DNA of 64,000 nucleotides from Hemiscyllium ocellatum (GCF_020745735.1 NC_083409.1:10157534-10221533), one strand, 5' to 3'; shown: positions 1-64,000, numbered from the stretch's first letter. The notes: a model not told the origin generated them from the letters alone. Program-made: numbers and translations.

Positions 1-49
1 GGGAAAGGTGGGAGGAGGAGGAATGAGGAAACTGGTGAAGTCAGTGCAT

Positions 50-470
50 CTGTCTGTCCCAGCTCTCTGAATGAGCGATTCATTGAGTGCCATTCTCCTG
101 CCCTCTCCCTGTCATCCTGCACACTGTTCCTTTTCAAATAACAGTCTCATTCCCTTCGTAATGCTTCAATTAAAGCTGCCTCCACCACACTCTCAGGCAG
201 TGCATTCCACACCTTAACCACCCACTGGCTGAAAATGTTGTTCCCCATCTCACTTTTGTAACTTTTCCCAATTACTTTCAACCTGTGGTCTCTCGGTCTC
301 AATCCTTTCTCAAGCGGGAGCATTGTCTCCCTATTTACTCTGTCCAGGCCCCTCCTGATTTTGAGTTCCTCAAATAAATCTCTTCTCAGCCTTCTCCAAA
401 GAAGACAGTCCCAAATTATCCAATCAGTCTCCATAACTGATGTTCCTCATCCCTGGAATGATCTTTGGGA
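50..470 (-). mobile_element. Decayed CR1 LINE 3' fragment (RT C-terminus and 3' end); inverted paralog of ~49210-49660
   Basis: ORF 147-434 reads ...RRLRRDLFEELKIRRGLDRVNRE...FSQWVVKVWNALPESVVEA, the typical CR1 ORF2 C-terminus, and matches ORF 49243-49539. Confidence 0.85.
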
Positions 471-619
471 ATATATTTGCCAGCTCTACAAAACATTCAC
501 ATTCTTCCTGACTTCTTCACATTATCTATGTCCCTCATGATTTTCTAAACCTTTATAAGGTTACTCTTCAAAACCTTCCTCATCAGAGTAAAAAGTCTCA
601 GCTTTTCCAGCCTCTCACA

Positions 620-3600
620 GTCATGGAGTTATACAGTGTGGAAACAGACCTTTCGGTCCAACTTGTGCATGTTAACCAGATATCCTAAATGACCTCATCA
701 CATTTGCCAGCATTTGGCTTACATCCCTCGAAACCCTTCCTATCCATGTACCCATCCCAATGTGTTTTAAATGTTGTAATTGTATCTGCCTCCAACATTT
801 TCTCTGGCAGCTCGATCCAGACACATACCACCCTCTGCGTGACAAGTTACCCCTTTTGTTTGGACTGCCCTTCCCAAGGAAAAGACTTGGATATACACCC
901 TGTCCATCTATAAACATCTATAAGGTCACCCCTCAGCCTTAGATGCTACAGGGGCAAGAGTCCCAGTCTATTCAGCCTCTCCCTACAGCTCAAACCCTCC
1001 AGTTTCTGCTCTTTGTAAATCTTTTCTACAACTTTTTAAGTTTAGCACCATCCTTCTTATCGCAGGATGATCAGAATTGTTCACATTATTCCCAAAGTGG
1101 CCTCACCAATCTCCTGTACAGCTACAACATGATGTTCCAACTCGTAAACTCAGTGCAGTAACCAATAAAGGCAAGTGTACCCAACACCTTTGTCATCACC
1201 CAATCTACTTGAGACTCCACTTTCAAGGAGTAATGCACCTGCACCTGCACCCCCAGGTCTCTTTTTTTCAGCAATACTCCACAGGGCCTTACCATTAACT
1301 GTATAACTCCTGCCCTGGTTTGCGTTTCCAAAATGCAACGTCTCATATTTGTCTGAACTGAACTCCATTTCCCACTCCTCTGTCTATTGCCCCATCTGAT
1401 CAAGGTCCCGCTGTACCCTGAGATAATCTTCTTCACTATCCACAGTCCAACCAATTTTGGTGTAATTTCCAAACTTAACATTAGTCCAATGTTCACATCC
1501 AATTCATTTACTCAATTGACGAAAAGTAGTGGACCAAGCACCAATCCTTGTGGCACACAGCTATTCACAGATCTTCACTGAGAACGCGACTCTCAGTTGG
1601 TGTGTTGCCTCCCAGGTGCCAGGATCCGTGTTGTCCTGGATCATGTCTTTGGGGTCCTGAAGGGAGAGGGTGCCCATCCCCAAGTCATTCTTTACATAGG
1701 TACCAATGACATAGGTAGAAAGAGGGATTGGGATGAAAGGCAGGATTTCAGGGAGCTAGGCAGGAAGCTGAGAGTTAAAACAAGCAGACTTGTTTTCTCT
1801 GGTTTGTTGCCTGGGCCATGTGATAGCGAGGCAAGGAATAGGGAGAGTTATCAGTTGAACATGTGGTTGCAAGGATGGTGCAGGAGGGAGGTTTCAGGTA
1901 CATGGATAATTGGGGCTCATTCTGGGGAAGGTGGGACTTGTACAAACAGGACGGTCTTCACTTGAACCAGAGGGGTACTAATATCCTGGGTGGAAATTTT
2001 GCTGGTGCTATTTGGGTGGGTTTAAACTAGCACAGCAGGGGGATTAGAACCTGAGATGTCATTCCAGTGCACAGGAGGATGAGAGTTGGGAGGGCATGGA
2101 CAGGATTTCATGGTCACAAGAAAGTGCTGGCAGATAGCAAGCTAATTTGAAGTATGTCTACTTCAATGCCAGAAGTTAGGTGAACTTGCAGCATAGTTAG
2201 GTACCTAGGACTTCGATGTTGTGGCCATTTTGAAGACATGGATAGAACAGGGTCAGGAATGTTGCAAGTTCCAGTGTTTAGATCTTTCGTTAAGAACAGG
2301 CAAGGCGGTAAAAGAGGGGAAGATGTGGCCTTGTTAGACAAAGATAGTATCATGTTGGCTGAAAGAACTTTTAACGAGGACTCATCTACTGAGGTACTAT
2401 GGGCTGAGTTGAGGAGAGGTCGCACTGCTGGGAGTTTTTTTTATTGGCCTCCGCAGAGTTCCAGGGGGTTGGAGGAGAGGATTGGCAGAATGATTCTGAG
2501 TAGGAGTGAAAGGAACCGGGTGATCATTATGGGGGTCTTGAACTTCTCCAACATTGACTGGAAATGCTATAACTCTAGGACGTCGGATGAATCAGTTTTG
2601 TCGAATGTGTGGAGGAAGGCTTCCTGACACAGCATGTCAAAGAGCTGACAAGAGGGGAGGCCACACTGGATCTGGTGCTTGGTGATGAACCAGGCCAGGT
2701 GGTTTTAGTTGTGGGTGAGAACTTTGGAGAGAGTCACCATAATTCAGTTACATTTAGTTTAGCAAAGGAAAGGGATAGATACATGCCACAGGGCAAGAGT
2801 TATCAATGGAGCAAGCGTTTAGTCAAGACTTAGGATGCATAGAATGGGGTAACAAAATGCGGGGGATGGGGCCAATCAAAATGTGGAGCTAGTTTAACAA
2901 ACAGATATTGTGTGGCCTTGATAGGTATGTCCCTGTCAGGCAGGGAGGAACTGATAAGGTAAGGGAACCATGGTTTATACAGAAATTGCATCTCTTGTTA
3001 AACGGAAGAAGGAGGCTTCTGTGACGATGAGACAAGATGGTTCAGATGAGGTGATGGAGAGTTACAGATTAGCTAGGGAGGATTTAAATAGAGAGTTAAG
3101 AAAATCAAAGAGAGGACATGAGCAATATTTAGCAGGTAGAATAAAGGAGAACCCTTAAGTTTTCTATAGGTATGCGAGGAATAAACTAGGGTAGGAAGAG
3201 GGCCAGTCAAAGACAGAAGTGGGAAGTTGTGTATGGGCCCTGTGGAGATTGGAGAGGTGCTAAATGAATATGTCTCATTGGTTTTCACTCAGGAAAAGGA
3301 GAATATTGTAGAGGAGAAGAATGAGATACGAGATATTAAACTAGAAAGGATCAAGGTTAGGGAAGAGGTGTTATGTATTCTAGTTGGAGTGAAAATAGAC
3401 AAGTCACCTATTTTGCGAGGATTTATCCGAGGATTCTCTGGGGAGCTAGGGAGGAGATAGTGAAGCCTATGGCTTTGATCTTTGAATCGTGATTGTCTAC
3501 AGGTTTAGGACCAGAAGACTGAGGGATTACAAACATTGTGCCCTTGTTCATGAATGGCACTAGAGATGACCCAGGTAATTATACACCAGCAAGTCTTACA

Positions 3601-6600
3601 TCTGTTGTAGGAAAAGTTTTGGAAAGGATTATAAGAGATAGGATTTATAATCATCTAGCAATAGTCAACATGGTTTTGTCGCGTGCAGGTCATGTCACAA
3701 ACCTCATTGAGTTTTTTTGAGAAGGTGACCAAGCATGTAGATGAAGGTAGGGCAGTTGACGTGATATACATGGACTTCAGTAAAGCCTTTGATCAGGTTC
3801 CACATGGTAGGCTGTTGGAGAAAATGTAGAGGCTTGGGACTGACAGTGATTTAGCAGTTTGGATTAGAAACTGGCTTCCTGAAAGATGGCAGCGAGTGGT
3901 GGTTGACAGAAAATATTCAACCTGGAGTCCAGTTACTAATGGTGTACCATGAGGATCTGTTTTGGGACCACTGCTGTTTGTCATTTTTATAAATGACTTG
4001 GATGCAGGCACAGGTGGATGGGTTAGTAAAATTGCAGGTGACATTAAAGTCGGTGGAGTGGTGGACATTGTGGAAGAATGTTGCATGCTGCAGGGGGTCT
4101 TGGATAAACTGCAAAATTGGGCTGAGAGGTGGCAGATGGAGTTCAATGCAGCTAAATGTGAGGTGATTCACTTTGGGAAGAATATCAGGAAGGCAGAGTA
4201 CTGGGTCAATGGAAAGATTCTTGGTAGTGCGGATATATAGAGGAATCTTGGAGTCCATTTACATAGATCCCTGAAAGTTGCTGCCCAGGTTGATAGTGCT
4301 GTTAAGAAGGCAGAGTGTGTGTTAAATTTTATTGATAGAGGGATTGAGTTCTGGAGCCGTAATGTCATGCTGCAGCTATACAAAACGTTAGTGCAGCTGC
4401 ACTCAGAATATTGTGTACAGTTCTGGTCGCCTCATTACAGGAAGGATGTGGAAGCATTGGAAAAGGCGCAGAGGAGATTTACCAGGATGTTGCCTGGTCT
4501 GGAGGGAAGGTCTTATGGGGAAAGGCTGAGAGACTTGGGTCTAATCTCATTGGCAAGAAGAATCCTAAGAGGGGATTTGAAAGAGACATACAAGATAATC
4601 AGAGGGTTAGATAGGGTAGAGAGTCAAAGTCTTTTTCCGAGGATGATGATGTCAAGTTATATGAGGGGGCATAACTACAAATTGAGGTGTGAAAGATTTA
4701 AAACAGATGTCAGAGGCAGATTCTTTACTCAGACAGTCGTAAGGAGTTGCAATGTCCTGCCTGCTGATGTAGCTGACTCAGTCACATTAGGGAGATTTAA
4801 ACAATCCTTAGATAAGTACATGGATGATGATGGGATAATGTAGAGGATGAGCTTAGATTGGTTCATAGGTCGGCGCAACATTGAGGGCTGAAAGGCCTGT
4901 TCTGCATGGTATTGTTCTATCTATCTCACTATCCAGTCTGAAAAGCAACCCTTTCCCACCACTCTCTGTTTCCTATCTTCAACCCAACTTTTTACCCGAA
5001 TGGCTTGCTCCCCCTGGATCCCATGTGGTCTAACCTTACAAACCAGTCTATTATGTGAAACCTTGTCAAACACTTTACTAAAGACCATATAGACAATGTC
5101 TACTGTTCTGCCTTCATTAATCTTCTTTGTCATCTCCTCAATCAAATTAGGGAAACACAATTTCCCATGCACAAAACCACATTGATTATCCAAATGGATG
5201 GAAATCCTGTCCCTCAGAATCCACTCCAACACCTTACCCAGCACTGACATCAGGCTCACTGGTCTATAGTTCCCTAGCTTTTCCTTACAGGCTTTCTGAA
5301 ATAATGGCATAACACCAGCCAACCTCTCCGGTTCTCCAGTACCTTACCCCTGCTTGTCGATGTTGAAAATATCTCAGCAAGGGGCCCAACAATCGCTTAC
5401 CTAATTTCCCACAATGTTCTGGGATACACCTGATCAGGTAATTGGGATTTATCTGCCTTTATATGTCTAAGACCTTCAACATCTCCTTATTTGTATGTGG
5501 ATTCTTTTTAAGACATCACCATTTTTCCAAAGTCCCGAGATTTCATGTCCTTCTCCGCAGTAAATACTGACCTGAAATATTTGTTTAGGATCTCAACCAT
5601 CTCCTGTGTCTTACTAAAATACAACACTCACATTTATCTGAATTAAACTCCATCTGCCATTCCTCAGCCCACTGGCTCAGTTGGTCAATATCCCATTGTA
5701 CTGTTAGACAGCCTTCTTCACTGGCCACGATGCCACCTGAAACTTCACCTGAACACACTCTCACAACTCTGGCCCTTCGCTACCCATTACTCTGCTACTA
5801 TCCCAATCTATATACTGAAATGAAATCCCACCGTCCTGCCCACACATTATAACGACACTATCACATTTTTAAGTCTCTGTAAATTCCTTATTTTTGTATT
5901 CCTCCACATCCTTCCCACTGGGTGGTGACTTATTGACGGCTCTGAGGATTCCATGGAGCTTGGTGTTCCTTGCTGATATTCCCCCCTGGTTCCCGCAGCC
6001 CTACCAAGTTAGTTTAAACCCTCTCCAACAGCACGAGTAAATCACCCCAAAGGAACGCAGTGCGAACTCTGTTCAGGATCAGCGCTGTCTGGTCTGTCCA
6101 GGTCCACCTCCCCCAGACCCACTCCCAATGTCTCAAGAATCTGAAGCCCTCCCTCCTGGATCCTCTTTCCAGCTCCACAGTCTTCTCGTGTTTCTATTCT
6201 TACTTGTGTGGGGCACTGGGTGTAATCCAAAGATTCTTATGTTTTAGTTCCTTCTGCTAATTCCTTCCTGAGCTCCTGAAATTCTGACTTCAAGAGCACA
6301 TCCCTTTTCTCCCTCTGTCACTGGGACCGATGTGGACCACGACTGCTGCCTGTTCCCCCTCTCCCCTCAGGGTGCTCTGCAGCCACTCAGTGACATCCTT
6401 GATCCTGGCACCAGGGAGACAACACACCATCCTGAATTCCCATCTGCAGCTGCAGAAACATCTATCGATTTCCCTCCCTTTCGAATCTCCTCCCACTATC
6501 ACTCTCCCAGTCTTCCTTGTGCCCCCCTGAATAGCTGCACCTCCTGTGATGCCATGGACTTGGCTCTGGCTACACTCTCCACATGAACCATCATTCTCAT

Positions 6601-6850
6601 CAGGAATCGAAACTGAATCCTGGTTGGAGAGTGGGATACTCTCAGGGGATTCCTGTACTAGCTGCCTGGTCCTTTTGGACTGTCTGCTGCTCCCCCATTC
6701 CCTCTCTCCCTGCATACTCTGAAGCTGCAGAGTGACCAAATCTAGAAACGTACTTTCCACAGAGCTCTCAGCCTCACGGACTGACAACAGCTGCTGCTCA
6801 AGCTCTGAAACCCGGAGCTCCAACTGCTGTCACTGACCACACTTGCTGCT
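620..6850 (-). mobile_element. Old, internally deleted CR1 LINE (ORF1 remnant ~6000-6820; ORF2 remnants 4926-5950 and 620-1577), interrupted by the younger CR1 at ~1578-4925
   Basis: ORF 6290-6823 has the CR1 ORF1 coiled-coil/esterase motifs (ELRVSELEQQL, VGGDS, CCLPGARIKDV, VVVHIG). ORFs 4921-5322 and 1122-1502 have RT motifs (NYRPVSLMSV, FSKVFDKVSH). Colinear with 46470-49130. Confidence 0.8.
1578..4925 (+). mobile_element. 5'-truncated CR1 LINE (esterase end of ORF1, APE endonuclease, RT), with multiple stops and frameshifts
   Basis: ORFs 1597-1965 (CCLPGAR, YIGTNDIG), 2609-2833 (TRGEATLDLVLG), 3962-4240 (GPLLFVIFINDLD) and 4319-4843 (HSEYCVQFWSPHYRKD). Ends in a TTCTAT-type tail at ~4915-4925. 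Confidence 0.92.
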
Positions 6851-6869
6851 CTCATAGTGGGAAGCATTC

Positions 6870-8590
6870 AGAACCTAGCTATCTCTGTATGAAGTACACT
6901 CAATGGCCTCCAGAGCCTTCTGCAGCAGTGAGTTCCACAGATTCATAACCCTATGGCGGAAGGAATTCCTCGTTGTCTCAGTTCAAAAGGGTCTTCCCTT
7001 CACTCTGAGGCTGTGCCGTCGGGTCCCGGTCTCTTCCCCTGTTGGAAAGGTCTTCTCCGTGTCCACTCTAGACAGGTCTCTCAGTATTCTGTAGTTTTAA
7101 TGAGATTCCCCTCATCCTTCTAAACTCCATTGAGTCCTCAACTGTTCCTCATATGATAAGCCCTTCATCCCAAGATCATTCTTGTAAAATCCTTCTGTAC
7201 ACCCTCCAATGCCTGCACATTCTTCCTTATATACAGGCCCCAAAACTGATCACAATACATGAATTGTGTTCTGACCAGAGCCTCATGCAACATCAGTGGT
7301 TCATCTCTTTTCTTGTGTTCTCACCTTCTTGAAATGAATGCTGACATTGCATTTGTGTTCCTAACTGCCAACTGAATCTACAGGGTAACATTAAGAAAAA
7401 CCTGATTATGACTCCTCAGTCCCTTTGTGATTCAGATTTCTGAATCCTTTCCTCATTTAGAAAACAGTCTATGCCTTTAAACTTCCTACTAAAGTGCATA
7501 AGCTCACACTTTCCCACATTGTATTCCATCTGCCACGACTTTGTCCACTCTCTGAGCCTGCTTCAGCTTCTCCACTTCCTCAACACGACCTGTCCCTCCA
7601 CGTACCTTTGGGTTACCTGCAGATTGAGTAACAATGCCCTCAGATCCTTCATCCAGATCAATAATGAATCATTCATTTTTGGTAAATAGCTGTAGTCCCA
7701 GCATGGACCTTTGCAGAACCACACTAGTTACTGGTTGCCATCCTGAAAAAGATCCTTTTATCTCACTCTCTGCCTTCTGCCAGGCGGCCAACCTTCTATC
7801 TATGCCAGGACCTTGTCCCTAACACCATGGTCTTCTCTTCTTTAGTAGCCTCCTGTGCCGCGCCTTGTCAAAGGCTGTCTGTAAGTCCAAATAGATCACG
7901 TCCACTGGCTCTCCTTTATCTCACTTGTTCATGCCTTCCTCTAAGAATTCGAACAGATTTGTCAGGCCTCCCCTTGATGAAGCCATGCTGACACAGCCCG
8001 ATTTGACCATGCACTTCCAACTCCCCTGCAATCTCATCCTTAAACTGAAGTCTACAATCTTACTCATGACTGAGGTCAGACTAACCAGCCTATAATCTCC
8101 CATCTTCTGCCTCCCTCCTTTCTTAAACAGGAGAGTTACATTAACCATTTCACAGTCCCCTTGGACTCTCCCTGACTCCAGTGATTCCTGTAAGATCACC
8201 ATCAATACCTCCACAATCTGCTCAGCTATCTCCTTCAAACTCTGGGGTGCAGTCTATCCAGTCCTGCTGATCTATCCATCTCAGAACTTTCAGCTTCCCC
8301 AGCACCTTCTCCTCAGTGATAACCATTACTCTCATCCCTGCCCCTGAATCTCTTTAAGTCCTGGTATACTACTGGTGTCTTCCACCGTCAAGACTGATGT
8401 AAAGTCACTATTCAGATCCTCTGCCATTTCCTTGTTCCCCATTAGTACCTCTCCAGCCTCATTTTCCAGCATCCCAACATCTAGTCTTGCCTTCCTCTTA
8501 GCTTTTATATTGCTACAAAAAAAACTTGCAATCCTCTTTTATACTACGAGCTGGCTAGCCTTCATATTTCATCTTCTAACCTCTTATTGC
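6870..8590 (-). mobile_element. Decayed CR1 LINE ORF2/3' fragment; inverted paralog of part of 43280-46310
   Basis: ORF 7921-8238 (VNVTLLFKKGGRQKMGDYRLVSLTSV) matches ORFs in 44678-45254. Confidence 0.8.
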
Positions 8591-8599
8591 ATTTTAGTT

Positions 8600-9240
8600 A
8601 TAAGCTTTAGTTATAAGTCCTTAGGTTTTAAAATACAACACAGAGTATAAAGCAAGGAACTGATGCTCCACCTCTATAAATCACTGATCAGACCAGATTG
8701 GAGGATTGTGTTCAGTTCTGAGCATCTTATTTAAAGAATAATATTAAAACCCTGGAGAGAGTTCAATGGAGTTTTATTAGAATGATACCAGGAATGAGTG
8801 GTTTTCGATACAGGGAAAGCTGAGAAAGATTGGGCTTATTCTCAACTGAGCAGAGAAGATTAAGAGGTGATCTTATAGAGTTGTTCACTGTTTTGTACAA
8901 TTTTTGACAGGATTAAGGAGGATATTCCATTACCATGAGTTGGTATCTCTGTAACTATGGGTAATAATTTCAAGATGGTTAACAAGACAGCTAGGAGTGA
9001 GATGAGGAGGAATGTCTTTACGAAGAGAGTTGTTCGGATTTGGAACATGCTGCCTGACAGGATGGTGGAGGTGGATTCTGTTGGAGGTTTCAGTGTGTAT
9101 ATTTGAAATTGATGAAGTTAGAGAGCAAACGAGATCGGACTGGAGAGTGGGCCTAGCTGGATAGCTCTTTCTGGAGCCAGCACAGGCATGATGGGTTGAA
9201 TAGCCTCCTTCTGTATTATAAATTCTATTATTCCATTTCA
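8600..9240 (+). mobile_element. Decayed CR1-like 3' fragment
   Basis: Sequence follows the CR1 ORF2 C-terminal pattern (ctctataaatcactg...attgtgttcagttctg...gttgttcggatttggaacatgctgcctgac) and its 3' UTR. Confidence 0.7.
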
Positions 9241-9937
9241 TCCTGTCAGCTCTTTGCTTTCCTCAGGTCCTGTTCAATGTCACTCCTGCATTTTCTATCC
9301 TCCTCTCAGCTTTCTGCAGGTTTGAACACCAGGTAACAAACATCACCTTCCCTGTTTGGCCTTCCCTACTCTGGCTGCCTTTTGACATCCCAGGCTGAAA
9401 GACTAGATTTGTACATCCCCACCCTTCCTCTTCTAAACGATCTCTGTCTTGTCCTTGGAGGCCTCCCATTGCCCTGACACTGAGTTCCAGTCAAGTCGCT
9501 GATTCCAGTCACTTTTATCAAATTACCGGACAGTTCAGTAAAATGGTTCATTCGCAAATGAAAACTTTTACACTTGCTCCATGGTTCTCCATTTCCATCC
9601 TTATTCTCAATCTCACTGAGTTCTGATCACTGTCACTGAAATGCTTCCCCATTGATCGCCCTTCCAGCTGCCCACATTCATTCCATAAACGATGGTCTAA
9701 AACTGTCTCTTCACTTTCATCATCACTGTCTCTGGGGCAATTAGGGATGGGTAACAAATGATGGTCCTGCCAGTGACACTGACATCCCAAGAAGCAATTT
9801 GAACAATGCCTGTCCTTTTCTTGGGTTTGTTAGGTATTGGCTACAAATGTTCAAATGGATTGTTTTACCAGTTAATGTTTGGAGAGTTGAAATCCCTTCG
9901 AGTGGGAGGGATTAAAATTGTTTCTATCGTCTTTCAG

Positions 9938-10266
9938 GCCATGAGAACTCTAAGCCCAAGCTGACCCTGCTGCCTCCCTTCCTGGAGCAGGTCAATGCCA
10001 AGGGCACTGCCACCCTGGTGTGCCTTGCCAATCACTTCTATCCCGATGAGCTGGAGGTGCAGTGGAAGAAGGATGGTACAGTCATTTCGGACAGGGTTCA
10101 GACCAGCAACTACCTGCGAGCTTCGGACAGCACCAACAGTGTCAGCAGCCTGATGACCCTCTCTGGGTCTGACTGGGATTCCAACGCTCGCTTCTCCTGT
10201 GCCCTCACCCACATGACCCTCTCCTCTCCCCTCAGCAAGAGCATCAAGAGATCAGAATGTGTGTAG
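9938..10266 (+). CDS. IGKC: Immunoglobulin kappa (type III/NS4-like) light-chain constant exon, cluster A; open reading frame
   Basis: Acceptor ctttcAG at 9936-9937 (phase 1). Reads xHENSKPKLTLLPPFLEQVNAKGTATLVCLANHFYPDELEVQWKKDG...SCALTHMTLSSPLSKSIKRSECV*, a C1-set domain with both Cys, the Trp and the penultimate Cys of a light chain. 329 bp. Confidence 0.95.
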
Positions 10267-10370
10267 AGTGTTGGAGACAGTCCACAGAGGAGACACAACT
10301 TTAAATAGAACAGGGCTGACCTGGCAGGAAAAGAGTCATTGTCAGCACTGTGGTGGCATTGTCAGCATTG

Positions 10371-10680
10371 GGCGGCATGGTGGCACAGTGGTTAGCACTG
10401 CTGTCTCACAGCGCCTGAGACCCGGGTTCAATTCACAGGCGACTGACTGTGTAGAGTTTGCACGTTCTCCCCGAGTCTGCGTGGGTTTCCTCCGGGTGCT
10501 CCGGTTTCCTCCCACAGCCCAAGGATGTGCGGGTCAGGTGAATTGGCCGTGCTAAATTGCCCGTAGTGTTAGGTAAGGGGTAAATGTAGGGGTATGGGTG
10601 GGTTGCGCTTCGGCGGGTCGGTGTGGACTTGTTGGGCCGAAGGGCCTGTTTCCACACTGTAAGTAATCTAATCTAATCTA
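10371..10680 (+). mobile_element. HE1-like V-SINE (tRNA-derived head), young, inserted in the putative 3' UTR of C exon A
   Basis: A box TGGCACAGTGG, B box GGTTCAATTC, V-SINE core GTTTGCACGTTCTCCCCG...GGGTTTCCTCCGGGTGCTCCGG, CR1-like tail ending in (TAATC)n. Flanked by ATTG on both sides. Confidence 0.93.
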
Positions 10681-11119
10681 ATTGAATTTCAACTCTCTTC
10701 CTTCTCAGGACTGGCTCAGAGACACTTCTGAGGTTCAGGGGTTATGGCAGTTCATTGGGGCAATTTAAAGGAGATTTAATTTGTAGGTGACCCTGTGCTG
10801 CCCCTGTTCTGGGAGTGTTGGTTGGGGACAGCGTTATGATGTCAAGTAAAACTCCTCGATACTGAAAACTGTCAGCTGTACATAATCAATGTGAACCTCA
10901 GGAATCTCTGCTTCAGTAAACCTGATATCCTTCCTGCTCAGCTGCCAGTTCCAATTCAAGGTTCAGTCACTGTTTCAAGGGACAGAATTCTCTTTTTTTT
11001 TGAGAAAATTTCCACAAGTGTTTTCCTCAAGTTCCATTGTGGCTGTGAATTTGTGCAGCTTCCTCTGTCTGGGCTGTTAATTGCTGACTGTTTTCTGTCA
11101 ATGTCAATCTGGAAAAGGG

Positions 11120-11125
11120 AATAAA
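11120..11125 (+). terminator. Candidate poly(A) signal for cluster A
   Basis: AATAAA in the context ggaaaagggAATAAA, conserved at the paralogous position of cluster B (39299-39304). Confidence 0.55.
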
Positions 11126-11670
11126 GATGAAGAAGATTCAGTCTCTGTCTCTGAGTGCTTTGTATATAGACTGCTCTAGCCTCAGCTGATCGGCTACATT
11201 TCAGCAAATCGTTGTCCTGATTGGCTGCTTGGATGGTCAATCAAAGACACATCAGCTAAAGGCCGGATTGGAGTCAATCTTGAACCATTTTCAAGTGATC
11301 CCTTCGATCTGAATCTGTCAAGTTGACAATATGCTAAACAGAACAGAAACTGAAAGCTGCTGGGGCACAATCATTCCAATCTGAGGCATTCCCTCTTCGC
11401 TCTGTTGTTGCAGACCCAGCTGGTGGGATCGCACTATGCCGTCTCTACTATTGCTGGGTAATGTTTGAAATGAGCTGGGTCCAATCTCAGACACTGGAGG
11501 CTTCAGTCATTACATTCATTTCTCCCTCCTTAGCCTGTTCCTCACAGTGACAGCTCAGAACTGAACTGAGTGAGATATTTGTTCAGAGAGGGGATCAGTC
11601 AGGATCTTACATCATACATGACCTTGTGTAGGTATGACTATAACCCAATGATGTCTTGTAGGTGCATCTG

Positions 11671-11890
11671 TCAGTGTGGGCGTGACTGTTACCCAGTACT
11701 GACTGATGGTCCATGTCTCTGAGTGTGGGTGTGACTGTTATTCAGTACTGTCTGTAGGTGTATATTCTTGACTGAGCATGTATCTGTTACCCAGTACTGT
11801 CTGTAGGCGTGTGTCGGAGTGTGGGTGTGACTGTTACCCAGTATTGTCTGTAGGCGTGTGTCTCTGGGTGGGACTGTTTCCCAGTTAATG
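11671..11890 (+). repeat. Minisatellite, ~45-50-bp unit (gagtgtgggtgtgactgttacccagtactgtctgtaggcgtgtgtc), ~4-5 copies
   Basis: Repeated ctgttacccagtactgtctgtagg motifs are directly visible. Confidence 0.85.
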
Positions 11891-11934
11891 TCTGTGTATT
11901 TGTTTCTCAACTTTGCTGCATTTCATACAGTCTC

Positions 11935-14100
11935 AGAATCATAGAGATGGACAGCACAGAAACAAACCCTTCGGTCCAACTTATCCATATAGACCAGATA
12001 TATGAAACTAATCTAGACCCATTTGCCAAAACTTGGCCCATATTCCTCCAAACCCTTCGTAGTCATACACCCATCCAAATGTCCTTTAAATGTTGTAATT
12101 GTATCAACCTGCAACACTTCCTCTGGCAGCTCATTCCATACATGCACCACCGTCTGTGTGTAAAAGTTGCCCCATTGGACTCTTTCAAATCTTTCCCCTC
12201 TCACCCTAAATCTATGCCCTCCAGTTCTGGACTCCCCCACTCCAGGGAAACCGTCTTGTCTATTTACCCTACCCATACTGCTCATGATTTTATAAACTTC
12301 TATAAGGTCACCCCTCAGCCTCCGACACTCCAGAGAAAACAGTCCCAAGTCTGTTCAGCCTCACCCCATTGCTAAAAAAAACAACACTGGTAGCATTCTT
12401 GTCAATCTTTTCTGACCCCTTTCAAGATTCATAACTTCCTTCTGATAAGAGGGAGACCAGATTTGCACACAACGTTCCAAATGTGGCCAAACCAATGTTC
12501 TGTACAGCCGCAACATGACCTTTCAACTCTTGTATTCAATACTCTGACTGATAATGGAAAGCATACCAAATGCCTTATTCACTATCTTTTTGACCTGTGA
12601 CTCTAACTTCAAGAAACTATGAACCTGCACTCCAAGGTCTTTTTGTTCAGCAACAGTCCCCAGTACGTTACCATTAAGGGATGACACGGTGACTCAGTGC
12701 CTCAGTGGTTAACACTGCTGCCTCACAGTGCCAGAGCCTTGGTTCAGTTCCAACCATGGGTGACTGTCCGTGTGAAATTTGTACATTCTCCATGTGTCTG
12801 CGTGGGTTACCTCCCATAGTCTAAAGATGTGCAGTTTGGTGAATTAGCCATGCTAAATTGTCCAATGTTCAGGCATATGTACGTTAGGTTCATTAGTCAG
12901 GGATAAATGTAAAGGAACAGGGCCGGGGAATTGGTCTGGATGGGTGACTCTTCAGAGGGTCGGTGTGGATTTGTTGGGCCAATTTCCATACTGTAGGAAT
13001 TCCATGATTAAGCATCTAAATCCTGGCCTGATTTGACTTTCCAAAATACAGCACCTCAAATTTATCTAAAGTAAACTCCATCTGCCACTCGTCCGCCCAT
13101 TGTGCTCTGTGGTAACCTTCTTCACTTCTCACTACATCTCTAATTTGATGTTATGGGCAAACTTACTAACTGTACCTCCTATATTCACATCCAAATCCTT
13201 AGGTCAATGACAAAAAGCAGTGGACCCAGCACCGATCCTTATGGCACACCACTGATCACAGGCCTCCAGTCTGAAAAGCAACTCTCCTCCATCACTCACA
13301 GTCTTCTACCTTCAAGCCATTTCTATATCCAAACAGCTAGTTCTCTCTGTTTTTCTATGTGATCTAACCTTGCAAACCAATCCAACGCAAGAAAACTTGT
13401 TGAATGCCTCACTGAAGTCCATATACATCACATCCACTGCTCTGACATCATCAATTGTCTTTGTTACATCTTCAAAAAACTCAATCAGGTTAGTGAGTTA
13501 TGATTTCCCAGATACAAAGCCATGTCGACTATCCTGAATCAGTCCTTGTCTTTCCAAATGCATGTAAATCCTGCCCCTCAGGATTCCCTCCAATAATTTA
13601 CCCACTAATCATATCAAGCTCACTGGTTCCTAACTTTTCCTTACCACGTTAGCTAAACTCCAGTCTTCCAGCACTTCACCTGTGACCATCGATGATATAA
13701 ATATTTCAGCAAGTGGCCCAGCAATCACTTCCCTAGCTTTCCACAGAGTTCTGGGGTGCACCTGATCAGGTCCCAGTGATTTATCTACTTTATGCATTTT
13801 AAGAAATACCGCACTTCCCCCTTTGTAATATGGACATTTTTCAAGATGTCACCATTTATTTCCCCACATTCTATATCTACTGTGTCTTTCTCCACAGTAA
13901 ACATTGACGAAAAGTACTTGTTTAGTATTTGCCCCATTTCCTGCAGTTCCACACATGGGCTGCCTTGCTGATCTTTGAGGGGTCCTATTCTTTTAATTAT
14001 TACTCTTTTGTCCTTAATGCATTTATAAAATCCCTTTGGATTCTCCTTAGCAAAATTAAGCAAACTTATCTCATGTTACCTTTTTGCCATCCTGATTTCC
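11935..14100 (-). mobile_element. Decayed CR1 LINE ORF2/3' portion, containing a V-SINE insertion
   Basis: ORFs 12013-12348 (RRLRGDLIEVYKIM...VVHVWNELPEEV) and 13785-14063 (KENPKGFYKCIKDKRV...GPLKD). Confidence 0.85.
12680..13010 (+). mobile_element. HE1-like V-SINE, diverged
   Basis: tcagtggttaacactgctgcctcacagtgccagag...gtgtgaaatttgtacattctccatgtgtctgcgtgggttacctccc. Confidence 0.85.
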
Positions 14101-15660
14101 CTCTTAAGGAGGAGGAGTTAGCAATTCTGGAAAGTGCGAAAATATTTAAGTACCCTAGGCCGGTTGGGATTTATCCAAGGATTCTCTGGGAAGCCAGGGA
14201 GGAGATTTATGAGGCTTTGGCTTTGATCTTTATGTTATCATTGTCGACAGAAACAGTGCCAGAATACTGGAGGATAGCAAGGGTTGTGTCTACTCCCCTT
14301 GTTCAAGAAGGGGAGTAGACACAACCCTGGTAATTATAGACCAGTGCGCCTTACTTCGGTTGTGGGTAAAGTGTTGGAAAAGGTTAGAAGAGATAGAATT
14401 TATAATCATCTAGAAAGGAATAAGTTGATTAGGGATAGTCAACATGGTAGATCTGGCCTCACAAACCTTATTGAGTTCTTTGAGAAGGCGACCAAACAGG
14501 TGCATGAGGGTAAAGCGGTTGATGTGGTGGATATGCACTTCAGTAAGGCATTGGATAAGGTTCTCCACAAAATACGGGGGCATGGGATTAAGGGTGATTT
14601 AGCGGTTTGGATCAGAAGTTGGTTAGCTGAAAGAAGACAGAGTGTAGTTTTTGATGGATAATGTTCATCCTGGAGTTCAGTTACTAGTGGTGTAATGCAA
14701 ACATCTCTTTTGGGGCCACTGCTGTTTGCCATTTTTATAAATGACCTGAATGAGGGCATAGAAGGATGACTTAGTAAATTTGCGGATGACACTGAGGTTT
14801 GTGGAGTTGTGGATAGTGCTGAAGAATATTGCAGGTTACACAGAGACATGGATAAGCTGCAGAGCTGGGTTGAGAGATGGCAAATACAGAGTTTAATGCA
14901 GAAAAGTTGAGGTGATTCACTTTGGAAGGAGCACCGTGAATAAAGAGCACTAGGTTAATGGGAAGATTCTTAGTAGTGTAGATGAGCAGAGAGATCTCGG
15001 TGTCCACGTGCACAGATCCTTGAAAGTTGCTATCCAGTTTGATAGGGTGGTTAAGAAGGCTTATGGTGGGTTAACTTTTATTGATAGAGAGATTGGGTTT
15101 AGGAGCCATGAGGTCATGCTGCAGCTGAACACAACTCTGGTGTGGCCGCAATTGGAGTATTTCATACAGTTGTGGTCACCACATTAAAAAAAGGATATGG
15201 GAACTTAAGGGTTCAGAGGAAACATACTAGGATGTTGCCTGGCATGGAGGGAAGGCCTTATTAGGAAAGGATGAGGGACTTGTGGTTATTTTTGTCAGAG
15301 AGAAGAAGGTTGAGAGTTGTCTTAATTGAAACATACTAAGATAATCACAAGGTTAGATAGGGTGGACAGTGAGAGCCTTTTTCCTCAGATGCTGAGGGGA
15401 CATAGGTTTAAATTGAGGGGTGATAGATATAGGAGAGATGTCAGAAGTATTTCTTTACTCAGAGACTATTAGGGCATGGAATGCACAGCCTGCAACAGTA
15501 GCAGACTCGCCAACACTAAGGGCATTTAAATGGACACAGGATAACCATATGGATGAAAATGGAATAGTTGGGATAGATGGGCTTCAGAATGGTTCCACAG
15601 ATTGGCGCAACACAAAGGGTTAAAGGGCCTGGACTGCATTGTAATGTTTTATGTTCCAAT
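14100..15660 (+). mobile_element. 5'-truncated CR1 LINE (RT half and 3' tail), decayed
   Basis: ORF 14284-14661 (NYRPVRLTSVVGKVLE...FSKALDKV). The 3' tail ends ttttatgttccaatatg. Confidence 0.88.
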
Positions 15661-17152
15661 ATGACATTGCTCACCACCGCTCTCTCCAGAACAATTAGGG
15701 AAGGACAATAAATAGCAGACAAATCAAAGTTTGCCCCATCCCAGCAGAAATCAAAATAAATGACGTACAATTCAAATGATTAAACTGGTGAGGCTTAAAT
15801 TCATCTCTTTGAAAGACTGGAGCCTCGGCCATGACATGGGTGAACCTGCATTTTTAAATTGCAAGGTGGTGTCCCCGACGGATCAGGCACAAAATGAATT
15901 ACACAAAGACCAAACAAATGGCTAGCAAAATGTGTCACCAAACTGCAATAAACAGCAATTTGTCAGGAAGAATTCAAGAGAAAGCCATTAGTGGGTGTAA
16001 GAGGGTAAGACAGACAAGTGTCAGATGTCATTGAATGCACCATAAATACATTGAAGCTGTTGGGATAGAGCAGGGCAATGGAATTAATTGAATTTTTCTA
16101 TTGAGAGATTTCCTGGTTGTAATGACCCAGAACGTTAAAAGGATGAAGTGTAACTCATATTGTAAACAATGTACTGCAGTGGGCAAGAAAGGATGTTGAG
16201 CAACATAAATGCTTAAAATTGGGAAAGAAAATCGGACAAAAAGAAATGGGAAAGGCCAGTGGGATTTTGGAATGAATATTGAGAGTGAGGAGATGAAGGG
16301 GAGAGTGGCCAGGACAGCTGTACTGAAGAATGGTTAGGTCACATCTGGGATATGGTGGATAGTTATGGGCTTCACTGAGGGGCAATGCAGAATGGTCCAG
16401 GGACAGGGGATCCAGGTTACAGGGAAACGCCAGAACAGGATCTCGAGGGGGGAGGGAGGGTATTCTGATAAGAAAATTTCTTTGTGAAATCGACACAGTA
16501 AATGTAGATTTACTGTCAATACCGACAAACAAAAAGGCAAAATGACATATCTCTGGTCATACACCAGGTACAGGAAGGAAATCAGGAAAAGTGTTTTGAC
16601 GCATAGATTGGAATTTAGTGAGTGCTGGTCAACTGGGTCCTCCATTCAAAATGGAACAGAATTACTTTTTGGAATTTGAACTGGTCTGAAGCAAAAGAAC
16701 AAATTAGGATCAAATAGTCATTTGAGAATATTGAACTGGCCCTGAAAAATGCCCAGTGTTTGGAAGCTTTTCATTTTCCCCTCATCAGGATAGTTGTAAA
16801 AGTACCAAACAAAGTACCAATCTCTCTCGGCGGAGCAGGTAACGGCTGTCTGGTGGTGTTTTTTGAATTCGCGGGTATAGTCCAGTTAGTGTTTTTTAAC
16901 AGTTAAAATTTAAAGTTTTTTTTAAGTGCCTAGCGGACCCGGAAGCTGGTGTCGCGCTAGGTTACCTGGGAAGGGTTTTTTTTTCTTATATAAGCGCACA
17001 GGTGAGGAACCCGAGGCACTACAGGGGTAGAGCCTCCCGCCCGCCCTCCTCCTCTAACCTAATAATAAGACCCGTTGTGGTAAGCAGGTAAGTGCTGCAT
17101 TTTGCTTGTTTGTTTCTTTAGGTCTAGTTTTTAAAGTTTACCTTTTAGAGGG

Positions 17153-18079
17153 ATGGCAGCGAAGGCAGTGCAATGTTCCTCTTGCAACATGTATGAGGTG
17201 AGGGAAGCCATTAGCGTCCCTGCTGATTACACTTGCAAGAAGTGCACCCATCTCCAGCTCCTCCAAGACCGTGTTAGGGAACTGGAGCTGGGGTTGGATG
17301 AACTCCGGATCATTCGGGAGGCAGAGCTGGTCATAGCTCGGAGCTTTAGGGAAGTAGTGACTCCGAAAGTTATAGAGAGATGGGTGACAGTGAGGGGGAG
17401 TGGGAGGAAGCAGACAGTGCAGGGACCCCCTGCGGTCATTCTCCTCAAGAACAAGTATACCGTTTTGGATACTTCTTGGGGGGATGACTTACCAGGGGTA
17501 AGCAAAGAGGTTCAGGCCTCTGGCACGGAGCCTGGTCCCGTTGCTCAGAAGGGAAGGGTGGAGAAAGGTAGAGCGATAGTTCTTGGGGACTCAATAGTGA
17601 GGGGCACAGATAGGTGGTTTTGTGGGGGCGACAGAGACTCACGATTGGTATGTTGCCTCCCAGGTGCAAGGGTACGTGATGTCTCTGATCGTGTTTTCCG
17701 GGTCCTTTAAGGGGAGGGGGAGCAGCCCCAGATCGTGGTCCACGTTGGCACCAACGACATAGGTAGGAAGAGGGGTGAGGATGTCAGGCAGGCTTTCAGG
17801 GAGCTAGGTTGGAAGCTCAGAGCTAGAACGAACAGAGTTGTTGTCTCTGGTTTGTTACCCGTGCCACGTGATAGGGAGTCGAGGAATAGGGAGAGAGAGC
17901 AGTTAAATGCGTGGCTACAGGGATGGTGCAGGAGGGAGGGTTTCCAGTTTCTGGACAACTGGAGTTCTTTCTGGGGAAGGTGGGACCTCTATAAACAGGA
18001 TGGTCTACACCTGAACCTGAGGGGCACCAGTATCCTTGGGGGGAGGTTTGCTAGTGCTCTTGGGGAGGGTTTAAACTAA
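17153..18079 (+). pseudogene. CR1 ORF1 (Cys-rich zinc-finger-like N-terminus, coiled coil, SGNH-type esterase) with one in-frame TAA at 17708-17710
   Basis: CSSC...CKKC, LQDRVRELELGLDEL, GDSIVRG, VVHVGTNDIG, DGLHL. ORFs 17153-17710 and 17735-18079 are in the same frame. Confidence 0.9.
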
Positions 18080-20963
18080 CTCTGCAGGGGCATGGGACCC
18101 TGGACAGTAGCTTTATGGTACAGGACCTTGAGTGTAGGGAGGTTAGGACCAAGGCATCGATCTCGAAGGAGGGTGCCTGTAAACAGAAAGGTGGCTTGAA
18201 GTGTGTATACTTCAATGCCAGAAGTATAAGAAATAAGGTAGGTGAACGTACAGCGTGGGTTGGTACATGGGACTTCGATGTTGTGGCCATTACAGAGCTG
18301 TGGGTTGAACAGGGGCAGGAATGGCTGTTGCAGGTTCCAGGGTTTAAATGTTTTAGCAGGGTCAGAGATGGGGGTAAAAGAGGGGGTGGTGTGGCATTGC
18401 TTGTCAAGGATAGTATTACAGCGGTGGAAAGGACGACGGAGGAAGACTTGCCATGTGAGGCAGTTTGGGCTGAGGTTAGAAATAGGAAAGGTGAGTTCGC
18501 CCTGTTAGGAGTTTTCTACAGGCCTCCCAATAGTCCGAGAGAAGTAGAAGAAAGTATTGCGAGGATGATTCAGGAGAAGAGTGAAAGTAGCAGGGTGGTT
18601 GTTATGGGGGACATTAACTTCCCAGATATTGACTGGGTAAGCTATAGCTCGAGTTCGTTAGATGGGTCGGTGTTTGTCCAATGTGTGCAGGAGGGTTTCC
18701 TGACACAATATGTAGACAGGCCAACAAGAGGTGAGGCTATACTGGATTTGGTTCTAGGTAATGAACCAGGCCAGGTGTTAGACTTGGACGTAGGTGAGCA
18801 CTTTGGGGACAGTGACCACAACTCGGTGACTTTTACTTTAGTGATGGAGAGGGATAAGTGTGCACTGCAGGGCAAGAGTTATAGCTGGGGGCAGGGAAAT
18901 TATGATGCGATGAGACAGGACTTAGGATGCGTGGATTGGAAAAATAGGCTTCAAGGGAAGAACACAAATGATATGTGGAGATTGTTCAAGAAACAGCTAT
19001 TGGGTGTCCTTGATAAGTATGTACCAGTCAGGCAGGGAGTAAAGGGTCTTGTGAGGGAGCCGTGGTTTAATAAGGAATTGGAATCCCTTGTGAAATGGAA
19101 GAGGGCGGCCTATGTAAAGATGAGGCGTGAAGGTTCAGTTGGTGCGATTGAGAGTTATAAGGTAGCCAGGAAGGATCTAAAGAGAGAGCTAAGAGCAGCG
19201 AGAAGGGGGCATGAAAAGTCCTTAGTTGGTAGGATTAGGGAAAAACCAAAGGCTTTCTATAGGTATGTCAGGAATAAAAGAATGACTAGGGTAGGTATCG
19301 GTCCAGTCAAGGATAGTAGTGGGAAGTTGTGCGTGGAGGCGGAGGAGATTGGAGAGACACTAAATCAATACTTTTCGTCAGTATTCACTCAGGAACAGGA
19401 CACTATTGCTGATGTGAATATTGAGTCACAAGTGATTAGAATGGATGGCCTTGAGGTATGTAGGGAAGAGGTCTGGGGAATACTGGAAAGGATGAAAATA
19501 GATTAGTTCCCTGGGCCTGATGACATTTATCCTAGGATCCTCTGGGAAGCTAGGGAGGAGATAGCAGAGCCATTGGCCTTGATTTTTAAGTCATCATTGT
19601 CTACGGGAATAGTGCCAGAAGACTGGAGGATAGCGAATGTGGTCCCCTTGTTCAAGAAGGGAGTAGGGATAGCCCGAGTAACTATAGGCCAGTGAGTCTC
19701 ACTTCTGTTGTGGGCAAAGTCTTAGAGAGAATTGTAAGGGATAGGATTTATGAACATCTGGATAGGAATAATGTGATCAAGGATAGTCAGCATGGTTTTG
19801 TGAAGGGCAGTTCGTGTCTCACAAACCTTATTGAGTTCTTTGAGAAGGTGACTAAGGAGGTGGACGAGGGTAAAGCAGTAGATGTGGTGTATATGGATTT
19901 TAGCAAGGCGTTCGATAAGGTACCCCATGGTAGGCTAATGCAAAAAATACGGAGGTATGGCATTGAGGGTGCATTAGAGGTTTGGATTAGGAATTGGCTT
20001 GCTGGAAGGAGACAGAGGGTAGTAGATGATGGAATAGGTTCATCTTGGAGTGCAGTTACTAGCGGTGTTCCACAAGGATCCGTTTTGGGACCATTGCTGT
20101 TTGTCATCTATATAAATGATCTAGAGGAGGGGCTTGAAAGCTGGGTGAGCAAGTTTGCGGATGACACGAAAGTCGGTGGAGTTGTGGACAGCGAAGAAGG
20201 ATGTGGCAGGTTACAGCGGGATATAGATAAGTTGCAGAGCTGGGCAGAAAGGTGGCAAATGGAGTTCAATGTAGCTAAGTGTGAAGTCATTCACTTTGGT
20301 AGGGGTAACAAGAAGATGGATTACTGGGCTAATGGTAGGCTACTTGGTAGTGTGGATGAGCAGAGGGATCTTGGTGTCCATGTACACAGATCTCTGAAAG
20401 TTGCCACCCAGGTAAATAGTACTGTGAAAACAGCATATGGTGTACTGGGCTTTATTGGTAGAGGAATTGAGTTCCGGAGTCCTGAGGTCATGTTGCAGTT
20501 GTATAAGACTCTGGTGCGGCCTCATCTGGAGTATTGTGTGCAGTTTTGGTGGCCATACTATAGGAAGGATGTGGAGGCATTGGAACGAGTGCAGAGGAGG
20601 TTTACCAGGATGTTGCCTGGCATGGTAGGAAGATTGTATGAGGAAAGACTGAGGCACTTGGGGCTGTTCTCATTGGAGAAAAGAAGGTTTAGGGGAGATT
20701 TGATAGAGGTGTACAAGATGATTAGGGGTTTAGATAGGGTCGACACTGAGAACCTTTTTCTGTTAATGGAGTCAGCTGTTACTAGGGGACACAGCTTTAA
20801 ATTAAGGGGTGGTAGGTATAGGACAGATGTTAGGGGTAGATTCTTTACTCAGCGGGTTGTGAGTTCATGGAATGCCCTGCCAGTAGAAGTGGTGAACTCT
20901 CCCTCTTTATGGTCATTTAAGCGGGCATCGGATAAGCATATGGAGGTTATTGAGCTAGTGTAG
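18070..20963 (+). pseudogene. CR1 ORF2 (APE endonuclease plus reverse transcriptase) with a TAG at 19504-19506 and a 1-bp deletion at ~19660
   Basis: YFNARSIRNK, GVFYRPPNS, MGDINFPDIDW, LDLVL, GDSDHN (endonuclease); DFSKAFDKVPH, GVPQGSVLGPLLF, SKFADDTK (RT). Confidence 0.93.
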
Positions 20964-22349
20964 GTTAGGTAGACTTTGGTCGGCACAACATCGAGGGCCG
21001 AAGGGCCTGTACTGCACTGTATTTTTCTATGTTCTATGTTCTAAAGGAGAAAAACATGACATTTATATTGCATATGAGGAAAGTGCTGATTGGTTGAGAT
21101 GTTGTGACTATGAACACGACAGTTTAAATATTGTTTTCCTTTGCTGTGGCATTTCTTGTAAATTGTCCTGATGCATGAAAGACATAAAGCTTCAACAAAA
21201 TGTTTTGTTTTTCGCAACATTCAAATTAGGATCAGTTTGGAAAGAAAGAATGAACATGAAAATGTATTAAGTTAACAATGAAAATTGGTGTAAATTCAGC
21301 AGACACCAGGATAGCTTCACCTTGAACTTAGTACAGGAATTACCAGATTTAACTACCTTCCACCAGTTTGATTGTTTGAATTGCTCATCAGTTATTTTGG
21401 TTACTCCTCGGATGGGGAGGACATCGATATGTCTGCTGTTTATTGCCCTTCCCTAACTATCCTGGAGAGGGCAGTAGTGAGCCATGAGTTTCTCGAAGAG
21501 GATCTGACGGGACAAGATCATGTGCTGGGCCTGAGTACAGTTTTCCGCAGGAGAATGAGCTGTGGCACAAGGGAAAACCTGGGAGTGGTGAAAAGGCACA
21601 GGCAGCCTGGCTAGGCTGCAGAGGGACAGAACCAGGTTTGATGAATATGCTGACGTCCTTCTGAGCTGAGTTGCAGACTCAGACTTTCAGGGCCGCACAG
21701 CTTACACTGTTACTGATCATAGCTCCATGGTTGATGAGCCCTTCCCCAGGAGAACATCCACAGAAAGCTGCCTCCTGTGTGTCTGATGTGTCTGTGTGTC
21801 TCTCAGACGTGACTGAGCAGACAGCGAGGGTCTTAGCAGCAACAAAGGTGTTACTCTAGTGCCCCTCCCACTTTCACCCATCAACTTACAAACTTTTCTG
21901 GAGAAAGAGCTCAGCACCTGCCATCGCCTGCTTCAATGTGTCCTACACCCCACCTCAAGACAACTGAACCCACTGCCCCCTGCCCCTATCATCTGTTCAC
22001 CATCTCTCTCCTTAAGGCGCCATCTCTGGCTGGGAAGCATCTCTAGCCTCCCCAGATGGTCTCATTCCTCCACGTGTGGCCTGGGATGGTGAAGCAAGGC
22101 AGGCTCTTGGACTGGGATGTGTCAGTCTGGTGTCAGTGGGGAGCACTCTCCCCTCCCACTCACAATGTTACAGACTGGGTGGATAAGCCATTGGGAAATG
22201 CAGGGTTACAGGGATAGTGCAGTGGTTTGGATCTGGGTGGGACGCTCTTTGGAGCATTGGTGAGAACTCATTGGAATGAATGGCCTGCTTCAACATTATA
22301 CAGATCCCATCATTACATGATTCTATCACTGAAGCAAATTATCCAGACT

Positions 22350-22660
22350 GAGAGTGCAGTGCAGCACTGAGGGAGTGAGGCCCTGTCAGAGGATTAGTAC
22401 TGAGGGACTGCCACACTGTCAGAAGGACAGTACTGAGGGAGTGCTACACTATTGGAGGGTCAGTACTGAGGGTGTGTTGCACTAATGGTGGGTCAGTACT
22501 GAAGGAGTGCTGCACTGTCAGACGGTGAGTACTGAGGGAGTGCTGCACTGTCAGAAAGTCAATACTGTGGGAGTGCTGCACTGTCAGATAGTTCATGGTG
22601 AGGGAGTGCTGCACTGCTGGTGTGTCAATACTGAGGGAGTGCAACACTATCAGAGCTCAG
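22350..22660 (+). repeat. Degenerate tandem repeat (cagtactgagggagtgctgcactgtcaga-type unit, ~30-35 bp, ~9 copies)
   Basis: Recurrent tactgagggagtgctgcactgtcag motifs. Confidence 0.85.
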
Positions 22661-22842
22661 GGACCATCTTTCAGATGGGATGTTCTGATGTCTGCCCTCT
22701 CAGGGGGCAGTAGAAGATGCCATGACACTATGAGAAGAGCAGAGCAGATCCTCATGGTGTCCTGGTCAATATTTATAAATTATATCTTCTATAAAAACCT
22801 GGATGAGCACCTGAAATATCCGAATATTCAATATTTTGGGCG

Positions 22843-23066
22843 GAAAATGTGTTGCTGGAAAAGCACAGCAGGTCAGGCAGCATTCAAGGAGCAGGAGAAT
22901 TGACGTTTCGAGCATGATCCCTTTTTCAGGAATTGAGCACTGAAGAAGGGATCATGCCAGAAACGTCGATTCTCCTGCTCCTTGGATGCTGCCTGACCTG
23001 CTGCACTTTTCCAGCAACACACTTTCAGCTCTGATCTCCAGCATCTGCAGTCCTCACTTTCTCCTC
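22843..23066. mobile_element. Head-to-head inverted pair of Penelope-type terminal repeats (~86-bp arms, 12-nt loop), each arm with a decayed hammerhead motif
   Basis: 22843-22928 is the near reverse complement of 22941-23026. Same repeat family as the 3' end of the Penelope element at ~34540-34620. Confidence 0.85.
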
Positions 23067-23342
23067 ATTCAATGCATTGGGCCCAGTTTGAGAAAGTGAA
23101 TGGACAGTAGATTTAGTTTTGCCTTGATGGGACAGACATGATCAGATGAGGGACCTCTTCTACACTGTATGATTCTCTGATTCTGTGAAACCTCTGGCTG
23201 ATGACCACGTACTGTCCTCCCTCGGCTGATGAGTCAGTCTCTCCTCCATGTTGGCGGAAGCTCTGAGGGTAGTGAGGGCATAGAATGTACTCTGGGTGGG
23301 GGACTCCAATGTCCACAATCAAAAAGGAATTTTAAAAACATC

Positions 23343-24165
23343 GGGTTTGTTGGGTATTGGATACAAATATTCAAAATAGTACTTTTGCCAGTCTAACGCG
23401 CATTTCTCCTCTGCCCTCAACAACGTGACCCTCCCCTCTCCCCACAGCAAGAATGTGTGTAGAGTTTTTGAGACAGTCCACAGAGGAGACACAACTTTAA
23501 ATAATACAGGTTTGAGCTGGAAGGACAAAGGTCATTGTCAGCACTGAATTTCAACTCTCTTCCTTCTTGAGACTGGCCTCTGGGAGGCTCCGAGGTTCAG
23601 GGGTTAAGGTAGGTTACTGTGACACTGTAGAGAGAACTTCACTCTGTACCCAACCTAGTGCTGTCCCTGTCCTGGGAGTTTTTGATGAGGATAGTGTAGC
23701 GACAGCTTTATTCTGTTTCTTATCCTGTCCCTGTCCTGGGTGTCTTTGGTGGGAACGGTATGGATAGGGCTTTACTCTGTATCTAACCCTATTCTGTCCC
23801 TGTCCAGGAGACTGTTTGTTCGGGACAGTTTTGACTAGTAATAACAAGCATAACCTTTCAAAAATATTGAAAACTGTGAGCTGTATAAAAACGATGTGAA
23901 CCTCAGACATCTCTGTTTCAGTAAACCAGACCTCCTTCCTGCTCAGCCGTCAGTTCCAATTTAAGGTTTTGCCATTGTTTAAAGGGACAGAATTCTCATG
24001 TTATTGAGAAAATTTCCACAAGTGTTTTCCTCAAGCTCCATTGTGGCTGTGAATTTGTGCAGCTTCCTCTGTCTGGGCTGTTAATTGCAGTCTGTTTTCT
24101 GTCAATGTCAATCTGGAAAAGGGAATAAAGATGAGAAGATTCAGTCTCTGTCTCTGTGTGCTTTG
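23343..24165 (+). pseudogene. Third Ig kappa C-region copy (relic): splice acceptor and 5' three-quarters of the exon deleted; only the exon 3' end (23392-23462) and 3' flank remain
   Basis: 23343-23378 matches intron 9828-9860. It then jumps to tctaacgcgcatttctcctctgccctc (second Cys TGT->TCT), has a short deletion before GAATGTGTGTAG, and continues colinear with 10267-11160. The poly(A) signal is mutated to AATAAG. Confidence 0.9.
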
Positions 24166-24776
24166 GAAATGGCCAGAGCTGAAGCCTCAGGGAAAGGGTG
24201 TGTGAATTGAAACCCTCCACCATCAAGGCACGGAACAGGAGGGGGAGAATAGAGAGGGCAATGGGGTCCCTGGAGCAGGAGGGCAATACTACAGTTAGGG
24301 ACAGAAGGGCACTTTCAGCAGGAATGCAGGGCCCTGAGAAAATCATCCCCAATAAATGGGAAAAAGAAGAAAGGTATGTTGGCTTCAGAAAGATTGAAGA
24401 ATCATGTTGAGAGTGAGCTGAACTCAGAGTGTAGATGGGAAAGGTCCAAACCCAGAGTGGGGAGGGTACCTTTCACTCCATAACCCCCCATCCACCATGG
24501 CGGTGCTCTGAAGGGGCAGTACCCATCCTGAATACCTGTGCCTGATGGTGTACGGTGAATGGGGAAGAACCTGTGTCCATACATGCGTCCATCAAAACCA
24601 CTGGGATCAGCACCCTCCAGTGGAGAGCGAACTGAAGAGTTTCATGGGGGGGGGGGGTCTCTGTGATGGGAGGGCTAACAAAACCCTGGAGTGTAAGGGT
24701 GGGCTCTCTGCTAGTCTATCCGAACATAATGGAGTGAACTCACTCGGAGTGTTCAGAGCAGATTGGCTCATTTCTG

Positions 24777-25200
24777 ATGGAATGGCCGTGGGTCTTTACA
24801 CAGTTGGTCATTTCGAATGTGCCCTGGTCCATATCGGTGCAGGGAGGACTGATGACCAGGACAAGTTCACCTTCACATTTAAAGACCAACAATATTGATG
24901 GAGCTGTCTGCTCCAAGGGTTCCCCAATAGTCCCTCCATCTTCCAGCAGAGCATGGCACAAGGCTGTGAGAGTTCAGGTCAGCTCCCCCAGAGAATTTGG
25001 ACAGTGTGTGTTTGACTTGCTGCTGTTTGTGTGAACTGAGGAGGATGTCAGAATTCCCAGGTTTTGCTCGGAGGGATCCAGATGTTGATCCCTTTCCTGG
25101 AACAGCAGGTGAAAAGCTGCTGCATTACTCAGGCTCCTTGATGCCGCACACCATCAAAGAGGCCTTGATGTCAAGTGCTGTCACTCTGCCCTCACCTCAC
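24777..25200 (+). mobile_element. Decayed retrovirus-like/LTR-element reverse transcriptase fragment
   Basis: Across two frames: WVFTQLVISNVPWSISV (cf. LDISNGFWSIPV), DQDKFTFTFKDQQY*WSCLLQGFPNSPSIFQQ (cf. FAFTFxGQQYTWTxLPQGFxNSPxIF) and GQCVFDLLLF (cf. QYVDDLLL). Confidence 0.8.
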
Positions 25201-25739
25201 TCGCATGGTCAGGGAGAGCTCAGTCCACTGACTCACATTTATCTGAATGAATTCCACTTGTTACTGATCAGCCCATCTGTCCGTCCCAGCCCGTCTATAT
25301 CCTCATGTTGTCTTGTACTGCTTCGGGACACCCCCATTCGGGAAGGTCAATAAATGGAAAGCACTAAAACTTTAATTCAGATACTGAAGACAATTACTGG
25401 TTTAATAGAGGGATGGGTATCTTCCATTTGTAAGTGGGATCTATATTTCTTTATTAAATTAAAATGACTCAGATTAAATACATCTCTTGGGAATGTATAA
25501 ATCTACAACAACTCCCACACAGGGTGTTGGGATTGGAGACTGTGTTGAAATAATTGGTGACACATCAGGGAGGTGCAGAGATACCTGGAGATCTTGTTCC
25601 TGAAGGATGTTATAAGCCTCAGGACCAGGCAATCCAATTCCATGTGTAGGAAGGGGCAGGAGGGTATGACAATGAGGAGGGCAGGTAAGGATTTGGAGAG
25701 CACTGTAGGACAGGAAAACCCCTCACTCTTGCTGTAGTT

Positions 25740-26920
25740 GTGGGTATGCTCACCGAGCTGGGAAGTTGATTTGTAGACATTTTGTCCCCTGTCTCAGTGA
25801 CACCTTCAGAGCTTTGGAGCTTCCTGTGAAGTGCTGTTGTGCTGTGTCTTCTGGAATTTATTTGGTGTCATTCCTGCTGTTTCCGGTTGCTGGTTTGGAA
25901 ATGTTCATTTCAGTGGTCGGTATACTGGCTCTCGGTCAATGTGTTTATTGACGGAGCCCATGGATAAGTGACATGCCTCTAGAAATTCTCTGGCTGCCCT
26001 CTGTTGAGCTTGTCCTATGATCATAGTGTTGGCCCAATCGAATTTGTGGTCCTTGTCATCTGTGTGTATAGCTACTAGGGACAGCTGCTCATGGGGTTTA
26101 GTGGCTCTTTGGTGTTCATGGGTGTGGATGGCTAGTTGTCTGGCTGTGTGTCCTGTGTGTTTCATGCAGGCTTTGCATGGAATCTTGTAAACTACATTTG
26201 TCTTTCACATGATTAGATTTGGGTCTTTTGTTCTCATGCGTTGTTGTCTGAGCGTGGCTGTCAGTTTCAGGGCAGTTTGAGTGATTAGATTTCCTACAGT
26301 GTGGAAACAGGCCCTCCGGCCCAACAATCCACACCGACCCTCAAAAGAGTAATCCACCCAGACCCAGTCCCCTACCCAATATTGACCCTGGCTAATGCAC
26401 CTAGCACTAGGGGCAATTTAACATGGCCAATTCACCTGACCTGCACATTTTTGGATTGTGGGAGGAAACCAGAGCACCCAGAGGAAATCAGTGCAGACAC
26501 GAGGAGAATGTACAAACTCCACACAGACAGTTGCCCGATGTGGAAATTGAAATCAGATCCATGCCACTGTGAGACAATAGTGTTAACCACTGAGCCACTG
26601 CTCCATGGTTGGACAAGTCTGGCTGTCAGTTCTGTGGCGTTTTGTTTTATATACGGTAGCGTGGCTAGGAGTTATGTTGTAGCACGTCCTCATCGTGTTG
26701 TTTGTCTGTTAGGTATCTGCGAATGAAGTTGCAGGAAAATCCATTCTTGGTAAAGACTTTGTAGAAGTGTTCTTCTCTTCACAGGTCGGGAGTGCTGCAG
26801 TGTGTTGTAGCCCTATTGAACAGGGGCCTAATGCAGCTTCTCCTGTGTGTGTTCGGGTGGTTGCTGTTGTAGTTCAGGATCTGGCTTTTCTGTCCACTTT
26901 TGTTGTGCATTCACCATTCT
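25740..26920 (-). mobile_element. Penelope-like element 3' portion (GIY-YIG region and terminal repeat), interrupted by a V-SINE
   Basis: ORF 25905-26165 (RQLAIHTHEHQRA...HKFDWANTMIIGQAQQRAAREFLEA). An upstream ATLPYIK-like segment lies at ~26620-26680. Same family as 52856-53170. Confidence 0.82.
26275..26605 (-). mobile_element. HE1-like V-SINE
   Basis: Reverse complement of the V-SINE head, core and tail (gtgttaaccactgagccactg...cctacagtgtggaaacaggccc). Confidence 0.88.
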
Positions 26921-29900
26921 GTGATGGATGAGAATGTGGCATTGGAAGCAAAATCACATCAGCCATGGTCCATTTCATTGGTTGAGAAGTCTTGACGGAT
27001 TGAATGGCCTAATTCAGCCTCTAATTTTCTCTGTACCCACTCGTACACACTCTCTGTGTGAAAGATTTCTTCAACGCTTCACCCTTCCTCATTCATGTCT
27101 TAACCCTGAGCTCTCATTGTTGCTGGGAAATTTGAGAAGCAGATATATTCACTTGCTCATTCATTCTCTTCTCAGCCTCTCTTTATCTCCTGAAACTCCA
27201 CTCAACACCAATCTGCTGGGTCAGGAGCAAGGCTCTCAGCTCAATGAATAAAGGAACCTTTTCTAGCACCAAGCTGGTGACAGTCAGCTGGAGAATAATG
27301 TTCCATTGCACATGCCTTCTTCAAAAACCAAGGTGTTCAGCTATTCTGTACATCCACGTTCACTCCTGAGGGGATCAGGCAGAGAGGAAGAGTCAGTGCA
27401 GCCATTGTGCAACATCCAGTGTCGAGTTGTCCCATTTCCAATCCCACTGCAATGTCATTGTCTGCCCTGACATCAAGCAGATGCTCCCATCTCAAGAGGC
27501 CCCATGGCCCTGAGGACTGTGAGAGTGAGCCCTGTCCATTCAGATCGATCATCAAGCTCCAGCCTTCCTGATGTGGTGGCAGCCAGGAGAACCCTGCCCA
27601 TGGGAGATTCCACACACACTCCCTCCCTCCCTGCAGGGAAAGATGATTCCATGGCCCTGCTTTCTCTCCAAACTGATCTGAATTTGAGTGTTGCTGAAAA
27701 AAGAGACATTTTGTCGAAGCGTTTGTCTTGCACACATCAGGGCAATTTGCAAGAAATAGCACAGCAAAGGCAAACACCATGTAGACTGGAGACCCCAGCG
27801 GGTCAGGCATCATCCATGGAGAGAAAGCAAGGCAAAATGAAATGTTTTCATAAAAAGGACTTTCTCTCACTCAAGTTCCAGATTCTCAAATGACTATTTG
27901 ATCCTGATTTCCTCTTTTGCTTTAGACCTGTTTAAATTCTAAAAATCATTCTGTCCTTTTTTGAATGGAGCATTCAGTTTATACATCATTCATCATTAAA
28001 TTCCAATAACTGCATCAAAATATTTTTCCTGATTTCCTTTCTGTACTTGGTATATGACTGGAGAATGTGTCATTTTGCCGGTCAGTTTGTATGCTCTGAT
28101 GGTTAATATATATATTTTGTGTTCCTTTGTATAAGAATTTTTGAACATCAGAATACCCCCTCTCCACTGTCGAGATTCTGTTCTGGCCTTCATAGAAACA
28201 TGCAATTGAGGAATCCCTTCAGTGTGGAAGCAGGCCACACAGCCCAACAAGCTCATACTGACACTTTGAAGCCCATCCCACTCAGACCCACACCTCCCCT
28301 ACCCTATACCTGTAACCCTGTATTTTCCGTGGCATTTTCCATTTGCTAGCCTGCATATCTCTTAGACATAATGAGTAATTTAGCACGGCCAATCCCCCAA
28401 CCTACACATCTTCTCTCAGTTTTGCAAATGAAACATCAGCTTTGATTTTTACGCTTTGGGCTAGATTTAATATAGTTGGAAACATGACTCTAGGCAAACT
28501 TAATCATTCCAGTGGCCCATTTCAATGCCCCCAATGGCAGAAAATCTCTCCCAATGAATATCAGGATAGAAGTAATGAACTGGAATTCTCAGCCACCATT
28601 AGACAATATCAACTAGACTGAGCAGCCAATTGACCCCTAAATTACTGAATCTATCCTGATTATATGGCAGCTCAAGGATTAAATCGGCTTGGCTTTCCCA
28701 CAATGTGTCCAAACAATGGACCGAGCTTCAAATGATGTCCTCATGTTAAACTACCACCTCTGTCATGACCCACACCTGCCTTTAGTTGCATTTAGTCTGG
28801 GATTCCATAATAAGCCAAGGTCTCCAGTGATAGCCCTGACTCCAACAAGCATTGCTCTGCTCGCTTCCAACTGGGGACCTCCCCAGGAACCAAAAGGAGC
28901 TCCCGGCAGTTCTGTCACTGATGGGTGAGATCGTTGTTGACCCACCTTAGAGTGGACTGAACTCAAACCTTTCTGACTCCATGGAAGGAGTTCTACCAAC
29001 TTAGCCAAGGCTGATACTTTAAAAAATCATAAAATCTGTCAATAATTAGCACTGCCTTTGTGCAAGATCAGAGTTTTGAGGTTTTAACGTGTTCTTTTGG
29101 AATGCAATGAAGCGTTACCATGGAGAATGTTGCTGCAGGACAAGAACAGCCAAATCTGCCCAAAACATCACCGCAATAATTAATCCATCACCATCCAGTT
29201 GAATGCTTTCTAGCATTACATTCCCTTTATTATTCCTCTTTTTTTCCGGTTATTAAATGCCTTTTAAAATAGTACACACATGGGAACACCGCCACCTGCA
29301 GGATTTTCCCCAAACAGTTCATCGTCCTGATTAAGAAATATATCCCTGTTCCTTCACTGTCACTGGGTTATTATCAGGGAATTCTCTCTCTCAGGGCATT
29401 CTGGGTCTACCTACAGCACATGGCTGCAGCGGGTTCTGGCAGGCAGCTCCTTACCACGTTCAAAGAAAATGAGGGACAGGCAGGAAATGCTGCCAGCCAG
29501 CAGTGCCCATGTCCCAACAGAGAATAAAACATGGATAGGTTTTGTTTTAACAGCCGGTGGCAGAAAATAGCAAATTCTTACCACCTTCTGTGTAAAGAAA
29601 TAAAACCTTGTGACCGAGATCCCCTGTCCCTGTCCCATTATGTATTGTTCCTCAAAGCAGCCCCTAATTGTGCACCATATTTTAGACGTGACCTAACCAT
29701 TCTTCAGGACAGCTGCCATGGTCACTCTCCCCTCCATCTCCTCACTCTCAATATTCAATCCAAAATCACATTGACCTTTATGTTTCTGATATCGTTTCCA
29801 ATTTAAAGGAGACATGTCACTTGACATCCTTTCTTGCGAGCTGCAGTGTTGTTTATAATATAAACAGCCCTTCAACCTTTATCGTTCTCAGAGGAGTTAC

Positions 29901-31418
29901 AACCGGGAAAACCCCTTGCAGCTCTCAGTGGATAAATTCAGTTAGTCCCGTTTCTCTGCTCTATCTCAATAGCTTCCCTTTCTGTGTGACTGTGTTTCTG
30001 GTGTGTTCAACAATATCTGACACTTGCCTGCCTAATGCTCTTACACCCACTGATACCTGTTGAGGTCTCCCAGATAAGTTGCTGCTCTTTGCAGTTTGGT
30101 GATCCGCTTTGATAGCCGTGTGTTCGGTCTTTTGAGTGTAATTCATTTTGTGTCTAAGCCCAGTGTCAATCCGAAGGACACTCCACCTTTCAGTCTGACA
30201 AACCAGGGTCACCCATGTCATGGCTCTATTTCCAGCCTGGGCTCCAGTCTTCCAAAGAGACGAATTCAAGCCTCACCAGTTTGATCATTTGAAGTGTTTC
30301 TCGTTTATTTTTATTTCTCCTGGGATGGGCGGGCACAAAAGTGGCTGCTATTTGTTGCCCTTCCCTAATTGTCCTGGAGAGGGCAGTGACGAACCATGTA
30401 ATATCTGGGAAGGAAGGCGCTGGGATCTGAACAAAAAAACCCATGCAACTCAATGTCATGTTCATGAATGTAGTTTGGACAAGGGAACCCAGTCATCACC
30501 CGGTCTGTGACTCCAGTCCCACAGTGACGCGATTCATTCTTAACGACCCCATGATTTGGTTCAGAACTCAGTCCCAGTATCTGGAGATGAGCAATAAATT
30601 TGAGGTTTAATTTGCAATAGTTTATAAAATAGTTCACTTTAAAAAACTATTTAAATAGTTAAATTGATGTTAATCTGAGTGTACAAGGCATAATTTCAAA
30701 ATTTGCTGATGGTATGAAACTTGGATGTATTATGGATCATGAAGAAGATAGTGTCTAACTTCAATATATATATGTAAGTGAATGGAATGAGCAGATGGTT
30801 GCGGATAAATTTTCATGGAAAGAGCTGTCACTGATTTATTTTGGAAGGAAAATATGGAGAAACAAACAAAATAAAGGGAACAAATATGGGTGGGTGTAGA
30901 GGCAGTAGGACCTGGATGTTTATGTGCATCAGTCACTGAAGGTGGCAGGATAGACTGCTGTTCTCATGAGAGAGCAGCTGATTAAAACAGATGCCATATC
31001 AACATGAGCATAGAATGCAGCATGGATGTGAAAAGAATGCTTTCTTTTCAGGGAGAATATAAAACTAAAATAAGTTCCCTCAGTTAAGACCGCGATAAGC
31101 AGGGTTCCTTTCTTGCTTAAGGTTATAGATCTTTGGAACTCTTCTTCAAACATAGAAATGAAACCTCTGAATGCTGGTAGTGAAGAAGTAGATAGCCATT
31201 GCTTATCATAAATCTATTGGAGTGAGGCAAGATTGTGGAATAATCAGGTCAGCCATGGGGAACAGGCTCAAGAGGATGAATCTCCTCCATTTTTGTCCCT
31301 AATTTGTATGATCGTGTGTCCAGTTCCACCGTTGAAAGAACAACGCCTTAAAGTTTGTGGTTTTCAATAAAGCAGCTGAAGTGGCTACTGCTTTGTGTGG
31401 GCGCGAATAGAAGGGGAC

Positions 31419-31474
31419 TTTACCCATAATCCTCAGTACCCGTGCAAGCGCTCTCTCGCCACTAGAGGGCAGCT
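31419..31474 (+). promoter_or_regulatory. Candidate CTCF site (CCACTAGAGGGCAG, 31459-31472) with an adjacent ZNF143/Staf-like site (TTACCCATAATCCTC, ~31420-31434)
   Basis: By-eye match to the CTCF core CCASYAGRKGGCRS and to the SBS core in a locally CpG-richer unique sequence. No binding data. Confidence 0.5.
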
Positions 31475-31556
31475 GCTTCACTGTCCCTGATCAGTACAAC
31501 GTAAAGTGGGACTCTGCTTGGAGCGATCAGGCTCTATCTGTAGAGACCCATAGAGT

Positions 31557-31686
31557 TCCTGAAGAAGGGCTCATGCCCGAAACGTCAATTCTCCTGCTCC
31601 TTGGATGCTGCCTGACCTGCTTCGCTTTCCCAGCAACACATTTTCAGCTCTGATCTCCAGCATCTGCAGTCCTCACTTTCTCCTCC
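31557..31686 (+). mobile_element. 130-bp Penelope-terminal mini-element with a minimal hammerhead core, flanked by a 13-bp duplication
   Basis: CTGAAGA-A-GGGC(TCAT)GCCC-GAAAC-GTC at 31559-31586. Flanks agacccatagagt (31544-31556) and agacacatagagt (31687-31699). Confidence 0.82.
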
Positions 31687-34529
31687 AGACACATAGAGTG
31701 TACAGCTTTAGAAGAAGGGTACTTATCACACCACAATGAAAATATCCCCTGTGATAAGAAAAATACTTTGCTGTGACTTTTGTTTGTCTTCACTGTGTTG
31801 TTTTGTTCATTCTGTGATACACATAGACAATGTCATTACTGAGTGGCACAAAGTATATTTCCTCCTCTAACCCCTTCCCAAAACACCCTCTCCATCTTGC
31901 TTTACTCCTTATTGACACTTCTACAATTGTCCCTGTTCCCACACTCCGTCCCGGTCCCAGAGGGATTGATGGCCGGAGTTCATGACCCCGCACTGTGTGA
32001 AGGTTGGTGTGAAGTGAGGCCAGTGTGTTGGAGCTTGGGCTCCTGCCTCAGGCCCAGGTGTAGGGGCCTGTTCAACAATCTGCACATTGTCCTTTTTCTC
32101 TTTCTGACCATACTGGAGTTTTCAAGCTGCAGTAACTTGCTGGCAACAAGGTGTCTTGTCTAAAATGATCCCAGCACTGGGCAGATCTCTGCTGTTGATT
32201 TTTTTTTCTCTCTCTCAGGAGCCTGCTCTGTATTCAATGCCTGTTATCATTAGTTTGTTGGAGTTCATATGTCAGCTGCTGCTTCCTTGAATAGAACTGA
32301 AAAAAAGTCATCAATGCCTCTTGAGATTTAAATACTCCATCTTCATGAAAGTGGTTGGCAGACTTTTTAACATCATTTAACACTCCAATGATGTGAATGC
32401 ATCAATGTTATTTATGGCTGGGAGCATTTAAACTCATGGTGCTAGTTTTTAATGGATCCTCACTCGTGTTAATGCAGTTTGCAATGTGTTTCTCCCCTTT
32501 CGTGTTATTAAGAAGCTTGCAAACGTGTTATGATGTGGACAATGAAACTTCAACACTGTTTGACGGAGTGGGTGGCTGTTTGAATTCTCATCTCATTATC
32601 ATACAGCTTTCAAAGAAAATGCTGTAGTCTCTGAAATTAGATTGTACTCAGGTTTTATAGCATATTGTGTTTATATTTAATTTTGGAATGCCAATTTGTC
32701 ATAAAAATATCCTGTTCAGTTTTGTAGCTCAGTAGTATTTGTTCCCGAGATACTGGAAGTTTACACAACACTCCATTTGCCTGTGATCCAGTTGCTGGCC
32801 AAAGCCTCTGGTTGTTCGGTGAGTCCAAGCCATTGCCTTGCTCTCTGCAGTTATACCATCAACTTGGTTTCTCAGTGTGAGCCAGGAGATCACTGCATGG
32901 TGACTTCCTGTTCCACGGTCGGGTAAAGGCAAGTGGGAACTGTCGAGGTTAATCCCAACATGAACATCAAAATATTATATTCAGCTGGAACAACATCCAC
33001 TGACTAATTTCTTTGGCTGCCATTGCAGGAAAAGCAAATCCCTCCCTTTGCCGGCACAAAGAGAAAGTGCCCATCAGATTCCCTCGTGTGTGATGGTTTA
33101 GCCCAATAGGAGCAGTGCTGGTAGATCATGCTGTATCAACCTGGGCAGAAACCTGGGCAAACTCCAAATGAAAACATGTCCTTCAGTAGATCTGCTGCTA
33201 CACAAAATATTCAATTGGAATCCTTGTTCCCGAATCACCTCATCAAACCTAAATACAATTGAGAAAATATAAACCAAACCAATTTCCCAAGGACATATGT
33301 CACAACAAGAAAGCGAGGAGCAGACAGTTACTGTTCGCCTGTCTCTGGGGAGCGTCACTTCTCCTGTCTCCTCTCTCTTTGCGGGATATCATTTTTACCA
33401 TCCTTTCTATCTGAGAATATTATTGTTCCTGTTCCCACTCTCTTGGAGACAGTGTGTGGGTCTCATTTACTCTCATGAAATGTGTAATCCCTGCTTCACT
33501 ATGTGTGTGAGCCATGTGTGAAAGCCCAGCACAGCCAGCCCTTCACTTCAATCAGATCACAGGGTCCGAGGTTGGTTTGTAGTGTCTGGACCCAGACAAA
33601 AACACTGACTGACTGGATCACGATCAAGATAACCCAAATCAAGTCCCAGTGAGACTGCTGTTGACCTTCACCCTCAAAGCCCACTGAGGAGGTGGTTATT
33701 CGTCCCAGGGTTGTCATAGATTAAGTTCTCCCAGAGATTCATAATTCATTCTAGATTTTACACAAGTGTGTGATGTTTTCAGGCGACAGCTGGGAAGACA
33801 TGGAGATAAAATATAAAAGGAGACAGAATTATATGTGTGTTATACGTTCCTTGAACTTAGGATCTTTGGAAATATTTTACAGTCAACGGAATATTCCAAA
33901 GTCCAGACATTGTTTTAATGTGGGAACTGTGACAGCCTGGGCAAGGCAGATCTTTCCGCAGCACCACCCAGAGACTGGAGGCTGCTACTGCAGGCAGGCT
34001 CCAACCAGCTCTGCTGTGAGGGAAGGACACTGGAGCACACAAGGACATGAGAAATAGGAGCAGGAGGAAGCCTCCAATAGTTGCCCATCCTTTCTTAAAC
34101 ACAGGGACAAATACTCCAAATGCAGGCTCACTAACACCCTCGATAGTTTTAACAGGATTTCTCTACTCTTAACTTCCAACCCCCAGCAATAAAGATGAAA
34201 ATTCCATTCGCCTTCTCAATTACTTGCTGTACCTGTGTTTTTCTGCGTTTCATGCACAATACTACCCAGATCACTCTGTACTGCACTTTGTTGGAATCTC
34301 TCACATTTAAATTATAGTCGGCCTTTAGATTATTCCAACCCAATGCATGGTCTCACACTTTCTTACATTGAATTCTGTCCACTGTGGTTTAGTGTTTCAT
34401 TTCCAGTTTGGTCTTCTCTTTGTGATTAACTGTCTCAATGCATCTGTCTGTAGCACGTCCTATTCCCATTTGTTGATGGCCCTGACACTTGATGATCTAA
34501 CCCTTTCGTGCTGGTTCCATTCAATGACA

Positions 34530-37150
34530 GGCAGGAGGTTGGAAGAACACAGCAAGTCAGGCAGCTTGAGGCAGTGTAGAAGTTGATGTTTCAGGTGTAA
34601 CCCTTCTTCAGGAATGGGGTTAGGTGTCGAGAAAGCTGCAGACAAAGGGGGTAGTGGGGACAGGATGATGAAGTGAGGATAGGTGATGACAGGTAGATGG
34701 TACAACTTGGATGGTCAATGGGAGGAATGAATCCGGTAGGTGGCAGGCAGGAGTGGAAAGGAGCGAGAGGGGCTGGGAAGGGAATGGGGGAAGGGAAGAG
34801 TAGTTATTTGAAATTGGAGAACTTAATGTTGAGTCATCTGGGATGTAGGCTGCCCAGATGGAAGATGAGGTATTGTTCCTCCAATTTGTGGTTTGGTTCA
34901 TTGCGACAATGGAGGAGGCTGATGATGGTCATATCGGAAAGGGAATGGGAAGGGGAATTGAAATGGGTGGGGACTGAGAGGTCTGGTCGGCCCCTGCAGG
35001 CCTGGCTGAGATGCTCGGTGAAACATTCCCTAAGATTATATTTGGTCTTCCCGATATAGAGAAGACCACATCGCGGGCACCTGAAATAGGTTGGAGGAGA
35101 AGCAGGTGAACCTCTGTCTCATCTGGAAGGACTGTTTGGGGCCCTGGATGGAGGGGAGGGATTGGTGTACCAGCAGGCTTTGCATCTTTTTGGGTTGCAA
35201 GGGAAGGTTCCTGGGGGTTCGGGAGGGTAGGTGGGCAAGTGGCACAAACCAAGAATTGTCAAAGGCAACAGTCCTTGTGGATGGCAGCCAGGGGTGGGGA
35301 GAGGAAGATGTTCTTGGTGGTGTGGTCTAGTTGGAGTTGGTGGAAGTGTTCAAGGATGACGTGTTGCATATGAAGATTGGTAATAGTTGAGGGCAATGGA
35401 GACTCGGACTTTATTGCGTTTGGAGAGGGGGTGGTTTTAGAGCAATGGAATGGGAAATGGAGGTGGTGCAGTGAATGACAGAAGGAGGAAAAGCACTTTG
35501 TTCGTAACAGGTGGACATCTGTGATCAGTGGAATGTGTCCTCATCCGAGCAGATGGAGCGGAAGCAGTGGAATTGGGAGAATGGGATGGAGTTATTGGAT
35601 ACTGGTTGGGAGGAGGTGTAGTCCAGGTCATAATGGGAATCTGTGGGTTAGTCTGAAGATTATCCCCAGAATTGGAAATGGAGAGGTAAAGAAAGGGCAG
35701 GGATGTGTCTGAGATGGATGAAGTGAAGTTGAGGACAGGGCGGAAGTTGTGGGCAAAGTCAATGAACCACTCCAGTTCAGCCTGGGAGCAGGATGCCCTG
35801 CACTGATGTAATCACTGATGTAATTATAGAAGAGTTGGGGCACAGTGCCTGTGTAGTCACTGAAGAGGGACTGGTCAACATAGCTCAACCAGGTGCCCAT
35901 GGCGACCCCCTGGACCAGTTTGGCAAGGTGGAGGAATGTATTGGTGGAGGGGGACTGGATGGGTCTGTTGCAGAGGTAAAGGTGTTGGGCCTGGAGACCA
36001 TCCTTGTGGGTAATGGACATATGTAAGGACTGCACATCCATCGTGGAGATAAAGTACTTAGGGATGGGGAACTGGAGGTTACTGAAGAGATGGAGGGCAT
36101 GGTTGGTGTAGCTAATGTAAGTGGGCAGTGCCTGAACCAAGGAGGAGAGTTGAAGTAGGATGAGAGGAGTTCGGTGGGCTAGGGGCATGCTGAGACGAAG
36201 GGTCAGCTGGATAGTTGGGCATGTGGATCTTGGGGAGCAGGTGGAACTGGGCAATGCAGGGCTGGGGGACTATGAGGTTGGAGACAGTGGATGGGAGATC
36301 ACTGGAGGCAATGGAGGCACTGACAGTTGTGAGTGATTTTGACCTGATGGGTCACGGTGGGGTTGCGGGCAAAGGGGAGGTAGGACATGGTGTCTGAGAA
36401 TTGGGGTTCGGCCTTTGTGAAATTTAGGTCAGTTGTCCAGACTAACACCACCCCACCTTTCTCAGCAGGTTTGATGGTGAACTAGGGGTTGGCGCAGAGA
36501 GAGTGGAGTGCGCAATCAGAAGGGGTGTGGTTGGAATGAGTGAGAGGAGAAATTGAGGTGACTGATGGCACATCAATAGTCAGCAATGATGAGGTCTCGG
36601 GTGTGTACACAGCTGGTGGTGGGAGGTGGGAGGGGTGACCAAGTGGAGGAGGAAGGTTGGCGGTGAGAGAAGTGGTCTTCAGAGGGAGTTTGGGAGTTTT
36701 TATTAAAGAAGAAGACACGGAAGTCGAGGCTGCGGAAGAAGAGCTCCGCATTGTGGTGAGTGTGGGACTTTTTGAGGTGGGGTCAGGCGGGAATGACTGT
36801 GAGTCCTTTCCTGAGAATAGACCTCTTGGCTTCAGAAAGTTCGTGCTTGGGGGGATAGTAAATATAGGGCAAGGCTCAGGGGTGAGGTTTTGGGGGGGGC
36901 CCAAGTTGGCTGAAGGATGGGCAGGGGGGAGGGTGATGGCATGTGGTGGGTGAGGGTTGGTTTTGATGTTGCATGGGGGAATGGGTGTGGGAGAGAAAAG
37001 AGATTGGGATGGAGATGGGTTGTGGAGTGAGATGAGGGAGTGGAAAGGTGGGGATGAGGTGAAGAGGGAGAAGTGGAGGGATAGGGTGCACTGTGGGGGT
37101 GGATGGGTGAGGAGGGAGAGCGAGTGTGCTGGTTGGCTGCAGGTAGGCAA
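34530..37150 (-). mobile_element. Penelope-like retroelement, decayed (RT, GIY-YIG endonuclease, terminal repeat with hammerhead motif)
   Basis: ORF 35628-36254 (STMDVQSLHMSITHKDGL, QGVAMGT). GIY-YIG remnant (FQMRQRFTC...RCGLLYIG) at ~34980-35120. Hammerhead-like core at 34585-34611. Confidence 0.88.
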
Positions 37151-37249
37151 TTGGACTCAGGCTGTCTCTGGGAAATGCAGTCTCCGAGTCTTGGTTGCAG
37201 AGTGGGTGGGCATAGAAGTGGAGGCAGAGGCTGGAGCGAAGTGAAGGTC

Positions 37250-37570
37250 AGTCTGAGTGTTTTGACCCAGGTTCAATTCCAGCCTCAGGCAACTGTATGT
37301 GTGGAGTTTGCATATTCTCCAAGTGTCTGTGTAGGTTTCCTCTGGGTGCTCTGGGTTTCCTTCCACAATCTAAAGTCGTGCAGCTTTTGTGAATTGGCTG
37401 TGCTAAGTTGCCCATAGTGATCAGGGATGTGTAGGTTAGGTTCATTAGTCAGGGCAAAAGTAGAGTAATGGGATAGGGGATTGGGTCTTTGGTGGGTAAC
37501 TCTTCCAAGGGTCAGTGTGGACTTGTTGGTGAAAATGGCCTGTTTCCTCACAGTAGGGATTCTATGACAG
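37250..37570 (+). mobile_element. HE1-like V-SINE, 5'-eroded
   Basis: cccaggttcaattccagcctcaggcaactgtatgtgtggagtttgcatattctcc...aaatggcctgtttcctcacagtagggattctatg. Confidence 0.85.
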
Positions 37571-38242
37571 TCCATTCCAGATTCCCACAACCTGCTGAGT
37601 GAAAACATTCTTCCCCAAATCTTGTTTGCGGTGTCCATGATGAAACCTTTCAAACCATTCACTTTGTCTCGTGTCGTTTAGCTCTTGAGCTCCTTGTTCA
37701 ATAAATGTTTTATTCTTTTTGATAAAATATGAGTTCCCTGACAGGGCCAGTTAACTTTGTCCAGTCAGGGAATCCTGGCTGACAGATAACAAGGGGAGTG
37801 TCAGAAGGACTGATACTCTGGGACCTGACTCTGAATAACAACCTGCCAACCAACCCCCTCCTTCTGTTACCCTCAATCTCCCCATGCTTACTCTTTATGT
37901 CACTTTGATCCAGCCTGTGCTGCCTTTGGGAGAGGTTGGCCTTCCCTCCATCACCCAGGAATGTGGTCATCATCCCAGAGCAGTCACACTTTTAACCTGA
38001 GGGTCATCACAGCTGGCGCAGGGGGAGAGAAGGTGGTACCTTCATGGTGGTCATACCTGTCATTAATCCACCGCAACCTCTCTTGGGGCTGCAAGAATTC
38101 AACCTCCCTCCCTCAGACAGCTCCCCTCCCTGGAAGGTAATATTGCTGCAACTTGTATTGGTTAATTAACCACTGAAATATGACTATGGGGAGCCAGCAT
38201 TTGCTGGGCAGGCAGCCACGTCTGCTCTGATCCTGGATCCAG

Positions 38243-38377
38243 TCATTCCTGAAGAAGGGCTTATGCCCGAAACGTCTATTTTCCTGTTCCTCGGATGCTG
38301 CCTGAACTGCTGCGCTTTTCCAGCAACACATTTTCAGCTCTGATCTCCAGCATCTGCAGTCCTCACTTTCTCCTCCA
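38243..38377 (+). mobile_element. Penelope-terminal mini-element with an intact minimal hammerhead core
   Basis: CTGAAGA-A-GGGC(TTAT)GCCC-GAAAC-GTC at 38249-38276, followed by the same tail as 31557-31686. Confidence 0.8.
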
Positions 38378-38744
38378 GAAAATCCCCTTGGAATTCGGCA
38401 ACACATATGAGAGCACAGTGCCCACTGCCTCTGAAATCCCTCCCTTACTGAGAATACACTCTCAGTATTCACCTTTTTCAGCTGCTATCTGAATTTGCTA
38501 TAAATTCTGTGCCCAATGATCCTGCCCTTCCAGCTACCTCATGAAGGAGCAGTACTCCGAATGCTTTTACTTTTAAATAAACCTGTTGACTATAACCTGG
38601 TGTTGTGTGATTTTTAACTTTGGCCATCTGAATGAGCTGCCATCTCAGACAGAATCAGATGAACCGTTTTTCATTCATGATTTGAGAAGATTAAAGCCTG
38701 ATCTTCAATCCCCAGCACAAAGCCCATTCCCAATCCATCGCTCG

Positions 38745-38975
38745 GAGACACATACCTCAGAGAGACACCTACAGGCAGCACAGAGTAACACACGCATTCT
38801 GAGAGACAGGCCGCACTGAGTAACATGCTCACACTCCATGCTGCCTGAAGGTGTCTCCGAATGTAGGTGCGTTACAGAGCGCTGCCTGTGAGTGGCTCTC
38901 TGAGTAACACGGCCACATTCAGAGAGACACCTACAGGCAGCATTAAGTTGAACACTCACTCCGAGAGAAACACAG
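38745..38975. repeat. Degenerate minisatellite (agagacacctacaggcagca motif) with copies in both orientations
   Basis: Direct copies at ~38759-38780 and ~38921-38941. Inverted copies at ~38839-38857 and ~38881-38901. Confidence 0.75.
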
Positions 38976-39298
38976 CCGGCAATGTCTGTGATTGGCCGAA
39001 GATTATTTCAGGGGCTGTCTGATATGCAGCAGAGATTGCACAGTTCGATCCCCTCAGCTGGGCCAGGACCAACCGAGTGAAGAGGGAATGCATCAGACTG
39101 TATTTATTGAGTCCCAAAAACTTTCAATTTCTGTTCTTTTTGGAATCTTGTAACCTACATAAATCCCTGATCAAAGGGATCATTTGAAAATGATTGATGT
39201 TTGAAATTGATTGACAGGCCAAGTAGCCAATTGTGACAACGATCTGCTGAAATGCAACCAATCAACTGAGGGGTTGGGGATGGGGTGGAGGTCAGTTA

Positions 39299-39304
39299 TT
39301 TATT
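39299..39304 (-). terminator. Candidate poly(A) signal for cluster B
   Basis: AATAAA on the minus strand in the context ggaaaagggAATAAA, paralogous to 11120-11125. Confidence 0.55.
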
Positions 39305-39793
39305 CCCTTTTCCACATTCACATTGACGGAAAAAGAAACAACTGCAATTAACAGCCCAGACAGAGGAAGCTGCTCAAATTCACAGTTACAATGGAGCTTG
39401 AGGAAAACACTTGGAGAGATTTTCTCAATAACATGAGAATCCTGTCCCTTCAAACAGTGACAAAACCTTAAATTGGAACTGACAGCTGAGCAGGAAGGAG
39501 ATCTGGCTTACTGAAGCAGAGAATTCTGAGGTTCACATTGCTTTGTGCAGCTAACATCACGAGGCAATCCTGTCCCCATCAAACACACCCAGGACAGTAT
39601 GAGTTTTGACATGGTGTAAAGTTCTCTCACCACTATCCCAATGAAATGCTTTAACATCCAAACCTCAGATGTTTCACTGAGTAATCCTGAGAAGGAAGGA
39701 AGAGAAACTCAGTGCTGACAATGACCTTTGTCCTGCCAGCTCAGCCCTGTTCTATTTAAAGTTGTGTCTCCTCTGTGGACTGTCTCGAACACT

Positions 39794-40122
39794 CTACACA
39801 CATTCTGATCTCCTGATGCTCTTGCTGAGGGAAGAGGGGAGGGTCACATGGGTGAGGGCACAGGAGAAGCGAGCGTTGGACTCCCAGGCAGACCCAGAGA
39901 GGGTCAGCAGGCTGCTGACACTGTAGGTGCTGTCCGAAGCTCGCAGGTAGTTGCTGGTCTGAACCCTGTCCGAAATGACTGCACCGTCCTTCTTCCACTG
40001 CACCTCCAGCTCATCGGGATAGAAGTGATTGGCAAGGCACATCAGGTTGGCAGTGCCCTTGGCATTGACCTGTTCCGGCGAGAGGAGCAACAGGGTCAGC
40101 TTGGGCTGAAAGTTCTCACGGC
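39794..40122 (-). CDS. IGKC: Immunoglobulin kappa (type III/NS4-like) constant exon, cluster B; open reading frame
   Basis: Acceptor tctttcAG at 40124-40123. Reads (S)RENFQPKLTLLLLSPEQVNAKGTANLMCLANHFYPDELEVQWKKDG...DSTYSVSSLLTLSG...SCALTHVTLPSSLSKSIRRSECV*. 329 bp; phase compatible with the J donor. Confidence 0.95.
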
Positions 40123-40508
40123 CTGAAAGACAAGAGAAATAATTTTAATTCCTACCACTGGAAGGGAATTCAAACCTCCCAATATTCACTGGCCATTCAA
40201 TCTTTTTGAACATTTGTAGTCAATACAGAATAAACCCAACAAACGACCAGGCATTGTTCAAATTGCTTCTTGGGATGTGAGTGTCACTGGCAGGGCCAGC
40301 ACTGATTACCCATCCCTACTTGCCCCTGAGAAGGTGATGGTGAAGCAGCAGAGAGAGAAGGGACAGTTTTGGATCATTGTTTATAAAATGAATGTGTGCA
40401 TCTGGAAGGGCTATCAATGGGAGAGCATTTTAGTGACAGTGATCAGAACTCAGTGAGCTTGAGAGTAGGGATGGAAATGAAGAACCATGGAACAAGTGTA
40501 AAAAGTGT

Positions 40509-40675
40509 AAAACAGGATGGTCTACACCAGAACCTGAGGGGCACCAGTATCCTTGGGGGGAGGTTTGCTCGTGCTCTTTTGCGGGGCTTAAACTAACTCT
40601 GCAGGGGCATGGAAACCTAGACGGTAGCTTTAGGGTGCAGGACCTGGAGTTTAGGGAGGTTAGGAACATGGCAGC
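40509..40675 (+). mobile_element. Isolated internal CR1 fragment covering the ORF1/ORF2 junction
   Basis: Closely matches 17995-18160 and has no CR1 3' tail. Confidence 0.85.
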
Positions 40676-40999
40676 ATTTATTGCCCATCCCTAATCACCC
40701 AGAGGGCAGTTTAGAGTCAACCACATTGCTGTGGGTCTGGGGTCACATGGTAAGGATGGCAGTTTCTTAACGGAAAGGACATTCGGGAATCAGATGAATT
40801 TTCCTGACAATCATGATGGTTTCATGGTCATCATTAGACTCTAAATTGCAGATTTTTTTGATTGAATTTGAATGCCACCATCTGGTGGATTCTAACCCTG
40901 GTCCCCAGAACATTACCTGGATCTCTGGATTAACAGCTCAGCAATAACACCATTAGACCATCACCTCCCTTATCTCATTTTTGGTTGACTGTGAAAGCA

Positions 41000-41510
41000 A
41001 GAAGTTTGTTTATTCTGGAACTGTATAAAACCCCAGTTAGAGCACAGTGAGAGAACTGTGTACGGTTCTGGTCACCACATTACAGGAAGGATGTGATCCC
41101 ATTAGAGATGGGGACAGAGGAGGGGTTTGTCTGGAATGGGGACTTTGAGCTTTGAGGAATGATTGGTTTGGCTGGGACTGTTTTCTTTGGAACAGAGGTG
41201 GCTGAGGGGAGATTTGATGGTCGTGTGTAAAATGATGAGGGGCCTGGACAGAGTGGGTAGGAAAGACTGATTTCCACCAGCACAGAGGGCAATAACCATG
41301 GGGAGAGATTGAAATCAGTTGGGGGCAGGATTAGAGGGGAGTTGAGGGTATTTGTTTTCACCCAGAGGCTGGTGGGATGTGGGACTCACTGTCTGAAAGG
41401 GTGGAAGAAGTAAAAACCCTCATCACATTGAAAAAATACTTGGTAGTCACTTGAAACAGCGAAACCTCCAGAGCTATGGAGCAAGTGTGGAAAGTGGGAA
41501 GGAGCTTGAT
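41000..41510 (+). mobile_element. Decayed CR1-like 3' fragment
   Basis: ctgtataaaaccccagttagagcacagtgagagaactgtgtacggttctggtcaccacattacaggaaggatgtg is the CR1 ORF2 C-terminal pattern. Confidence 0.75.
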
Positions 41511-42049
41511 ACCTCTTTAACAAACCTCCAATCACACACAAATCAGGAGAACTTTATCCGAGAACATTGGAGCAGACTCGGATCCACACAATTCGGGAAA
41601 GAGTCACATTGGGGTGTCTGTGTAGAAGGTTGTAGATTACATTTCAAACCTTGCTGCACACTGCTGGGCTGAGGCCAAGGGTGAGGCTGCAAAGAGTCTC
41701 GATGTCCTGGGGTCAGACAGGGTCACTGCTCCTAATGACCCCATGACCCCTGGAAGGTGAGAGTGGGCAGACAATGGATGAGGACCCAGATCAGGAGACT
41801 CCAACCTTAAAGAAAGACTTGCATTTGTGTAGCACCTGTCCCCAACTCAGGATGTCCCAAAGGCTCTTTCTAGCAGACTGTGCACAGTGAGATCCCAAAC
41901 ACAGTATGATAATGAGCAGCAAAATAGGTTTTTCGTGATTTTTATTGGGGAATAAATATTGATCAGGGACACCAAGGGGAACTGACTGCTCTTCATCTAA
42001 TAGTGCCATGGAATGGCATCTTTCAAAAATGAAAGACTCTCAGTTCATC

Positions 42050-42650
42050 CAAAAAATGAAGAATAGTTCGTTGAAGATGAAGTTGCAGGTAGGTAGGGGA
42101 GTGACCAAGTCATTTGGTTTGCTTTCCTTTATTGGTCAGTCCATTGAGTATTGGAGTTGGGAGCTGTTGCGGCTGTACAGGACTTCGGTTAGGCCACTTT
42201 TGGAATACTGTGTGTAATTCTGGTCTCCTTGCTACAGGAAAAATGTTGTGAATCTTAAAATGATCCAGAAAAGATTTACAAGGATGTTGCTAAGGTTGGA
42301 GGGTTTGCACAAAAGGGAGAGGCTGAACAGGCTGAAGCTGTTTTCCCTGGCTCATTGCAGGTTGATGGGTGACCGTATAGAGGTTTATAAAATCATGAGC
42401 GGCATAGATAGGGTGAATAGCGAAGATCTTTTCTCCAGAGCAGGGGAGTCCAGAACTGGAGGGCATAGGCTGACGGTGACAGGGGAAAGATTTAAAAGGG
42501 ACCTAAGGGGCAACGTTTTCATTCAGAGGGTGCTAAATGTATGAAAAGAGCTACCAGAGGAGGTGGTGAAGGCTGGGACAATTACAACATTTAAAAGGCA
42601 TGGATATGTAAATAAGAAGAGTTTAGAGGGATATGGGCATCAATCCAGCC
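42050..42650 (+). mobile_element. Decayed CR1 3' fragment
   Basis: ORFs 42008-42217 (LYRTSVRPLLEYCV) and 42248-42544 (IQKRFTRML...GDRIEVYKIM). Confidence 0.85.
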
Positions 42651-42829
42651 CTAAACATTTCAGGCTCTTCCAAAGACATTTACAGAGAGTTTTGTTTGAC
42701 AAGCTACACTGTTGCAATGTCAGGAACGTGGCAGCCAGTTTCTACACAGCAAGATCCAAGTAGAAGCACTGAGATCAAAGAGCAATAATGAAGTTGGATT
42801 AATGATAAATATTGGCCTGATCAGCTTCC

Positions 42830-43105
42830 CTCCAGTGTGGAAACAGACAGTTCAGCCTGACAAGTCCACACCAACCCTCCGAACAGCAACCCACCCAGAA
42901 ACATTCCCTACATTTACTCCTGATTATTTCAGCTAACACTATAGGCAATTTAGAATGGCCAATTCACCTGACCTGCACATCTTTGGAGTGATGTCCTGTA
43001 AACCCACACAGACACAGGTAGAATGTGCAAACACCACACAGACAGTTTCCCAACGATGGGAATTGAACCCAGATCCTTGATGCTGTGAGGTAGCAGTGCT
43101 AACCA
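42830..43105 (-). mobile_element. HE1-like V-SINE
   Basis: Reverse complement of the V-SINE (gcagtgctaaccactgagccacc...ccagtgtggaaacag). Confidence 0.85.
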
Positions 43106-43279
43106 CTGAGCCACCATGCCTGAAGGTAACCCAAAGAGAAAGTAATTTGGTTCAATTGGATGGAAAATGAGAAAACGGAAGGTGAAGAAGAAGGTAGGAT
43201 TGCTGGTTAGTGATGGGATTGATTGTTACCAGAAAATAAAAGGTCGGGACGGACATTTTAAAATCAAAGGAACCAAAGA

Positions 43280-46200
43280 AGTGCAGGGAAAATCAATAAT
43301 AGAATAAACTTAAAGAGTTTGTAACTAAATGCACAAAGCATTCCGAGTAAGGGAGACAAAAGTTATGCCATAAATCCAGGTAAATTGAGTTTCCAAGGAA
43401 ATTAAACTAGTTAAAGTGGAGGAGGGCTCAGAGGAGATTATTTAAGATTCTAGAAGATGTAAAGGGACAGAGAGTGTGGAAAGGATCAGGAGTCGAATGT
43501 AAAGCACAGCAGAAAAGAGAGCAATGATGGGAATGAGGGCAGTCAATGTAGGACTGAGGGTGTTGTACTTAAATGCACACAGTATACACAATGAGCTTGT
43601 AGTGCAGATTGAAACTGGCAGGTACGGTGTTATGGGTATCACAGAGACATGGCTGTAAGGGGATCCAGGCTGGGAACTAAATATCCAAGGATCCATGTCC
43701 CATCAAAAGGACAGGCAGGTGGGCAGAGGGGGAAGAGTTTCCTTGTTAGTGTGAAATAAAATTCAATCAATAGTAAGAAGTGATAGAGAGACAGTAGGTG
43801 TAGAATCTGTGTGGGTAGAGTTGAGGAACCACAAGAAATAAAGAATCTGATGCAAGTTATGTCCAGGTCTCCAAGCATTAATCAGGGGGTGGGGAAGGAA
43901 ATCAATCAGAAAACAGAAAAGCCTTAACAAAATGTCAGGGCAGACGTCAATGAATAGGTGGTCTGGGTAGAACGTCTCAAGGAAAGGATCTCATGGAATG
44001 TCTATGAGATGGTTTTTGGAGCAGCTTGTGGTTGAGCCATTATGGAACAGGCAGGTCTGGATTCAGTGATGTGGAATGAGGCAAACTTGACTAGTGAGTT
44101 TAAGGTGAAAATATCCCTGTGGATAAATGACCATAATATGTTAGAATTCCCCCTGTAGTTTGAGAGAGAAGCTGCAATCAGATGGAACAGTATTTCAATT
44201 GAGTAAAGGTAACTCCAAAGACATGAGGAAGGAGCTGGCCAGAGTTGGTTGTAAGGGGAGCTGAGCAGGTAGATGGGAGGGTAGCAAACAGCAGAGTTTC
44301 TGGGGTAATTCAGGAAGCAGAACAGGAATTCATCCCAAAAAAGAAGAAACATACTAAGGGGAGAACAAGGCAACCATGGCTGATGGGGGAGGTCAAGGAC
44401 AGCATAAAAGTAAAAGAAAAGGCATACAATATGGTGGAGAATAGTGGGAAGCCAGAGGATTAGGAAGTCTTTAAAAACCTGTAGAGGACAACGATAATAG
44501 CATTAAGGATGGGGAAGGTGAAATGTTGGGGTAAGCGCACCAGTTATATAAAAGAAGATTTTATGAGTGTTATCAGATATATAAAAAGGAAGAGGGAGGC
44601 AACAATAGAGATTGGATCACTGGAAAATGAGGTTGGAGAAAGAATAATATAAATAGCAAAGGAATTGAATAGATACTTTGCATCAGTCTGCACCATGGAA
44701 AACACCAGCAGTGCACCAGTACTTCAAGACTGTCGGGGGCAGGGGGAGTGTAGTGGACTTCACTAAGGAGGAGGTACTGGGGAAGCTGGAAGGTCTGAAT
44801 GCGGATAACGCACCCAGACTGGACGAACTACCCCCATGTGTTTTGAAGGAGATTGTTGAGGAGATTGTGGAGGCATTGGTGATGATCTTTCAGGAATCAA
44901 TGGAGTCAGGGTGTGGAGGTGGGGTGGGGATGGATTTGGTGGGGGCAAGGGACAGGAAAATGGCTCACATACCACCCCTGTTTAAGAATGGAGGGAGGTA
45001 GAAGATGGGACATTATAGGCCAGTTAGCCTGGACTATTGTTGGTAAGGTTTTAGACTTCAATTTAAGGATAAAATTGCAGCGGACTTGGAAGTGCAATGA
45101 GAAAATAGGACTGAGTCAACACGGCTTCATCAAGGGGAGGTCCTGCCTGGCAAATCTGTTAGAATTTTTTGAGGAGGCAATGAGCCAGTCAGCCAAAGGA
45201 GAGTCCGAGGAAGTAATCTATTTGGATTTCCAGAAGGCATTTGACATAAGATAAGTGCCCACAGTGATGGGGCAATGTACTGGCATGGACTGAGGACTGG
45301 CAGGTAGGCATAAAGCAGACCGTGAGGAACAATGGCCGCTGGTGACGAGTAGAGTTCTGCAGGTGTCAATGTTGGGACCATCACTATTCACGTTATACAT
45401 GAACAATCTGGATGAAGGAAGTGAAGACATTGTTGCTACGTTTGCAGACAACATGAGATAGGTGGAGGGACAGGTAGTGTTGAGGAAGTGGGAAGGCTGT
45501 AAAAGATCCTGGATAGGCTCGGAGAGTGGGCAAAGAAGTGGCAGATAGAATGCAATGTGTGACAGTGTGAGGGTGTGCACTTCGGTAGGAAGAAGAAATA
45601 CAAAGACTGTTTGTTAAATGAGGAAAGCCTTTGGAAATCTAAAGCACAAACCTCTTTCAGGGTTCTCTGAAGGTTAACAGGCAGGTCCAGTTTGTGCTTG
45701 GGAAAGCAAATGAAATATTAGCATTCATTTCAAAAGGGCCAGAATACAAGAGCAGAGATGTACTGCTGAGGCTGTGTAAGGCTCTAGTCAGACTGCATTT
45801 GGAATGTTGTGAACAGATTTGGGTCCCAAATTCTAAGAAACAATATGCTGGCATTGGAGGAGTTTACAAGAATGATCCTGGGGATGAAGGGCTTGTCATA
45901 TGAGGTGTGGTTGAGGACTCTGGGTCTGTACTCGCTGGAGTTGAGAAGGACGAGGAAGGATCTCATTGAAATTTACAGAATACTGATAGGCCTGGATAGA
46001 GTGGATGCAGAGAGGATGTTTCCAAAAACAGGAGAGACTCGAGAACCAAGGCACAGCCTCAGAATGAAGGGCCAACCATTTAGAGCTGAGATGAGGAGGA
46101 ATTTCTTCAGCCAGAGGTTGGCGAATCTGTGGAACACATTGTTACAGAGGGCAGTGGAGGCCAAGGCACTGAGTGTATTTAAGACAGAGATAATTAGGTT

Positions 46201-46310
46201 TGTGATTGTTAAGGGGATGGAACGTTCCTGTGGAGTAGGCAGGAGAATGGGGGTGAGTAGCATATCTGCCAAGATCAAATGGCAGAGCAGATTCAATGGG
46301 CTGAATGGCT
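43280..46310 (+). mobile_element. Long decayed CR1 LINE ORF2 (endonuclease to 3' end)
   Basis: Endonuclease remnants from ~43560. RT remnants in ORFs 44913-45254 (GRSCLANLLEFFE...YLDFQKAFD) and 45809-46312. Confidence 0.85.
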
Positions 46311-46469
46311 GATTTCTGCTCCTATTTCTTAAAGTCTTCTGGAGAGTTTCCCCAAAACCCTGGAACACTGAACCCACTGAACTGTGAGCCCTGCTGTAGC
46401 TGTTTGTCATCAGAACTTTGCCAAGAGATAACCAAAGAGTGGAGAGAATGTGCTTCCAAGTGGGAATTT

Positions 46470-49130
46470 CAGGATACTTTGCAGTTCCTGGAATGCCATG
46501 ATTACAGGAAGTGTGGTCAGTGACAGCAGTTGGAACTCTGGATTTTGGAGCTTGAGCAGCAGCTGGTGTCAGTGCGGAGCGTCCGTGAGGCTGAGAACTC
46601 CATGGAGAGCACGTTTCTAGATGTGGTCATATGCAGCTTCAGAGTATGCAGGGAGAGAGGGAATGGGGGAGCAGCAGACAGTCCAAAAGGACCAGGCAGC
46701 TAGTGCAGGAATCCCCTGAGTGCATCCCACTCTCCAACCAGGATTCAGTTCAGAATCCTGATGAGAATGATGGTTAATCTGGGGAGTGCAGCCAGAGCCA
46801 AGTCCCTGGCACCACGGGGGGCTCAGCTGTACAGGGGGGCACAAGAAGACTGGAAGAGTGAGAGGAGAGGAGATTCAAGAGTGAGGGCAATCGATAGGTG
46901 TTTCTGCAGCTGCAGATGGGAATCCAGGATGTTGTGTTGTCTCCCTGGTGACAGAGTGAAGGATGTCACTGAGCGGCTGCAGAGCACCCTGAGGGGAGAG
47001 GGGGAACAGGCAGCAGTTGTGGTCCACATCAGTCCCAGTGACAGAGGGAGGAAAGGGATGTGGTCCTCCAGTCAGAATTTAGGGAGCTTGGGAGGAAATT
47101 AGGAGCAGGAGCTAAAAGGTAGGAATCTTCAGATTCCTCCCATTATCCCATGCAAGTGAGAAGAGGAACAGGAGGGTAACGCAGGTGACTGTGGAGCTGG
47201 AGAAAAGGTCCAGGAGGGAGGGCTTTAGATTTTTGGGACATTGAGAGTGGGTCTGGGGGAGATGGCACCTGGACAGACCTGACAGTGTTGCTCCTGAACA
47301 GAGCTGGGACTGAGTTCCTTTGTGGTGATTTACTCGTGCTGTTGGAGAGGGTTTAAACTAACTTGGCAGGGCTGTGAGAGCCGGGGGGAATATCAGAGAG
47401 GAACACCAAGGTCCACAGAATTCTCAGTGCAGTCAATAAGTCACCACCCAGTGGGAAGGATGTGAAGGAATACAAATGCAAGGAATTTACAGAAACCTAC
47501 AAATATGTTAGAGTCGTTATAAATTGGGGGAAGGGGTCTTTAATTTCTGAATATAGACAGGGGTAGTAGCAATGTAAAGGGCAGAGAGGGGCCAAAGGTG
47601 TGAGACTTTGTTCAGGTGAATTTTCAGGTGGCATCGTGGCCAGTGAAAAAGGCTGTCTAAGAGTACATGGGATCTTGACCAACTGGGCCAGTGGGCTGAG
47701 GAATGGCAGATGGAGTTTAATTCAGATAAATGTGAGTGCTGTATTTTGGTAAGACACAGGAGATGGGTGAGATCCTCAACAAATATTTCAGGTCAGTATT
47801 TATTGTGGAGAATGACATGAATGCAAGGGAATTTGGAAAATATAGCGCTGCTTTCAAAAAGTCCACAATACAAATGAGGAGATGCAAAAGGTCTTTAAAC
47901 ATATAAAGGTACGTAAATCCCTAGGATCTGATCAGGTGTATCCCAGAACATTGTGGGAACTAGGGAAGAGATTGCTGGGCCCCTTGCTGAGATATGTTTA
48001 TCATCGACAACTACAGGTAAGGTGTTGGAGAACCAGAGAGGTTGGCTACTGTTGTATCATTATTTCAGAATGGCTATAAGGAAAAGCCAGGGAACTATAG
48101 ACCAGTGAGCATGATGTCAGTGCTGGGTAAGATGTTGGAGTGGATTCTGAGGGATAGGATTTCCTTCCATTTGGATAATCAATGTGGTTTTGTGCATTGG
48201 AAATTGTGTCTCCATTATTTAATTGAGGAGGTGACAAAGAAGATTGATGAAGGCAGAACAGTAGACAGTGTCTGTATGGACTTCAGTAAAGTATTTGACA
48301 AGGTTCCACATGATAGACTGGTTCGTAAGGTTAGACCACATGGGATCCAGGGGAAGCTAGCCATTTGGGTAAAAACATTAGCTTGAAAATATGAGAGAGG
48401 GAGTGGTGGTAAAGGGTTGATTTTCAGATTGGAGAGCTGTGAATAGCTGTGTGCCGCAAGGAGTGGTGCTGGGTCCACTGCTTTTGGTCATTTAAATAAA
48501 TGATTTCACTGTGAATATAGGAGTTAACATAAGTTTGTAAATGACATCAAAATTGGTGGGACAGTGGATATTGAAGAAGATTATCTCAGGGTACAGTGGG
48601 ACCTTGATCAGATGGGGCAATGGGCAGAGATGTGGCAAATGGAGTTCAGTTTAGATAAATGTGAGCTGTTGCATTCTGGAAAGGCAAACCAGGGCAGGAC
48701 TTATACAGTTAATGGGAGGGCCCTGTGGAGTGTTGCTGAACAAATTGACTGAGGGGTGAGGGGTGAGGGGTGAGGTGAGGGTGAGGGGTGAAGGTGAAGG
48801 TAAGGGTAAGCTGCATTATTCCTTAAAACTGGATCACAGGGAGACAGGGCGATGAAGAAGGTTTTGGGAACGTTTACCTTTATTGGTCACTGTGTTGAGT
48901 ATCGGAGTTGGGACATCATGTTGCAGCTGTACAGGAGATTGGTGAGGCCATTTTGGGAATAATGTGAACAATTCTGATCTTTCTGTGATAGGAAGGATGT
49001 TGTTAAACTTTTAAAAGGTGCAGAAAGAGATTTACAAAGATTTTGCTAGGAATTGAAGGGTTTGAATGATAGGGAGAGGATAAATAAACTGGTGCAATTT
49101 TTCCTGCAGCATTGGAGGCTGAGAAATTTA
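46470..49130 (+). mobile_element. Old, internally deleted CR1 LINE (ORF1 and ORF2 remnants); inverted paralog of 620-6850 lacking the younger insertion
   Basis: ORFs 46761-47102, 48042-48386 and 48564-48752 match ORFs 6290-6823, 4921-5322 and 1150-1368. Confidence 0.82.
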
Positions 49131-49209
49131 TAAAATCATGAGGGACATAGATAATGTGACTAATTGAGGAAGCATGTGAATATTTTGGATAGATGACAAA
49201 TTATATTCC

Positions 49210-49660
49210 CAAAGGTCATTCCAGGGATGAGGAACATAAGTTATGAAGTTTGATTGGAGAATTTGGGACTGTCTTCTTTGGAGAAGGCTGGAAGGAGATT
49301 TGTTCGAGGAATTCAAAATCAGGAGGGGCCTGAACAGAATAAATAGGGAGAAAATGTTCCCAATTGAGAAAGGATTGAGACCGAGAGAACACAGATTGAA
49401 AGTAATTGGTAAAAGTAACAAAAGAAGAGGAAAAACATTTTCAGCCAGTGGGTGGTTAAGGTGTGGAATGCACTGCCTGAGAGTGTGGTGGAGGCAGCTT
49501 CAACTGAAACATTTTGAAGGGAATGAGACTGTTATTTGAAAAGGAACAATGTGCAGGGTGACAGGGAGAAGGCAGGAGAATGACCCTCAGTGAATTGCGC
49601 ATTCAGAGAACCAGTACAGACAGGATGGCTGGAATGGCCTCCTTGTGCACTGTAACAATT
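49210..49660 (+). mobile_element. Decayed CR1 3' fragment
   Basis: ORF 49243-49539; paralog of 50-470. Confidence 0.8.
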
Positions 49661-58779: not shown

Positions 58780-61700
58780 GGCCGGGCGATGTGTAGTAAT
58801 TGCGATGGGGAAGCTGGTGGAGCCCATTGTAGCTCAGAGTGACCACATCTACAGCAAGTGTTGGTTGCTCAAGGCACTCCAGCTCAGAGTTGATGAGCTG
58901 GAATCTGAGCTTCAAACACTGCGACACATCGGGGAGGGGGAGAGTTACCTGGACACTGTGTTTGGGGAGACAGTCACACCTTGTAGGTTAAATGCTTCAA
59001 ATTATAGTCAGTGGTCAGGGACAGGAGGGGGTGACGATAAGTGAGCAGGTCGACGCAGCATGAATGTAGTATTGCAGGAGTCTCAGCTCATTGTCCAACA
59101 GGAATGAGGTACTTGCTCCCTGTGTCAATGAGGAAAAGGATTGTCAGGAGAATGAGCAAATGTAGTGTAAGCATTTTGGTGATAGTGACCAAAGTCTGTA
59201 AGTTTCAAAGTCATCATGTAAAGAGATAAAGATGAAGCAAAAATTAAATGTGTAAACTGGGGGATATCTAATCTCAACTAGGCAAAAGTGAGGACTGCAG
59301 ATGCTGGAAACCAGAGTTTAAATCAGAGTGGTGCTGGAAAAGCACTGCAGGTCACGCAGTATCTGAGGGCAAGAAAATTGACGTTTTGGGCAAAAGTCCT
59401 TCATCAGGAATAGAGGCAGGGAGCCTCCGGGGTGGTGAGATAAATGGGGGTGGGGGGTGGGTTTGGGGAGAAGGTAGCAAAGAGTACAATAGGTGAATGG
59501 GGGTGGGGATGGAGATGATAGATCAGAGGGGAGGGTGGAGCAGATAGGTGGGAAGGGAGATTGGCAGGTAGGACAGGTCAAGAGGATAGTGCTGATCTGG
59601 AAGGTTGGAACTGGGGTAAGGTGGAGAGAGGGGAAATGAGCTCTTCAACTATGTACTGAAAGAGATTCGACTTCACCAGTTTCCTCATTTCCCCTATGAT
59701 TGTATGATTCCATGTGGTTGTCTGTTAACTGCCCTATGGGCAGTAAATATTGGCTTGGCCAGAGATACCCATATCCGATGAATGAATGAATGAAAACCAC
59801 TGCACCATGGTCCAGGAGCCATTCAGGCAGGGTGAGCACAAAGGAAAGAGGAGGATTTGATAATGAGGGGGACTGATACCATCCTTTGTGAGCAGGATTG
59901 AGAGTCCCACATGGTGTGTTGCCTGCCTGGTGCTCAGGTAAGGGGCATCTCGAACCAGCTTGAAAGGATATTGGAGTGGGGCGGGGAGGAGGATCCAGTT
60001 GTTGTCGTGTGTGTTGAGACAACAACATTGGCAACATCGGCAAAAGGTCCTATTTGGGCAATATCAGGAAAGCTATCAGAAGGATATTGATTAAACAGAT
60101 AGAGAGAAATAAGAAAGAGGTAAATACAGCATCAGTGTTGAGGAACAGATTCCAGTGAATGGACCAAATGAGAGTTCTATACATGAATGCACGGAGCGTA
60201 AGGAATAAATACAATAATCTGCGGGCACAAATTCAAATTTAAGATTTTGCTGTCGGATCAATTGCTGAGATATATTTGGTAACTATTCCGGACACCCTCC
60301 AGAAATTTACTACCTTTCTGACAGAGTGCTTGTCTCTCTCCCAATCTAAGTTAGGATTGGGACCTAAATATATCGGGTTATAAGGTTCACAGGATGGACT
60401 TGGGGAAATGACAGAAGAGGTGGAGCAGCCTTATTCATTAGAAACAAAATTACTTCAATGGTGAGGGAGGTTAAAATGAGGAGAAAACATTCAGTGGAAC
60501 TGAGAAGCAGGAAAGGATCTAAAACTGTAATAGATGTTGGATACAGACCCCCCCTGGCAGCAGCTCTGAGGTGCTGGATTGTGTAAATGTAGGAATTAGG
60601 CAAGTGTGCAGCAAAGCCAGTGCATTATTAATGGGGAAGTTTAATTTTAACTTAGATTGGGAGAGAAACAAGCCCTCTGTCAGAAAGGTAGTAAATTTCT
60701 GGAGGGTATCCGGAATAGTTACCAACAGCCATAGGTCCTGGATACAACAAGGGGACAAACAATATTGGAATTAGTAATGAATAATGAGCCAGATTTAGTT
60801 AGTAACTATTTGCACATTAACATTTATCAAATAGTGATCATACCATGATCGAGTTCAATGTCACATTTGAAAGTGAAAAGCATGAATCAGCTGCTAGAGT
60901 TTGAGATTAAGGTAAGGCCTGACTTTAACGAGATGAGACAGGGACTGTCCATAGTAAACTAGGAAAATTTGCTCATGGGTAAAACAACTGAAGAACAGTG
61001 GGGGATGTTTAAAGAAACATTCAACGTAAAACAAAACCAGTTTATACCTGAGAGGGGAAAGCTCCACTTCTTCGAACAAACAGCAATGGACAATAAAAGA
61101 GATTAGGGAAAGAATAAAACTAAAACAAGGGCTTGCAAAAAAGCAAGTAAAATGACATCATCTGCTGAATGGGAAAGATGCAAAGGGCCACAAAGCAGCT
61201 TCGAAGAGCTACCAAAACGGACCCTGAAAGGAAACATGTGAGGGATATCAAAATCAATAAGGAGAAATGTTTCAGTTCCATAAAAGGGAATCTGGGAGGT
61301 TAGGAGCAATGTTGGCATTAAAGACTGAAAGTGGGGGATATTGTCAGTGACAATGGGGAAATGACAGCCATGTTAAAAAAAAATACTTTACCTCAAGATT
61401 TGCAGTAGAAAAGGAAAAGGATTTGCCTGAAGTCCCAAAGGAATGAACAGGGGATTAGGGACAGGGACTGAATAAAATTAATGTCAGAAAAACATCTGTA
61501 ATGAGGAAAATAATGGAACTAAAGAGTGATAAATCCTCAGAATCTGACATTCTCCATCTGAGGGTGATAAAGGTAGCAACAGACCACATTGTAGACACTC
61601 TGACTATAATCTTTCAGAGTACCCTGGATACAGGAGTTAGACCTCTGGCTTGGAAATTTGCAAATGTCACTTCACATTTAACAAGGATGTGAGAGAAAAT

Positions 61701-62230
61701 CCAGGGAATTACAGGTTACTAAGCCAATGTTTGTAGTGCAGAAATTGTTGAAGTCTATAAGCAAGGATGGGGGTAACTGAAGACCTTGAAAATGGTCAGT
61801 TATTCAGGGAGAGTCAGCATGGATTCAATGACAAGGTGGTCATGGTGAAAAACCTCATTGAACTTTTTTGAAGAGGAGACTAACGTACTGGACACAGTAA
61901 TGTCTATGGATGTTGTTTATAGGGACTTACAATAGACATTTAATAGTGTCCTATGTAAGAAAACGTCAACTTCGATATAAGTCCACAGAATTGAGGCTAA
62001 AATACTGACACATTGGAATGCTGGTTGAGTGATAGGTGACCGAAAATAGGGATAATGGGTAAGTGCTGAAATTGGCAGGATGTGACTAGTGGTGTCCAAT
62101 AGGAAAGTGTGCTCACACCTCAATTAGTTACATTATTTATCAATGACTTGGATAATGGCACAGAAAGTCAAATATTTCAGTTTGCTAATGACACAAAGTT
62201 TGGCAGCATTGTAGACAGTGTCAATTGAGT
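58780..62230 (+). mobile_element. Old, fragmented CR1 LINE (ORF1 N-terminus at ~58800-59100, ORF2 remnants to ~62230), with a minus-strand Penelope end inserted at ~59283-59650
   Basis: ORF 58805-59044 (CWLLKALQLRVDELESELQTL). ORF 61501-61692 (LKSDKSSESDILHLRVIK...WKFANVT). RT remnants to ~62220. Confidence 0.75.
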
Positions 62231-62414
62231 CAGAGAGTCATACAGCATTCAACCAGGGCAGTCTTTAACAGAGTATAATTTATCTTTGATATACAACTCC
62301 TTGAACTCCATCTCTCTCTCTCTCACTATATCCCCCTCCTCCTTCACTACCTCAGCTGCATGGATCTCACTCTTATTTTAATCCCTCTTTTCTCTCTCCA
62401 AGCTCCATCCCCCT

Positions 62415-62431
62415 CTCTTTCAAAGCTCCCA

Positions 62432-62475
<44 letters not shown>
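62415..62475. repeat. (CT)n microsatellite
   Basis: Uninterrupted ctctct run of over 40 bp. Confidence 0.95.
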
Positions 62476-62476
<1 letters not shown>

Positions 62477-62739
62477 GAGCACCATCCCTCCCTCATTCTG
62501 AGCTGCTGGGAGTTCGATCTGAGCCAATGCCAGTGAATCCCATGGAGAATAATGACGGGATATTTGGAGTGTGAGTTTGATGATGTAAATGTGAACCATT
62601 GCAACAAAAACATTACAGATGGTTTGTACAGACAGCAAAGCCCAAACCAGAGCATTGTGTCAATCAACACAGAACTTATGAAAGCTTCAATAAAAACGGC
62701 TATTAATGTGATTCTCAGATTATTCTCATTACAAACGGC

Positions 62740-64000
62740 TGTTTCCCAGTGAAGGCCCATCCTGCTGAATATTAGATACAGCTGAGCTTTGGAAAATATT
62801 GGGCAGTTGGAGTGTCATGTGGGGAAGTGTGACCTTGTTCACTTTCACGAGAATCATTCAAATGTGACTGGCACTCTTAAGTTCAAATGGCAATTGGGTA
62901 TAATCCTGAAGGTGTAAGAGATACAGAAACTCACATAGTTCTAGTTATCAATGAGGTCTTATCAACACCCTTTTCACAAATCAATTTTAGAAAAGAATGA
63001 TACACTTCCAATCTTATCTATGCAATCTTCTCGTCTGGGAATGGGGAATGAATCTGGCTTTGTGACTATATTCACTTTCTTAGAGTCTACACAGAATCAA
63101 ATTGAACAGTTTGGTTCAGGAACCAATGCTACAGGAGACCTCCAATTATTCTGACTTGGTTCAATCAACTGATTCCCCAACATGGAAGCCCTCTGTTACG
63201 TTGGCCTGTTTCTGTTGGTTTTTGTTTTATTGTGTCTGAATTACCAATTCCATGTCATATTTGATTCATGTGGTACATCCAAGTGTATCATTACAGGACC
63301 ATAAGATAAAGAAGTGGAATTGGGCCATTTGGCCCATCAAGTCTGGTCTCCCATTTATTTATGGTTAATACCGTCTCTCAGCCTGATTCTCTTACTTTCT
63401 CTGCTGCCCTCTGCAACAATCAGTTCCACAGATTAATGACACTCTGGCTGAAGAAATTCCTCCTCAACTCAGTTCGAAAGGTCGACTCTTCACTCTGAGG
63501 CTGTTCCCTCAGGTCTTCAACTCTCCTATTATTGGAAACATCTTCTCCATGTCCACTCGATCCAGGCCTCTCTGTATTGTGTAAGTTTCAATGACATTCC
63601 CTCTCAGCCGTCTAAACTCCATCAATTACAGAATCAAAGACCTCAACTACTCCGAATACAAACATCTTTGTATTTTCTGAGCAATCTCATTAAATCTACC
63701 TGTTGATCTTTCTCCAGATACAGTATCTGAATTCTCGAATATATCTGAAATTGTTCATCCAATAACAGGAAGTTCCCTTTGGGAATTATCTGATTCGCTT
63801 TGGATCTCTTACATTTTCTGATCCCCTCCTCCATTATACTCACTACTTGACAAACCTGTACATGACACGTTGGTTCCTCAAAAACTGGGAGAGGAATTAA
63901 GGATGCTGGTTTTGTGTTGAGGTTTACCTACAACCTGACAAGTAGTACACGTTTTATAAAACTGCACCACATCTTTATCCAATTGTGGCTCAGTAAAATA
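62740..64000 (-). mobile_element. Decayed CR1-like fragments
   Basis: Reverse complement shows CR1 3' features (ttcttcagccagagtgtcattaatctgtggaactgattgttgcagagggcagcag at ~63400-63455). Confidence 0.65.

Follow-up and report, generated by a model that had tools for sequence, protein, structure and literature searches.

Conserved U_UUA_AAC at the ORF1-ORF2 junction of CR1-type LINEs points to a probable programmed -1 ribosomal frameshift

We analysed a 64,000-nucleotide stretch (the window) of the 3.98-Gb genome of Hemiscyllium ocellatum and found that it carries a two-ORF LINE, in which an ORF1 encoding an SGNH esterase (PF13472, E 3e-13) is followed by an ORF2 encoding an APE endonuclease (EN) and a reverse transcriptase (RT; PF03372, PF14529 and PF00078 across ORF2). 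In protein comparison, the nearest named relatives of ORF1 are from sharks and rays (73% for Mustelus and 70% for Stegostoma), and the ORF1 ends resemble shark, ray, lizard and bird proteins and are unlike ZfL2-1. An SGNH esterase ORF1 is also present in some L2 elements, according to passages of PMC13343379. Judged by its ORF1 ends, domains and 3' end, the element is probably a CR1-type LINE. Sister copies carry an intact 308-aa ORF1; since the window copy itself is dead, with a stop in each ORF and a frameshift in ORF2 (Table 1), function must be inferred from its family.

Table 1. Features of the CR1-type element and of related junctions, in window coordinates
Feature	Position	Strand	Remark
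C-rich 5' UTR motif, common to several families	17033..17059	+	possible promoter element
ORF1, 308 codons, C-terminal SGNH esterase	17153..18079	+	premature stop 17708-17710
Overlapping upstream heptamer G_GGT_TTA	18067..18073	+	in only 5/18 lineages
Slippery heptamer T_TTA_AAC, ORF1 frame	18070..18076	+	TTA 18/18, AAC 18/18, first base T 17/18
ORF2, -1 frame: ~43-codon linker, APE endonuclease, RT	18070..20963	+	stop 19504-19506, frameshift near 19660
ORF1 stop	18077..18079	+	next codon after heptamer in 17/18 lineages; delayed by one codon in family F
Hairpin of the preliminary description	18082..18107	+	copy-specific, no family feature
Conserved linear G-rich motif, candidate stimulator	18084..18097	+	GGGG = 18087-18090
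In-frame ORF2 ATG, codon 16	18115..18117	+	family A only
3' end: short tandem 7-base repeats, without poly(A)	21025..21043	+	
Junction of family E-type copy	2021..2027	+	
Junction of family C-type copy	6012..6018	-	
Junction of family C copy	47352..47358	+	family without endonuclease start
Fifth junction, CTTAAAC (one mismatch)	40587..40593	+	AGG at ATG position; truncated downstream

A preliminary description of this DNA had read the end of ORF1 as GGT TTA AAC TAA (18068-18079), placing T_TTA_AAC (18070-18076) in frame with ORF1, and had taken the -1 frame, open from 18055, as that of ORF2. Both readings were confirmed on the sequence, and the -1 frame carries the endonuclease. The heptamer had also been reported at three further CR1 junctions; we found that all are ORF1 ends and that a fifth, at 40587, had been missed. 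The motif TTTAAACTA occurs four times in the window (2021 on the plus strand, 6010-6018 on the minus strand, and 18070 and 47352 on the plus strand) against 0.39 expected from shuffles. Since the copies are related, this excess by itself is no evidence of function, and the evidence is instead the synonymous-site test given below.

The heptamer was assessed in an unselected genome sample of 400 kb (200 kb over three contigs plus 200 kb adjoining the window), in which ORF1 ends were located by protein similarity, blind to the heptamer. At the 15 ORF1 ends found, the heptamer was exact in six and had one mismatch in six; the remaining three belong to family B. Targeted searches gave 10 families, of which eight dispersed ones were kept: A (that of the window copy), D, E, F, G, H, I and K, with 11-30 copies each and copies diverged by 0.5-23% from the family majority. 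The majority sequence is TTTAAAC in all eight, and the exact heptamer is present in 30/30, 29/30, 25/30, 29/30, 30/30, 22/30, 6/20 and 9/11 copies, respectively, a share that declines with family age. Family C lies outside the lineage set, having no endonuclease start. Family B reads TTCAAAA in 30/30 copies, and we rejected it as a counter-example, since its shared stops and 85-94% identity across the whole 10-kb surroundings indicate segmental duplication of a dead copy.

A metagenome scan with the ORF1 alignment added 46 host-derived loci, of which 22 had no ORF1 end, 5 ended short of the junction and 19 covered it. Among these 19 contigs, 15 have the exact heptamer, one reads G_TTA_AAC, two are decayed and one, from another clade, has none. 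Viral contigs gave no relatives, and bacterial genome contigs gave 21 loci; one of these, the distant LINE L454, lacks the heptamer and has a -1 overlap of 154 nt. Ten contig lineages, selected for an in-frame LN-stop end, were joined to the eight families as a set of 18 lineages; nine of the ten are nearest to bird-type ORF1 proteins (P0083, named Rissa tridactyla, and P0086), and L191 is distant.

We found no synonymous variation at the heptamer, which the preliminary description had proposed as a check: the Leu codon is TTA and the Asn codon AAC in 18/18 lineages. Across the 44 columns in ORF1 and EN that hold the same amino acid in at least 80% of lineages, these two are the only ones with a single codon (0/42 for the others), and TTA makes up 51/360 Leu codons (14%) elsewhere. 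The base before TTA, a third position also put forward for checking, is T in 17/18 lineages under seven amino acids. Since the lineages are related, the yardstick is the control columns and not 18 independent draws. On the tree, there are 4-7 codon changes in the control Leu columns, 1-5 in columns with two or three codons and 0 in the heptamer codons; in the codon preceding the Leu, the amino acid changes seven times and the third base once (to G). Among 116 LN-ending ORF1 relatives from sharks, rays, lizards, birds and others, the residue before LN is E, Q, K, M or W, whose codons cannot end in U, in 1/116, against a share of 35% for these residues at the next position and 33% at the one after. 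Hence, as far as sequence comparison can tell, the heptamer is under nucleotide-level selection.

The terminal LN persists though it lies 25-39 aa from the DGxH catalytic motif, and the alignment to the crystallised ZfL2-1 esterase, which lacks LN, extends no further than the last helix. In a wider search, 50/99 complete esterase C-termini end in LN and 49/99 otherwise; hence, the signal is confined to part of the esterase LINEs. Eight of the 99 ends are QGN and one is SGN, which could encode G_GGA_AAC.

ORF2 lies in the -1 frame in 14/14 lineages with a placeable EN motif (8/8 families and 6/6 contigs). Between the heptamer and the EN motif (codon 49-71 in the eight families, 40-90 with the contigs included), the -1 frame has no stop in 8/8 dispersed families and the +1 frame has 3-8. 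The 0 frame is likewise stop-free over the linker in four of the eight (A, D, E and G), and hence the open-frame argument is weakened. Upstream of the heptamer, a stop shuts the -1 frame after 1-13 codons in 6/8 families, and the 0-frame stop falls within one or two codons of the heptamer in 18/18 lineages. Codon-position bias in the linker is uninformative, with only a slight third-position excess.

The start codon of ORF2 was the third point raised for checking, and an AUG is not conserved across families. In the youngest family (G, 0.5% diverged), the first Met is at codon 122/123 in all 20 copies selected for an intact ORF1, past the endonuclease motifs N (49) and E (76); 13 of these 20 have 963-964 open ORF2 codons, and some family G copies have target-site duplications. 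Open copies without a Met before EN number 27/28 in G, 11/11 in D and 14/16 in E, and in the majority sequence the first Met is at codon 145 in D, 86 in E and 162 in K. An AUG stands near the stop, at codon 16-19, in families A, F and I; at the position of the window-copy ATG, the youngest sister family and 3/30 family A copies read AGG. At codon 5, ATG is present in four bird-type contigs, and others show GTG, TCG or TGG in its place. A UAAUG overlap occurs in family H (7/7 open copies) and in L235, and its conservation in only 2/18 lineages falls short of a SART1-type pattern.

Downstream of the heptamer, the preliminary description had paired 18082-84 with 18105-07 and 18085-89 with 18098-102. 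These pairs form in the window copy, and the fold is no better than in shuffled sequence (z -1.02; 33/200 shuffles as good). It needs 18098C and 18106A, which are present only in the window copy and a near-identical duplicate (2/30); the other 28/30 family copies carry A and T, respectively, at these two positions, and the predicted energy is -12.1 kcal/mol with the window-copy bases vs -8.3 kcal/mol with those of the other copies. We rejected the hairpin as the stimulator, since its bases are private, it shows no excess stability and it is absent from the family. Likewise, we found no conserved stem-loop across the 18 lineages (mean z -0.03, 0.17 and -0.18 over 45, 80 and 150 nt), no Rfam match for the junction and no shared site with which the G motif could pair over a long range, the best sites varying among families; as such a site, the C-rich 5' UTR motif had a high score in F, K and L194 only. 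Hence, the usual stimulator of -1 frameshifting is missing, and the proposed 'coronavirus-type heptamer plus hairpin' does not describe these elements, in which we found no conserved local structure. A G-quadruplex as a common element was also unsupported (two-tier only, predicted in 4/18 lineages), and the overlapping G_GGT_TTA was rejected as a tandem or conserved slip site on its presence in only five lineages.

What is conserved downstream is a linear motif at a fixed spacing after the slip site. GGGG at +11 to +14 is kept in 18, 18, 17 and 18 of 18 lineages, G at +8 in 16/18 and GGG at +18 to +20 in 15, 16 and 15 of 18, and positions +3 to +7 are variable (4-8 changes on the tree). The +11 G occupies the third position of CAG, TGG, CGG, GGG, AGG, AAG and TTG; since it is kept under seven codons, the constraint acts on the RNA. 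Family F reads TTTAAAC TTC TGA: its stop is displaced downstream by one codon, and the heptamer and the G motif are both retained. Hence, the motif goes with the heptamer rather than with termination.

We propose that these CR1-type LINEs produce an ORF1-ORF2 fusion by programmed -1 frameshifting at U_UUA_AAC, a reading to which we give a probability of roughly 0.78. tRNA-Leu and tRNA-Asn would slip from UUA AAC to UUU AAA, and most ribosomes would stop at the codon that follows, freeing ORF1p. The low-frequency product would be an esterase-linker-EN-RT fusion about 1,270 residues long, in which the linker varies between 35 and 85 residues; in family A, the transframe junction is predicted to read ...EGLN-LTLQG. 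Less firmly, stimulation may come not from a local hairpin but jointly from the neighbouring stop and, 10 nt downstream, the G-rich motif; this motif might most plausibly be a protein-binding site. Of the fusion by -1 frameshifting that was first suggested, the slip-site part has come through the heptamer and start-codon tests and holds on sequence evidence; the hairpin part failed and does not. A weak search for a natural in-frame ORF1-ORF2 fusion found none, and one unrelated chimera, among 7997 long candidates. A broader version is tentative and, to us, somewhat short of an even chance: that canonical CR1, which dominates among the LINEs of most non-mammalian vertebrates, makes RT solely as a Gag-Pol-like fusion, that the -1 shift is conserved from sharks to birds, that a protein-bound G motif plus the stop replaces structure, and that distant QGN-ending esterase LINEs use the swapped site G_GGA_AAC.

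The main rival is termination-reinitiation, whereby ribosomes that have terminated ORF1 would start again on ORF2, at an AUG where one is available and otherwise at a non-AUG codon, and the heptamer, stop and G motif would hold the ribosome in place. The UAAUG of H and L235 fits it, as do the nearby AUGs in A, F, I and the four bird-type contigs and the word UGGGA within the G motif of 7/8 families. UGGGA resembles the calicivirus reinitiation motif; here it sits past the stop, and it is missing in F and in the bird-type contigs. There is also precedent in LINEs, in that SART1 couples its ORFs by UAAUG (passages of PMC3708506) and L1 is thought to initiate ORF2 independently of AUG (passages of PMC5009743). 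Against this, codons 4 and 5 hold no conserved start or near-cognate (CCG, CAG, AGG, AGT, TGG and TCG among others), and reinitiation leaves unexplained the exact X_XXY_YYZ form, the -1 frame in 14/14 lineages and the heptamer retained in family F with a shifted stop. We consider it improbable, at something like one chance in eight.

Much less probable is a splice signal, in which CUAAC as branch point and CAG (18085-87) as acceptor would give a spliced ORF2 or fusion mRNA. The window copy does read ...CTAAC TCTGCAG G..., AG is present at +10/+11 in 11/18 lineages (codon 6 CAG or AAG) and donor-like GGTAAG words occur in the 5' UTR; yet the acceptor site is CCGCGG in the youngest family and TGG in D and F, most lineages have CTAG rather than CTAA, the branch point would be less than 10 nt from the AG, and, in 464 kb of unselected DNA, the junction is unspliced at 11/11 endonuclease starts that directly follow an ORF1 end. 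In small shares of sequencing-run contigs, whose RNA status was guessed, one contig (from another organism) crosses the junction unspliced, and among the 15 of 48 joints shown none links a 5' end to the linker; both observations are too thin to carry weight. Least likely is a protein-level constraint, with ORF1 ending in Leu-Asn and ORF2 starting just upstream with F-K-L..G-x-G so that the overlap fixes the bases, a view that can draw on the frequent LN ends and the recurrent -1 frame peptide F-K-L-x-x-x-G-x-G and is already largely refuted, because family F has the -1 frame shut one codon upstream, an upstream AUG in that frame is absent from A, D, E, F, G, I and K, the third-position G of codon 6 is constant under seven codons for six amino acids (a nucleotide constraint), and AAT, which suits both frames, is never used.

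How ORF2 is translated in two-ORF LINEs is an open and important question, as passages of PMC3894237 put it. In the full-text literature, a scope lying outside the original 1997-2006 CR1 descriptions and Repbase, we found no report of frameshifting in CR1. The first 300,000 characters of the frameshifting review PMC5009743 have no CR1 entry, those of PMC11835228 mention frameshifting only for ALV, the portion consulted of the 2026 CR1 survey PMC13343379 has 0 matches for frameshift, overlap or translation, and the portions consulted of PMC4255032, PMC2734521, PMC3905857 and PMC4120745 hold no CR1 frameshift report. If programmed -1 frameshifting is correct, CR1 ORF2p would be tethered to the membrane-binding esterase ORF1p, and frameshift efficiency would set the ORF1p:RT ratio. 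ORF2 annotations that begin at the first AUG would then truncate the endonuclease, and tallies of 'intact' CR1 copies would change. Among eukaryotic recoding signals, a G-rich stimulator that works without structure would represent a new type, and a 40-nt cassette suffices for a direct test of the frameshift.

Compared with known systems, SART1 with its UAAUG coupling and L1 with its AUG-independent initiation are likewise two-ORF LINEs that need little ORF2p, and family H has the UAAUG; in the passages cited above, both give separate proteins and no conserved slippery heptamer is described for them. For TRE5-A and TRE3-A, APE-type non-LTR elements of Dictyostelium, a figure legend in the review PMC5911963 states that ORF2 depends on a -1 frameshift, and names no slip site in the passage; hence, such frameshifting is not unheard of in LINEs, although these elements differ from CR1 in being amoebozoan and tRNA-gene-targeted, with an unrelated ORF1. 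Passages of PMC5009743 rank U_UUA_AAC with the most shifty heptamers on mammalian ribosomes, name it for the coronavirus IBV and describe both protein-stimulated and stop-dependent frameshifts. IBV and retroviral gag-pol are like CR1 in frame relation, with a structural protein upstream and a polymerase downstream; they have a pseudoknot or stem-loop a few bases 3', whereas in CR1 we found no conserved structure, and the stop is immediate. The nsp2 shift of the arterivirus PRRSV depends on a linear motif bound by protein, with nsp1beta acting in trans with PCBP (passages of PMC5009743). That motif is C-rich, whereas the putative protein site of CR1 is G-rich. The spacing of the PRRSV motif is ~10 nt. 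In the pea enation mosaic umbravirus, efficiency is affected by a stop lying 3 nt beyond the slip site on its 3' side (passages of PMC5009743). This plant RNA virus differs in its heptamer and in having 3' structures; family F shares its stop geometry, and 17/18 CR1 lineages have the stop directly adjacent to the slip site.

We found that family G, the youngest of the LINE families sampled from the Hemiscyllium ocellatum genome, has diverged by only 0.5% (L267-L296 and L392-L411), retains more than 100 copies with an uninterrupted ORF1, and has target-site duplications flanking some of its copies. Hence the family G LINE is probably still active in its host species.

The surroundings of the window lie within a large segmental duplication array, which spans about 5-24 Mb of G000 C9, the contig concerned, and in which old, dead LINE copies are repeated together with their flanks dozens of times. 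Such dead copies with their flanks also turn up close to where several further contigs begin. In family C (window 47352 onward; L101-L130), the ORF1 end, the heptamer and the linker are present and the start of the endonuclease is missing; this family is a derivative with an internal deletion.

Upstream of ORF1, the 5' UTRs of several families are otherwise unrelated, yet a C-rich motif is retained (see table), and the bird-type metagenome lineage L194 carries a similar C-rich motif upstream. This motif is possibly an internal promoter element or a pairing partner. The 5' UTR also holds splice-like words, and no spliced copies were found among 20 family G copies.

Features of the 5' UTR of the window copy
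Feature	Window position	Families
C-rich motif ending CTCTAA	17033-17059	A, E, F, G, H, K
Donor-like GGTAAG words, then pyrimidine tracts and AG immediately 5' of the ORF1 ATG	16960-17150	

Animal LINE sequences also occur under bacterial labels: P0006, an esterase labelled Pseudomonas, is 73% like the window ORF1, and a Sedimenticola MAG contains a LINE (L453-L455). Both are likely host contamination of public assemblies.

Three bases 5' of the heptamer (window 18067), the third codon position is G in 16 of the 18 lineages despite amino acid changes, which may reflect an upstream context effect. Among distant esterase ORF1s, eight end in QGN and one in SGN (P0143, P0144, P0145, P0153, P0154, P0168, P0189, P0204 and P0209); a few others end in KN, SN or EN. 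At the protein level, the QGN and SGN ends are compatible with a G_GGA_AAC slip site.
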